A DNA stretch of 64,000 nt from Gemmatimonadales bacterium (lineage in GTDB: Bacteria; Gemmatimonadota; Gemmatimonadetes; Gemmatimonadales; JACORV01): contig JBEKVZ010000013.1 of NCBI GenBank assembly GCA_049513575.1, positions 22,062-86,061 on the forward strand, written 5' to 3'. A program made the position numbers and the translations under genes. Positions 1 to 64,000 of this stretch are shown here, in pieces (within the stretch, counting starts at the first letter, position 1; each line of letters starts with the position of its first letter). The notes below the pieces were generated by a model. That model was not told where the DNA came from and ran no database searches. It saw only the letters and a program-made list of their open reading frames with translations.

Positions 1-1093
1 GTCCGACCGGATCGGGGGGAAGAAGGCGATCCTCATCGGCGCGGTGGGCACCGCCGCCCTGAACCTGGTGATCGGCCTCCTGTTCCTGGGCGGGTGGCAG
101 ACCAAGATCGTGGTCGGGATGTCGCTGCTCTTCGCCGTGAGCCAGTACTTCCAGTCGTACGGGGCGATGTCCATCGTGAAGGCGAACGCGCCGTGGTTCC
201 ACGTGCGGGAGCGAGGCGTGTTCGGCGGGATCTTCGGCGTGATGATCTCGAGCGGCTACCTCCTCGCGCTCGGCGTGGGCGGGTGGATCCTCGCCCATTT
301 CGCCTGGTACTGGGTTTTCCTGATCCCGTCTGCCGCCATCGGCTTCATGGCCGTGGTAGACGCGGTCCTGGTAAGGAACACGCCGGCGGAGGCCGGTTTC
401 CCGAACATCGACACCGAGGACGCGACGGCGCACGATGCGGACCGCGACAAGCCCGTTGATTGGCACCATCTCGTGACGCGCATCTTCACCAACCCCATCA
501 TCATCACGCTGGCGGTGGCGGAGTTCTGCACGGGGTTTGTCCGTCAGGGGCTGATGCTGTGGTTCGTGCCGTTCCTCAAGGAAGTGCACCACATCACCCC
601 GGGGACCGGTCTGTTCGCCGTCGCGTCGTTCGGCATCACGGTCGGCGGGATCGTGGGCGCCCTCCTGGCCGGCTACATGTCGGACCGCCTGTTCCAGTCG
701 CGGCGGCCGCCGGTCGCGCTGGTCTTCTACCTCGCCCAGATCGTGTGCCTCTTGATCCTCGGGCAGGCGGCGCCGGTTCTGGCCGCCTACATGATCGGCA
801 TCACCTGCATCTGGATCTTCGGCGTGCACGGGATGCTGACCGGCACGGCCTCGATGGACTTCGGCGGCTCGAAGGGGGCGGCAACGGTCGCGGGGATGCT
901 GGACGGCGTGCAGTACCTCGCCTCGGGCCTCACGGGCTTCCTGCTGGGGCACTTCCTCGACAAGTGGGGCTGGGGCGTGTGGACCTGGATGCTCATGCCG
1001 TTCTCGCTCGTCGGCGCGATCCTGATGGTCCGGCTCTGGAACGAGACGCCGTTGCGGGGCAGGGCGCCGCAGGCGGCCGCGGCGACGAGCTAG
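1..1093 (+). CDS. MFS transporter, GlpT/UhpC-like (5' truncated by window edge)
   Basis: Many hydrophobic helices; MFS motifs 'WFHVRERG' and 'GYMSDRLFQSRR', 'GAATVAGMLDGVQYL'; frame is open to window start. Confidence 0.8.
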   Translation, partial: SDRIGGKKAILIGAVGTAALNLVIGLLFLGGWQTKIVVGMSLLFAVSQYFQSYGAMSIVKANAPWFHVRERGVFGGIFGVMISSGYLLALGVGGWILAHFAWYWVFLIPSAAIGFMAVVDAVLVRNTPAEAGFPNIDTEDATAHDADRDKPVDWHHLVTRIFTNPIIITLAVAEFCTGFVRQGLMLWFVPFLKEVHHITPGTGLFAVASFGITVGGIVGALLAGYMSDRLFQSRRPPVALVFYLAQIVCLLILGQAAPVLAAYMIGITCIWIFGVHGMLTGTASMDFGGSKGAATVAGMLDGVQYLASGLTGFLLGHFLDKWGWGVWTWMLMPFSLVGAILMVRLWNETPLRGRAPQAAAATS

Positions 1094-1365
1094 AGCGGCT
1101 CCTCGAGGAACCGCACGGCCAGCTGGGCCAGGCGGTCGTTCTGCTCCGCGCGCGCCTCGCGCAGGATGCGCTCGACGTGGGGCCTGAGCTTCGGCTCGCC
1201 CCACCGGTAACCGGTGGCCCGCTCCGCGCCGTAGGAATCCCCGACGTCCGCCCCCTCCAGCAGCGCCGACGCGGCGGCCGCGTCGTAGCCCGGGTCGTCG
1301 CGCCGGGGCAGCACGTAGCGGCGCTCGGGACCGCCGTCGTCTTCCTTGACGAATGCGCGGGACAC
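1090..1365 (-). CDS. Small hypothetical protein with 'MSRAFVKEDD' N-terminus
   Basis: 91-aa ORF immediately downstream of the kinase on the same strand; N-terminal motif resembles that of some GreA/GreB-like proteins. Confidence 0.6.
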   Translation of the reverse strand: MSRAFVKEDDGGPERRYVLPRRDDPGYDAAAASALLEGADVGDSYGAERATGYRWGEPKLRPHVERILREARAEQNDRLAQLAVRFLEEPL

Positions 1366-1368
1366 GGC

Positions 1369-3633
1369 CTAGCCGAGGTTGAGCTGGGTGAGGAGCGCGC
1401 GGAAGCGCGGGTGGCCGCGCACCGTGTCGTAGATCGGGTGGATCTTGAGCCAGACGAGGTCAGCCGCCCGGAGCGCGGCGGCTTCCTCGAGCCGCTCCAG
1501 TGCCGCTTCGGGGTTGCCCAGCCCGATGTGGATCTGCGCGAGGAGCGCCGGCGAGACGTAGCCCCCGCGCGAACGCCGCTCCAGCTCGCCGAGGAGCCGC
1601 TCGGCCTCGTCGCGGTGGTAGGCGAGCGCGTGCGCCGTCGCCAGGGCCGCCTCGGTCTCCGCGCTGCCGCCCTGGAGCGTCACCGCGCGCTCCAGCGAGC
1701 CGATCGCCTCGTCGTAACGACCCATCGCGATGTGGACGTGGCCGAGGAAGTAGTGCGCGGTCCCGAAGTCGCCGTTCAGCTCGAGCGTTTCCCGCAGCGC
1801 CCCGGCCGCGGACGCCAGCTCCCGTTCGTAGAAGTGGCACAGCCCCACACTCATGTGCACGGCGAGCGACAGCGGGTCCAGCGCGAGCGCTCGCTCCAGC
1901 TCGGAGCGCGCCGAGACGAACTTGGCTTGCGGCACCAGGCAGTTCATCGCGTACCACTGGTGCGCCGTCGCGTACTGCGGGTTGTGGGCGATCGCGCGCC
2001 GGAAGCCGGCGTCCGCCGCCGCCCAATCCCATTCGTACAGCGCGCGGACGCAGGCCAGCGACGTGTGCGCTTCGGCCAGCGACGCGTCGACCGCCAGCGC
2101 CTGCTCGGCGGCGGCCTTCGCCTTGGGCATCACCTCGCCCGGCGGCCGGTGGCTGTACACGCCGAGGATGACGTAGGAGTCGGCGATCCCGGCGTACGAC
2201 TGCGCGTGCCTGGAATCGATGCCCAGCGCCCTGGAGAACTCCTCGACGCTGGCCTCGAGCGCTGCGGGGGTGCGCTGGTTCCACTGGTGGCGGCCCCGCA
2301 GGTAGTGCTGATACGCCTTGGGATCGCCGGTGGGGGTCGGCTCGGTCGCGTACGCCTTCGGCGCGCCGAGTAGCTTGGCTTCGAGCACGTCGGCGATGGC
2401 GCTGGAGATCTCATCCTGGATGGCGAAGATGTCGTCCACCTGCCGGTCGTAGCGCTCCGACCAGAGGCGGTAGCCGTCCGGGACGTTCACCAGTTCGGCG
2501 GTGAGGCGGACGCGGTTGCCCGAGCGCCGCACGCTCCCTTCCAGGACCGTCCCCACGCCCAGCCTCCGGCCGATCTCGCGCACGTCCTCCTGCTTCCCCT
2601 TGAAGGCGAAGGCCGAAGCGCGCGCCACGACCCGGAGGCCGTCGAGCTTCGAGAGCGCGTTGGTCAGCTCCTCGGCGATCCCGTCGCTGAACACCTCGCT
2701 GTCGGGGTCGCCGCCCGCGTTGGTGAACGGGAGCACCGCGATCGAGGGCCCCCGGTCCCTTTCGCCGACCCCGGCGCGCCGCGCCCCGCCGCCCTCGCCG
2801 GGCGGCGCCAGCTCCAGCGCGGCCGCGAACTCCGCCGCGGTCGAATAGCGGTCTTCCGCTTTGGCGGCCAGCGCGCGCTCCAGGACCGCGTCCAGTTCCG
2901 GCGGCGTGTCATCGCGGCGGGCCCGGAGCGGCGGCACCGCATCCACGAGTTTCTGGGCCGTGATGGCCATCGGGGAGTCGCCGGTGAAGGGCGGGGCGCC
3001 GGCGAGCATCTCGTAGAGCACGCACGCCGCCGAGTAGAGGTCGCTGCGCACGTCCACGGGGTCGCCCATCGCCTGCTCAGGGCTCATGTACACCGGAGTC
3101 CCTATGACGAGGCCGGTCTCCTCCGGAGTCCCGGCGTGTCCCGAATGCAGTGCCAGGGCGATGCCAAAGTCGGTCACCAGCGCCGCGTCCTCGTACAGCA
3201 TGATGTTCTCGGGCTTGATGTCCCGGTGGACCAGCCCGCGGCGGTGCGCGTAGTCGAGCGCCCCCACGACCTCCCGCGCGATCTTCAGCGCTTCGGCCAC
3301 GGGGAGGTGCCGCTCGCCGAGCAGCCGCTCGCGCAAGGTCGGACCCTCGACGTACGGCATCACGTAGTAGACGATCCCGTCGGCCTCGCCCGAGTCGTAC
3401 AGCGGCAGGATGTGGGGGTGGGTCAGCGCCGCAGCGATCTCGATCTCGACCAGGAAGCGCTGCGCCTCCATCGAGGCGGCCAGCTCGGGGCGGAGGGTCT
3501 TGAGCGCGATGTGGCGGTGATGCCGGCGGTCTTCGGCGAGATAGACGGTGGCCATCCCGCCGGCCCCGAGCTCACGCTCGATGGCGTACCGGTCGGCCAC
3601 CGCGAGGCGCAGTCGCTCCAAGGCGTCGGTCAT
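1369..3633 (-). CDS. Hanks-type Ser/Thr protein kinase with TolB-N-like and TPR domains
   Basis: LGAGGMATVY, HRDIKPEN, DFG and GTPVYMSPEQ kinase motifs; 'SIAVLPF..FSDGIAEEL' domain; TPR helices; start placed at MTDALERL (3633). Confidence 0.92.
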   Translation of the reverse strand: MTDALERLRLAVADRYAIERELGAGGMATVYLAEDRRHHRHIALKTLRPELAASMEAQRFLVEIEIAAALTHPHILPLYDSGEADGIVYYVMPYVEGPTLRERLLGERHLPVAEALKIAREVVGALDYAHRRGLVHRDIKPENIMLYEDAALVTDFGIALALHSGHAGTPEETGLVIGTPVYMSPEQAMGDPVDVRSDLYSAACVLYEMLAGAPPFTGDSPMAITAQKLVDAVPPLRARRDDTPPELDAVLERALAAKAEDRYSTAAEFAAALELAPPGEGGGARRAGVGERDRGPSIAVLPFTNAGGDPDSEVFSDGIAEELTNALSKLDGLRVVARASAFAFKGKQEDVREIGRRLGVGTVLEGSVRRSGNRVRLTAELVNVPDGYRLWSERYDRQVDDIFAIQDEISSAIADVLEAKLLGAPKAYATEPTPTGDPKAYQHYLRGRHQWNQRTPAALEASVEEFSRALGIDSRHAQSYAGIADSYVILGVYSHRPPGEVMPKAKAAAEQALAVDASLAEAHTSLACVRALYEWDWAAADAGFRRAIAHNPQYATAHQWYAMNCLVPQAKFVSARSELERALALDPLSLAVHMSVGLCHFYERELASAAGALRETLELNGDFGTAHYFLGHVHIAMGRYDEAIGSLERAVTLQGGSAETEAALATAHALAYHRDEAERLLGELERRSRGGYVSPALLAQIHIGLGNPEAALERLEEAAALRAADLVWLKIHPIYDTVRGHPRFRALLTQLNLG

Positions 3634-3738
3634 GATCGGGCGGCAACGTAGCCCCGGCCCACGGCCGCGTCCAGCGGCGGGCATGGCGGCCCGGCCGCTT
3701 TCCGCCGGCCCGGGCGGGTGCTAGGTTCGCTGCCACCG

Positions 3739-4674
3739 ATGCCGCACCGACCCGGGCCCTCCGCCCCGCCCACCCTCCTGATCCTCAACCCCGCCAGCGG
3801 GCGGGGGAGGGGCCGCAAGCTGCGCACGCGCATCGAGCGCGCGATGCACGCGGCCGGCGTCAAGTTCGAGCTGGTGGAGACCACGGGCCCCGGCCACGCG
3901 CTGGGGATCGCCCGCGACGCCGCCCACGCGCACGTCGAGCGGATCATCTGCGCCGGAGGCGACGGGACGCTGCACGAGGCGGCGAACGGCCTCCTCCAGG
4001 GGCCGCGCGCCGAGGACGGCGCGACCCGCACCGCGCTCGGCACCATCCCGATCGGCACCGGCAACGACTTCGCCAAGCTGCTCGGCGTGTTCAAGCTCCC
4101 GCCCGAGACGGCCGCCGTGCGCATGGCGCACGCGGAGCCCCGCCGCTTCGACGTCGGCCGCGTCATCGGCGAGTACTACATCAACTCGCTGGGAATCGGC
4201 TTCGACGCGGAGGCAGTGCGGCAATCCAACAAGATCACTCGGCTCAGCGGAATAGCCGTCTACCTGGTCGCGGTGTACAAGACGTTCGTCCTGTTCCGCG
4301 CACCGGTGCTGGAGGTGACCTCGGAGGCGCACAACGAGACCGGCCCGATGATGATGCTCGAGTGCTCCATCGGCGTGAGCGCGGGCGGCGGCTTCTACCT
4401 GACGCCGCAGGCCGATCCGTCCGACGGGCTGCTCGACGTCTGCCTCATCCGGAAGGTGGGTCTGCTCAAGTTCCTGCGGTACGTGCCGCGGGTGCTCAAC
4501 GGCACGCACGTGACCCTCGACGAGGTGGCGATGTTCCGCACGGCGTCGGTCCGGATCCGGTCGACGGAGGAGCCGCTCCTGCTGCACCTCGACGGCGAGC
4601 TGCGCCAGCCGGAGTCGCCCGAGATCGAGGTGACGCTCGAGCCCAGGCGCCTGCGCGTGCTGGTGGGGCGATGA
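3739..4674 (+). CDS. Diacylglycerol/lipid kinase family protein (YegS/DagK-like)
   Basis: NPASG, GGDGTLHE, PIGTGNDFA and LDGE motifs. Confidence 0.9.
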   Translation: MPHRPGPSAPPTLLILNPASGRGRGRKLRTRIERAMHAAGVKFELVETTGPGHALGIARDAAHAHVERIICAGGDGTLHEAANGLLQGPRAEDGATRTALGTIPIGTGNDFAKLLGVFKLPPETAAVRMAHAEPRRFDVGRVIGEYYINSLGIGFDAEAVRQSNKITRLSGIAVYLVAVYKTFVLFRAPVLEVTSEAHNETGPMMMLECSIGVSAGGGFYLTPQADPSDGLLDVCLIRKVGLLKFLRYVPRVLNGTHVTLDEVAMFRTASVRIRSTEEPLLLHLDGELRQPESPEIEVTLEPRRLRVLVGR

Positions 4675-5186
4675 CGCGCTGGCTGGTCGTCCTCGCTTTC
4701 GCGGCCGTGCCGCTCGCCGCGCAGAACCCGCCCTCGCCCTCGGCGCGCGCCCCGCAGCCGGCGGCGGCGGACACCGCGCAGCGCGACACCGCTGCGCCGC
4801 GGCCGACCAGGGGCGACTCCGTGCGTCCGGTGCCGCCGGTCACGCCCGGCGGCGCATTCCTGCGCTCGCTCATCATCCCGGGGTGGGGGCAGGCGCGGCT
4901 GGGGCGGAACGTGACCGGCGGGATCTTCCTGCTGTGGGAGGGCGTCTGCGCCACGATGGTCTGGAAGACGGTGTGGCAGCTCAACTACGCGCAGGAGCGT
5001 GGGAAGTTCATTGCCTCGCACACCCAGGAGCGCGAGGACTGGATCGTGCTGCTCGTCTTCAACCATCTGCTCGCGGGCGCCGAGGCGTACGTCTCGGCGA
5101 ACCTCTACGACTTCCCGGCGGCCCTCAAGATCCAGACCCTGCCCGGGGGGCGCACGGGGGTCGGCGTGAGTGTGCCGCTCAAGTGA
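4671..5186 (+). CDS. Exported/membrane hypothetical protein (DUF5683-like)
   Basis: Signal peptide; 'AFLRSLIIPGWGQ' motif; 4-nt overlaps with both neighbours. Confidence 0.65.
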   Translation: MTRWLVVLAFAAVPLAAQNPPSPSARAPQPAAADTAQRDTAAPRPTRGDSVRPVPPVTPGGAFLRSLIIPGWGQARLGRNVTGGIFLLWEGVCATMVWKTVWQLNYAQERGKFIASHTQEREDWIVLLVFNHLLAGAEAYVSANLYDFPAALKIQTLPGGRTGVGVSVPLK

Positions 5187-5989
5187 ACCGCCGGCCCATC
5201 GGCGTCTTCGACTCGGGCATCGGCGGGCTCACGGTCGTCCGGGAGCTGATGCACCAGCTCCCCCACGAGTCGCTCATCTACTTCGGCGACACGGCCCGCG
5301 TGCCGTATGGCAACAAGTCTCCGGCGACCGTGCGACGGTTCAGCCGCGAGATCCTGGATTTCCTCCTCGAGCGCGAGGTGAAGCTGGTGGTGGTGGCGTG
5401 CAACACCGCCAGCGCGCACGCGCTCGAGGAGTTGCAGCGCGTGGCCGCCGTGACGGTCGAAGGGGTGATCGAGCCCGGGGCGCGGGCCGGCGTGGCGGCG
5501 AGCCGGAGCGGCCGGATCGGCGTGATCGGCACCGCCGGCACCATCGCCAGTGGCGCCTACGAGCGCGCGATCCGCGCCGTGGGCGGGAAGGTGGAGATCA
5601 CGGCGCGCGCCTGCCCGCTCTTCGTGCCGCTGGTCGAGGAAGGGTGGCTCGACCATCCCGCGTCCCGGCTGATCGCCGAGGAGTACCTCGCCCCGCTCCA
5701 GCGGCACCGCATCGACACGCTGGTGCTGGGCTGCACGCACTACCCGCTCCTGAAGCCGCTCATCGCCGACGTGCTCGGCCCCTCCATCACGCTGATCGAC
5801 AGCGCCGAGCAGACGGCGGCCGCGGTTGCCCGCGAGCTGGCGGCGTCCACCCTCCACGCGCCGACCACGCAGACGGGGCACGTCCACTTCGTCGTGTCCG
5901 ACGCGCCGCAGCAGTTCGTGAAAGTGGGGAAGCGGTTTCTGGGGGAGCGGGTCAAGGACGTCGAAGTCAGAGTGATGGGTGAGGGGTGA
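5183..5989 (+). CDS. murI: Glutamate racemase
   Basis: IGVFDSGIGGLTV, ACNTAS and LGCTHYP catalytic motifs; GTG start overlaps upstream stop. Confidence 0.96.
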   Translation: MNRRPIGVFDSGIGGLTVVRELMHQLPHESLIYFGDTARVPYGNKSPATVRRFSREILDFLLEREVKLVVVACNTASAHALEELQRVAAVTVEGVIEPGARAGVAASRSGRIGVIGTAGTIASGAYERAIRAVGGKVEITARACPLFVPLVEEGWLDHPASRLIAEEYLAPLQRHRIDTLVLGCTHYPLLKPLIADVLGPSITLIDSAEQTAAAVARELAASTLHAPTTQTGHVHFVVSDAPQQFVKVGKRFLGERVKDVEVRVMGEG

Positions 5990-6117
5990 GGCGTGAGAAG
6001 GCGAAGTGAGACGTGAGAGGTCGAGAGGCGTGAGAGGTGAGAAGGCGCCTCTCACCTCTCACTGAACCTCTCACGTTTCACTTGTCGCCGTCTCACGCGT
6101 CCCGCCTCACCTCTCAC
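5986..6117. repeat. Palindromic array of GTGAGA(G)/(C)TCTCAC units between convergent murI and lpxH
   Basis: Left arm has repeated GTGAG(A) units and right arm has TCTCAC/CTCAC units; perfect 13-bp core stem GTGAGAGGTGAGA/TCTCACCTCTCAC at 6030-6062. Confidence 0.85.
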
Positions 6118-6848
6118 CGATCCCACCGCACGAGCTTGATCTCCCTGTCGTCCACCAAGGCATACTGCCGGTCCACCATCCATTGCCCGGCGTTGAGATA
6201 GAACCGCCCGGGCCGATGCTCGACGAGAGCCTGGCGATGCGTATGCGCCATGATCACCAGGCCCAACTCCGGCCGCCGGTCCAGCAGGGCGCGCGCGTAC
6301 GCCTCCTGCGCCGCCGCCGCGCGAGCGATGGCCTCCTCAGACCGGTTCGCCTCCGCCAGCCCGCCTGAGAGCCGGTCCGCCAGCCAGAAGCCGAGATTGG
6401 GCGGCAGCAGCCGGAACGTGCCCACCGTCACCGGGTGCCGCGTGATCCGGTGGATCAGCCGCCCGCCCAGCTTGGTCTCGGTGAGGCCGTCGCCGTGCAC
6501 CACCCAGGACCGGCGGCCCGCCAGCTCCAGCTCCGCCCCCTCCGAGTGGAAGGGGATGCCGAGATCCGTGTCCCAGAAGGATCCACCCCACCGGTCGTGA
6601 TTGCCTCCGAAGAAGTGCACCTCGACCCCGGCCTCGACCAGCGCGGCGAGGCTGGCGAGGGTCCGGAACGGGCGCCGCGGAATCACCGCCCGATACTCGA
6701 ACCAGAAGTCGAACAGATCGCCCATGATGATGAGCCGACGGGCGAGGGAAGGGACGGTGGCGAGGAAGGCGTGGAACGCCCGCTCGTCCGCGCTGGCGGC
6801 AGATCCGAGGTGCGCATCCCCGACGACGACGACAGGTCCGGCGCTCAC
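6114..6848 (-). CDS. lpxH: UDP-2,3-diacylglucosamine hydrolase (calcineurin-like phosphoesterase)
   Basis: DAHLG, GDLFDFW, GNHD, HGD and AHTH metallophosphoesterase motifs; GTG start at 6848 inferred. Confidence 0.8.
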
Positions 6849-6890
6849 GGGGCACCAAGATGAAGGTGCCGCGGAAGGGGCGCAAGCGTT

Positions 6891-6931
6891 TGCTACGATT
6901 GACTTTTCGCGCGGGAGCACCTATCGTAGCA
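6891..6931. promoter_or_regulatory. sigma70-like promoter of the BMC operon overlapped by a 9-bp inverted repeat
   Basis: TTGACT (6899-6904), 17 bp, TATCGT (6922-6927); TGCTACGAT-N23-ATCGTAGCA; lies between divergent lpxH and BMC-H genes. Confidence 0.55.
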
Positions 6932-6969
6932 CGGCATCTTTCAAAACCGTGCCACCTGGGGGAGAAGCC

Positions 6970-7254
6970 ATGCCACTTGAAGCGCTTGGGCTCATTGAGA
7001 CCAAGGGCCTCGTCGGCTCGATCGAGGCGGCGGACGCCATGGTCAAGGCCGCCAACGTCAAGCTGATCGGCAAGGAGAAGGTGGGCGGCGGGTACGTGAC
7101 CGTGTTCGTGCGCGGCGACGTGGGGGCGGTGAAGGCCGCCACCGACGCCGGCGCGGCGGCCGCCGAGCGCGTCGGCGAGCTGGTTTCGGTGCACGTGATC
7201 CCGCGCCCGCACGCGGAACTGGAGCTGATCCTCCCGCAGTCCAGCTCGGAGTAG
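6970..7254 (+). CDS. BMC-H hexameric microcompartment shell protein (EutM/PduA-like)
   Basis: '[27 protein letters not shown]...GDVGAVKAA...VHVIPRPH'; GGAG RBS. Confidence 0.96.
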
Positions 7255-7258
7255 CACC

Positions 7259-7708
7259 GTGTCCTGGACCGAGCAGGCCCTCGGCCTGATCGAGACCAGG
7301 GGGTTGGTCGGCGCGATCGAAGCGGCCGATGCCGGCATCAAGGCCGCGCCGGTCACGCTCCTCGGCTCCGAGCGGGTGGATGCCGCGCTGGTCACCGTGC
7401 TCTTCGCGGGGGACACGGCGTCGGTCAAGGCCGCGGTGGACGCGGGCTCGGCCGCCGCGTCGCGCGTGGGGGAGCTGGTCTCGGCGCACGTGATCCCGCG
7501 CCCCGATCCGCAGCTGGACGTCCTCGAGCACGACGCGGAGGACGGTGGTCCCGCCCGGCGCTCGGTCCCGCTCTCCGAGATGAAGGTCGTCGAGCTCCGC
7601 CACCGCGCCCGCCAGATGAAGGACTTCCCGCTCAAGGGGCGCGAGCTCTCGAGCGCGAACCGCGAAGAGTTGCTGGCGCTGTTCCGCCGGCTGGGGCACA
7701 GCACATAG
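7259..7708 (+). CDS. BMC-H shell protein with C-terminal helical extension (EutK/PduK-like architecture)
   Basis: BMC domain ([19 protein letters not shown]...HVIPRP) plus tail '[15 protein letters not shown]...[13 protein letters not shown]'. Confidence 0.9.
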
Positions 7709-7727
7709 GCGCGGCTGAAGGGCGCTG

Positions 7728-9254
7728 ATGGACCGCGATCTCGCGTCCGTCCAGGAGGCCCGCGACCTCGTCCGCCGTGCGGATGAGGCTCAGCGGGCCT
7801 TCGCGCGCGTGACCCAGGCCGAGACCGATCGGGTGGTGGAGGCGATGGGGCGCGCGGCTTCGGCCGAGGCGGAGCGGCTGGCGCGGCTCGCGGTGGACGA
7901 GACGGGCATCGGCCGGTACGAGGACAAGATCCTCAAGAACCGCTTCGCCGCCGACGACGTGCTCCGCTACATCCTCCCCCTCAAGACCGTCGGCATCATC
8001 CGGGACCTCCCCGAGATCAAGGTGAAGGAGCTGGCGGTCCCGATGGGCGTGGTCGCCGCTTTGATCCCGGTGACCAATCCGACGTCCACGGCGATCTACA
8101 AGGCGCTGATCAGCGTGAAGGGGCGGAACGCGATCGTGATGAGCCCGCACCCGCGCGCGGTGAAGTGCGTCAACGAGGCGGTGCGGATCCTGGCCGACGC
8201 GGCCGAGCGCGCGGGGGCGCCGCGGGATCTCGTGCTGGCGATGTCGGCGCCGACGCTCGAGGGGACGCAGGAGCTGATGCGCCACCGGAAGACGGCGGTG
8301 ATCCTCGCCACCGGCGGCTCGGACATGGTCCGGGCGGCCTACAGCTCGGGGAAGCCGGCCTTCGGCGTGGGCCCCGGCAACGTCCCGGCGATCATCGAGC
8401 GCACGGCCGACGTGGCGAAGGCGGCGTCCGACATCGTGGCGGGGAAGAGCTTCGACAACGGGGTCCTCTGCTCGGCGGAGAACTCGGTCATCTGCGACGC
8501 GCCGGTGGACGCGGAGGCGCGCCGGGAGCTGAAGCGTCAGGGGGCGGTCTTCGTGGCGGGCGACGCGCGCGACGCGCTGCAGCAGGTGATGCAGGACTCG
8601 CGCACGGGCGGCATCTCCCACGCAATCGTGGGCCTGCCGGCGGCGGAGATCGCGGCGCGGGCGGGGCTCGACGTCCCGGCGGACACCCGGGCGCTGGTGG
8701 TGGAATGCCAGGCGGTGGGCACGGACGAGTTCTTCTCACGCGAGAAGCTCTCGCCCGTGCTGGCATACTACGTCGAGGACGGGTGGGAGAAGTGCTGCGA
8801 GCGCAGCATCGAGCTGCTGCAGTACGGCGGGGTCGGCCACTCGCTGGTGATCCACTCGCGCGACGAGCACGTGATCATGCGGTTCTTCGAGGAGAAGCCC
8901 GCGTTCCGCATCCTGGTCAACACGATGGCGGCGATGGGGGCCACGGGGTACACCACGGGGCTCGCCCCCGCGCTGACGCTGGGGCCGGGGACGCTCGGCG
9001 GCAGCAGCACGAGCGACAACATCAGCGCGCTCCATCTGATCAATGTGAAGAGACTGGCGTACGAGATACGGCCGTACCGGTCTGGACGCACGGACGCACA
9101 GACGCACGGAGGCACGGAGGCACGGACGCACGGAGGCACGGATACTGCCACGAAGGAACAGGCCGCGCCCGCCGCGCCGCTCTCCGCCGAAGACGTGCGC
9201 GCGATCGTGGAGGGATTCCTCGGCGCGCGCCAACTCACCCGTCGAGGCACCTGA
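7728..9254 (+). CDS. CoA-acylating aldehyde dehydrogenase (EutE/PduP-like) with C-terminal encapsulation peptide
   Basis: [29 protein letters not shown] (catalytic Cys) and REKLSPVL; amphipathic tail '[14 protein letters not shown]'. Confidence 0.93.
9084..9139 (+). repeat. Tandem 8-bp repeat x7 (GGA[C/G]GCAC) in the aldehyde dehydrogenase linker
   Basis: ggacgcac ggacgcac agacgcac ggaggcac ggaggcac ggacgcac ggaggcac, read directly. Confidence 0.9.
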
Positions 9255-10375
9255 TGGACAAGGACGACGTGCAGCGTCTCTCCGAGAAGATCGCGGTGGC
9301 ACTCGAGTCCGAGCTGAATCGAGCGAGCGGCGCGACGGCCGCGGCGAAGACCGGTCGGCGTGCGTCCGGCGCCGCGGGGGGCCGCCCGTGGCTGCCCACG
9401 CCGGTCCGGCCCGAGCCGCGGGTGCCGACGCCCGGCGCGCTCCCGGCCTTCGCGGCCTCGTCGCAGCTGCTCCCCGACGTCGCGCCGGTCCGCCGGCCGT
9501 CGGGCACGCCGCACCACCGCGCCGACTACCCGGCGATGGTGGTGGCGGAGCGTCAGGCCGCCGCGGCGCGCGGTCCCTCACCGCTCCCGGCTGGTTCCCG
9601 TGCCGGTGCGGACCGCGCGGCGACGACGCGCACCACCCGGGAAGTGACGATTGGCGTCTCGAACCGCCACCTGCACGTATCGGAGCGGGACTTCGCGACG
9701 CTGTTCGGCGCCGGGAAGGGACTGACGCCCCAGCGCCAGATCTCGCAGCCGGGTCAGTACGCGGCGAGCGAGACCGTGGGCGTCGTCGGGAAGAGCGGGC
9801 GCATCGCGGACGTGCGGATCGTCGGCCCCGCGCGCGGGCGCACCCAGCTCGAGCTGTCACCCGCCGACTGCCGCGCGCTCGGAATCACCGCGCCCGTCGC
9901 ACTCTCGGGGAAGCTCGAGGGTTCCTCGGGCGGCGTGACGCTCGAGGGCCCGGCGGGCAAGGTGACCCTGGAGAGCGGTGTGATCGTGGCGCAGCGCCAC
10001 CTGCACGTGGCCCCGGCGGACGCGCGCCGGCTGGGCGTGGCCGACGGGGACCGGGTCGCAGTGGAGTGCGGGCCCGCGGGCCGGCGGGCCACGCTGCACG
10101 ACGTGCTCGTGCGGCTGGGACCGACCCACGCCACCGAGCTGCATCTCGACACCGACGAGGCCAACGCGGCGCAGGTGAAGACGGGCGACCGGGGGCTCGT
10201 CGTCGCCGCCTCGCGCGCCGTCCGGCCGTCGGGACGGCGGCCGCTCCTCACGGAGCGCGACGTCGCCGAGCTCGCCGCCCGCGGCGAGAAGGTGATGGCC
10301 GGCGGCCCCTATCTGCTCACGCCCGCCGCGCGCGATCGGGCCAAGGCGCTCGGCATCTGGCGAGAGGAGACGTGA
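9254..10375 (+). CDS. pduL: PduL-type phosphate acyltransferase with N-terminal encapsulation peptide, long linker and C-terminal extension
   Basis: GVSNRHLH, SQPGQYA, VIVAQRHLH and ELHLDTDEANAA motifs; N-terminal '[21 protein letters not shown]'. Confidence 0.92.
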   Translation: MDKDDVQRLSEKIAVALESELNRASGATAAAKTGRRASGAAGGRPWLPTPVRPEPRVPTPGALPAFAASSQLLPDVAPVRRPSGTPHHRADYPAMVVAERQAAAARGPSPLPAGSRAGADRAATTRTTREVTIGVSNRHLHVSERDFATLFGAGKGLTPQRQISQPGQYAASETVGVVGKSGRIADVRIVGPARGRTQLELSPADCRALGITAPVALSGKLEGSSGGVTLEGPAGKVTLESGVIVAQRHLHVAPADARRLGVADGDRVAVECGPAGRRATLHDVLVRLGPTHATELHLDTDEANAAQVKTGDRGLVVAASRAVRPSGRRPLLTERDVAELAARGEKVMAGGPYLLTPAARDRAKALGIWREET

Positions 10376-10791
10376 CCGACCGGCTCGAATCGTCGGTCGA
10401 GTTCCGCGTCCGCTACAGCGAAACGGATCAGATGGGGTTCGCCCACCACGGCCACTACCTGGCGTGGTGCGAGATGGCGCGCACGGAACACATGCGCCGC
10501 CTCGGGGTCACGTACCGGGATCTGGAGGAGCGTGGGGTCCGGCTCGCCGTGTCCGGGGCGCAATTGCGTTACGCGAAGCCGGCGCGGTACGACGACCCGC
10601 TCGAGGTGACCGCGTGGTTGGCGGAGGCGGGCTCCCGCCGCCTGACCTTCGGCTACAGGATCGAGCGGATGGATGACGGGGCGATGCTGGCAACGGCCGA
10701 GACCTCGCTGGTGTCCATCGACGCCGCGGGCCGCCCGGCGCGGCTGCCCCAGGACGTGATCGCCCGCCTCGCGGAGCTGCTCGGTGCCTAG
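10372..10791 (+). CDS. Acyl-CoA thioesterase (YbgC/4HBT hot-dog family)
   Basis: 'RVRYSETDQMGFAHHGHYLAWCEMART'; GTGA overlap with the pduL stop. Confidence 0.9.
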   Translation: MTDRLESSVEFRVRYSETDQMGFAHHGHYLAWCEMARTEHMRRLGVTYRDLEERGVRLAVSGAQLRYAKPARYDDPLEVTAWLAEAGSRRLTFGYRIERMDDGAMLATAETSLVSIDAAGRPARLPQDVIARLAELLGA

Positions 10792-12928
10792 CGCCGCGCG
10801 CGTCGGCGCCCTGCTCCTCGGCGCGGCGGCGTGGGCCGCGCCGGGCGCACGCCGACTGGACACCGCCGCTTCCGTTGCGCCGCCCGCTCGATCCGGCTCC
10901 AACGCGAGTGCGGCCGCGCCGCTCGCCGCGCAGGGCGAGTCGCGGGTCGCCGACCTCGCGCAGCTGCTCGCCCTGGAGGACCGGCGGGAGTTCGACGGTG
11001 CGGCGCTGCGCCGTGCCGCCCGCCACCCCGACGCGCTGATCCGCGCCGAGGCGGCCGTCGCCATCGGGAGGATCGGCGACCCGGCCGGCGCCCCCATGGT
11101 GGTCGCCCTGCTCTCCGATCCCGACACGGCGGTGCGCGCCGAAGCGGCGTTCGCCATCGGGCTTCTGCATGACACGCTGGCGGTCGAAGAGCTGGCGCGG
11201 CGCCTCGACGCCTTCCCCCGGGTCGCGGCCGATCCGGACCAGCTCGAGATGGTAACGGCCCTTGCAAGGATCGGGGGAGAGCGGGCCGCGTCCGCGCTCG
11301 AGGCGCTCCTCCAGCGCCACCCGCCGGGCGGCCGCTCCGACGACCCGGCGACGTCGCGGGCGCTCCTCGAATCGTGGCGGCTGCGGCAGCGCGCCCCCGC
11401 CGCGCGCCTGGTCGAGTACGTGCGCGCCGGCTCCGGCGAGTGGCGCCGCAACGCCACCTACACGACGGCGCGGCTCGCCGCGCTCGGTGCGCTGCCGGAA
11501 GCGGGCGCCGCAGCGTCCGCTCTGCTGGAGGCGGCGGCGGATTCCGATCCGCTCACGCGTTCCTATGCGGCGCGCGGCCTGACCGCAGCCGTGGCGGACT
11601 CCGCGCGCCTCGCTCGCGAGACCTTCGTCGGCTGCCTGCGCGTGCTGCTGAGCGACGGCGACGCGCAGGTGAGAATCACCGCGCTCCGCTCGCTCGCGAC
11701 CTACCGCGACTCCGCGTTCGCCGGCTACGCGCTGCCGCGGCTGGTGGACCCGGATCCCAACGCCGTCGTGCAGGCGGTGCAGACGCTCGGCGTGCTCGGG
11801 GGGTCGCGTGCGATCGCGGCGCTGGAGGAGCGGTTCAGCCAGGGAACGAGCTTCGCCGTCCAGCGCGCGGCTCTTGGCGCGCTGGGGCAGGTGGCGCCCG
11901 AGCGCGTGTTGGAAATCGCCCAGACCTGGCGGGTCGCCGCCGACTGGCGGCTGCGCGCGGCCTTCGCCGAGGCGCTCGGGAGCGTGCAGACCGCCGCTTC
12001 GCGGGCGGCGCTGCAGGAGCTGGCGGGGGAGAGCGATCCGCGGGTGGTGGAATCGGCCCTCGCCTCGCTCGAGACGATCGTGCCGCGCGGAGACACGGCG
12101 CTGCGCGCCCTGGCGCGCTCGCGCCTGGCGAGCCCGGACGTGATGGTGCGCGCGGCCGCGATCGACGTGCTCGATCGCGAGCGGGACCCGGCGCTCGTGC
12201 CGGACCTCGTAGCTGCGTACCGGCGTGCCGGTGGCGACGATGCGAGCGACGCCCGGCTCGCCGTCGTGACGGCCCTGGGCCACCTCGTCCGCGCGGACGC
12301 GTCGCGGCAGGAGCTGGTCGAGCGGGAGTTCCTCGGCGCGGTGCCGAGGAGCAGCGACTACCTCGTGCGGCGCGCCGCTGCGGAGCAGCTCGGCGCGGAC
12401 GTCGAGCGGCGGTACTGGGGCAGCGTGTATCCCGTCCAAACCGGCCGCTCGGCCGAGGACTACCGCACCCTGGTCCGCACCCTCCAGCTCCCGGCGCTCG
12501 AGGGCGGGGCGCTGCCGCAGGTGACGATCGAGACCGACCACGGCAACCTCGTTCTCCAGCTGTACGCGGGGGACGCGCCGCTCACCGTGCAGAATCTTCT
12601 CCGGCTGGTGGACCGGCGGTTCTTCGACGGCAGCCGCTGGCATCGCGTCGTCCCGAACTTCGTCATCCAGGACGGGGACCCCCGCGGCGACGGGAACGGC
12701 GGCCCGGGCTGGGTGATCCGCGACGAGATCAACCGCCGCCGTTACGATCGCGGCGCCGTGGGCATGGCGCTCTCGGGACCGGACACCGGCGGCTCGCAGT
12801 TCTTCGTCACGCATTCGCCGCAGCCGCACCTCGACGGCGGCTACACCGTCTTCGGCCACCTCGTGCAGGGGACGGACGTGCTCGACGCGATCGTGCTGGG
12901 GGACCGCATCCGCAGGATCACGCGGTAG
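10784..12928 (+). CDS. HEAT-repeat protein with C-terminal cyclophilin-type PPIase
   Basis: Repeated 'VRAEAAFAIG'-type HEAT units; C-terminal 'WHRVVPNFVIQDGDP...GGSQFF...HLDGGYTVFG'; N-terminal signal-like segment. Confidence 0.88.
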   Translation: MPSAARVGALLLGAAAWAAPGARRLDTAASVAPPARSGSNASAAAPLAAQGESRVADLAQLLALEDRREFDGAALRRAARHPDALIRAEAAVAIGRIGDPAGAPMVVALLSDPDTAVRAEAAFAIGLLHDTLAVEELARRLDAFPRVAADPDQLEMVTALARIGGERAASALEALLQRHPPGGRSDDPATSRALLESWRLRQRAPAARLVEYVRAGSGEWRRNATYTTARLAALGALPEAGAAASALLEAAADSDPLTRSYAARGLTAAVADSARLARETFVGCLRVLLSDGDAQVRITALRSLATYRDSAFAGYALPRLVDPDPNAVVQAVQTLGVLGGSRAIAALEERFSQGTSFAVQRAALGALGQVAPERVLEIAQTWRVAADWRLRAAFAEALGSVQTAASRAALQELAGESDPRVVESALASLETIVPRGDTALRALARSRLASPDVMVRAAAIDVLDRERDPALVPDLVAAYRRAGGDDASDARLAVVTALGHLVRADASRQELVEREFLGAVPRSSDYLVRRAAAEQLGADVERRYWGSVYPVQTGRSAEDYRTLVRTLQLPALEGGALPQVTIETDHGNLVLQLYAGDAPLTVQNLLRLVDRRFFDGSRWHRVVPNFVIQDGDPRGDGNGGPGWVIRDEINRRRYDRGAVGMALSGPDTGGSQFFVTHSPQPHLDGGYTVFGHLVQGTDVLDAIVLGDRIRRITR

Positions 12929-12929
12929 C

Positions 12930-13697
12930 GTGCGCCGCCGAGTGGTGGTCCGTCTGTCGCAGGCGCTCGTCGGTGCACCATCGGGCGGGGAGACTGCCGG
13001 ACATTTCCTTGCCGCCTTCCTGCGGCGTTTCTATCTTGCGGTGTCGCTGGCGATCATGGCCGAGGCGTGTGCCCGGCCTCCGGCGCCGCTCGCGCCGACC
13101 GGCCCGTACGTGCCGATGAGTGCCGAGGCGTTCGCCGCGGTGGCGGCGCGCACGGTGCCCTCGGCGGCCCAGCTGATCCGGGTCCGCTGGCGCTACGACG
13201 ACGGCGACCGGGAGGCGAGCGGGCGGGGCGCGGTGCGGCTGGCGCCTCCGGATTCGCTGCGGCTCGACGTCGCGGTGCCGGTTCTGGGGCGCGCGACGCT
13301 GGTGCTCGCGGGCGATTCCTCGTGGGCGCAGCCCGACCGGTTGGCGGACGAGGTGCCGCAGTCCCGCGCGCTCCTGTGGGCGCTCTTCGGCATCATCCGG
13401 CCCCCGGACGCCGGCACCCGCGTCGAGGCGGGCGACGCGCCCGAGCGCCGGCTGTTCCGGCTGACCGCGCCGGGCGGCCTGGTCACGCTCCTGGAATGCC
13501 GGGGCGACACGCTGCTCGTGGCCACGGAGCTCAGGGGCGAGCGCATCGTGGGCCGGTTGGCGCTCAGGCGGGACGCGGCGGGAGCCGTGGTCAAGGCGGA
13601 CGCGTCGGACTTCGAACACCGCGCGAGATTCGTGGTGGAGGTGGAGCATCGGGAGACCAGTGAGCCGTTCCCCGCTGAGATCTGGCGCCGTCCGTAG
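12930..13697 (+). CDS. Hypothetical putative lipoprotein (LolB/DUF4292-like beta protein, uncertain)
   Basis: Operonic position; possible lipobox 'MAEAC'; start uncertain. Confidence 0.5.
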   Translation: MRRRVVVRLSQALVGAPSGGETAGHFLAAFLRRFYLAVSLAIMAEACARPPAPLAPTGPYVPMSAEAFAAVAARTVPSAAQLIRVRWRYDDGDREASGRGAVRLAPPDSLRLDVAVPVLGRATLVLAGDSSWAQPDRLADEVPQSRALLWALFGIIRPPDAGTRVEAGDAPERRLFRLTAPGGLVTLLECRGDTLLVATELRGERIVGRLALRRDAAGAVVKADASDFEHRARFVVEVEHRETSEPFPAEIWRRP

Positions 13698-14175
13698 CGC
13701 GGGCGCGCTCGCGCTCCTGCTTGCCGCGGGGTGCCTGTACCACTTCAGCGGCGGCGGCCTGCCCAGCGACGTCAAGACCGTCGCCATCCTCCCGTTCGAC
13801 AACAAGACGGGCGAGCCCGCGCTCACCCAGGAGGCCAATGCCGCCCTCCGGGACGCGGTGGAGAGCCGGCTGGGGCTGCGGGAGGCGTCGGAGGCCAACG
13901 CCGACGCGGTCGTGCGCGGGGAGATCGTGCGCTACGATCCGGACATCCCGCTTTCCTACCAGGCCGGTCAGGGAACTGTCGAAGTGACGCGGCGGCGGGT
14001 GCAGATCGTGCTGAACGTGGAGCTCTACGACCAGAAGCACGGCAAGTCGCTGTGGAAGCAGTCGAGCCTGACCGTGGACGGCGAGTATCAACCGCCCGCC
14101 GAACTCAGCGGGCGCACATTGGCGTGGGCCAAACTGGTCACGCAGGTGGTGGAGGGAGCGCAGTCCCAGTGGTGA
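13660..14175 (+). CDS. lptE: LPS assembly lipoprotein LptE-like
   Basis: Lipobox LAAGC; 'YHFSGGGLPSDVKTVAILPFDNKT' pattern; size fits. Confidence 0.7.
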   Translation: MSRSPLRSGAVRSAGALALLLAAGCLYHFSGGGLPSDVKTVAILPFDNKTGEPALTQEANAALRDAVESRLGLREASEANADAVVRGEIVRYDPDIPLSYQAGQGTVEVTRRRVQIVLNVELYDQKHGKSLWKQSSLTVDGEYQPPAELSGRTLAWAKLVTQVVEGAQSQW

Positions 14176-14549
14176 CACCGAGGCGTGACGAGAGCGGGAA
14201 GGGGAAGCTCGGCTGCCTCTTCGTCGTAGCGGTCGTGGCGCTTGGCATCTACATCGGCAAGAACTTCGGCGCGGTTTACTTCCGGTATTACCAGCTGAAC
14301 GACGAAGTGAAGAGCCAGGCGTCGTTCGCGCCCGGGCTGACGGACCAGGCGATCCGCGACCGCCTCGTCTTGAAGGCCGATTCGCTCGGCATCCCGCTCG
14401 GGCCCAAGGAGTGGCAGATCGAGCGCACGCGCTCGCCGAGCGAGATCTCGATCAGCGCGACCTACACCGACAGCGTCGTCGTGAACCTCCCCGGCTTCCG
14501 CCGGGTCTACTACTTCCACCTGAACCCCGGCGCGCGGGCGCCGCTGTAG
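14172..14549 (+). CDS. Single-TM hypothetical protein (DUF4845-like)
   Basis: '[19 protein letters not shown]' N-terminal helix; overlaps both neighbours. Confidence 0.6.
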
Positions 14550-15043
14550 TGGCCGCCCACGGGCCCGCCGACCCGTCGGAGAAGCTGCTGAGCCGCCAGG
14601 CCGCGGTGGCCTGGCGGCGGGGCGGGCGCGGGAAGGTCGTGTTCACCAACGGCATTTTCGACGTCCTGCATCGGGGCCACGTCGCGCTGCTCTGCGCGGC
14701 GCGCGCCGAGGGCGACCGCCTGGTCGTCGGGCTCAACACCGACGCGTCGGCGCGCCGCCTGAAGGGCCCGGAGCGGCCGATCAACCGCGGGGAGGACCGG
14801 GCGTTCGTCCTGGGGGGCCTCGCGTGCGTGGACGCGGTGGTCCTGTTCGACGAGGACACGCCGGCAGAGCTGATCGCCGCGCTCCAGCCCGACGTGCTGG
14901 TCAAGGGCGCCGGTTACGGGCCGGGGCAGATCGTCGGCGCGGACGTCGTGGAGGCGCGCGGTGGCCGGGTGGTGCGCGTGCCCCTCGAGCCCGGCTACTC
15001 CACCACGGGGCTCATCGCCAAGGTGCGCGGTGGCGCGGCCTGA
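14549..15043 (+). CDS. rfaE2: D-glycero-beta-D-manno-heptose 1-phosphate adenylyltransferase
   Basis: [34 protein letters not shown] and STT motifs. Confidence 0.92.
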
Positions 15044-15740
15044 CGGGCGCGGCGCGGCGGACCTCCGTCCGCTGGTGCTGGAGCGGGGGACCAACCCGTA
15101 CGCCGAGGGCTCCTGCCTGGTGCGCATGGGCGCGACGCTCGTGCTGTGCACGGCGTCGGTGGAGGCGGGCGTGCCGGGCTGGCGGAAGGGGACAGGCCTC
15201 GGCTGGGTGACGGCGGAGTACGCGATGCTGCCGCGCGCGACGACCGAGCGCACGCCGCGCGAGCGGCAGGGGGCGGGCGGGCGCACGCAGGAGATCCAGC
15301 GGCTGATCGGCCGGAGCGCGCGGGCGGCGCTCACCGGCTTCGACTTCGGCGAGTACACGATCCGGCTCGACTGCGACGTGCTCCAGGCGGACGGCGGCAC
15401 GCGGACCGCGGCGGTCACGGGGGCCGCGGTCGCGCTGGCCGACGCCTGCGGCCATCTCGCCGCGGCGGCGCAGGTGAAGAACCCGTTCGGCCGTCTCGTC
15501 GCCGCGGTGAGCGTCGGGATGATGGACGGCGAGGCGCGGCTGGACCTGGCCTACGCGGAGGACCGCACGGCCGACGTGGACGCGAACGTGGTGCTGGCCG
15601 AGCCGGACGCGCTGGTGGAGGTGCAGGGCACGGGCGAGCACGGCACCTTCTCGCGGGCCGATCTCGATGCAATGCTCGATCTGGCGCTCGCCGGCACCGC
15701 CCGCATCTTCGCCGCGCAGCGCGCCGCTCTGGATCGGTGA
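15030..15740 (+). CDS. rph: Ribonuclease PH
   Basis: [48 protein letters not shown]. Confidence 0.96.
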
Positions 15741-16372
15741 GCCGCCTCCTCGTGGCCACTAGGAGCGCGGACAAGGTGCGCGAGATCCGCCGCATCCTGG
15801 CCGCTGCGGGGCTTCCTTTGGAGATCGAGTCGCTCGACGAGGCCCATGTGCACTGGAGCAGCGAGGAGGAGCGGATCGAGCAGTTCGATTCCTTCCTCGC
15901 CAACGCCCGAGCCAAGGCGGAGTACTTCGCCAAGCTCACCGGCCGGCCGACCGTGGCCGACGATTCGGGGATCGAGGTGATTTCCCTCGGCGGCGCGCCC
16001 GGCGTGCGGTCGAAGCGCTTCGCGGCGGAAGGCAGCCGACTGAGCGGCAAGGAGCTGGACGCGGCGAACAACGCCGAGCTGCTCCGCCGGCTCCAGGGCG
16101 CGGACGCGGCGCGACGCCGGGCCTGCTACGTCTGCGTGGCCGTCCTGGTCCGGAAGGTCTCGGCGGCGCCCGAATCGTTCACCGGGCGGAGCTGGGGCCG
16201 GATCCTCGAGGAGCCCCACGGCACCGGCGGCTTCGGCTACGACCCGCTGTTCCTGCACGAGGGGCTCGGCAAGAGCTTCGGCGAGGCCGCCCCGGAGGAG
16301 AAGGACGCCGTGAGCCATCGCGGCGAGGCGTTCCGGCAGTTGGCCGCCGCGCTGGCCAGCCGACCGCTCTAG
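15737..16372 (+). CDS. rdgB: Non-canonical purine NTP pyrophosphatase (RdgB/HAM1)
   Basis: [20 protein letters not shown] and SHRG motifs; follows rph as usual. Confidence 0.93.
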
Positions 16373-16387
16373 CCCCTCGATCCCCCG

Positions 16388-18283
16388 GTGCCCGACGGCT
16401 TAACGACGGAACACGCGTCGCGTCTACCGGTACCAGACAACGTGAACACGCCCGCGGAATCCTCGACCCCTGCGCCGGCGCGCCGTTCGGGCGCCGCGCG
16501 ACTTTCTGTCCGCAGTGCGACCCGGGGGCTCGGCGCGGCCGTGCTCGTCGCGGTCGCGGCGACCGCGTGCTACAAGCTCGAGAGCACGGCGCCGGGCGCG
16601 ACCTTGAACTTCAAGAGCAATCCGTGCACGCCCGCAGACACCGTGCGGCTGGCGGTGGCGCAGACGGTGCGCGTCGACTGCAGCAACGGCGGGACGACGG
16701 TGACTTTCGGGGGCGCGGGGGCGAGCTACCTCATCGTTCCGGAGTTTGCGACGGACCAGGCGGTGTTCCAGTTCGTCGACTACGCCGTGGACAGCGGTCT
16801 TGCGCTGGCCGTCTCGGCCAGCGGGGTGAAGGCATCGGCCCGCGTGCGCGGCGGCGCGGGGCTGGCGGCGGCGCTGGCGCCGACGCGACCCACCGCCGCG
16901 CAGCGGGTCGCCGATGGGCGGCTGCGCGCACGCGGCAGGCAGCTGGCGATGTCGGGCGCCTTCAGGGCCTCGGGGGTCGCCGGCTTGCGAGCCGTGCAGG
17001 GCCCCGCCAGAGTGACCGTGCCCGCGCAGGGCAGCGTCCGGAGCTTCCAGGTCCTGTCGAACCTGTTCGGCACCAGCAATACGTGGGCGACGGTGGCTGC
17101 GCAGCTGGCGTATGTCGGCAGCAACATCCTGCTGTACGTGGACACGCTGGCCCCGGCGGGCGGCTTCACGCCGACGCAGCTGCAGAGCTACGGCCAGTAC
17201 TTTGACCAGACCCTGTTCCCCATCGACACGACCGCGTTCGGCGCGCCGACCGACATAGACGGGAACGGCCACGTCATCGTCCTGATGTCCAACGTCGTGA
17301 ACGCGGACACGCCCGCCTCCGTGTGCACGACCCAGGGGTACGTCGCGGGGTTCTTCAACGAGGAGGATTTCACCCCTGCGTCGGTCGACCCGAACTCGAA
17401 CCAGGGGGAGATCTTCTACACGATTCTGCCCGATCCCGCCGGCCAGCTCAGCTGCGCGCATAGCTTGGCGGACCTGGAGAGCAGCGTGCCCCCGACGTTC
17501 CTGCACGAGCTGCAGCATCTGATCAACTTCGCGCAGCACGTCGTGGTGAACGGCGGCCAGCCGCTGAGCAGCTGGCTGGACGAAGGCATGAGCATCGCGG
17601 CAGAGGAGTTGGGCTCCATCCACTACGAGCAGCAGTGCCCGGGGACGGCGTGCCGGACCAATCCGACGCAGCTGTTCCCCGATTCGTCCCAGCCGTTTGT
17701 CCAGGATTTCCTGTACGACTCGTATCAGTACGCGCTGCTGCCGGACACGGCGAGCATTCTGCTGGAGAACGACGCCGATCAGGGCTTCTCGTGGCGTGGG
17801 GGCGCGTGGCTCCTGGTGCGCTGGCTGGCCGACCAGAAGGGGAGCGGGGTCCTCCGGCAGCTCGAGCAGGGGCCGGACGACGGCGTGGCGGCCCTCGCGC
17901 AGGCGATGGGTGAGCCCTTCCCGCAGCTGTTCGCGGACTTTGGGCTGGCGCTGTACACCGACAGCCTGCCCGGGCTCGCGCGGACGACCGCCCCTGTGGC
18001 AAACCGGTTTGTCACTCGCAATCTCCGCCAGATGTGGGCGCGGCTCTACGCGACGTCGGGGGGGACGACTGACATCCCGCTGGCGATGCCGTTGCAGATC
18101 TTCTCGATTACGTCCGATACCACGAGCTACGTCATCTATCCCGGCACAGTGACTTACCTCCGGCTCGACACGCCGACGAACGCCGCCGCGGTATCCGTCC
18201 AGTTCGCCGGGCCAGGCGGCGTCGCTTTCCCGGGCGGCCTGCAGCCGCAGCTGGCGGTCTTCCGCCTCCCGCCGGGGCAGTGA
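16388..18283 (+). CDS. Putative lipoprotein zinc metallopeptidase (HEXXH, gluzincin/M30-like)
   Basis: Lipobox 'VAATAC'; 'TFLHELQHLINF' and 'WLDEGMS'; 'DIDGNG' possible Ca-binding loop; start uncertain. Confidence 0.7.
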   Translation: MPDGLTTEHASRLPVPDNVNTPAESSTPAPARRSGAARLSVRSATRGLGAAVLVAVAATACYKLESTAPGATLNFKSNPCTPADTVRLAVAQTVRVDCSNGGTTVTFGGAGASYLIVPEFATDQAVFQFVDYAVDSGLALAVSASGVKASARVRGGAGLAAALAPTRPTAAQRVADGRLRARGRQLAMSGAFRASGVAGLRAVQGPARVTVPAQGSVRSFQVLSNLFGTSNTWATVAAQLAYVGSNILLYVDTLAPAGGFTPTQLQSYGQYFDQTLFPIDTTAFGAPTDIDGNGHVIVLMSNVVNADTPASVCTTQGYVAGFFNEEDFTPASVDPNSNQGEIFYTILPDPAGQLSCAHSLADLESSVPPTFLHELQHLINFAQHVVVNGGQPLSSWLDEGMSIAAEELGSIHYEQQCPGTACRTNPTQLFPDSSQPFVQDFLYDSYQYALLPDTASILLENDADQGFSWRGGAWLLVRWLADQKGSGVLRQLEQGPDDGVAALAQAMGEPFPQLFADFGLALYTDSLPGLARTTAPVANRFVTRNLRQMWARLYATSGGTTDIPLAMPLQIFSITSDTTSYVIYPGTVTYLRLDTPTNAAAVSVQFAGPGGVAFPGGLQPQLAVFRLPPGQ

Positions 18284-18301
18284 GGGCGCGGTGAACCTCT
18301 C

Positions 18302-18338
18302 GGGCGCCGCCGACTCAGCGGCGCCCTTCTCTTTGTTT
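18302..18338 (+). terminator. Intrinsic terminator after the peptidase gene
   Basis: GGGCGCCGC-7 nt-GCGGCGCCC followed by TTCTCTTTGTTT. Confidence 0.75.
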
Positions 18339-18408
18339 CCGGCTTCTCCTTCCTGTTGTATACTGGTAACCACTCGGAACTTGGCGTCTCGCAACCCGCA
18401 ACTCTGAT

Positions 18409-18447
18409 CGGAGTGTGGCGCAGCCCGGTAGCGCGCCTGGTTTGGGA
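18409..18447 (+). pseudogene. Detached 5' half of tRNA-Pro(TGG), ending at the anticodon loop
   Basis: 38/39 identical to 19135-19173; identity stops right after TTTGGGA. Confidence 0.9.
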
Positions 18448-18895
18448 TTCCGGCGAAACGAAGAGGCGTTTGGCAGAAGCGCAGAAGGATTGGGCAGTTA
18501 GGCAGACAGGGTGCGACGGTCGAATCAGGCTTTCGCACCCTGTCTACGTCCATACTCGCACAGATTGTTGCACACCCCCGGCCAGAGGCCCACCTGACAC
18601 AGCTCCCCTCCAGGGTCCCATACCTAGTCGGCCCTGCAGGCTCGCCGCCGTTTTCGTGCACTTCCGGCCCGCCGTTGACATGCGGAGTCGCGGGGAAGCC
18701 GCACCCTGTGTCGGCCGCGCAACGGAAACCGTCATTACCGAGCATGTCCATCACAATTCCGGCAGGGCGTATCAACAGGCGCGGCGGCCGCTTGCGGAAC
18801 CTGATGCCTGCTCAACGGCTCAGCGTGTTTGGGGAACAGAGTCTGCGACGATCCTTCCGCAATTGGGCGAGACCAACCCAAGCGGAAGGCGTCCG

Positions 18896-19051
18896 ATGCC
18901 TGAGTGGTGGGGGCTGCACGTAGAGGGGGAGTTAGTTCAGGTCATTCGTTGGTGCGAGGCGTCTCGTCCGGCGCTGAGTGACTTTGGCGTCACTATCCAA
19001 AGCGCGGTCGAGTACGAGATCGCGCCCGTGCACGCGCCTGCGGTTCATTGA
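18896..19051 (+). CDS. Possible 51-aa orphan peptide (MPEWWGLHVEG...)
   Basis: ATG preceded by GGAAGG; no recognisable motif. Confidence 0.3.
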   Translation: MPEWWGLHVEGELVQVIRWCEASRPALSDFGVTIQSAVEYEIAPVHAPAVH

Positions 19052-19134
19052 CCGCCCGCAAGTGGCGGAGAGCATCACACCCCCGTCTTTCGGAGCGAGC
19101 GGCGATCTCGTAAGCTTCTGTCGCACCACTTCAT

Positions 19135-19208
19135 CGGGGTGTGGCGCAGCCCGGTAGCGCGCCTGGTTTGGGACCAGGAGGTCGCGGGTTCGAATCCCGC
19201 CGCCCCGA
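19135..19208 (+). tRNA. tRNA-Pro(TGG)
   Basis: Cloverleaf: acceptor CGGGGTG/CGCCCCG, anticodon arm CCTGG-TTTGGGA-CCAGG, T-loop GTTCGAATC; CCA not encoded. Confidence 0.97.
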
Positions 19209-19218
19209 CTGAACAAGC

Positions 19219-19257
19219 GAAAGCCCCACCGTAACTTAGCTCGGTGGGGCTTTCTTC
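19219..19257 (+). terminator. Terminator hairpin after tRNA-Pro
   Basis: GAAAGCCCCACCG-10 nt-CGGTGGGGCTTTC followed by TT. Confidence 0.8.
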
Positions 19258-19498
19258 GGTTTCGGCCGACTGCATGAACACCGTGTGAACATTTCGGCTT
19301 GCCGGGCGTCAAAGCCTCGGATTGGCCAGCGCGTCGCCCGCTGCGTCCCGGCAGCGGTCCGGCGAGGCCTGGCCGCGTTGTGAGGAGCGGCGGACCGTGC
19401 AGAACGCGAGACTTCGGCTTGGTCTGGCGTGTCGCTCAGAGCGACCGGAGTAACTCTATCTTCCGTCGCCACAAGTAGTTGTGGCCTTCTGCAAGCGC

Positions 19499-19515
19499 TT
19501 GGTATAGCGGATGCT
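19499..19515 (+). promoter_or_regulatory. sigma54-type (-24/-12) promoter upstream of the pilin genes
   Basis: TTGGTATAGCGGATGCT has GG-N10-GC spacing about 55 bp before the pilin start; sigma54 control of pilA is established in other diderms. Confidence 0.6.
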
Positions 19516-19569
19516 CCTGTAGGGTTCAGGGTTCTCGGCTGCTGACACACCAATATGGAGGTAGAATCC

Positions 19570-19947
19570 GTGCGCAACGCCAAGGGCTTCACGCTGATCG
19601 AGCTTCTGATCGTGGTGGTCATCATCGGCATTCTGGCCGCCATCGCGATTCCGAAGTTCGCGAACACGAAGGAGAAGGCGTACATCGCGTCGATGAAGTC
19701 GGATCTGCGCAACCTGATCACCGCGCAGGAAGCCTACTTCGCCGACAACGTGACCTACGCGAGCACGACGACGAACCTGAACTACGGCATTTCGGCCGGG
19801 AACACCGTCACGATCGGGACGGCGTCCGGGACGGGCTGGAACGCGACGTCCACGAACAACGCGACCCTGAAGACCTGCGGGATATACGTGGGCGCGGTGA
19901 CGCCGCCGGTGACGGGCGAGGCGGAAGGCGCGCCGACCTGCCAATAG
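19570..19947 (+). CDS. Type IV (IVa-like) pilin, probable major pilin
   Basis: Class III signal 'RNAKG|FTLIELLIVVVIIGILAAIAIPKF' with E5; C-terminal Cys pair; GGAGGT RBS. Confidence 0.92.
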   Translation: MRNAKGFTLIELLIVVVIIGILAAIAIPKFANTKEKAYIASMKSDLRNLITAQEAYFADNVTYASTTTNLNYGISAGNTVTIGTASGTGWNATSTNNATLKTCGIYVGAVTPPVTGEAEGAPTCQ

Positions 19948-20044
19948 GCAGCTGCTGATTGGCTCTTCGGGGGCGGCGAGGCTGGCTGCCCCTGGGGAGC
20001 GCTGCGAACCGAGCGTCCACCCCCGTCGCCCGGAGGCGAGTCGA

Positions 20045-20428
20045 GTGCGAGACCCCAGGGGCTTCACGCTCGTCGAGCTACTCCTCGTCGTGGTGATCAT
20101 CGGCATCCTCGCGACGATCGCCATCCCGAAGTTCGGGAACACGAAGGAGAAGGCGCTGGTGGCCGGGATGCAGGTGGACCTGAAGAACCTCGTGACCGCC
20201 GAGGAGGCCTACTTCGCGGATTACGTGACGTATACCGGCACGCTCGGCAACCTCGCCTACAACGTGTCCACCGGCAACACCCTCAACCTCATTTCGGTGA
20301 CAGCTAGCGGAACCGGCTGGAGCGCCACGGCGATGAACACCGGTACCGCTCACACCTGCGGGATCTTCGTCGGCAACGCGACGGCGCCGATGCCGGGCCA
20401 GGCCGAGGGCCAGCCGGTGTGCAAATAG
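20045..20428 (+). CDS. Second type IV pilin paralogue
   Basis: 'RDPRG|FTLVELLLVVVIIGILATIAIPKF'; colinear with pilin 1 including SGTGW and TC..C; GGAGG RBS. Confidence 0.9.
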   Translation: MRDPRGFTLVELLLVVVIIGILATIAIPKFGNTKEKALVAGMQVDLKNLVTAEEAYFADYVTYTGTLGNLAYNVSTGNTLNLISVTASGTGWSATAMNTGTAHTCGIFVGNATAPMPGQAEGQPVCK

Positions 20429-20486
20429 CGAAAGGGGCCGCAGTCGCCGGCTCCCGACGTGTGCAACGTGCTAGGAAGCGCCGCGC

Positions 20487-20527
20487 TTTGGGACCAGCAG
20501 GTCGCGGGTTCGAATCCCGCCGCCCCG
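20487..20527 (+). repeat. Detached 3' half of tRNA-Pro (attR-like direct repeat) starting at the anticodon loop
   Basis: 40/41 identical to 19167-19207; identity begins exactly at TTTGGGA. Confidence 0.9.
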
Positions 20528-20541
20528 GCTCGTACGTGGAA

Positions 20542-20569
20542 ACCCCGGCGTCGGTAACGGCGCCGGGGT
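20542..20569. terminator. GC-rich hairpin (likely terminator) after the tRNA 3' fragment, between convergent genes
   Basis: ACCCCGGCGTCG-GTAA-CGGCGCCGGGGT. Confidence 0.65.
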
Positions 20570-20593
20570 CTCCTTGTCGGCGCGGAGCCGCGC

Positions 20594-20995
20594 TCAGCGG
20601 CAGGTGATCTCGACGTCCGCCTGGTTCGATTCGATGCGGGTGTTGCCCGAAGCGACGCGCAGCTTCATCCATAGCTGCAGGTGCTGGCCCGCCGCGCCGA
20701 CCCGCCAATCCTCGCCCACGCCGATGACGTGGGCGTTGGGGTTCGTGACGTGGATCATCTTGAGCTCGCTCTTGGCCCCGTCGCTGCGCTCGAACACATA
20801 GTTGAACACCATCGGATGCGCCGTGACGCCGACCTTGCCGGCAAAGTGGATCCGCACCGGGCACGTCCCCTCGTACTTCGAGGGCGTGGCGGTGAGGGTG
20901 ACCTCGCCGAACGGGGACTGCGGCGCCGGAGCGGGAATGGCAGCCAGGGCGGGCAGTACGAGCAGGGCGAGTCCGAGGGCACGAGTGACCATCAT
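20594..20995 (-). CDS. Secreted hypothetical protein (beta-rich, two Cys)
   Basis: Signal peptide 'MVTRALGLALLVLPALA'; GGAGG RBS on the minus strand. Confidence 0.7.
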   Translation of the reverse strand: MMVTRALGLALLVLPALAAIPAPAPQSPFGEVTLTATPSKYEGTCPVRIHFAGKVGVTAHPMVFNYVFERSDGAKSELKMIHVTNPNAHVIGVGEDWRVGAAGQHLQLWMKLRVASGNTRIESNQADVEITCR

Positions 20996-21215
20996 CTCTC
21001 CTCCGTGTGTGCATGCGTGCGAAAGACGACCCCTGCGCCCGTCGCCGGAGCGACGCCGGGCGCTCCATCACCGTATGGTCTGCGACCGCCGATCGCAAAT
21101 GTCCGGAGGCCCGCAGCGCCGAGCGATGTTGTCCCTCTTCAAACTCACTGTCATTCTCACGCCCGGCCGCCGGCACCCCTACATTGGTGATACCCTACCG
21201 GACTGGAGGCCGACC

Positions 21216-22040
21216 GTGAACCGCTTCAAGCTGATGCCCGCCGCTGCCGCGCTGTGTGCTGCTCTTGCCGTTCCTCGCGCGCACGCCCAGGAGATCACGC
21301 TCCGTTTCGCGCCGCCGGTCGGGCAGGTGGTCCACTATCGCACCATCACGCAGAGCTGGCTGGCCGGGATGGGGGGGCCGGACACCACCGTCCCCGCGAC
21401 GCAAACGGCGATGTACATGACGCGTACCGTGACCGGGATGGACGGAGACGCACGCGTCGTCGCGACGGTCGTCGATTCGTCGTTGACCGAAATGCCGGGG
21501 ATGCCGGGCATGGCGGCGATGATCGCGAGGGTGGCGCGCGACGCAATGCGCGGGATGACGATCACCCAGAAGATCGATGCGCGCGGCCGCGTCCTGTCGT
21601 CGGATGTGAAGCTGCCGCAGGGCGCTCCGGCGCAATCCGGCCAGGGAACGACGCGCACTCCCGGTCGGATCGGGCCCGTCTTCCCCGAGGGACCGGTGCA
21701 CCCGGGCGATACCTGGACGGATTCGATGATTACGTCCACGTCGGCGGGGCGGGGCCAACAGGTGGAGTCCACGGTGCGTCTGACGCTCAAGCTGGAGCGG
21801 GTGGAGCAGCAGGGGGGAAGCCGCGTCGCCATCGTTTCGGTGAACGGAACGGTGCAGGCGGACAGCGTCGGCGGCGCGGCGCGCCAGGGATTGACGGCCG
21901 GGACGATGACGGGTGAGATGGCCATCGAGGTGGAGACGGGCCGCGTGACGCGCTCCACGTCGGATCTCCAGGCCACGATGCAGACACAGCGCGGCCCGAT
22001 GCCGACGCGCAGCAAGACCACCATGGAAGCGCTGCCGTAG
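21216..22040 (+). CDS. Secreted hypothetical protein (DUF6263-like)
   Basis: GGAGG RBS with GTG start; signal peptide ending AHA|Q; 'FPEGPVHPGDTW' motif. Confidence 0.65.
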   Translation: MNRFKLMPAAAALCAALAVPRAHAQEITLRFAPPVGQVVHYRTITQSWLAGMGGPDTTVPATQTAMYMTRTVTGMDGDARVVATVVDSSLTEMPGMPGMAAMIARVARDAMRGMTITQKIDARGRVLSSDVKLPQGAPAQSGQGTTRTPGRIGPVFPEGPVHPGDTWTDSMITSTSAGRGQQVESTVRLTLKLERVEQQGGSRVAIVSVNGTVQADSVGGAARQGLTAGTMTGEMAIEVETGRVTRSTSDLQATMQTQRGPMPTRSKTTMEALP

Positions 22041-22062
22041 GCGGCACGGGCGTCGCACCGCG

Positions 22063-22416
22063 ATGTACGAGTCTCGTCACCATCCTCCCATCAGTCGCCG
22101 GCGCTTCGCCCGCCGGATGGCCACGCACGCGGCGATCTTCGTCGGCTTCCTGCTCGTCTCGCTCTTCCTCGGGATGGCGGGGTACGCGTACTTCGAGCAC
22201 CTGGGATGGCGTGATGCGTTCCTGAACGCCGCCATGCTGATGGGCGGCATGGGGCCGGTCGAGACCGTGCAGACCCCCGGCGGCAAGGTGTTCGCCGGCC
22301 TGTATGCGCTCTACTGCGGGCTCGGCGTCCTCGTCGCGGCGGCGATCCTGATCGCGCCAGTGTTCCATCGGTTCCTCCACAAGTTCCACTGGAGCGCGGA
22401 CCACCCGGACCAGTAG
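22063..22416 (+). CDS. Small 2-TM membrane protein resembling a K+-channel pore module
   Basis: TM1, 'WRDAFLNAAMLMGGMGPV', 'TPGGKVF', TM2. Confidence 0.65.
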   Translation: MYESRHHPPISRRRFARRMATHAAIFVGFLLVSLFLGMAGYAYFEHLGWRDAFLNAAMLMGGMGPVETVQTPGGKVFAGLYALYCGLGVLVAAAILIAPVFHRFLHKFHWSADHPDQ

Positions 22417-22499
22417 AGCCGGGTGTCCCGACCTGCGGGCGCGCCGCCGTGGCGCGCCCGCGCCGCCGCCTCGTAGATTCCGCTCCGGCATCCGGCCAC

Positions 22500-22573
22500 G
22501 CGCCAGTAGCTCAGCTGGATAGAGCGGCAGCCTTCTAAGCTGCGGGCCGCAGGTTCGAGTCCTGCCTGGCGCA
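22500..22573 (+). tRNA. tRNA-Arg(TCT)
   Basis: Acceptor GCGCCAG/CTGGCGC; anticodon arm GCAGC-CTTCTAA-GCTGC; T-loop GGTTCGAGTCC. Confidence 0.97.
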
Positions 22574-22660
22574 CTTGCTTCCCGACATCGGTTCGCAGTC
22601 CGACGCGGCCGCCCTCCGGCGCCGGGGCTCGGCGGCGGAACTCCGCAAGCGCCGCGGCGT

Positions 22661-24916
22661 ATGAGGCGGTTCATGCCCGGGTCCCGCGTCGCCCCCTTCG
22701 TCGGTCTGTTCCTTGTCTGGGCCGCACCTGCAGTCGCACAGAATCCGGCCCCGGACACCACGACCGCGCCGGTGGCCGCGGCGGCCGATCCCGACAGCAT
22801 CGTCGCCCGCGCCATCGCGCGCCGCCGCGACGTCCTCACCACGATCGGCAACGTTTGCTACGACGCGTACGTGAAAGTGGCGGCGCGTACCCTCAGGGCG
22901 AACCATGACACCGCGCGGTCGGTCCTCTTCCTCTCCGAAACGCACAGCTCCGCCTACTGGGAGCCGCACCGCCACTACCAGGAGACCATCGAGGCGCGCC
23001 GCCAGTCTCGCGGGTTCGGCGCCCCGCGCGCCCTCGTGGCTGTGGACGAGATCGTGGACGTGGGCCGGGAGAGCATCGTGCTCGACGGCTACGCGGGTGC
23101 GGGGCGCGGCGAAGGCGCGAACCGTCGGGCCTTCGGGCAGGGCGGCACGGCGCACCGCTACGTGGTGCCGCTGCCGGTCGGCCGCGACGCCTTCGACCGC
23201 TACGCCTTCCGCCTGCTCGACACTCTCACCGTGGACGGCCGCCGCGCCTATCGCCTCGCCGTCATCCCGCGCTCTGCTTCGACGCCGCTCTTCGTCGGGA
23301 CGATGGATGTCGCCGACTCGACGTACGACCTCCTGGCGCTGGACCTCGGGCTCAACGACGCGGTGCGGTTCGGCGCGGTCCGCGGTCTGCGCTACCGGGA
23401 GCGGTTCGCCGATGCCGGGGACGGCCGGTGGCTCCCCGCGGAGATCCGGCTCACGGGGGAAATTCGGCCCCGGATCACGGCCGATGGGCTGCCGCGTGAG
23501 GTGGCTGGGGTCCCCGTTCCGGGCCTCCCCGAAGCACTGGCCTTCGAGCAGGTCGCCGCGTTGAGTGCCTTCCGCTTCGACGTGGGGGACCGGCCGGACG
23601 GCCTCGGCGAGTATCGCGTCGTGGTGCGGGAGGGGGCCGACCATCCGGACAGCGTTGCGTGGGATGCGCCGGGGGCCCCGCCGCTGACCGCGGCCGAGCG
23701 TCAAGCCTGGGCCCGATCCGACTCGGCCGAGCGCCACCCGCCGACGCTGATGCGGATCGGGCAGGGGATCGGGGCCGTGGGCGAGGTGATGGCGAATCCC
23801 GGCTACTTCCACTTCAACCGCGTCGACGGCTACTACCTCGGACTCGCGCCGACCTGGCGGCTCTCCCCGGACGTCATCCTCGACACGAAGGCGGGCTACG
23901 CCCTGGGCAGCGAGACGTGGCAGTATGGCTTCGGCGGGCGGGTGCGGCTGTCGGAGGGGCGGCGGATGTGGGTCGGCGCGTCCTACGGTGACGAGACGGT
24001 GAGCCGCCCAACGCTCATCTCGAGCCAGTACAACCCGACGTTCCGGGCGCTGTTCGCGCGGGTGGATCCCCTGGACTACTACCGGGAGAAGGGTCTCCAC
24101 GTCTCGTTCGGGACCAAGCTGCTGAACCTGACCCAGCTCGAGCTCGGTTACGAGGACGCGCGCCAGTCGAGCCTCGACACGCTGCCGGGCTACTCCTTCC
24201 ACTCGACGCGCTTCCCGGCTCGCGGCAACCCGCCTATCGCGCCGGGGCATCTGCGGGCGCTGTCCGCGACGCTGACTTGGGACTCGCGTGAAATGGTGCG
24301 GAGCAGGGCGGGGGACTACCGGCTGAGCCCGATGAGCTGGACCCGGATCTCGGGCGGCGTCGAGGCCGCGGCGCCCTCCGTCATCGCGAACGACTTCTCG
24401 TACCGCCGCTTCACGCTCGAGATCCAGCACGCGCAGCCGCTGTTAGGGTGGGGGACGACGACCGTCTCGGCGGTGGGCGGCATCGCCACGGGCCTGGTGC
24501 CGCCGCAGCGCTACTTCACGGTGGACTTCGGAATGGACGTGCTGGCCGTCGAGGGGAACGCTTTCAGCACGCTGGCGCGGACCAACTACTACGGGAACGA
24601 AGCCGCGGTCATCACCGTGCGGCACGATTTCGACCGGCTCCTTTTCACCCGCAGCGGCCTGCCGCTGATCCGCAGCCTGCCGTTCACACTGAGCGTGCAG
24701 GCGGGACTGTTCTGGACGGACTTCGTGAACCACGTGCCGTACGCCGGCGACTCGATGCTGGCGACGGCGCCGACCCCGTATTCCGAGGTCGGCTTCTCGC
24801 TGGGCAACCTGACCCCGTTCCTCTCGCCCTTCAACTTCTCCGCCACTTTCGCCTGGCAACTCTCGTCGTACGCGACGCGCCGGTTCCGCTTCGGGATAGG
24901 GCTGAGTGGGCCGTAG
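22661..24916 (+). CDS. Outer-membrane beta-barrel protein (DUF5686-like)
   Basis: Signal peptide; 'FLSETHS', 'FNRVDGYYLG' and alternating beta-strand C-terminus. Confidence 0.65.
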   Translation: MRRFMPGSRVAPFVGLFLVWAAPAVAQNPAPDTTTAPVAAAADPDSIVARAIARRRDVLTTIGNVCYDAYVKVAARTLRANHDTARSVLFLSETHSSAYWEPHRHYQETIEARRQSRGFGAPRALVAVDEIVDVGRESIVLDGYAGAGRGEGANRRAFGQGGTAHRYVVPLPVGRDAFDRYAFRLLDTLTVDGRRAYRLAVIPRSASTPLFVGTMDVADSTYDLLALDLGLNDAVRFGAVRGLRYRERFADAGDGRWLPAEIRLTGEIRPRITADGLPREVAGVPVPGLPEALAFEQVAALSAFRFDVGDRPDGLGEYRVVVREGADHPDSVAWDAPGAPPLTAAERQAWARSDSAERHPPTLMRIGQGIGAVGEVMANPGYFHFNRVDGYYLGLAPTWRLSPDVILDTKAGYALGSETWQYGFGGRVRLSEGRRMWVGASYGDETVSRPTLISSQYNPTFRALFARVDPLDYYREKGLHVSFGTKLLNLTQLELGYEDARQSSLDTLPGYSFHSTRFPARGNPPIAPGHLRALSATLTWDSREMVRSRAGDYRLSPMSWTRISGGVEAAAPSVIANDFSYRRFTLEIQHAQPLLGWGTTTVSAVGGIATGLVPPQRYFTVDFGMDVLAVEGNAFSTLARTNYYGNEAAVITVRHDFDRLLFTRSGLPLIRSLPFTLSVQAGLFWTDFVNHVPYAGDSMLATAPTPYSEVGFSLGNLTPFLSPFNFSATFAWQLSSYATRRFRFGIGLSGP

Positions 24917-24920
24917 CGCG

Positions 24921-25089
24921 AGGTGAGAGGTGAGGCGGACAAGCCACGGCGTGAGAGGGCGGGAAGCGTGAGAAGTGAGGAGGAAAGAACGTGAGAGGTG
25001 AGAAGCTGACCCGCGGCTCCTCACCTCTCACGCCTTTCGACCTCCCACACCTCACCCCGCCTTCTCACCTGTTCCTCTCACTTCTCACG
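24921..25089. repeat. Second palindromic GTGAGA/TCTCAC array, between the convergent OMP gene and fhs
   Basis: Same units as 5986-6117; 13-bp core stem CGTGAGAGGTGAG/CTCACCTCTCACG at 24990-25032. Confidence 0.85.
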
Positions 25090-25093
25090 CCGC

Positions 25094-26962
<1,869 letters not shown>

Positions 26963-27055
26963 TGGTGACGGGCCTCGCTGCGCGGAGCGCTCTCGGGTCG
27001 AACGACCGGCCGGAAAAGGCCCTCCAATCTATGCAAGTCGGCCATCATCTGGGAG

Positions 27056-27084
27056 TTGACTTGCCCCCATGGCGCGTCTATCTT
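27056..27084 (+). promoter_or_regulatory. rRNA operon sigma70 promoter
   Basis: TTGACT, 17 bp, TATCTT, upstream of boxA and 16S. Confidence 0.75.
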
Positions 27085-27113
27085 TTGAGTCTCGCCACGA
27101 AGTTTTTGTCCGT

Positions 27114-27134
27114 GGCCGCTCTTTGAAAATCGAA
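27114..27134 (+). promoter_or_regulatory. boxA antitermination element in the rRNA leader (repeated in the 16S-23S spacer at about 28931-28951)
   Basis: GGCCGCTCTTTGAAAATCGAA versus GGCCGCTCTTTGACAATCGAA. Confidence 0.75.
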
Positions 27135-27260
27135 GTCGGAGAGTGCGGAACTCTGGTGGCCCCGTTCACCGGTGCGTTCTCAGATACGTGCCGGGAGGGG
27201 ACCACATTCTGAGTTTTTGTGATTCGGACGACCAAGTCGTTCGGTCAATGAGCTATTCAA

Positions 27261-28808
<1,548 letters not shown>

Positions 28809-29001
28809 GGAGCGCCGAGTAGACCGCCGGCAGCATGGGCGGCCGAAAGGCCTCTGAAGTCGCCCACCCGAGTTTCGCACTTCTCCGATTTCGTTTCCTA
28901 GATCCGCCCGGGCCCGCAGTGCGGGCCCGGGGCCGCTCTTTGACAATCGAAGCCAGGTGACGTGGTGTTATAGGAATCCAGCCGATGTAAACTCGAGTAA
29001 T

Positions 29002-31985
<2,984 letters not shown>

Positions 31986-32103
31986 TTCCCTTTGTTCGTT
32001 GGCTGGATTCCAGCCACGTCACTCGGTTTCGACGGTTGCGGTCTGGATCTCGGTTCGGGCGAGGCTGTTGCATGCAACTCCCGACTGCCAACCGGCCTAG
32101 TAT

Positions 32104-32223
32104 TGGCTGGCGACTAGCGCGCCGGGGCCACACCCGTTCCCATCCCGAACACGGCAGTTAAGCCCGGCAGCGTCGATGGTACTTCCGACGGACGTCGGTG
32201 GGAGAGTAGACCGCCGCCAGCCA
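32104..32223 (+). rRNA. rrf: 5S rRNA
   Basis: CCCGTTCCCATCCCGAACACGG and GATGGTAC..GGGAGAGTAG; terminal helix TGGCTGGCG/CGCCAGCCA. Confidence 0.97.
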
Positions 32224-32232
32224 TTCCCTGTA

Positions 32233-32270
32233 GCGAAAGCCCGCGCGCCTCAAGGCGTGCGGGCTTTCGC
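32233..32270 (+). terminator. rRNA operon terminator hairpin
   Basis: GCGAAAGCCCGCGCGCC-TCAA-GGCGTGCGGGCTTTCGC. Confidence 0.8.
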
Positions 32271-32449
32271 GTTCCCAGACGGCAAAGGCGGCAAGGAGGC
32301 AGTGGTTACCAGTTGCCCGCCGCAAGAGGCCAGCCCAGCCGCAAGTACTGGCAGCTTGTCTGGCCCCTGTCGGCTAGAAGTCTGGTAACCGCTACCTCCT
32401 TGCCGTCTGGCGACTATCCTGGAAACCTCGCATCTCGTAACTATTCTCC

Positions 32450-33310
32450 ATGACCAGATGTGGTATCGTGGCTTTCGCCGGCCCCCCCAATGCGGGGAAG
32501 TCCACCCTCCTCAACGCGCTGGTCGGCGAGGCGCTGGCCGCCGTCTCCGCCAAGCCGCAGACCACGCGCGTGCCCGTGCGCGGGCTCGTCACCGACGCGA
32601 CCACGCAGATCGTGCTGGTGGATCCCGCCGGCCTGATGGACCCGTCGTATCCGCTGCAGCACGCGATGCGGCTGAGCGCGGTGGCGGAGATCCGGGGCGC
32701 CGACCTCGTCGTCCAGGTGCACCCCCTGCCGGAGGCCCCGGCGCCGGACCTCCGCGCGCTCCTCCCCGACGCCGGGCCGATCCCTGCGAGCCTCCTGGTG
32801 TATAGCAAGTCGGATCTCGCTAGCGGCCGGCGGCCGCCGGGGGACGCCCTCGCCGTGTCGGCGCAAACGGGCGAGGGCCTCGACGCCCTGCTCGCGGCCA
32901 TCCGCGCGCGGCTGCCCGAGGGAGCGTTCCTCTACGATCCGTCCGACGTCGGCACGCAGCCGCTGCGGTTCTTCGCCGCCGAGTACGTGCGGGAGGCCGC
33001 GTTCGCCCTGCTCGAGCAGGAACTGCCCTACTGCGTCGCGGTGGAGCTCGATGCATTCCGGGAGGCGGAAGAGCCGGTGTATATTCGGGCCACCATCGCC
33101 GTCGAGCGCCAGAGTCAGAAGCCGATCGTGCTCGGCAGGGGCGGGCGCACCATCAAAGCCATCGGCATCGCGGCGCGGGAGCGGATCGAGGCGCTGCTCG
33201 GCCGGAGGGTGCGCCTGGAGCTGTGGGTCACCGTGTGGCCCAAGTGGCGCCGCGACACCGCCCGTCTCGCGCAACTCGGCCTGAGCGTCCCTCACCAGGA
33301 GCCGCGATGA
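32450..33310 (+). CDS. era: GTPase Era
   Basis: GPPNAGKST, 'SAKPQTTR', DxxG (DPAG), KH domain '[11 protein letters not shown]', '[11 protein letters not shown]'. Confidence 0.9.
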
Positions 33311-33477
33311 CCTTGCCCAAAGATCTGCTCGAGATCCTCGTGTGCCCCAAGTGCAAGGGCGAACTCGAGTACCGCACCTCGCCCATCGAAGAGCTCGTCT
33401 GCCACGGCTGCCGGCTTCGCTACGCCGTCGACGACGGCATCCCGATCATGCTCATCGATGAGGCGAAGCCGCTGTAA
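33307..33477 (+). CDS. Trm112/YcaR-like small zinc-binding protein
   Basis: '[14 protein letters not shown]...[19 protein letters not shown]'. Confidence 0.9.
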
Positions 33478-34474
33478 CCTCCGGCTCGGCCCCGCCGCCC
33501 TGGCCGCGGGCCTGATCGCCGCGGGAGGGTGGAGCGCCGTGCCCGCCGCAGCTCAGAACGTCTCCGCCGGCGTCGAGGGCGGGGCGTTCCTGCTGCTCCC
33601 GGTCGGCGCGAGGGCCACCGCGCTGGGCCAGGCCGCCAGCGCCGACGGCGGCACGTCGGAGGCGGTCTTCTGGAATCCCGCCGGGCTCGCAACGCTCGCC
33701 CGGGGCGAGTTCGCCCTCCACCACTATGACGCGTTCTTCGGGAGCGGCGACGCCGTCGTGATCGCGGTGCCCTCGGCCCGCCTCGGTTCCTTCGCTTTGA
33801 CCGCGTACCTGGTCAACTACGGCGACCTCGCCGTGACGCGCGCCGACCTCGGCCCGGAGCCGGTCGGGCAGATCAGCCCGCGCAACCTGGCCCTGATGGC
33901 GAGCTACGCTACCGACGTGGCGGGCGGCGTCGCGATCGGCGTCACGTACAAGCTCGTGCAGTTCCGGGTGGACTGCACGGGCGATTGCAGCCAGGTGCCG
34001 ACGGCCACCGGGACGACCAACGCAGTGGACGTGGGCTTGCGCTACGACGCCTCCAGTTGGCTGCCCGTGGTCTTCGGCTTGACGCTCCGGAACCTCGGGT
34101 TCCCGCTCCAGGTGAACAACCGCTCGCAGGAGGATCCGCTCCCGACGCGCGTAGTGGTGGGCGTGAGCGTGGCCGTGCTGCGGCCCCGCGCCGGGACGCC
34201 GGGGATCGACGCGCGGGTTCTCGTCGACGTGCAGGGCACGGTGAACGAAGGCGCGCTCGAGCCGGTGACGCTCCTCGGCGTCGAGTCGGGCGTGGGGGAG
34301 CTGGTGCGGCTCAGGGCCGGGTACGCGTTCCTGAACTCGAACGCTCGAGGACCGAGTCTCGGGTTCGGCGTGCGGTTCGGCAACATCGCCTTCGACCTCG
34401 CGAGCGTGTTCTCCTCGGCCGAGGCGGTGGGCGACAAGCAGCCGGTGCACATCTCCTTCCGGGTGATCTTCTGA
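33458..34474 (+). CDS. PorV/PorQ-family outer-membrane beta-barrel
   Basis: Signal peptide; '[15 protein letters not shown]...[10 protein letters not shown]'; C-terminal Phe. Confidence 0.78.
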
Positions 34475-34475
34475 G

Positions 34476-35285
34476 GTGAGAGCGCCCCTCCCCCTGTGCG
34501 TGCTGCTGCTCGCGGCGCTCCCGGCGAGAGCCAGCGCGCAGCAAACGGACTCCGCGCCCTCGGTGATCCCGGCGTCGCTCAAGGTCCCGGTGTGGCGCCG
34601 CCCGTGGGTGCGGCCGCTGGCCTCGCTGGTCGTACCGGGCTCGGGCCAGTTGCTCGGCGGACGGGACCGCGGGATGGTGTACCTGGCGGCGGAGATCTGG
34701 TTCGTCGCGCGTGCCCTGGCACTCTCGGCGCAGGGGCGCCGCGAGCGGGATCAGTTCATCACCCTCGGGTACGAGGTGGCACGCCAGCCGTTCACCCCGT
34801 ACCGGCTCGATGCCCCGTGGGAGTACTACGAGGCCATGAGCCACTGGGTCGAGAGCGGGCACTACAGCCTGACCACCGCCGCGGGCCCCATCCAGCCCGA
34901 GACGGACACCCTGACGTACAACGGGGCGATGTGGCTGCTGGCGCGGCGCAACTTTCTGACGAACCCCGATTCGATCCCGCCGCCGACCGACCCCGCCTAC
35001 CAGGCAGCGCTCGCCTTCTACCGGCAGCGCGCGTTCGGCGAAGAGTTCCGCTGGAGCTGGAAGGATGCGCGGCTCGAGATGGACGCCTACGCACAGAAGA
35101 TCCGGAGCAGCGACAACGATTTCCGGTTCGCGACCACCTACCTCGGCGCGCTCGTGCTGAACCACCTGGCGAGCGCCGTGGACGCGTTCATCACGCTGCG
35201 CGTGGCGGGCGGCTCCATCCTGCCGCGCACGGGCGTTTCCGGATCCCCGCCGACCTACTATCTGATCTGGACACGGTCCTTCTGA
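34476..35285 (+). CDS. Exported hypothetical protein
   Basis: Signal peptide ending ASA|Q; 'ASLVVPGSGQ' motif related to the 4671-5186 protein. Confidence 0.65.
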   Translation: MRAPLPLCVLLLAALPARASAQQTDSAPSVIPASLKVPVWRRPWVRPLASLVVPGSGQLLGGRDRGMVYLAAEIWFVARALALSAQGRRERDQFITLGYEVARQPFTPYRLDAPWEYYEAMSHWVESGHYSLTTAAGPIQPETDTLTYNGAMWLLARRNFLTNPDSIPPPTDPAYQAALAFYRQRAFGEEFRWSWKDARLEMDAYAQKIRSSDNDFRFATTYLGALVLNHLASAVDAFITLRVAGGSILPRTGVSGSPPTYYLIWTRSF

Positions 35286-35347
35286 GGGCGTCAGCCGTGG
35301 GCGGTAAGGGGTGAGAGGACGTTCTGGCTTCTCACGGGCCGTCAAAA

Positions 35348-35376
35348 TTGACACCCCCCCCGCAGGGGCCTATTTT
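35348..35376 (+). promoter_or_regulatory. sigma70 promoter with a C8 tract in the spacer
   Basis: TTGACA-CCCCCCCCGCAGGGGCC (17 bp)-TATTTT upstream of the GGDEF gene. Confidence 0.7.
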
Positions 35377-35408
35377 GTTGTCTCCTCGCACGTTGCGAGC
35401 TGATACCG

Positions 35409-36374
35409 GTGCGGACGCGGCCCACGATCATCTTCTATTCGCCCGCGGCCCGACCGATGCCGAAGCTGGTGTCGGCATGGATCGCCGGGAAGGGATTCCC
35501 GTTGATCGCGGTCGATGACGCCGCGCAAATCGAGCAGATGACGCTGCGAGCCCTCCCCGCGATGGTGCTGGTGGACGGCGACGGCTCACCGGCGCAGGGG
35601 CGCGCGTTGTGCCAGCGTCTGAAGGCGGATCCGTACACCGCGATCGTCCCGGTGGCGTTCCTGGTGGACGATCACGAGGACGCGAACGTGCACGAGGCCT
35701 TCCGGGCCGGCGCGGACGAGGTTCTGTCGCCGATCTTCGACCCGGAGGAGCAGCGCTCGCGCCTCGACGTCCTGCTGCTCCGGACCGAGCGGAACGTCAG
35801 CGTCCATCCGTCCACACGGCTGCCGGGCACCAATGAGATCGAGCGCGAGATCAAGGTCTTCATGGACGCGGGCGGCCTGTTCGCCGTCTGCTACGCGGAC
35901 CTCGATCACTTCAAGGAGTTCAACGACCGCTATTCGTACTACGACGGCGACCGGGTCATCCTGCTCCTGTCCCGGATCCTCCACGACGTGGTCAAGGGCC
36001 TCTGCGGTCTCAAGGGCTTCGTGGGGCACATCGGCGGCGACGACTTCATCCTGGTGCTGCCGCTCGACTACGCCGCGCCGTGCAGCAGCGAGATCCTGAC
36101 GGTGTTCGACACGCTGATCCCGTTCCAGTACTCGGAGCAGGACCAGCGGGCGGGATATTTCTTCGGCAAGGACCGGCGCGGGCAGCTGCACAAGGTGCCG
36201 TTCATGACGCTGTCCATCGGCATCGTGACCAACGAGCGCAGGCGCTTCACCCACCCCGCGCAGGTGAGCGCGCTTGCGACCGAGATGAAGAGCTACGCCA
36301 AGACGCTTCCGGGGTCGGTGTTCGTCTTCGACCGGCGCTCCGACCCGGAGAAGGAAGAGGAATCCGGTAGATGA
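35409..36374 (+). CDS. Receiver-like domain plus GGDEF diguanylate cyclase
   Basis: Degenerate REC domain; 'DLDHFKEFND' and 'HIGGDDF'. Confidence 0.85.
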   Translation: MRTRPTIIFYSPAARPMPKLVSAWIAGKGFPLIAVDDAAQIEQMTLRALPAMVLVDGDGSPAQGRALCQRLKADPYTAIVPVAFLVDDHEDANVHEAFRAGADEVLSPIFDPEEQRSRLDVLLLRTERNVSVHPSTRLPGTNEIEREIKVFMDAGGLFAVCYADLDHFKEFNDRYSYYDGDRVILLLSRILHDVVKGLCGLKGFVGHIGGDDFILVLPLDYAAPCSSEILTVFDTLIPFQYSEQDQRAGYFFGKDRRGQLHKVPFMTLSIGIVTNERRRFTHPAQVSALATEMKSYAKTLPGSVFVFDRRSDPEKEEESGR

Positions 36375-37366
36375 ACGCGACCTGTCCGAGCTGTCAGACG
36401 GTCTTCCGCGTGGATCCGGCGAAGGTGCCGGCGGGCGGCGTTCGTGCCCGGTGCTCGGTGTGCCGCACGGTGTTCTCCGTCGGTGTCGTGGCGGCGGGCG
36501 CGAGCGCGGCGGCTGCGCCAGAGCGGATGCCGGAGGCAACGCCGGCGGCTCTGCCGAGCCCCCCGCCCGCGCCGCGCGTCGCGGCGCGGGCACCCACGGC
36601 CACGATGCCGTTCGCGGCCCCCCCGCCGCGGTTCTCGGTCCCGGCCGTGCCGCCGATGACCGCGCCTCCGCCGCGGCCGGCTGCGCCGATTGCCACGGCT
36701 CCGGCCGCACCGTTCGCGCCTCCGCCGCGGCCGGCTGCACCTCCGCCCGCGCCGCCCGTGATGCCTCCGCCGGCCGCGCTCGCGCCGATGCCATCGCCGC
36801 CCCCGGCGCCGCCCGTTGCGGCGATGCCCGCGCCCCCTCCACCGCCTCCGCCTGTGGTCGAGGCCCCTCCGCCTGTGGTCGAGCCGCCTCCACCTGTGAT
36901 CGAGGTGCCTCCGCCTGTGGTCGAGGCGCCTCCGCCTGTGGTCGAGGCGCCGGCGCCCATGCCGACGATGGCCGCGGCCGCGCCGGCCCCCCCCGCCACG
37001 CCGGTCGCGCCGCCACCCAAGCTCGAGCCGCCGACGCTCGTCACGCCGGCCATCCCGGTGGGAGAGCCCAAGCGCGGGACCATCCCCGGCACGCCCGGCC
37101 GGATCATCAACCCGTTCCTGGTGCAGGACCCGTCGGTGAAGGCGCGCCGCCTCGCGCGGGCGCTCATCTCGGACATGATCTCCTACCACCCCGCCAAGCG
37201 CGCCCAGGGGCTGAAGGACGGCACGCTCAAGGACATTTTCCGCGAAGAGATCAAGAAGAGCTACGAGGAGTACGTGCTCCAGGTCGGCGAGGGGACGGCC
37301 AAGAACACGACGCACTTCAACGACGCCCTGAACGAGATCCTCGCCGGGGGGCAGAAGCTCTTTTGA
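36371..37366 (+). CDS. Zinc-ribbon (MJ0042-type) protein with Pro-rich linker and helical C-terminal domain
   Basis: 'CPSCQTVFRVD...RARCSVCRTVF'; long Pro/Ala linker; 'ARRLARALISDMISY'. Confidence 0.8.
   Translation: MNATCPSCQTVFRVDPAKVPAGGVRARCSVCRTVFSVGVVAAGASAAAAPERMPEATPAALPSPPPAPRVAARAPTATMPFAAPPPRFSVPAVPPMTAPPPRPAAPIATAPAAPFAPPPRPAAPPPAPPVMPPPAALAPMPSPPPAPPVAAMPAPPPPPPPVVEAPPPVVEPPPPVIEVPPPVVEAPPPVVEAPAPMPTMAAAAPAPPATPVAPPPKLEPPTLVTPAIPVGEPKRGTIPGTPGRIINPFLVQDPSVKARRLARALISDMISYHPAKRAQGLKDGTLKDIFREEIKKSYEEYVLQVGEGTAKNTTHFNDALNEILAGGQKLF
36845..36949 (+). repeat. 21-bp in-frame tandem repeat x5 (PPPVVEA)
   Basis: cctccgcctgtggtcgagNNN units, read directly. Confidence 0.9.
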
Positions 37367-37959
37367 TGCGCATCCTGGCGCTCGCGATCGCGGCCTATCT
37401 CATCGGGTCGCTGCCGAGCGCGTTCGTCGTGGTCCGGCTCTCCCGGGGCACGGACCTCAGGGCCGTCGACAGCGGCAGCGTCGGTGCGTTGAACGCCTTC
37501 CGCGCCACCGGCGCCGGCTGGGTCGGTGTGGTGGTGCTCATCCTCGACGTCGGCAAGGGGATGCTCGCCGTGATACTGGCGGGCGACGGCGCCGGGCTCC
37601 CGACGCTCGCCATGGTCACGGCCCTCGCGGTCGCCGGCCACAACTGGCCGATCTGGCTGGGCGGCAAGGGAGGCAAGGGGCTCGCCACCGCCGCGGGAGC
37701 GCTCACGCTGGTCACTCCGCTCAGCGTGCCGCTGTGGGGCGTGATCTGGGCCCTGGGGTACGTCGCCTCCGGCTACATCGCCTTCGGGACGATCGTGGCG
37801 ACCGCGCTCCTCCCCGTGGCGCTCGGCATCATCGCCGGGTGGGCCTACGGCCTCGCGGCCCTGCCGACGGCGGTCCTCGTCCTGGCCCGCCACCGCGAGA
37901 AGATGCGGCGCCTCCTGCTCGGCGCCGAGCCCAAACACTACTGGCGTGGCGGGGTGTAA
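37366..37959 (+). CDS. plsY: Glycerol-3-phosphate acyltransferase PlsY
   Basis: YLIGSLP, 'SGSVGALNAFR', DVGKG and 'GHNWPIW..GKGGKGLAT'. Confidence 0.88.
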   Translation: MRILALAIAAYLIGSLPSAFVVVRLSRGTDLRAVDSGSVGALNAFRATGAGWVGVVVLILDVGKGMLAVILAGDGAGLPTLAMVTALAVAGHNWPIWLGGKGGKGLATAAGALTLVTPLSVPLWGVIWALGYVASGYIAFGTIVATALLPVALGIIAGWAYGLAALPTAVLVLARHREKMRRLLLGAEPKHYWRGGV

Positions 37960-38003
37960 CCTCTTACCTTTCCTTGCGTTACTTAACTCCGAGTGGACTT
38001 GGG

Positions 38004-39114
38004 ATGATCGCCACCGCAGTCCGTGATACGCTCCGCGACCTGGACAGCCGCCTCACCGAACTCAGGGGCTATCTTTGACGTCGAATCCAAGGTAGCCCGG
38101 CAGGCCGTCCTCGAAGCCGCGATGGCCAAGCCCGGCTTCTGGGACAACGCCGATTCCGCCCGCAGGACCGTCGAGGAAGTCAAAGCACTGAACCGGTGGA
38201 CCCAGCCGTACCAGGACGTGCGGCGGCGGGTCGATCACGCGCGCGAGCTGGCCGACCTGCTGGAGCACGAGTCGGACGCGGAGATCGAGCGGGAGCTGGA
38301 GACCGAGGCGGCGGAGCTCACGCGTGAGGTCGAGCAGCTGGTGCTGCAGGCGATGCTGCAGGGGCCCGAGGACCAGCTCGACGCGCTGCTGACGATCCAC
38401 CCGGGCGCGGGTGGGACGGAATCGCAGGACTGGGCCGAGATGCTGATGCGGATGTACCGGCGGTGGGCGGAGCGGAAGGGCTACGCGGTGGGCGTGCTCG
38501 ACCTGCTGGCGGGCGAGGAGGCGGGGATCAAGTCCGTCTCGTTGGAGGTGAAGGGGCAGTACGCGTTCGGCTTCCTGAAGGCGGAGAAGGGCGTGCACCG
38601 GCTGGTGCGCATCTCGCCGTTCGACGCGCAGGCGCGGCGCCATACCTCATTCGCCTCGGTCTTCGTCTACCCGCTGGTGGACGACACGATCGAGATCGAC
38701 CTGCGGGACGAGGACATCAAGATGGACGTGTTCCGCGCGTCGGGCGCCGGCGGGCAGCACGTGAACAAGACCTCGTCCGCGGTGCGGCTCACGCACCTGC
38801 CGACGGGGATCGTCGTCTCGTGCCAGCAGGAGCGCAGCCAGCACAAGAACAAGGCGACGGCGATGAAGATGCTGAAGGCGGCGCTCTACCAGCGCGCCCT
38901 CGACGAGCAGGAGAAGAAGCGGCAGGTGATCGAGGCGACGAAGACGGACAATTCGTGGGGGAACCAGATCCGGTCGTACGTGTTCCAGCCCTATACGATG
39001 GTCAACGACCACCGGACGGAGCTCAAGGTGGGCGACGTGCAGCGGGTGATGGACGGGGACATCGATCCGTTCATCGAGGCGTACCTCAAGCGGTTCGGGC
39101 GGACGGCCAGATGA
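38004..39114 (+). CDS. prfB: Peptide chain release factor 2 with programmed +1 frameshift (join 38004..38075, 38077..39114)
   Basis: SPF and GGQ motifs in the second frame; internal SD AGGGG then TAT CTT TGA C at 38064-38079. Confidence 0.97.
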
Positions 39115-40616
39115 GCGAGAAGACGGCGGAGCGCACCTTCGTGGAGCTGGCGCGGCGCGACAAATTGGCCGAGCTCAGGACCCGCGGCGTGGAGCCGTTC
39201 GCCTACCGGTTCGCGCGCACGCACACGGCGGCCGAGGCGCTGGCCGCGCTGCCGGCCTCGGGCGAGGGGCCGACGGTGTCCGTCGCCGGCCGCCTCGTGG
39301 CGCTCCGGGCGCACGGCAAGACGACGTTCGCGCACCTGGCCGACGCGACCGGGCGCGTGCAGCTCTACTTCCGGCAGGACGAGCTGGGCGCGGAGACGTA
39401 CGAGCTGCTGGAGCTCTTGGACCTCGGCGACCATCTCGGCGTCGAGGGCCCGCTGTTCCGCACGCGCACGGGGGAGACGACGGTGCGCGCGGCGCGCTTC
39501 ACCCTGCTGGCCAAGGCGCTGCGACCGCTGCCGCTGGGCAAGAGCGTGACGCGGGCGGACGGCACGGTGGAGCAGCACTCGGAGCTGTCGGACCCGGAGC
39601 AGCGCTACCGCCAGCGTTACGCCGATCTGGCGGTGCACGCCGAGCGGCGCGTCGTCTTCGAGAAGCGCTCGGCCATCGTCCGCGCCATCCGCCGGTTCCT
39701 CGACGCGCACGGCTTCCTCGAGGTGGAGACGCCGATCCTGCAGCCGCTGTACGGCGGGGCGTCGGCGCGGCCCTTCGTGACGCGCTACAAGGCCCTCGAC
39801 GCGGACTTCTATCTCCGCATCGCCGACGAGCTGTACCTGAAGCGGCTGATCGTGGGCGGGTGCGAGCGGGTCTACGAGATCGGCAAGGACTTCCGCAACG
39901 AGGGGATGGACCGGCTGCACAACCCCGAGTTCACGATGCTCGAGGCATACCAGGCGTACGCCGACTATCTGGACGTGCTGGAGTGGACGCAGCAGCTGAT
40001 CGTCGACGTCGTGCGGGAGGTGACCGGCGGCCTGGTGGTCGAGGCGAAGGGGCGCCCGATCGATCTCGCGCCGCCGTGGCGCCGGGTGCCGTTCGTGGAG
40101 CTGTTCCGCGAGCACGCCGGCGTCGACCTCCGGGCGGCCGACGCGACGGCGCTGGAGCGGGAAGTGCGGAGGTGCGGGCTCGAGCCCGAGACGGCGGCCG
40201 GCCGCGGGCGACTGATCAACCAGCTCTTCGGCGCGGCGGTGGAGCCCAAGCTGGAGGCGCCGGTCTTCATCCTGGACTTCCCGATCGAGATGTCGCCGCT
40301 CGCCAAGCCGAAGCGGGGCGACCCGCTCTTCGCCGAGCGCTTCGAGCTGTTCATCGGCGGTTACGAGATGGCCAACGCCTTCTCCGAGCTGAACGACCCG
40401 GACGACCAGCGCCGCCGCTTCGAGGCGCAGGCCGCGCTCCGGGCGGCGGGGGACGAGGAGGCGCAGGTCCTGGACGAGGACTATCTGCGCGCCCTCGAGT
40501 ACGGGATGCCCCCGACCGGCGGGATGGGGCTGGGGATCGACCGTCTGACGATGCTGGTGACCGGCGTCCGCTCGATTCGCGACGCGATCCTCTTTCCGGC
40601 GCTGAGACCCGAGTGA
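39111..40616 (+). CDS. lysS: Lysine--tRNA ligase (class II)
   Basis: YRQRYADL, GGASARPF, FRNEGMDRLHNPEF, LEYGMPPTGGMGLGIDRL. Confidence 0.97.
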   Translation: MSEKTAERTFVELARRDKLAELRTRGVEPFAYRFARTHTAAEALAALPASGEGPTVSVAGRLVALRAHGKTTFAHLADATGRVQLYFRQDELGAETYELLELLDLGDHLGVEGPLFRTRTGETTVRAARFTLLAKALRPLPLGKSVTRADGTVEQHSELSDPEQRYRQRYADLAVHAERRVVFEKRSAIVRAIRRFLDAHGFLEVETPILQPLYGGASARPFVTRYKALDADFYLRIADELYLKRLIVGGCERVYEIGKDFRNEGMDRLHNPEFTMLEAYQAYADYLDVLEWTQQLIVDVVREVTGGLVVEAKGRPIDLAPPWRRVPFVELFREHAGVDLRAADATALEREVRRCGLEPETAAGRGRLINQLFGAAVEPKLEAPVFILDFPIEMSPLAKPKRGDPLFAERFELFIGGYEMANAFSELNDPDDQRRRFEAQAALRAAGDEEAQVLDEDYLRALEYGMPPTGGMGLGIDRLTMLVTGVRSIRDAILFPALRPE

Positions 40617-41863
40617 GCGGCGTCGAGTGGTGGATCGCGGGGCGCTATCTGCGGAGCCGGCGTGCGTCCCGGTTCGTCTCGCTGATCACGCTCATCGCGG
40701 TGTCGGGGGTGGCGCTCGGGGTGATGGCGCTGATCGTCGTCATCGGCGTGATGAGCGGCCTGCAGCGCGACCTGCGGGAGAAGATCCTGGTCGCCAACCC
40801 GCACCTCCGCGTGCTCACCTACGGGGAGGGGCTGCGGATCGACAGCTGGGCCAAGGTGCTCGCGACGGTGCAGCGCGACCCGCACGTGGTGGCGGCCGCG
40901 CCGTTCGTCCTGTCGCAGGGGCTCCTGTCGGCCGGCCACGACTACGCCGAAGGGGTCGCGGTGATCGGGATGGAGCGGGACACGGGCCGCGCCGCCGTCA
41001 CCGGGCTGGCGAAGAGCTTCGTGAGCGGCGACCTCCGGTTCGCGACGCGCGCGAGCGACGTGGACGGCGGGGTGGTGGTCGGCCGGCGTCTCGCCCAGCG
41101 GTTCAGCGTGTATGCCGGCAGCGTGGTGACGCTGATCTCGCCGGCGGGCTCGAAGTTCAATCCGGCGATCGGCGCGCTCGTGCCGCGCTACTGGCGCTTC
41201 GAAGTCACCGGCCTGTTCGACACCGGGATGTACGAGTACGACAACTCGTACGTCGTGATGCCGCGGGAGGTCGCCCAGCGCTTCGCCGCGCTCGGCAGCG
41301 CCGTGACCGGCATCGAGGTCCGGGTGCAGGACCCGTGGAAGGCCGGGGAGGTGGCGCGCGAGCTGGAGACGCGCCTCGGCTACCCGTATCGCGCGCTCGA
41401 CTGGTCGGCGCAGAACTCGCAGCTCTTCTCCGCGCTGAAGCTGGAGAAGCTGGCGATGGCGGTGATCCTCCTCCTGATCGTGCTGGTGGCCGCGTTCAAC
41501 ATCGTCTCCACCCTCACGATGACGGTGGGCGACCGCACCAAGGAGATCGGCATCCTGCGCGCGATGGGGATGACGGCGGGCCAGATCCGCCGGATCTTCG
41601 TGACGCAGGGGGTCGTGGTCGGGGTGGTGGGGACGGCCGTGGGCGCGGTCGGCGGCGTGCTCCTCGCGGCCGCGGTGGGCACGTACCACCTCGTCTCGCT
41701 CGACCCCACGGTCTACTTCATCGATCACCTGCCCGTGGACCTGGCGCCGGCGGACGTGCTGACCGTGATCGTCGCGAGCCTGGCGATCGCGGCGCTCGCC
41801 ACCGTCTATCCCTCGAGCCAGGCGGCCAAGCTCGAGCCGGTCGAGGCGATCCGGCACGAATGA
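40613..41863 (+). CDS. lolE: Lipoprotein-releasing ABC transporter permease LolC/E
   Basis: 'IAGRYLRSRR..FVSLIT', 'VAAFNIVSTL..V..RTKEIGILRAMG', 'PVEAIRHE'. Confidence 0.92.
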   Translation: MSGVEWWIAGRYLRSRRASRFVSLITLIAVSGVALGVMALIVVIGVMSGLQRDLREKILVANPHLRVLTYGEGLRIDSWAKVLATVQRDPHVVAAAPFVLSQGLLSAGHDYAEGVAVIGMERDTGRAAVTGLAKSFVSGDLRFATRASDVDGGVVVGRRLAQRFSVYAGSVVTLISPAGSKFNPAIGALVPRYWRFEVTGLFDTGMYEYDNSYVVMPREVAQRFAALGSAVTGIEVRVQDPWKAGEVARELETRLGYPYRALDWSAQNSQLFSALKLEKLAMAVILLLIVLVAAFNIVSTLTMTVGDRTKEIGILRAMGMTAGQIRRIFVTQGVVVGVVGTAVGAVGGVLLAAAVGTYHLVSLDPTVYFIDHLPVDLAPADVLTVIVASLAIAALATVYPSSQAAKLEPVEAIRHE

Positions 41864-42561
41864 AGGCGCTCCTGGAGGTCCGCGGGCTCCGGAAGCGGTA
41901 TCCGTCGGGGGACGCCGGCTTCCTCGACGTGCTGCTCGGCGTGGACCTCACGCTGGCGCGGGGGGAGGTGGTCGCGGTCGTGGGGGCCAGCGGCTCGGGG
42001 AAGAGCACGCTGCTCCACCTGCTGGGGGCGCTCGACGCGCCGACCGACGGCGAGATCCTGCTCGACGGGACGGCATACGGGTCGCTGTCGGACGGGGCGC
42101 TGGCCGATCTCAGGAACCGGCGGCTGGGGTTCGTCTTCCAGTTCCACCACCTGCTGCGGGAGTTCAGCGCGCTGGAGAACGTGATGATGCCGCTCCGGAT
42201 CTCCGGATGGAGCGCAGCCCGCGCGCGCTCGCGCGCCGAGGAGCTGCTGGCGGCGGTGGGGCTCGCGGGGCGGATGACCCATCGCCCGGCGGCGCTGTCG
42301 GGCGGGGAGCAGCAGCGCTGCGCGGTGGCGCGGGCGCTGGTGCACGATCCCGCGATGGTGCTGGCCGACGAGCCCACGGGGAACCTCGACCACGCCAACG
42401 GCGTCATGCTCGCCGACCTGTTCTTCCGCCTGGCGAGGGAGCTGGAGACGGCGGTGATGATCGTGACTCACAACCGCCAGCTGGCGCAGCGCGCCGACCG
42501 GGTGCTGCTGCTGGACGAGGGGCGCGTGGCGCTGGTGAAGGAAGTGGAGGCGTTGCCCTGA
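41860..42561 (+). CDS. lolD: Lipoprotein-releasing ABC transporter ATPase
   Basis: GASGSGKST, 'GFVFQFHHLL' LolD motif, LSGGEQQR, DEPTGNLD. Confidence 0.93.
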   Translation: MKALLEVRGLRKRYPSGDAGFLDVLLGVDLTLARGEVVAVVGASGSGKSTLLHLLGALDAPTDGEILLDGTAYGSLSDGALADLRNRRLGFVFQFHHLLREFSALENVMMPLRISGWSAARARSRAEELLAAVGLAGRMTHRPAALSGGEQQRCAVARALVHDPAMVLADEPTGNLDHANGVMLADLFFRLARELETAVMIVTHNRQLAQRADRVLLLDEGRVALVKEVEALP

Positions 42562-43073
42562 TGCTGTGCGACAACTGCAGCGAGCGCGAGGCCCAGATCC
42601 ACCTCACGCAGATCGTCAACAACAGCGTGACGACGCTGCACCTGTGCGAGCAGTGCGCGGCGGAGAAAGGCGTGGAGACCGGCGCGAGCGTCGCGAAGTT
42701 CCCGCTCGGCGACTTCCTCGCGTCGCTGGGGAAGACCGGGGGCGGGGAGCAGGCCGAGGTCGCGCCCGGCGTGGCCTGTCCCTTCTGCGGCGGCACGCTG
42801 AAGGACTTCCGGGAAACGGGGCGGCTGGGGTGCGCGATGTGCTACACGACGTTCGAGCCCCACCTGCGCGACCTGCTGCGGCGCCTTCACGGCAGCTCGC
42901 GGCACGCCGGCGAGCAGTACGCCGCCACGCCGGGCGCGCCCGTTCCGGAGTCGCCCGCGGAGACCGGGTCGCGCGAGGTGGGCGACCTGCGCGAGAAGCT
43001 GCGGCGCGCCGTCGAAGCCGAGAATTTCGAGCTGGCCGCCGAGCTCAGGGACAGGCTCAAGGTGCTCGAATGA
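42561..43073 (+). CDS. mcsA: McsA (CxxC zinc fingers plus UVR domain)
   Basis: Four CxxC pairs, 'GRLGCAMCY..F', 'AVEAENFELAAELRDRLK'. Confidence 0.92.
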   Translation: MLCDNCSEREAQIHLTQIVNNSVTTLHLCEQCAAEKGVETGASVAKFPLGDFLASLGKTGGGEQAEVAPGVACPFCGGTLKDFRETGRLGCAMCYTTFEPHLRDLLRRLHGSSRHAGEQYAATPGAPVPESPAETGSREVGDLREKLRRAVEAENFELAAELRDRLKVLE

Positions 43074-44152
43074 TCGACCTCGCGCTGATCCCGGACGGCG
43101 GGCTGAGCTGGCTCGACGCCAGCGGGCCGGTGTCGAACATCGTCCTCTCGACGCGGGTGCGGTTGGCGCGCAACCTCACGACCTTCCCCTTCGCGGTGCG
43201 CGGCCGCGAGGAGGACCGCCGCCGCGTGCTCGAGCAGGTGGACCGGGTCTGGCAGCGCTCGCCGCTCTCGAAGGGCGGGATGCGGTTCCTCGTGGACGAC
43301 CTGGAGCCGGCCGACCGCCTGCTCCTGCACGAGCGCCACCTCATCAGCAAGGAGCTGGCCTCGGCGACGGGCCACGGCGGGGGCCGGAGCCACGCCGCGG
43401 TCTACCTGGCGGGCCCGCTCGGCCTGATGGTGAACGAGGAGGACCACCTGCGGCTGCAGGTGTTCCATTCGGGATTCGCCCTGGGCACCGCGTATGCCGA
43501 TTTGGAGCGCCTGGATCGCGAGCTCGGGGCCGCACTTCCCGTCGCCTTCCACCAGGAGTTTGGCTATCTTACGGCCTGTCCGACCAACGCGGGCACGGGG
43601 CTTCGGGCATCCGTCCTGATCCACCTGCCCGGGCTGGTCCTGACCAAGGAGATCGCGAAGGTCCTGCAGGGGCTGTCGCAGGTCGGCCTCACCTTCCGCG
43701 GGCTCTACGGCGAGGGCAGCGAGGTGGTCGGCAACTTCTTCCAGCTGTCGAACCAGACGACGCTGGGCAAGTCGGAGGAGGAGTTGCTGGACCACCTGGG
43801 CAAGATCGTCCGCCAGGTGGTGACGTACGAGGAGCAGGCGCGGCAGGTCCTGCTCCGGGACGCGCCGACGATCATCGAGGACAAGGTGTGGCGGGCGTAC
43901 GCGCTGCTCCGGTACGCGCGCAGCCTCTCGTTCGAAGAGGCGATGAATCTGCTCTCGGGGGTGCGGCTGGGTGTCGGGCTGAACCTGATCCCGCGGCTGA
44001 GTGTATACACGCTGAACAAGCTGTTGATCTACACGCAGCCCGCCCATCTCGCTGCTCTCGACGTGCGTGCGCCCAAGGACCAGGAGCAGCGTGCCGCGCG
44101 AGCGGCGTATGTGCGTCAGGTCCTCGAGGACGAGGCCGCGCGGGCGGGATGA
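43070..44152 (+). CDS. mcsB: Protein arginine kinase McsB
   Basis: STRVRLARN, MVNEEDHLR, 'GYLTACPTNAGTGLRASV', 'RGLYGEGS'. Confidence 0.95.
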   Translation: MIDLALIPDGGLSWLDASGPVSNIVLSTRVRLARNLTTFPFAVRGREEDRRRVLEQVDRVWQRSPLSKGGMRFLVDDLEPADRLLLHERHLISKELASATGHGGGRSHAAVYLAGPLGLMVNEEDHLRLQVFHSGFALGTAYADLERLDRELGAALPVAFHQEFGYLTACPTNAGTGLRASVLIHLPGLVLTKEIAKVLQGLSQVGLTFRGLYGEGSEVVGNFFQLSNQTTLGKSEEELLDHLGKIVRQVVTYEEQARQVLLRDAPTIIEDKVWRAYALLRYARSLSFEEAMNLLSGVRLGVGLNLIPRLSVYTLNKLLIYTQPAHLAALDVRAPKDQEQRAARAAYVRQVLEDEAARAG

Positions 44153-44186
44153 CCGGCAGGCATTTGGGAGGAGACGAGGCTCCAGG

Positions 44187-46664
44187 ATGAACGGCTACAA
44201 TTTCACCGATCGCGTTCGGAAGGTGCTGCAGATGGCCCGCGAGGAAGCGGCGCGGCTGCACCACGAGTACGTCGGGACGGAGCACATCCTGCTCGGTCTG
44301 ATCCGCGAGGGGGAGGGGGTCGCCGCGGCGGTGCTGGCGAACCTCCAGGTGGACCTGGAGGAGATCCAGCAGAAGATCGAGGACACGGTGAAGAAGGGGA
44401 AGGCGGCGGCGGCGGCCGGCCCCGACCTGCCCTACACGTCGCGCGCCAAGAAGGTGCTGGAGCTGGCGATGTCGGAGGCGCGGGAGCTGAACCACTCCTA
44501 CGTGGGCACCGAGCACCTGCTGCTGGGGCTGCTGCGCGAGGAGAAGGGGATCGCCGCGCAGGTCCTGACGGACGCGGGCGTGAACCTGGAGCAGGCGCGC
44601 GCCGAGGTGCTGCGGCTGCTGGGGAGCGAGATGCCGCCGCAGCCCGCGGGCGGGCCGGCCGCCGCGCCGGCGCCGCAGAAGTCCGAGAAGAAATCGAAGA
44701 CGCCTGCGCTGGACCACTTCTGCCGGGACCTCACCCAGCTGGCCGCCGAGAACCAGCTCGACCCGACCATCGGCCGCCAGAAGGAGATCGAGCGGGTGAT
44801 GGAGGTCCTGTCGCGGCGCAAGAAGAACAACCCGGTGCTGATCGGTGAGCCGGGCGTGGGGAAGACGGCCATCGTCGAGGGGCTCGCCCAGCTGATCGCG
44901 TCGGGGACCTGCCCGGAGGCCCTGAAGGACCACCGGGTGCTGGCGCTCGACATGGCGGCGGTGATCGCGGGAACCAAGTACCGCGGGCAGTTCGAGGAGC
45001 GGCTCAAGGCGGTGATGAACGAGATCGCCCAGAACCGCCACATCGTGCTGTTCATCGACGAGCTGCACACGCTGGTCGGCGCGGGCGCGGCCGAGGGGGC
45101 GATCGACGCCTCCAACATGCTGAAGCCGGCGCTGGCGCGGGGCGAGCTGCAATGCGTGGGCGCCTCGACGCTGAACGAGTACCGGAAGTACATCGAGAAG
45201 GACGGGGCGCTCGAGCGGCGCTTCCAGACGGTGATCGTGGAGCCGCCGACGCTCGAGGAGACGATTGCGATCCTCAAGGGGCTGCGCAAACGCTACGAGG
45301 ACCACCACCGCATCCAGATTCCGGACGAGTCGCTCGACGCCGCGGCGCGGCTGTCGGAGCGCTACATCACCGACCGCTTCCTGCCGGACAAGGCGATCGA
45401 CGTGATCGACGAGGCGGGGGCGCGGGCGCGGATCGGCGCCCAGGTGCCGCCGCCGGAGGTGGCGGAGCTGAAGGGCAAGCTCGAGGGGATCAACCGCGAG
45501 AAGGAGGCGGCGGTGCGGGACCAGAACTTCGAGCGGGCCGCGGCGCTGCGCGACCAGGAGCGCGAGCTGCAGGGCGAGATCCTCGCCCGGCAGGAGGCGT
45601 GGGAGCGCGAGCGGCAGACGCGCCGGCCGGTGGTGGGGGAGGAGGAGATCGCCTTCATCGTCTCCCGCTGGACGGGGATCCCGGTCACGCGCCTCCAGGA
45701 GGCGGAGACGTCGCGCCTGGTGCGGATGGAGGACGAGCTCCACAAGGCGGTGGTCGGCCAGGACGAAGCGATCCAGGCGATCTCGCGCGCGATCCGTCGC
45801 TCGCGGGCCGGCCTCAAGGACCCCCGCCGGCCGATCGGGTCGTTCATCTTCTCGGGCCCGACCGGCGTCGGGAAGACGGAGCTGGCGCGCGCGCTGGCGT
45901 GGTTCCTGTTCGCGGACGCCCAGGCGCTGATCCGCGTGGACATGTCGGAGTACATGGAGAAGTTCAGCGTCTCGCGCCTCATCGGCGCACCTCCGGGCTA
46001 CGTCGGCTACGAGGACTCCGGCACGCTCACCAAGGCCGTGCGGCGCAAGCCGTACGCGGTGGTCCTGCTCGATGAGATCGAGAAGGCGCACCCGGACGTC
46101 TTCAACATCCTGCTGCAGGTCCTCGACGAGGGCCGGCTGACCGACAACTATGGCCGCGTCATCGACTTCAAGAACACCGTGGTGATCATGACGTCCAACG
46201 TCGGCGCGCGGGACATCACGAAGAGCGGAACGCTGGGCTTCGTGTCGTCGGGGCCGGAGGGGACCTTCGCCAAGATGGCCGAGAAGGTGAAGGAGGAGAT
46301 CAACCGGACGTTCAACCCCGAGTTCCTGAACCGCCTGGACGACGTCATCGTCTTCCACCCGCTGAGCCGCGACCACATCACGCAGATCGTGGGCATCGTG
46401 CTCAAGGAGCTGATGGTGCGGCTCGCCGACGAGGAGCTGACGATCCGGCTGACCGAGCCGGCCACGGATTTCCTCGTCAGACACGGCTACGACGAGCACT
46501 TCGGTGCCCGCCCCCTGAAGCGCGCCATCCAGCGGTACATCGAGGACCCGCTGTCCGAGAAGATCCTGCTCGGCGAGTTCTCGCGCGGCGACGAGATCGA
46601 GGTGGACACCGCGCCGGATGGCGATCGGCTCCAGTTCCGGGCGCTGTCGGGCTCGAAGGCGTAG
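44187..46664 (+). CDS. clpC: ATP-dependent Clp protease ATPase subunit ClpC
   Basis: Two Clp-N repeats, [11 protein letters not shown] middle domain, [17 protein letters not shown] and LGF loop. Confidence 0.96.
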
Positions 46665-46674
46665 CGCTCCGCCC

Positions 46675-49107
46675 TTGATACGCGGAGCGATCGTCGCGGC
46701 CGTCCTGGCGGTCGGCGTCGGCCTCGCGGCACGGCCGGCGCGTGTCCGGGCCCAGCAGCCGGAGGCCGTCGGCCCCAAGGTGGACTCGGTGGCGGTCGAG
46801 GGCAACCACCGCATCGCGCGCCAGAGCATCGTCAACACCGCCGCGATCCCGCTCCACACCGCCATCGGGTTCCGCGACCTGCAGCGCGCCATCAAGGCGC
46901 TGTACGGCACGTCGCAGTTCGCCGACGTCCAGATTCTCCGCGAGGTCGGACCCGACAGCGCCGAGATCCTCGTCATCACGGTGAAGGAGCGCCCGCTCCT
47001 GGTGCGGGCCACCGTGCGCGGCGTGGACAAGCTCTCGGAGGGTTCGGTGCGCGACCGCATCGAGCTGCCGATCGGCCGGCCGCTCGACTACGGGATGGTG
47101 GTGCGGGCCGTGCAACGGATCGACTCCCTCTACCAGTCCGAGGGCTACTACCTTGCCCAGGTGAAGCCGGAGATCATCCCCCAGGACAGCGAGCACGTCC
47201 GGGTGGATTTCACCGTCACCGAAGGCCGCCGCATCGCGATCTCGGCGGTGCGCGTCGAGGGCACCCACGGCCTCAGCGCCCGCCAGGTCGTGTCCGCGAT
47301 GAAGACCAGGCCCGAGGGCTTCTGGTGGTTCCAGGGCGGCGAGTACGACCAGGACGAGCTGCGGAAGGACCTCGAGGAGCGGATCCCCGCCGCGTACGGC
47401 GCCCACGGCTACGTGGACTTCCGCGTGGTGCACGACACGCTCCTGGTGGACCGGGAGAACGGCAAGGCCGTGCTGGACATCAGCGTCGAGGAGGGAAGGC
47501 CGTACGAGATCGGGACCGTGACGGTGGAGGGCAACCACGCCTTCTCCACCGAGCAGATCCTCGCGCTCAATCCCTTCGCCGGCAGCCAGTCGGGGCTCCG
47601 CTGCCTCCTCCACAACTGCAGCGGGCCGGCCTGGTTCGACCAGACGAAGTGGGACGCCGCGACCGAGAAGCTCCGGACGCAGTACAGCAACACCGGCTAC
47701 ATCTACGCCGCGGTGGACCCCAGGGTGGAGCGGGTGGTCTCGCCGGACTCGAACGTGGCACCCGTGGTCAACCTGAAGTGGCTAGTGGACGAGGGGCGGC
47801 CCGCGATCATCAACAAGATCGAGTTCTCCGGCAACGACGTGACGTACGACCGGGTGATCCGCGACGCGCTCTTCGTCATTCCCGGGGACGTGTTCGCGCA
47901 GAACCGGATCATCCAGTCCTACCAGGCCATCTCCAACCTCGGCTACTTCGAGCAGCCGCTGCCGTTCCCCGACACGCGCAAGGTCAACCCCGAGGACCCC
48001 TATAGCGACATCGACCTGATCTTCAAGGTGAAGGAGAAGCACACCGGGAGCATCAACTTCGGGGCGTCGGTGGGGCAGGGCACCGGCATCGGCGGCTTCC
48101 TCGGGCTGGACGAGCCGAACCTGTTCGGACAGGGGAAGAAGGGCCACCTGCAGTGGCAGTTCGGCGGCAACCTGAACGACTTCGAGCTGAGCTACACGGA
48201 CCCGATGCTGTGGGAGAGCCGCGTCTCCGGGACGGTGAGCGTGCACGACACCCGGACGACGTACACGATCGCCAATCTCGGCACCATCGCCACGCGCGGC
48301 GGCACGATCCAGTTCGGCTTCCCGCTCCCCAACAACCGGTACGCGCGGCTCTTCCCGTCGTACACGATCGAGTGGGAGCGCTACTCGGGCCAGGCCCAGC
48401 AGCTGGGCGGGCTCACGCGCTGCTCGGAGTGCATGCGTTCCACGCTCAGCCTGGCGTTCATGTACGACACGCGCGTGGACCTGCCGTTCCCGACGGCGGG
48501 CTCGATGCACTCGGTGACGCTCTCCACGACGGGCGGTCTCCTCGGCGGCTCGGCGAAGTTCCAGCGGCTCGACCTGGAGGGGCACTGGTACGCGCCGGTG
48601 GCGCAGCTGGGGGGCCCGGGACTCACCGCCGGGGGCGTGCGCTTGGTGCTGGGGCTCACCGCCAAGTCGGGGTTCGTCTTCGGCAACTCGGCCCCGTTCT
48701 TCCAGCAGCTGTACTCGATGGGCGGGACGCAGTACGGGATCCCGCTGCGCGGCTACGACGAGTTCTCGATCACGCCGCAGGGCTTCAACCCGCTGGCGAC
48801 GTCGGGGGCGGCGGTCTCCCAGGCCGCGTTCGGGAAGTCGTTCTTCGCGGCGACCGCGGAGTTTGGCGCGCGCTTCAGCCAGTCGGTGTACGCGGACCTG
48901 TTCTACGACGTCGGCAACGTCTATGCGACCGCGGGCGCGTTCAATCCTACGCGGTTGTTCCGCGGGGCGGGGATCGGGATCGCGTTGGTGACGCCGCTGG
49001 GGCCGATCGGGCTCGACCTCGGGTACGGCTTCGACAAGGTAGATACCTCGGGCCAGCCGGCCCCGGGCTGGAAGCTCCACTTCAAGATGGGCAACGTATT
49101 CCAGTGA
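46675..49107 (+). CDS. bamA: Outer membrane protein assembly factor BamA
   Basis: POTRA repeats, EPNLFGQG, LRGY and 'TPLGPIGLDLGYG'; TTG start inferred. Confidence 0.93.
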   Translation: MIRGAIVAAVLAVGVGLAARPARVRAQQPEAVGPKVDSVAVEGNHRIARQSIVNTAAIPLHTAIGFRDLQRAIKALYGTSQFADVQILREVGPDSAEILVITVKERPLLVRATVRGVDKLSEGSVRDRIELPIGRPLDYGMVVRAVQRIDSLYQSEGYYLAQVKPEIIPQDSEHVRVDFTVTEGRRIAISAVRVEGTHGLSARQVVSAMKTRPEGFWWFQGGEYDQDELRKDLEERIPAAYGAHGYVDFRVVHDTLLVDRENGKAVLDISVEEGRPYEIGTVTVEGNHAFSTEQILALNPFAGSQSGLRCLLHNCSGPAWFDQTKWDAATEKLRTQYSNTGYIYAAVDPRVERVVSPDSNVAPVVNLKWLVDEGRPAIINKIEFSGNDVTYDRVIRDALFVIPGDVFAQNRIIQSYQAISNLGYFEQPLPFPDTRKVNPEDPYSDIDLIFKVKEKHTGSINFGASVGQGTGIGGFLGLDEPNLFGQGKKGHLQWQFGGNLNDFELSYTDPMLWESRVSGTVSVHDTRTTYTIANLGTIATRGGTIQFGFPLPNNRYARLFPSYTIEWERYSGQAQQLGGLTRCSECMRSTLSLAFMYDTRVDLPFPTAGSMHSVTLSTTGGLLGGSAKFQRLDLEGHWYAPVAQLGGPGLTAGGVRLVLGLTAKSGFVFGNSAPFFQQLYSMGGTQYGIPLRGYDEFSITPQGFNPLATSGAAVSQAAFGKSFFAATAEFGARFSQSVYADLFYDVGNVYATAGAFNPTRLFRGAGIGIALVTPLGPIGLDLGYGFDKVDTSGQPAPGWKLHFKMGNVFQ

Positions 49108-49137
49108 TCCACCCTTGGACGCAGCGAGGAGATTGAC

Positions 49138-49800
49138 ATGGACCGGTTGACCGGGGCAGCGCTGGCTGTGCTGCTCGCAGGAGTGGCTGCTGTACCGGCC
49201 GCGCGGGCGCAGGTGCCAGGAGCGCCTGCCCAGCCCGTGAAGCTCGCCTTCATCAATTCCCAGCTCATCCTGGTGAACACGCCGGGGCGGGCCGAGGCGG
49301 AGTCCACCTTCAGCAGGGAGCTGGTGGGCTACCAGACGCAGGTGCAGGCGCTGCAGGCCGGGCTCGACTCGGCTGTGGCGGACTACAACCGGGCGTCCTT
49401 GGTGCTGAGCCCCACGGCCAAGCAGCAGCGGGAGGCGCAGATCCGCGATCTGGAAACGCGCACGCGGACCCAGATCAACGACCTGCAGCAGCGGGCGAAC
49501 GCGCGGGAGCAGCAGCTGACGGCGCCGATCATGGCGCGGGTGAATGCGGTGATCGAGGGGATCCGCGCCGAGTTCAACTACTCGATGATCTTCGACGCAT
49601 CGGCCCAGAACGGCGGGCTGGTCACGGCCGACCGGTCGCTGGACATCTCGCAGCTGGTGATCCAGCGGCTGCAGGCGGGAGGGGCGCCGCCGCCGATGGC
49701 CCCGGACTCCACCGCCCGCGCGGCCGGCGACTCGACGGGCGCGGTCAAGCCGGACTCGACGCGTCGCGCGCGTCCGCGTCCGCGGCCGCAGCAGCCCTAG
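49138..49800 (+). CDS. skp: Skp/OmpH periplasmic chaperone
   Basis: Signal peptide, 'KLAFINSQLIL', coiled coil, 'DISQLVIQRL'; lies between bamA and lpxD. Confidence 0.88.
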   Translation: MDRLTGAALAVLLAGVAAVPAARAQVPGAPAQPVKLAFINSQLILVNTPGRAEAESTFSRELVGYQTQVQALQAGLDSAVADYNRASLVLSPTAKQQREAQIRDLETRTRTQINDLQQRANAREQQLTAPIMARVNAVIEGIRAEFNYSMIFDASAQNGGLVTADRSLDISQLVIQRLQAGGAPPPMAPDSTARAAGDSTGAVKPDSTRRARPRPRPQQP

Positions 49801-49830
49801 GCCGGCGGTCGGCGGCGCGCGGGCGGTGAC

Positions 49831-50865
49831 GTGAACGGCTCTCTGACGGCCGCGGACGTCGCCGCGCTGGTGGGCGGCGCGCTGGTCGGGGACGGTACGG
49901 TCCGGGTGCGGGCGGTGGCCCCCCTGGACCGGGCCGGCCCCGGCGATCTCACATTTCTTGCTGCGAGCCGGTACCTCCCCTACTTTCACGCCTCGCGAGC
50001 GGCCGCCGTGCTGGTGACGGAGGCCAACCGTGCGACGGAGCCGGGCCCCGCCACGCGGATCGTGGTGGACGACCCCCACCGGGCGATGCTGGTTGTGGTG
50101 AAGGCGCTGTATCCGGCGCCGCGCCGCGAGCCGTCGGTGCACCCCACGGCCGTGATCGGCGCGGGGGCCGAGCTGGGGCAGGACCTCGCCGCGGGGCCGC
50201 ACGTGGTGGTCGGCGCCGGGGCGCGGCTCGGAGACCGGGTCACGCTGATGGCGGGCGCCGTGGTCGGCGAGGGCGTGGTGATCGGGGACGACGTCACGCT
50301 CTGGCCCAACGTCGTCTGCTATCCCGGCACGATCGTCGGGTCGCGCGTCATCCTGCACGCGGGCGTGGTGCTGGGATCGGACGGGTTCGGCTACGTGCCC
50401 GGCAAGACCGGCCACGAGAAGATCCCGCACGTCGGGCGGTGCGTCATCGGCGACGACGTCGAGATCGGCGCAAACTCGACGATCGACCGAGGCAGCGTGG
50501 ACGACACGGTCGTCGGGCCGGGAACGAAGATCGACAACCTGGTGCAGGTCGGGCACAACTGCCGCATCGGCGCGCGGTGCCTGCTGATGGCGCAGGTGGG
50601 GCTGGCAGGCTCGACCCACGTGGAGGACGACGTGATCCTGGCGGGGCAGGTGGGTCTCGCCGGCCACCTGACCGTCGGGCGCGGCGCCCGCGTCGGCGCA
50701 CAGAGCGGCGTGATGAACGACATCCCGGCCGGGACGACCTGGTTCGGGTACCCGGCGCGCCCGCACCGCGAGATGATGCGGACGATCGCGGCGTCGCGCC
50801 GGCTGACGAAGATCCTGGGGGCCCTGGAGGATCTGGTGGGTCGTGGGAAGCAGCCCAAAGAGTAG
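49831..50865 (+). CDS. lpxD: UDP-3-O-acylglucosamine N-acyltransferase
   Basis: Hexapeptide repeats, GSDGFGY, 'IGANSTIDRG', 'KIDNLVQVGHN'. Confidence 0.96.
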   Translation: MNGSLTAADVAALVGGALVGDGTVRVRAVAPLDRAGPGDLTFLAASRYLPYFHASRAAAVLVTEANRATEPGPATRIVVDDPHRAMLVVVKALYPAPRREPSVHPTAVIGAGAELGQDLAAGPHVVVGAGARLGDRVTLMAGAVVGEGVVIGDDVTLWPNVVCYPGTIVGSRVILHAGVVLGSDGFGYVPGKTGHEKIPHVGRCVIGDDVEIGANSTIDRGSVDDTVVGPGTKIDNLVQVGHNCRIGARCLLMAQVGLAGSTHVEDDVILAGQVGLAGHLTVGRGARVGAQSGVMNDIPAGTTWFGYPARPHREMMRTIAASRRLTKILGALEDLVGRGKQPKE

Positions 50866-52147
50866 TTCGGCGCGCCGCACGCTGGCGCGTTCCGCCGCGC
50901 GCGAGGGCATCGGGATCCACACCGGCGCCACGACGCGCGTGACCTTCCGTCCGGCCGAGAGCGGCGCGGGGATCGTCTTCCGGCGCACGGACCTCGACGG
51001 CTCGCCGTGCATCCCGGCGCGTCTGTCCAGCGTGAGCGGGGTCGAGCGCCGTACGACGCTGGCGCGCGACGGCGCCGAGATCCACACGGTCGAGCACGTC
51101 CTGGCGGCCATCGCGGGCCTGGCCGTGGACGATGTCCTGATCGACCTCACGGGGCCCGAGCCGCCGGTCCTGGACGGCTCCTTCCAGCCGTTCGTGGAGG
51201 CGCTGCGGGAGGCCGAACTGGTGGAGGTGGGCGGCGAGCCGGTCCAGCTCACCGTGACCGAGCCGTTCACCGTGACCGAGGGGGAGGCGCGCTACCTCGT
51301 CGGCCCGGCGTCGCAGCTCAGGCTCTCCGTGATGATCGACTTTCCCCATCCCCTCATTGGGCGCCAGACGGGCACCTACGACGTCACGCCGGAGGGCTTC
51401 ACGGCGGAGCTGGCGCCGGCGCGCACCTTCGGATTCATGCACGAGGTGGAGGCGCTGCGGAAGAAAGGTCTGATCGTCGGCGCGTCGGTGGAGAACGCCG
51501 TCGTGCTCGACGAGCGGGGGCTCGTCAGCTCAGCGCTGCGGTGGCCCGACGAGTTCGTGCGGCACAAGGCGGCCGATCTGGTCGGCGATCTGGCACTGCT
51601 CGGCGGCCGGCTCAAGGCGCACATCGTGGCGGAGCGGCCCAGCCACCGCGGCAACGTGGCCCTCGGGAATGCCATCAGTCGCCGCGCCGCGCTGTCGGGG
51701 CGCCCGCCGCTCGACATCCGGCACGTGCTCGACGTCCTGCCGCACCGCTACCCGATGCTGCTGGTGGACCGCATCATCGAGATCGAGGACGGGCGGCGGA
51801 TCGTCGGGATCAAGAACGTGACGATCAACGAGCCCTTCTTCCAGGGCCACTTCCCGGGACATCCGGTGATGCCGGGGGTGCTCATCATCGAGGCGATGGC
51901 CCAGGTCGGCGGCGTGCTGTTGATGGGGCACCTCCAGGCGTCGGGCAACGCCGCCGAGAAGGTCGTCTACTTCATGTCGCTCGACAACATCAAGTTCCGG
52001 CGCCCCGTCATCCCGGGGGACCAGATCCGTTTCGAGCTCGAGCTGATCCAGCACAAGGAGCGCGCGAGCCGGATGCGCGGCGTGGGGTACGTGGACGGGC
52101 ACGTGGTGGTCGAAGCGGAGATGATGGCCCGCGTCGTGGACAAGTGA
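50843..52147 (+). CDS. lpxC-fabZ: Bifunctional LpxC deacetylase / FabZ dehydratase
   Basis: 'TVEHVLAA', ARTFGF, 'DEFVRHK..DLVGDL', then '[12 protein letters not shown]', '[20 protein letters not shown]'. Confidence 0.95.
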
Positions 52148-52154
52148 GGCGTCC

Positions 52155-52934
52155 GTGAGCGCAGCTGTGATTCACCCGACCGCGATCGTCTCGCCCGAGG
52201 CCGAGCTCGGTGCGGACGTCGAGGTGGGGCCGTTCGTGATCATCGGCCCCGCCGTGACCGTGGGCCCGCGCAGCAAGATCGCGGCGCGGGCGATCCTCGA
52301 GCAGAACGTCCGGCTCGGCGCCGACTGCCGCGTCGGCACCGGCAGCGTCCTCGGCGGTCCGCCGCAGGACCTCAAGTACGCCGGCGAGGAGACCTGGGTC
52401 GAGGTCGGCGATGGCACCGTGGTGCGCGAGTACTGCACCATCAACCGCGGCACGACCCAGTCCCGGCGCACCAGCCTGGGCCAGGAGTGCCTGGTGATGA
52501 CCTACGTGCACATCGCGCACGACTGCCACATCGGCGAGCGGGTCATCCTGGCCAACAGCGTGCAGCTGGCGGGGCACGTGACGATCGACAAGTGCGCGAC
52601 GATCAGCGGGCTCACGGCCATTCACCAGTTCGTGAAGATCGGGGCCTACGCGTTCGTGGGTGGGATGTCGCGCGTGACCAAGGACGTGCCGCCGTACACC
52701 AAGGCGGTCGGCAGCCCGATGAAGCTGTATGGCCTGAACGCGGTGGGGCTGCAGCGCCACGGGTTCAGCGCCGAGGCGGTGGCCGAGCTGAAGAAGGCGT
52801 ACCGCCTCTTCTTCCGCTCGGGCCTCAACATCAGCCAGGCGCTCGACCGGGCGAAGACGGAGCTGACCCAGCTGCCGGAGGTGGCCAACTTCCTCCAGTT
52901 CATCGAGGAGAGCGGGCGAGGAGTGCCGGTGTGA
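52155..52934 (+). CDS. lpxA: Acyl-ACP--UDP-GlcNAc O-acyltransferase
   Basis: IHPTAIV, PQDLKY, INRGT, HIAHDC, IHQF, GLNAVGL. Confidence 0.96.
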   Translation: MSAAVIHPTAIVSPEAELGADVEVGPFVIIGPAVTVGPRSKIAARAILEQNVRLGADCRVGTGSVLGGPPQDLKYAGEETWVEVGDGTVVREYCTINRGTTQSRRTSLGQECLVMTYVHIAHDCHIGERVILANSVQLAGHVTIDKCATISGLTAIHQFVKIGAYAFVGGMSRVTKDVPPYTKAVGSPMKLYGLNAVGLQRHGFSAEAVAELKKAYRLFFRSGLNISQALDRAKTELTQLPEVANFLQFIEESGRGVPV

Positions 52935-53914
52935 CCGCCGCCCCGCTCCCCGTCGGCGTAGTGGGGGTGGGGAGCCTCGGACAGCATCACGCGCGGCTGT
53001 ACGCCTCCCTTCCGGAGGCGCGGCTGGTCGGCGTCTTCGACACGCGTGCCGAGCGCGCCGCCGAGATCGCGAAGCAGTTCCGCACCGCCGCCTATCCCTC
53101 GCTCGATGCGCTCCTGGCCGACGTGGAGGCCGTGTCCGTCGTTGTGCCGACATCGGCGCATCACGAGGTCGGCCTCGCGGCGCTTTCGCGCGGCCGGCAC
53201 GTGCTGATGGAGAAGCCGATCGCGGCGCGGATCGGCCAGGCGGAGGAGCTGGTGGCGGCGGCGGACAAGGCCGGCGTGATCCTCCAGACCGGCCACGTGG
53301 AGCGCTTCAACCGGGCGCTGCGGGCCGCCGCTCCCTACCTCGCCTCGCCCAGGTTCATCGAGTCGGACCGGGTCGCGCCCTTCGCCCCGCGCGGCTCCGA
53401 CGTCGCCGTGATCCTCGACCTCATGATCCACGATCTGGACCTCGTGCTCGCCCTGGTCGGGGAGCCCGTGGTGGACGTGCGCGCCTCGGGGATCGGGGTC
53501 GTCACGCCGAGCGTGGACATCGCCACGGCGCGGATCGAGTTCGCGTCTGGCGCGGTGGCGAACCTGACGGCGAGCCGGCTGGCGCGCGAGCGGGTCCGCA
53601 AGCTCCGGATCTTCCAGCCCTCGGGCTACTTCTCGCTGGACCTTGCGGCGGGGAAGGGCGAGTTCCTGCGCCTCAAGCCCGACGCCGCGCAGCGGATCGC
53701 CGGGGGTGAGACCGATCTGGCGAGGCTGGTGGAGCGGATCAAGCTGGACGCTCCCGAGGCGGAGCCGCTCGGCCTCGAGCTGGCCAATTTCGTGCGCGCC
53801 GCGCGCGGGAGCGAGAAGCCTGCGGTGACGGGCGCCGACGGGCTCTCCGCCCTGGCGCTCGCGTTCCGCGTGCTGGAGGCCGTCGGGGCGCCCGCGACGC
53901 TGCAGAGCGCGTGA
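52931..53914 (+). CDS. Gfo/Idh/MocA oxidoreductase (GnnA-like by position)
   Basis: GVGSLG, EKPIA, GHVERFN and 'DVAVILDLMIHDLD'; lies between lpxA and lpxB. Confidence 0.85.
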   Translation: MTAAPLPVGVVGVGSLGQHHARLYASLPEARLVGVFDTRAERAAEIAKQFRTAAYPSLDALLADVEAVSVVVPTSAHHEVGLAALSRGRHVLMEKPIAARIGQAEELVAAADKAGVILQTGHVERFNRALRAAAPYLASPRFIESDRVAPFAPRGSDVAVILDLMIHDLDLVLALVGEPVVDVRASGIGVVTPSVDIATARIEFASGAVANLTASRLARERVRKLRIFQPSGYFSLDLAAGKGEFLRLKPDAAQRIAGGETDLARLVERIKLDAPEAEPLGLELANFVRAARGSEKPAVTGADGLSALALAFRVLEAVGAPATLQSA

Positions 53915-55026
53915 GCCGCACCGTGTTCGTGTCGGCGGGCGAGCCGTCGGGCGACGCGCACGCCGGTGCGCTGGTGGCGGCGTTGCGCCACCTGGTGCCG
54001 GACGTCGCGGTGGAGGGCGTCGGGGGAGAGCACCTCGAGGCCGCCGGAGCCCGGCTGATCGCCCGCATCGAGGACCTCACCGTCATCGGCTTCGTCGAGG
54101 TGGTGCGCAAGATCCCGGCGCACTGGCGGCTGCTGCGCCGGATCGAGGAGCGGCTCGCCCGCGGTGACGTCGGCCTCGTGGTGCTGGTGGACTACCCGGG
54201 CTTCCACCTGCGGGTCGCCGCGGCGGCGGCCCGCGCGAATGTCCCGGTGCTCTACTACGTGGCGCCGCAGCTCTGGGCCTGGGGCGAGGGGCGCGTGCGC
54301 CGGATGGCCCGCACCGTCTCGCGCCTGGCCGTCATCCTTCCGTTCGAGGAGGAGTTCTTCTCCGCGCGCGGCGTGCGGACCACCTTCGTCGGGCATCCGC
54401 TGCTCGACCGCCCGCCGCTCGCCCAGGAGGGGGCCGCGCTCAAGCGCTCCCTCGGTCTCGCCCCCGATCGACCGGTCCTCGGGCTCTTCCCCGGGAGCCG
54501 CCCACAGGAGGTCCGGCGTCTCTGGCCCGTGTTCCGGGCCGCGGCGGAGCGGATCCGCCGGGACTCGCCGGCCGTGCAGGCTCTGGTGGCGGCAATCCCG
54601 GGCGCCTCGTACCCCGACGCCGGCGAGATCCGGGTCGTGCCGGGTCGCCCGCGCGAGTGCTTCGCCGCCGCGGACGCCGCGCTGTGCAAGTCCGGCACTT
54701 CGACGCTGGAGGCGGCGATGGCGCTCACGCCGCTGGTGATCGCGTACCGGATGCACCCACTCTCGTACCTGCTGGCGCGGCGGCTGGTGCGGGTGGACCG
54801 GATCGGGATGGTGAACCTCGTGGCCGGCCGTCGGGTCGCGCCCGAGCTGATCCAGGGCGCGGTGACGCCCGAGGCGCTCGAACGCGCCGTGCGCCCCCTC
54901 CTCGACCCGGACAGCCCCGAGCGCCGCGCCCAGCTCGAGGGCCTGGCCGAGGTGCGCCGCCGCCTCGGGGAGAGCGGGGCGGCGAGGCGGGCCGCGGAGA
55001 TCGCGCGCTCGCTCCTGGCGGCGTGA
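53911..55026 (+). CDS. lpxB: Lipid-A-disaccharide synthase
   Basis: AGEPSGD, DYPGF, YVAPQLWAW, FVGHPL, PGSR and KSGTSTLE. Confidence 0.96.
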   Translation: MSRTVFVSAGEPSGDAHAGALVAALRHLVPDVAVEGVGGEHLEAAGARLIARIEDLTVIGFVEVVRKIPAHWRLLRRIEERLARGDVGLVVLVDYPGFHLRVAAAAARANVPVLYYVAPQLWAWGEGRVRRMARTVSRLAVILPFEEEFFSARGVRTTFVGHPLLDRPPLAQEGAALKRSLGLAPDRPVLGLFPGSRPQEVRRLWPVFRAAAERIRRDSPAVQALVAAIPGASYPDAGEIRVVPGRPRECFAAADAALCKSGTSTLEAAMALTPLVIAYRMHPLSYLLARRLVRVDRIGMVNLVAGRRVAPELIQGAVTPEALERAVRPLLDPDSPERRAQLEGLAEVRRRLGESGAARRAAEIARSLLAA

Positions 55027-56099
55027 GCGGCGCCCGAGGGGGGGGGTCTCTGGCGCGGCGCGTGTGGCGCGGCGAGTCGGGCGGCGCCCGCTTCCTGCGC
55101 GTCGCACTCCTGATCCCGGCGGCGCTCTACCGGGCGGGGGTGGGCCTGCGCAACGCGGCCTTCGACACCGGACTGCTCCGGTCGCGTGCCCTGCCCGCGC
55201 CGTCAGTGGGCGTCGGGAACATCGCCGTCGGCGGAACGGGGAAGACGCCGATGGCTGCGTACATCGCCGCCGAGCTGGTGCGGCGCGGCCGGCGGCCCGG
55301 CATCCTGCTCCGCGGCTACCGCGGCGGGGATGAGGCCTCGGAGCACGCCGAGCGAGTGCCAGGCGCGGTGGTCGTGGCGGAAGCAGACCGGCGCCGTGGG
55401 GCGCTCCGCGCCATCCGGGAGGGTGCCGATGCGCTGGTGCTGGACGACTGCCTCCAGCGGCGGGACGTCCGGACCGACTTGCTTCTGGCCGTGCTCGCCG
55501 CCGAGTCGGCGGGGGAGCGGATGTGGCCGCTGCCCGCCGGACCGTGGCGGGAAGGGCTGGGCGCCCTCCGGCGCTGCGATGCCGTCGTGGTTACCTATAA
55601 GGTGGCCCCCTCCGAAGTTGCGGCCGCCGAAGCCCGGCGACTGGCAGGCCGTACCCGTCTCGGGGTGGGGGTCGCCGCAGGGCTCAAGTTGGCACGTTTC
55701 CTGCCACTTACGGGCGGTGCGCCGCTGCCGGCGGAGGTGCTCGCGGGCCGGGATGTCGTGGCGGTGTGCGGGATCGGCGCTCCGGAGCGGTTCGTGGAGC
55801 AGCTCGAGGCGCTGGGCGCCCGCGTGCGGCTCGTCGACTACGGCGATCACCACGCGTACGCGGCGTCCGATGCGGCCGCGGCGGTCGAGGCGGCGGGCCC
55901 CGACGGCCTGATCGTCACGACGGCGAAGGACGCGGTGAAGCTCCGCAGGCTGTACCGGGCCCAGGCTCCGATGTGCCTGGTCGCCGAGCTCGAGGTCCGA
56001 GTGACGTATGGTGAAGCAGATCTGGCGCGCCTGCTCGACCGGGCAGTGCGAAGGCAAACCAACCCTGTGACGGCGGCGGATCCGCCGTCGGCGAGATGA
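55023..56099 (+). CDS. lpxK: Tetraacyldisaccharide 4'-kinase
   Basis: [30 protein letters not shown] and TTAKDAVKL. Confidence 0.92.
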
Positions 56100-56107
56100 A
56101 GGATCCC

Positions 56108-57433
<1,326 letters not shown>

Positions 57434-57436
57434 CGC

Positions 57437-57467
57437 AGTTGCGAGTTGCGAGACGCCGAGTTGCGAG
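57437..57467 (+). repeat. Short (G)AGTTGCG heptamer-type repeat in the gdh-AMMECR1 spacer
   Basis: agttgcg agttgcg agacgccg agttgcg ag; a near-identical reverse-complement copy lies at 18387-18404. Confidence 0.6.
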
Positions 57468-57478
57468 AGGAGGCGCTC

Positions 57479-58054
57479 ATGAGCAACCAGGCGACGGCCG
57501 AAACCGCGCTGCTGTCGAGCGCGGCCCTCTCCGCGCTGCTGGAGTTGGCCCGCCAGACGGTGGTGGCGTCGGTGGAGGGCAGGGCGCTACCGAGGGTCCC
57601 CGACCTGCTCGAGCTGACCTGGCCGCGCGGCGTGTTCGTATCGCTCCACCGGCAGGGCGAGCTGCGCGGCTGCCTCGGGCATCTCGAGGCGGACATCCCG
57701 ATCGGAGAGGCGACGCGGCGGATGGCGGTTGCTACCTCGCGCGACGATCCCCGGTTCCTGCCGGTGACGCCCGACGAGCTGGGGGATCTCGAGGTCGAGG
57801 TCTCGGTGCTCTCGCCCTTCGAGCGGATCCGGCCGGAGGACGTGGTCCCGGGCCGCGACGGGCTCCTCATCCGGCGGGGGCCGCGCTCCGGCGTCCTGCT
57901 GCCGCAGGTGGCAACGGAGCACCGGTGGGACCGAGTGACCTTCCTGCGCGCCGTCTGCCAGAAGGCTGCCCTGCCGTCCGAGGCGTGGCAGGACGCGGCG
58001 ACGGAGCTGTGGGCGTTCCGCGCCCAGGTCGTGCCCCCGGGGGCGAGACCCTGA
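57479..58054 (+). CDS. AMMECR1-domain protein (AmmeMemoRadiSam system protein A)
   Basis: 'GVFVSL...LRGCLG', DDPRF, 'EVSVLSP', 'GVLLPQVA', 'CQKA'; GGAGG RBS. Confidence 0.9.
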   Translation: MSNQATAETALLSSAALSALLELARQTVVASVEGRALPRVPDLLELTWPRGVFVSLHRQGELRGCLGHLEADIPIGEATRRMAVATSRDDPRFLPVTPDELGDLEVEVSVLSPFERIRPEDVVPGRDGLLIRRGPRSGVLLPQVATEHRWDRVTFLRAVCQKAALPSEAWQDAATELWAFRAQVVPPGARP

Positions 58055-58073
58055 ACGGAGAAACCGCCAACCG

Positions 58074-59624
58074 ATGACGCTGCGATTCGACGCCGCGGCC
58101 CCGGACGGGCTGGACGCCGGGGCTCTGGACGCCGCGCGCGCGGCGCAGGAACGCCGCCGGTTCCCCGCCGCCGCGGCCGGGGCCCTCGTTGCGGCCGGGC
58201 GTGCTTCCGAGGCCAATCGCGACGCTCTCCTGGCGGGCCAGGCGCTCGCCGTCACCACCGGACAGCAGCCCGGGCTCTTCACCGGCCCGCTCTACACCGT
58301 CTACAAGGCTCTGACCGCGGCGGCGCTGGCCGAGCAGCTCGGCAGCCGCTGGGCACGGCCGGTCGTCCCCGTCTTCTGGGTGGCGGGCGACGACCACGAC
58401 TTCGCCGAGGTGAACCACTGCGCGGTGCTGGCGGTGGACGGATCGGTCCGCACCGTGACGCTCCGCGAGCGTCCGGCCGACGCCGCGATGCTTCCGGCCT
58501 TCCGGGAGATCGTCGGCGCGGACGGAGCCGCCGCCCTGGCCGCGCTCGAAGCGGCGCTCCCACCGAGCGAGTTCCGGTCGGAGACCGTCGCCTGGCTCGG
58601 CGCGGCGTATACGGCGGAGCGCTCGATGGCCGAGGCAGCCGCGGTCGCGCTGGCGTCCCTGCTCGAGCCGTTCGGCGTCGTCGTATGCAGGGGATGGGAC
58701 GGCGCGCTCAAGCGGGCCGCATCCGACGTCTTTCTCGAGGCACTCGGCTCGGCGCGCACTCTCGATGAGGCGCTCGGGCGCGAGGCGGCGCGGTTGAAGG
58801 CGTCCGGGGCCGCGGTCCCCGTAGCGGTCGGGGAGGGGATGACCCTGGCGATGCTCGAGGGGAAGATGGGCCGCGACCGGCTGCGAATGGCCGACGGCGC
58901 CTTCGTCACGCGCCGCTCGGGCGAAAGCCTCACGCTGAACGACATCGAGTCGGTTCTGCGATCCACGCCGGAGCGGCTGTCGGCCAACGTGCTCCTGCGG
59001 CCGGCGGTGGAGGCGCACGTCTTCCCGACGGTCGCCTACGTCGGGGGCCCCGCCGAGCTCGCGTATCTCAGGCAGGTCGGGCCCGTCTTCACGCACCTCG
59101 CCGTGCCGCGGCCCGTGCCGGTGTTGCGCCTCTCCGGTTTCCTCGTGGACGCCAAGACGGACAAGACGCTCGAGCGGCTCGGCCTCAAGCCGGCGGACCT
59201 GGCCCGGGACGAGAGCACGCTGGCCACGGCGCTGGCGAAGGACGCGCTCCCCGCGGATGCCGCGGGCGCCCTGGCGGCGCTGCGCGCTGCGATCGGAGAG
59301 CGCTACGTCGCCGTGCTGGAGGCGGCCCGACGCCTGGAGAGCACGCTCGAGCGGCCGATCGAAACCGTGAGGAACCAGGCGTTGCACGCGGTGGACGAGG
59401 TCGAGAAACGGCTCGTCGCGGCGCTGAAGCGGCGGAACGAGACGGCGCTGCAGCAGCTGGCACGCACGCGCGCGAGCCTCTTTCCCGGCGGCGAGCCGCA
59501 GGAGCGGGTCTTTACGACGGCGAGCTACCTCGCGCGCTACGGCCGCGAGTTGCTGCCGGTGCTGGCGGCCGCGGCTCGCGAGCACGCGGGGCGGCTACTT
59601 GATGCTCCTCCGGCGGGCACCTAG
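58074..59624 (+). CDS. bshC: Bacillithiol biosynthesis cysteine-adding enzyme BshC
   Basis: TGQQPGLFTGPLYTVYK, 'PVFWVAGDDHDFAEV', 'SANVLLRP', 'YVGGPAELAY' and 'PQER'. Confidence 0.92.
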   Translation: MTLRFDAAAPDGLDAGALDAARAAQERRRFPAAAAGALVAAGRASEANRDALLAGQALAVTTGQQPGLFTGPLYTVYKALTAAALAEQLGSRWARPVVPVFWVAGDDHDFAEVNHCAVLAVDGSVRTVTLRERPADAAMLPAFREIVGADGAAALAALEAALPPSEFRSETVAWLGAAYTAERSMAEAAAVALASLLEPFGVVVCRGWDGALKRAASDVFLEALGSARTLDEALGREAARLKASGAAVPVAVGEGMTLAMLEGKMGRDRLRMADGAFVTRRSGESLTLNDIESVLRSTPERLSANVLLRPAVEAHVFPTVAYVGGPAELAYLRQVGPVFTHLAVPRPVPVLRLSGFLVDAKTDKTLERLGLKPADLARDESTLATALAKDALPADAAGALAALRAAIGERYVAVLEAARRLESTLERPIETVRNQALHAVDEVEKRLVAALKRRNETALQQLARTRASLFPGGEPQERVFTTASYLARYGRELLPVLAAAAREHAGRLLDAPPAGT

Positions 59625-59633
59625 GTTACCGGG

Positions 59634-59930
59634 ATGGGCGCCGCCGTCATCATCCTCATCGCGTTCGCGTTGATGATCCCGCTGACCGCGATCGTGCTGG
59701 ATTCCCCGGTCGTGCGGGCCTGGGTCGAGCGAATGCACGGGGCACCGCTGGAGGGCGGGGCCGACCTTAGGGAGTTGACCAAGAAGGTCGGGATCCTCGA
59801 AGCGGATCTGGAGACCGTGACGCGCCAGCTGGCCCAGCTCCAGGAAGAGCATCAGTTCATGCAGCGGCTGCTCGAGGATCCCGCACAGCGGGCGGCCGCG
59901 CAGAAGTCCCTTCCCAAGTCCGGCTCCTAG
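59634..59930 (+). CDS. Small membrane-anchored coiled-coil hypothetical protein
   Basis: N-terminal TM helix plus heptad segment ending 'FMQRLL'. Confidence 0.65.
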   Translation: MGAAVIILIAFALMIPLTAIVLDSPVVRAWVERMHGAPLEGGADLRELTKKVGILEADLETVTRQLAQLQEEHQFMQRLLEDPAQRAAAQKSLPKSGS

Positions 59931-59932
59931 CC

Positions 59933-61498
59933 GTGCCGCGGTCCGGTGGAGGGCGCTCGGCGGCGCTCGTGGCCGCCGGGATCTTCCTCAGCCGCATCGC
60001 CGGCTTCATCCGTCAGTGGGTCATCAATCGGTACCTCGGGCTCGGCCCGGTGGCCGACGCGCTGGGTGTCTCGTTCCGCATCCCCAACCTGATGCAGAAC
60101 CTGTTCGGCGAGGGCGTGCTCTCGGCGTCGTTCATCCCGGTGTACGCGCGGCTGCTGAGCCAGGGGCGCGAGCGGGAAGCGGCGCGCGTCGCGGAGGCCG
60201 TCGCGTCACTGCTCACGCTGGTCGTGGCCGTCATCGTGGCGGTGGGCGTCGGCGCGACGCCGCTGGTCGTGGACGTGCTGGCGCCGGGCTACACTGGCGA
60301 CAAGCGGATGCTCGTCATCGTCCTGGTCCGGATCCTCTTTCCGGCAACCGGGGTCCTGGTCTTCTCCGCGTGGTGCCTCGGCATCCTCAACAGCCACCGG
60401 AAGTTCTTCCTCTCGTACACGGCGCCGGTGGTGTGGAACGCGGCGATCATCGTCGCGGCGATCCTCGGCCGGCACGAAGCGCAACTCCGCTTCGCGGTCT
60501 TCGTCGCGTGGGGCGCCGCGGCCGGCAGCGTGCTGCAGGTGCTGGTCCAGCTGCCCACCGTGCTGGCGCTGGCCCAAGGCCTGCAGTTCCGGACCAACCT
60601 CGACGACCCTGAGGTGCGCACCGTCGTCCGCAACTTCTGGCCTGCGCTCCTCGGTCGCGGCGTCAACCAGGTCAGCGCCTTCGTGGACACCGTGATCTCG
60701 ACGCTGCTGGGCAACAGCCCGGCCGCGGGGCTGGTCAACGCGCAGCTGCTCTACACCCTGCCGGTGAGCCTCTTCGGAATGTCGGTCGCGGCCGCGGAGC
60801 TGCCGGAGATGTCGGCGGTGCAGGGCTCGTTGGAGCAGCGCCACGCAGCCCTGCGGACGCGCCTGGTGGACGGCTCCCACCGGATCGCCTACTTCATCGT
60901 GCCCACGGCCGTGGGGTTCCTCGCCCTCGGCCAGGTGCTCGTGGCCCTGCTGTTCCAGACCGGGCGGTTCAGCGCGGCGAACAGCCGCTACGTGTGGGCG
61001 ATCCTGGCGGGGTCGGCCGTGGGGCTCCTCGCCTCGACGCTGAGCCGGCTCTCGTCGTCGGCGTTCTACGCGCTGGGCGACACGCGCACGCCGCTCAAGT
61101 TCGCCGCCGTCCGGGTCGGGCTCACCACCGTGCTCGGCTTCCTCTGCGCCGTGCCCCTGCCGGCCCTGCTCGGCCTGGAGCTCCGGTGGGGCGCCGTCGG
61201 GCTCACGGCGAGCGCGGGCTTTTCGGCATGGGTGGAGTTCGCGCTGCTCCGGCGCAGCCTCGCCGGCCGCATCGGCGCGACGCCCTTCGAGACAGGCTAC
61301 CTCCCGAAGCTTTGGACCTCGGCGCTGGTGGCCGGTGCCGCCGGCTGGGGGCTCTGGCTCGCGACGGGCCGGCTGGGTCCGATCACCTCCGGCGTCGCGG
61401 TCCTCGTGCCCTACGCGCTCGTCTACGGCGCGCTGACGCTGCTCTTCAAGATTCCCACCGCGCAGGCCATCCTCGCCCAGGCGCTCCGCCGTGCCTGA
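59933..61498 (+). CDS. murJ: Lipid II flippase MurJ (MviN)
   Basis: SRIAGFIR, 'FRIPNLMQNLFGEGVLSASFIPVY', 'FYALGDTRTP'. Confidence 0.95.
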   Translation: MPRSGGGRSAALVAAGIFLSRIAGFIRQWVINRYLGLGPVADALGVSFRIPNLMQNLFGEGVLSASFIPVYARLLSQGREREAARVAEAVASLLTLVVAVIVAVGVGATPLVVDVLAPGYTGDKRMLVIVLVRILFPATGVLVFSAWCLGILNSHRKFFLSYTAPVVWNAAIIVAAILGRHEAQLRFAVFVAWGAAAGSVLQVLVQLPTVLALAQGLQFRTNLDDPEVRTVVRNFWPALLGRGVNQVSAFVDTVISTLLGNSPAAGLVNAQLLYTLPVSLFGMSVAAAELPEMSAVQGSLEQRHAALRTRLVDGSHRIAYFIVPTAVGFLALGQVLVALLFQTGRFSAANSRYVWAILAGSAVGLLASTLSRLSSSAFYALGDTRTPLKFAAVRVGLTTVLGFLCAVPLPALLGLELRWGAVGLTASAGFSAWVEFALLRRSLAGRIGATPFETGYLPKLWTSALVAGAAGWGLWLATGRLGPITSGVAVLVPYALVYGALTLLFKIPTAQAILAQALRRA

Positions 61499-63299
61499 CG
61501 AAGCCCTTCAGCGCAAGCTGGAGAGCCTGCCCGACGCGCCCGGTGTCTACCTCTGGAAGAACGCCGCAGGCGAAGTCCTGTACGTCGGGAAGGCGAACAG
61601 CCTGCGGAGCCGGGTCCGGTACTACTTCGGCGACGAGGCCGCGGCCGACCCGCGCCTCCGGCTGATGGTGGAACGGATCACGGATCTCGAGACCATCGTC
61701 GTGCAGAGCCCCTCCCAGGCGCTGCTCCTCGAGAACAACCTCATCAAGGAGTACCACCCGCGGTTCAACGTGAACCTGCGGGACGACAAGCGGTATCCGT
61801 GGCTGGCGGTGACGATGCAGGAGCCGTTCCCGCGCGTCCTCGTGACGCGGAAGGCCGCCGACGACGGTGCGCGCTACTTCGGCCCCTACACGGACGTCGG
61901 TGCCCTGCGCCAGACGCTCCGGATCATCCGCCGCATCTTCACGGTGCGCTCGTGCCACTACGACCTGCCGGACGACGCGCCCGACCGGCCGTGCCTCGAC
62001 TATCACATCCGGAAGTGCAAGGCGCCGTGCGTGGAGTGGGAAACCAGGGAGGAGTATCGCCGGATGATCGGCGACGTGCTCCTCTTCCTCGAGGGGAAGA
62101 CGCTCGAGGTGCGCCAGCACCTGCGGGAGCGGATGCAGGCCGCGGCGGCCGCGACCGACTTCGAGCTGGCCGCTGAGCTCCGGGACGCGCTGAAGCGGCT
62201 CGACCAGATCGAGGAGCCCGCGACGGTCGAGCGGGTGGGCGGCGGCAACTGCGACGCGATCGGTCTGGCCCGCGACGAGGACGACGCGTGCGCGGTGGTG
62301 CTGCGGATCCGGGACGGGAAGGTGATCGGGAGCGAGCACACCTTCCTCGAGGGCGTGGAGGGCGTGAGCGAGAGCGAGGTCCTCACCGCGTTCGTGGTGC
62401 GCTATTACCTGCCGCGAGAGCGGCGTGCCCCCGTCGCGTACCTGCCTTCGATGCCGGCCGACGAGGCTGAGCTGGCCGAGGCGTTCGGCGAGGCCCACTA
62501 CGCGGTGCCGAGCCGGGGGTTGGGCCGGCGACTCGCGGACCTGGCGGACCAGAACGCGCGCCATCTGCTCGAGACGCTGCGGCTGGAGACGTTCGAGGGA
62601 GCGGAGCGTGCCGAGGACCCCGTGTATTCCCTCGGCCGCGATCTGGGGCTCGCCGCGGTGCCGCGGCGGATGGCGTGCATCGACATCAGCACGGCGCAGG
62701 GCAGGGACACGGTGGGCGCGATCGTCTGGTTCGAGAACGGGCGACCCAAGCGGAGCGAGTACCGCACCTTCAAGCTCAAGACCGTCGAGGGGCAGGACGA
62801 CTTCGCCTCGGTACACGAGGTGCTGACCCGCTGGTTCAGGCGCCGCCTCGACGAGAAGAAGGTGCTGCCGGATCTCCTGGTGGTGGACGGAGGGCGCGGG
62901 CAGCTCAACGCCGCGCTGGCGGCCGCGCAGGAGACGGCGGTGCCCGCTCTCACGATGGCGTCGCTGGCCAAGCGCGAAGAGGAGATCTACCTGCCGGAGC
63001 AGTCCGAGCCGCTGCGGCTGCCCCGGCGCAGCCCGGCGTTGAAGTTGTTGCAGCGCATCCGCGACGAGACGCATCGCGTGGCCGTGACGTTCAACCGGAA
63101 GCGGCGCGCCAAGCGCACGTTGACGTCGGAGCTGCTGGCGATCCCGGGCGTCGGCCCCTCGCGCCGGCGTGCGCTGCTGGAACGTTTCGGGTCCCTCGCG
63201 GGTGTCACGTCCGCCAGCTTCGAGGAATTGACGGCGGTGCAGGGGATTTCACGCGGCATCGCGGAGCGGATCTGGGCCCACCTTCACACCAAGGCCTAG
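61491..63299 (+). CDS. uvrC: Excinuclease ABC subunit C
   Basis: GIY-YIG 'PGVYLW..VLYVGKANSLRSRV', UVR domain, DGGRGQL, RDETHR and HhH. Confidence 0.97.
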   Translation: MPDEALQRKLESLPDAPGVYLWKNAAGEVLYVGKANSLRSRVRYYFGDEAAADPRLRLMVERITDLETIVVQSPSQALLLENNLIKEYHPRFNVNLRDDKRYPWLAVTMQEPFPRVLVTRKAADDGARYFGPYTDVGALRQTLRIIRRIFTVRSCHYDLPDDAPDRPCLDYHIRKCKAPCVEWETREEYRRMIGDVLLFLEGKTLEVRQHLRERMQAAAAATDFELAAELRDALKRLDQIEEPATVERVGGGNCDAIGLARDEDDACAVVLRIRDGKVIGSEHTFLEGVEGVSESEVLTAFVVRYYLPRERRAPVAYLPSMPADEAELAEAFGEAHYAVPSRGLGRRLADLADQNARHLLETLRLETFEGAERAEDPVYSLGRDLGLAAVPRRMACIDISTAQGRDTVGAIVWFENGRPKRSEYRTFKLKTVEGQDDFASVHEVLTRWFRRRLDEKKVLPDLLVVDGGRGQLNAALAAAQETAVPALTMASLAKREEEIYLPEQSEPLRLPRRSPALKLLQRIRDETHRVAVTFNRKRRAKRTLTSELLAIPGVGPSRRRALLERFGSLAGVTSASFEELTAVQGISRGIAERIWAHLHTKA

Positions 63300-63303
63300 T
63301 TCG

Positions 63304-64000
63304 ATGGACTGGACGCTGGAGTGCTCGGGCTGCCCGAGACGCCAGGACGCGAATGGTCTGCCGACGGTCTGCCCCGACTGCGGGTCGCCGTGGCTCGTGC
63401 GGTACGCCAGGCAGGTCGGCGCCGGCGCGCGCGCCATGCTGGAGAAGCGCGGCGGCGGGATGTGGCGCTACCGCGAGTTCCTGCCGCTCGTGGGCGATGA
63501 GGAGCCGATCACGCTGGGAGAAGGGACGACGCCGCTGCTCCCGGCGCGGCGGCTGGGCGAGGCACTCGGCCTCCCGGACCTCTGGGTCAAGGACGAGGCG
63601 GCCAATCCCACTGGCTCATTCAAGGCGCGCGGCCTGGCCGCCGCGGTGACGCGGGCGGTGCGGGCGGGCGCGACGCGGTTCGTTCTCCCGACGGCGGGGA
63701 ACGCCGGCGTCGCGGCGGCGGCGTACGGGGCGAAGGCCGGCGCGACGGTGCGGGTCTACGCGCCGAAGACGACGCCGCGCCCGCTCCTGGGGCAGATCGC
63801 CGCCTACGGGGCGCAGCTGGAGCTGGTGGACGGACACATCGGCGACTGCGGCAAGCTCGCGAAGGCGTATGCGGCCGAGACGCTCGCGATGGATCTCTCC
63901 ACCCTGCGGGAGCCGTACCGGATCGAGGGGAAGAAGACCCTCGGCCTGGAGATCGCGGAGCAGCTCGGCTGGCGGCTGCCGGGAGCGATCATCTATCCGA
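63304..64000 (+). CDS. thrC: Threonine synthase (3' truncated by window edge)
   Basis: Translation from ATG 63304: CxxC..CxxC, 'MWRYREFLP', 'LGEGTTPL', 'NPTGSFKARG', 'RIEGKKTLGLE'. Confidence 0.88.
   Translation, partial: MDWTLECSGCPRRQDANGLPTVCPDCGSPWLVRYARQVGAGARAMLEKRGGGMWRYREFLPLVGDEEPITLGEGTTPLLPARRLGEALGLPDLWVKDEAANPTGSFKARGLAAAVTRAVRAGATRFVLPTAGNAGVAAAAYGAKAGATVRVYAPKTTPRPLLGQIAAYGAQLELVDGHIGDCGKLAKAYAAETLAMDLSTLREPYRIEGKKTLGLEIAEQLGWRLPGAIIYP

Follow-up and report, generated by a model that had tools for sequence, protein, structure and literature searches.

Islands that leave a displaced 5' fragment of their tRNA gene were reportedly first described by Zhao and Williams in J Bacteriol in 2002. 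A different precedent is specialised transducing phage lambda, in which aberrant excision carries flanking chromosomal DNA into an element that then integrates via a hybrid site. We know of no class of elements that split a tRNA gene while carrying a separate whole copy of it. In those parts of the Islander survey that we draw upon (Hudson, Lau & Williams 2015, PMC4383910), 3760 islands have 3' fragments and 159 have 5' fragments, 2083 of the 3919 are anticodon-centred, and candidates are filtered for an integrase and a length of 2-200 kb. The sections of a further source used here (PMC5704250) describe CIMEs as decayed integrative elements that have no integration or transfer genes and have kept attL and attR, and give tandem accretion at one site as their fate.

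The locus that we describe here, in a 64,000-nucleotide stretch of Gemmatimonadales DNA (the window), is a scar of a known kind that combines the common 3'-fragment and the rare 5'-fragment classes in an unusual two-sided form (Table 1). ARAGORN reports a single tRNA-Pro(tgg), at 19135-19209, together with a tRNA-Arg(tct) at 22500-22574; the genome has three tRNA-Pro genes in all (tgg, ggg and cgg). A repeat finder returns two direct repeats involving the intact gene, one of 41 nt on its 5' side (18407-18447 = 19133-19173, 40/41 or 98% identical, spacing 726 bp) and one of 44 nt on its 3' side (19167-19210 = 20487-20530, 42/44 or 95%, spacing 1320 bp). These cover the 38/39 and 40/41 matches from which the first-pass annotation had concluded that tRNA-Pro is present three times and always cut at the anticodon-loop heptamer, and that conclusion is borne out. 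The 5' copy stops exactly after TTTGGGA and the 3' copy begins exactly with it, so that the two (tRNA positions 1-38 and 32-76) overlap in the loop heptamer only, which is exactly what a crossover inside the loop predicts. Such a shared break at the 7-nt loop is the signature of the anticodon-centred tyrosine-integrase sites that make up 2083/3919 of the Islander set. Searched against the whole 3.6-Mb genome, the halves give E values of 1.7e-12 (5') and 1.4e-13 (3') and are therefore not chance matches. The locus thus has a 5' end fragment upstream, in the same orientation and ending in the crossover region (40/41), and a full gene with a cognate fragment downstream, again in the same orientation (42/44). 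Relative to the intact copy, the 5' half carries G4>A in the acceptor stem and the 3' half G>C at 20498 in the anticodon stem; each change would break a helix if the halves were rejoined. Between the intact tRNA-Pro and the tRNA of G002, G005 and G008 there is no difference (100% identity).

Table 1. Features of the tRNA-Pro(UGG) locus (window positions)
Feature	Position	Strand	Remarks
TATACT -10-like box of resident tRNA-Pro promoter	18359..18364	+	conserved leader of the lineage follows, to 18408
Displaced 5' half of resident tRNA-Pro(UGG), tRNA positions 1-38	18409..18447	+	last 7 nt (18441-18447) are the loop heptamer
Interval X, patchwork DNA between 5' half and intact gene	18448..19134	+	
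Perfect 13-bp hairpin, 16-nt loop	18504..18545	+	inverted repeat; no T-run after it
Remnant of an IS21-family insertion sequence (terminal ~40 bp)	18642..18681	+	tip at 18681, IS interior leftward
Conserved module: ~210-nt leader and 51-codon ORF (18898-19051)	18684..19051	+	
Intact tRNA-Pro(UGG)	19135..19209	+	sole UGG copy in genome; Rfam 68.6 bits
Terminator-like hairpin after intact gene	19219..19254	+	inverted repeat; type accompanying islands at tRNA-Pro(UGG) in relatives
Y left arm	19251..19304	+	homologue of the L101 island arm nearest the integrase
Type IV pilin gene 1, 125 codons from GTG	19571..19947	+	Pfam N_methyl 1.6e-9
Type IV pilin gene 2, 127 codons	20045..20428	+	Pfam N_methyl 8.2e-9; 71-73% identical to gene 1
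Y right arm, abutting heptamer	20429..20486	+	no match found elsewhere
Displaced 3' half of resident tRNA-Pro(UGG), positions 32-76	20487..20527	+	
Terminator-like hairpin after 3' half	~20537..20575	+	38/43 columns identical to hairpin after L101 tRNA-Pro
133-codon ORF, no known family	20594..20995	-	resident downstream neighbour, outside the insertions

The surroundings of the outer halves support the earlier proposal that these belong together, as the resident gene and originally as one transcription unit. The promoter and leader 5' of the 5' half align with the region before the intact tRNA-Pro in relatives G002, L100-L103, L106 and L108, and this leader, which precedes tRNA-Pro(UGG) at all 16 of the relatives' loci and all 6 metagenome loci inspected, is absent before the window's intact gene. 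On the other side, L106, a metagenome contig, has a homologue of the ORF downstream of the 3' half (82% amino acid identity over 108 residues) directly 3' of an intact tRNA-Pro. The TATACT box and the hairpin said to bound the unit are both present, although a simple promoter/terminator scan reports neither. The gene further upstream, of 631 codons, had been labelled a peptidase, a label without Pfam support. Empty sites, tRNA-Pro genes with no insertion, were found in G002, L103 and L108, with L106 also counted, and their presence in relatives favours integration.

The interval on the 3' side of the intact gene (Y) has the layout of the island found at the same tRNA in L101, in which a hairpin precedes an arm whose paired GAAC motifs stand roughly 65-78 nt beyond the tRNA end. 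The two GAAC motifs of the Y left arm lie 67 and 78 nt past the tRNA end, as compared with 67 and 78 nt in G023, 65 and 76 nt in L101, and three motifs (58, 67 and 78 nt) in G013, and the arm is identical to that of L101 in 45 of 55 aligned columns. PF00589 integrases lie on the minus strand ~90 nt past tRNA-Pro in L101 and L102, and the integrase at tRNA-Pro in G023 is 70% identical to that of L101. The related island in G084 is 5.2 kb long, also at tRNA-Pro(UGG), and has no integrase; its 3' fragment likewise begins at TTTGGGA, and beside its arm, judged by eye, stand what look like a few terminal codons left from an integrase gene since deleted. The arm is present in G013 too, with no integrase detected within 5 kb by tblastn. 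An exact arm pattern recovered only G000 and G023 among the 27 family genomes and is too strict for G013, L101 and G084. The different cargo that the first-pass annotation had suggested seeking in relatives therefore exists on the 3' side of the tRNA, as the integrase-bearing islands of L101, L102 and G023 and the SIR2-type cargo of G084. An ORF in L100 that was at first read as an integrase has its best own-genome match away from any integrase, and we make no claim for L100.

From this homology Y is evidently what remains, without an integrase, of an island family whose members in L101, L102 and G023 have a tyrosine integrase at the same tRNA. In the features given in the consulted parts of the source, it resembles the anticodon-centred 3'-fragment islands of Islander in its regenerated gene, island and direct 3' fragment starting at the anticodon loop, and in the related tyrosine-integrase islands occupying the same tRNA in relatives. 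It differs from them in having no tyrosine integrase within or overlapping it and in its length, 1.3 kb (1320 bp between heptamers), which is below the 2-200 kb range, and so would fail both filters. Y also resembles CIMEs, as far as the source on them is drawn upon: it lacks integration and transfer genes and has kept its left arm and two unbroken heptamer junctions, and Y and the G084 island alike keep both junctions and an arm, have no integrase and come from integrase-bearing ancestry. CIMEs as that source presents them are streptococcal relatives of ICEs and IMEs; here, by contrast, there is no sign of conjugation genes in the parent islands or of mobilisation at the locus. The cargo of Y is a pair of pilin genes, together 86% identical to a pilin array on C1, the first being 96% identical to G000 C4:212135-212512. 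A tmRNA fragment was sought beyond the C4 pilin copy and none was found.

The interval on the 5' side (X) is of a different character. The 726-bp unit comprises X and the intact gene as far as 19173. No frame in X matches a Pfam family, and a search of Rfam with 17500-23000 at E up to 1 returned nothing but the two tRNAs and a single plastid match, below threshold, on tRNA-Arg, so that X is not a known RNA. For its left end, 18448-18641, a comparison with 201 genomes of the order gave no match. In G000 the IS relic matches 127-nt ends at C12 (both of them) and at C6 (33/39), and it also matches copies in G001 and G002 (35/40 and 35/39), the one in G002 having genes for IstB_IS21 (6e-80) and an rve transposase. 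The adjoining module occurs in 5 of 12 other genus genomes, in other contexts and in no relative next to tRNA-Pro, and an alignment of its ORF part reads as third-position variation. Near the module in G007 a tRNA-Leu fragment was looked for and not found.

Neither X nor any other 5' half at tRNA-Pro(UGG) was found in the 26 other family genomes, and there are no real halves among 400 other phylum genomes. A 16-nt junction pattern did match 13 of 401 genomes across the phylum, but 12 of the 13 are chance matches with no tRNA upstream, and a reversed control matched about as often. Further afield, 5' halves cut at the same heptamer of tRNA-Pro(UGG) occur in 45 species genomes from several phyla, and viral contigs gave 0 matches each for the 5'-half and 3'-half junction patterns. 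X resembles the displaced-5'-fragment islands (159/3919 in the portion of PMC4383910 used here) in its direct 5' fragment upstream of the regenerated gene, which stops where the anticodon loop ends on its 3' side. It differs in its 726-bp size and in having no integrase and no related element in relatives. Nor was a promoter for the regenerated gene found by a sigma-70 consensus scan of 18200-20700, which is weak evidence, as the same scan misses the native TATACT box.

An integrase was sought in the whole locus and genome. With four relatives' integrases as queries (including those of L101, L102 and G002), tblastn of 18300-22100 gave best E values of at least 0.2 (0.9 for that of L102), and the scanned ORFs of the interval include none that matches PF00589. 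None of the genome's 7 PF00589 matches lies beside a tRNA-Pro, and the genome's closest relative of the L101 integrase is 35% identical and lies by tRNA-Gln. With no integrase in the locus or by any tRNA-Pro, and with the 726- and 1320-bp units having only the heptamer and tRNA halves in common, the locus does not have the makeup of an integron-like cassette array, in which a resident integrase adjoins a primary site and every cassette has a structured recombination site at its end.

The arrangement is fixed in the population. Each of four peat metagenome runs yields a 751-nt contig over 18418-19168 and a 456-nt contig over 19144-19599. In three of them a single contig also joins the right part of Y, the 3' half and the downstream DNA (X6, 19891-22600; X19, 20312-22339; X24, 20097-22526), and in the fourth, X23, the 3'-half contig spans 20361-20682. 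All segments are at about the same depth in the four runs, X standing at 7.4 against 5.3-7.0 for the flanks, 9.3 against 6.6-7.9, 8.8 against 2.8-7.3 and 87.1 against 83.7-89.9, and all 24 listed runs contain 88-98% of the window's words. We found no cargo variation at the locus within the runs; variant letters at 19699-19912 reflect cross-mapping of pilin paralogues (the C4 locus accounts for a loose end at 19948). Contigs in X6 and X24 that join the tRNA-Pro end to tRNA-Arg, skipping 3288-3293 bp, are taken to come from other organisms, because they match the arrangement in G014 and are absent from X19 and X23, runs in which the organism reaches the same depth.

Taken in general terms, the locus very probably records scars of site-specific integration. 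We infer that integrases made the joints, in what number and order the events came, and that deletion later removed the integrases. Tyrosine integrases would have acted on the resident tRNA-Pro(UGG) by recombination in its 7-nt anticodon loop, leaving the 5' half of the gene behind its own promoter and the 3' half before its own terminator and neighbour, with the inserted DNA supplying a working tRNA-Pro between the two. Y would be an ordinary 3'-fragment island that would have come in with the 3' half of a tRNA, a terminator and the integrase-proximal arm, and that would since have lost its integrase, carrying two intact pilin genes today. X would most likely be a second insertion, of the rare polarity, which would have brought a 5' half, displaced the resident 5' half and likewise decayed, with an IS relic and a small module containing an ORF as what is left of it. 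We put this two-event version at about an even chance. Counting against it, X has no integrase, and the left end of X is without a homologue in the sequences searched. Moreover, as no relative has a 5' half at tRNA-Pro(UGG), an element of 5' polarity is undocumented in the lineage, and finding X beside Y requires a coincidence.

This coincidence disappears if a single composite element, of 2046 bp now and originally larger, carried a whole tRNA-Pro together with the Y island and entered once at the loop heptamer, an alternative that we consider rather unlikely overall. Aberrant excision in a donor could have produced such an element, by recombination of the right attachment site of the island with a pseudo-site lying 5' of the donor's tRNA, and on integrating through the hybrid site it would have split the resident gene without rebuilding it. 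Specialised transducing lambda would be the model for this reading only, accounting for a whole tRNA gene and upstream DNA within the element, although no phage genes are present at the locus. One event would explain both halves, and the sole 5' half among 401 phylum genomes does lie at a tRNA that also bears a Y-type scar. X is made up as picked-up flanking DNA would be expected to be, with an IS relic and a module found on the chromosome in 5/12 genus relatives. In addition, the joint that would have formed between the right end of Y and the left end of X has a symmetric 5-bp dyad, CGCCG(N3)TTTGGGA(N3)CGGCG, which fits a single element better, but could be due to chance with a probability roughly estimated, rather than computed with a tool, at 0.01-0.05. 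Against this reading stands the missing leader: a donor from the clade should have it before the intact gene, as do the 16 relatives' and 6 metagenome loci. Likewise, the X module adjoins tRNA-Pro in no relative.

The first-pass annotation had favoured a living array of integrase-less, tRNA-anchored cassettes, excised and integrated by an integrase acting in trans, which we think improbable. The heptamers are intact in both units, Y keeps both arms, and integrase-less units with the same arm type exist in G084 (5.2 kb and bounded by a 3' fragment) and possibly in G013. However, Y is evidently a decayed copy from an integrase-bearing family and X a patchwork with an IS relic; mutations have accumulated in the displaced halves; the apparent integrase-gene remnant in G084 points to decay rather than design; and the genome's closest relative of the L101 integrase is the 35%-identical one by tRNA-Gln. 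The junctions of 726-, 1320- or 2046-bp circles that the annotation had proposed seeking did not appear, no contig skipping these lengths and no excision joint being found in the four runs (in which contigs cannot show rare variants), and depth is even throughout, X included. Also improbable, to a like degree, is the wider proposal that X, the intact gene and Y form a still-recombinable composite bringing its own tRNA-Pro, moved whole or as its two parts in trans by L101-type integrases among peat bacteria, shuttling pilin variants, as one case of undescribed small integrase-less inserts at the tRNA-Pro(UGG) loop.

An assembly artefact, with pieces from different strains or a small circle strung together, is very improbable. 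The contigs were built at k=31 and cannot bridge the 35-nt exact repeat 18413-18447 = 19139-19173, so that formally the DNA upstream could continue straight into the 3' part, with X as a 726-bp circle, but all junction contigs recur in four independent runs, the window's words recur in every listed run, and a circle replicating at exactly one copy per chromosome, as the depth of X would demand, is implausible. A history in which the tRNA region was duplicated in tandem and later underwent unrelated deletions or insertions, without site-specific recombination, has nothing specific in its favour beyond the fact that duplication can yield direct repeats, and is scarcely credible given that two independent breakpoints fall on the two edges of one 7-nt loop, that other tRNA-Pro islands in the genus break at the loop too (G000 C16:1189-1223 and G002 C4:590217-590259) and that the Y arm is homologous to integrase-bearing islands.

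The locus points to no new mechanism, and its value lies in guidance for annotation and in a small data point on island decay. Island finders that demand an integrase and 2 kb miss islets such as these. The locus is a clean, comparatively documented case of how an integration hot spot at a tRNA gene ends up ringed by leftovers. Since the X unit shares its tRNA with a 3'-fragment scar, the working, essential tRNA gene may be entirely imported, the resident copy persisting as two decaying halves, and pilin genes are seen here to have arrived as island cargo in an uncultured peat lineage.

tRNA-Pro occurs three times in the window in one common orientation, as a 5' half, an intact gene and a 3' half, with heptamer-to-heptamer distances of 726 and 1320 bp. 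The heptamer TTTGGGA forms the last bases of the 5' copy and the first bases of the 3' copy, and the two therefore overlap in the 7-nt anticodon loop only. In a search of the complete assembly (3.6 Mb, 20 contigs), E values are 1.7e-12 for the 5' half and 1.4e-13 for the 3' half. The first-pass annotation had described a triplet cut at a single heptamer, and this is borne out in every detail. The 5' half carries G4>A and the 3' half a G>C change in its anticodon stem, each of which would break a helix. The intact gene is identical to that of three relatives (G002, G005 and G008) and is the only one of the genome's three tRNA-Pro genes (tgg, ggg, cgg) to read UGG.

Features of the tRNA-Pro locus (G000, this organism's own genome; G001 and G002, relatives)
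Feature	Position	Basis	Detail
Displaced 5' part of tRNA-Pro	18407-18447, 41 nt	repeat finding	40/41 identical to intact gene
Perfect 13-bp hairpin	within 18448-18641		
IS21-family tip relic	18642-18681		matches IS ends in G000, G001, G002
Conserved module, leader + 51-codon ORF	18684-19051, ~370 nt	genus comparison	
tRNA-Pro(UGG), intact	19135-19209	tRNA finding, Rfam concordant	
Displaced 3' part of tRNA-Pro	20487-20530, 44 nt	repeat finding	42/44 identical to intact gene
tRNA-Arg(UCU)	22500-22574	tRNA finding, Rfam concordant	

Comparison with relatives indicates that the outer halves are the resident tRNA-Pro, still in place, with about 2 kb put between them. G002, from the same genus, shares with the window (G000:C13) the 631-codon upstream gene and, after it, the TATACT box and leader; next come an intact tRNA-Pro, a small membrane ORF homologous to 22063-22416, and tRNA-Arg. 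The upstream protein, used as query against metagenomes, matched 18 loci, 7 of them with a tRNA-Pro, and 6 were inspected (L100, L101, L102, L103, L106 and L108). The leader of the window's 5' half is found in all six; identity is 88-90% in five of them, over 92-148 nt, and 76% in L100. In L106 an intact tRNA-Pro is followed by a hairpin and a homologue of ORF 20594-20995 (minus strand; 82% amino acid identity over 108 residues). The window's 3' half has exactly this context, which, with the leader at the 5' half, argues that the halves are two pieces of the resident gene. The earlier suggestion that they once formed one unit is thus supported on the 5' side by a leader common to G002 and the six contigs and on the 3' side by L106. 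The corresponding empty site, a single intact tRNA-Pro behind the upstream gene, exists in loci of the G002 type, which L103 and L108 resemble in arrangement.

The interval between the intact gene and the 3' half (Y, 19210-20486) contains a pair of type IV pilin genes, both intact, with Pfam N_methyl matches at 1.6e-9 and 8.2e-9. Past the hairpin after the intact gene, 19251-19304 is identical to L101 at 45 of 55 aligned columns, and in L101 the matched DNA separates the tRNA-Pro hairpin from a tyrosine integrase gene on the minus strand. GAAC motifs follow the tRNA end at 67 and 78 nt in both the window and the relative G023, at 65 and 76 nt in L101, and at 58, 67 and 78 nt in the relative G013. 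Proteins with PF00589 are encoded at tRNA-Pro(UGG) in L101 (1.1e-12) and L102 (3.7e-6), and the G023 integrase at this gene is 70% identical to that of L101 over 169 residues. A tblastn search of the window with the relatives' integrases gave nothing better than E 0.2. Homology of the arm to integrase-bearing islands, combined with this lack of an integrase match, identifies Y, at the level of sequence comparison, as an integrase-less relic from a family of ordinary islands, anticodon-centred and of the 3'-fragment kind. A genome of the same order, G084, has a 5.2-kb island at tRNA-Pro(UGG) with a GAAC arm and a 3' fragment beginning TTTGGGA (L148, G084:C24:33500-41500, about 1157-6466); it lacks an integrase, carries genes for a SIR2_2-domain and a DUF3800 protein, and is possibly a defence islet. 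The variation in cargo sought among relatives is therefore present, from integrase-bearing islands (L101, L102, G023) to the SIR2_2/DUF3800 island.

The interval between the 5' half and the intact gene (X, 18448-19134) looks like decayed patchwork DNA rather than a tidy cassette. Neither Pfam nor Rfam gives a match to it, and a search of its own genome and of 201 genomes from the order gave no homologue for 18448-18641. As for the IS relic, identical 127-nt IS21-family ends close contig C12 (1-127, 100583-100709) and the start of contig C6 (1-126) of this assembly, and in G002 the element codes for IstB_IS21 (6e-80) and an rve transposase. The same end occurs some 55 bp past 3' fragments of tRNA-Pro(GGG) in G001 and, twice, in G002, a recurrence which suggests that the element prefers a target next to that attachment site. 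The conserved module, whose leader of about 210 nt is free of codon-periodic variation and whose ORF begins (M/V)PEWWGL, is present in 5 of 12 other genus genomes (6/13 including this one) at 70-74% identity and in at least three contexts (copies at L029:3481-3845, L030:3383-3761 and L031:3493-3851); in none of the genus genomes carrying it does it adjoin a tRNA-Pro. The patchwork nature of X, with its IS relic, is at odds with the proposed tRNA-anchored cassette array. The locus bears no likeness to an integron.

Two insertions, one of X as an element of 5' polarity and one of Y as an island of 3' polarity, would produce the locus, and we give this reading about an even chance. It needs known island classes only: Islander records 5' fragments in 159 islands and 3' fragments in 3760, with 2083 islands anticodon-centred (PMC4383910). 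Integrase-bearing islands occupy tRNA-Pro(UGG) in two (L101, L102) of the seven close relatives sharing the upstream gene (G002 and the six contigs), marking a busy site in the clade, and L100 may hold a third. Two observations weigh against the two-insertion reading: 26 family genomes and 400 sampled phylum genomes contain no further 5' half of tRNA-Pro(UGG), and at the hypothetical joint of Y-right to X-left the heptamer is flanked by a 5-bp dyad. One composite element that brought a complete tRNA, formed for instance by aberrant excision in a donor, would account for both halves in one event, yet we consider it rather unlikely since the clade leader would be expected before the intact gene and the sequence there is unrelated to it. 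The remaining probability is spread over other readings.

The arrangement is present in natural populations. The 24 peat and wetland metagenome runs that were listed come from 24 studies and include four flagged as possible sources; each of the 24 contains 88-98% of the sequence words in 18200-20700. In all four runs aligned, contigs cover each junction and X has the depth of its flanks. Excision at the heptamers was looked for in the same four runs, and no contig skips 726, 1320 or 2046 bp, contigs being blind to rare variants. The k=31 contigs do not span the 35-nt exact 5' repeat, leaving X as a free circle as a formal alternative, one that is implausible and is opposed by the equal depth of X and flanks. 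In peat runs X6 and X24, contigs join the tRNA-Pro 3' end to tRNA-Arg (19209/19210 to 22499/22503) at a depth near this organism's, probably from a relative with the adjacent arrangement of the G014 genome; such joints are absent from runs X19 and X23.

Scanning species-genome contigs for a tRNA-Pro(UGG) 5' half whose next base departs from the gene sequence gave 46 stretches (L054-L099), 45 of which are truncated 5' halves cut at TTTGGGA, in 45 species genomes. Within the loci fetched, an intact tRNA-Pro lies 30-1307 bp downstream in 25 of the 45, and at 152-181 bp in 17 of these. The carriers are mostly labelled gut Clostridia MAGs with a recurring sequence after the cut, and may represent a family of very small inserts; single cases are labelled Chloroflexia, Acidoferrum, Gemmatimonadota and Tepidisphaerales. 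On a Chloroflexia chromosome (L087:1-1430) a 1307-bp integrase-less islet runs from the 5' half to the intact gene. Its sequence past the heptamer starts TTCC, like that of the window, and a small ORF within it is a candidate RelE/ParE-like gene by eye.

The locus is a real feature whose explanation is ordinary in kind, and tidy and two-sided in form. In geometry, integrase-bearing relatives and decay it matches tRNA-gene islands as Islander defines them and CIMEs, which are decayed elements bounded by attachment sites (PMC5704250). Islander's integrase and length filters would remove Y, making it a relic, and X shares only the fragment with the 5'-fragment class.

Islands in the genus's other two tRNA-Pro genes likewise break at the loop. 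The tRNA-Pro(GGG) gene of this genome stands at a contig end (C1:522-596) and a displaced 3' fragment starting at the loop is on another contig (C16:1189-1223), pointing to a further island split across this assembly's contigs. In G002, the fragment at C4:590217-590259 bounds a 7.5-kb island in tRNA-Pro(CGG) with an integrase, PriCT_1 and HTH_17; the C-terminal part of its DUF4177 protein (L032:7122-7736) is 72% identical to pilin 1 of Y. Immediately after this genome's tmRNA gene lies a copy of the pilin 1 gene with 96% identity (C4:212135-212512), and an array of three pilin genes (C1:489189-490537) matches the Y pair at 86% identity. Together, the tmRNA-linked copy, the array and the G002 island protein indicate, as judged from these sequence matches, that pilin domains of the genus move with tRNA- and tmRNA-linked DNA.
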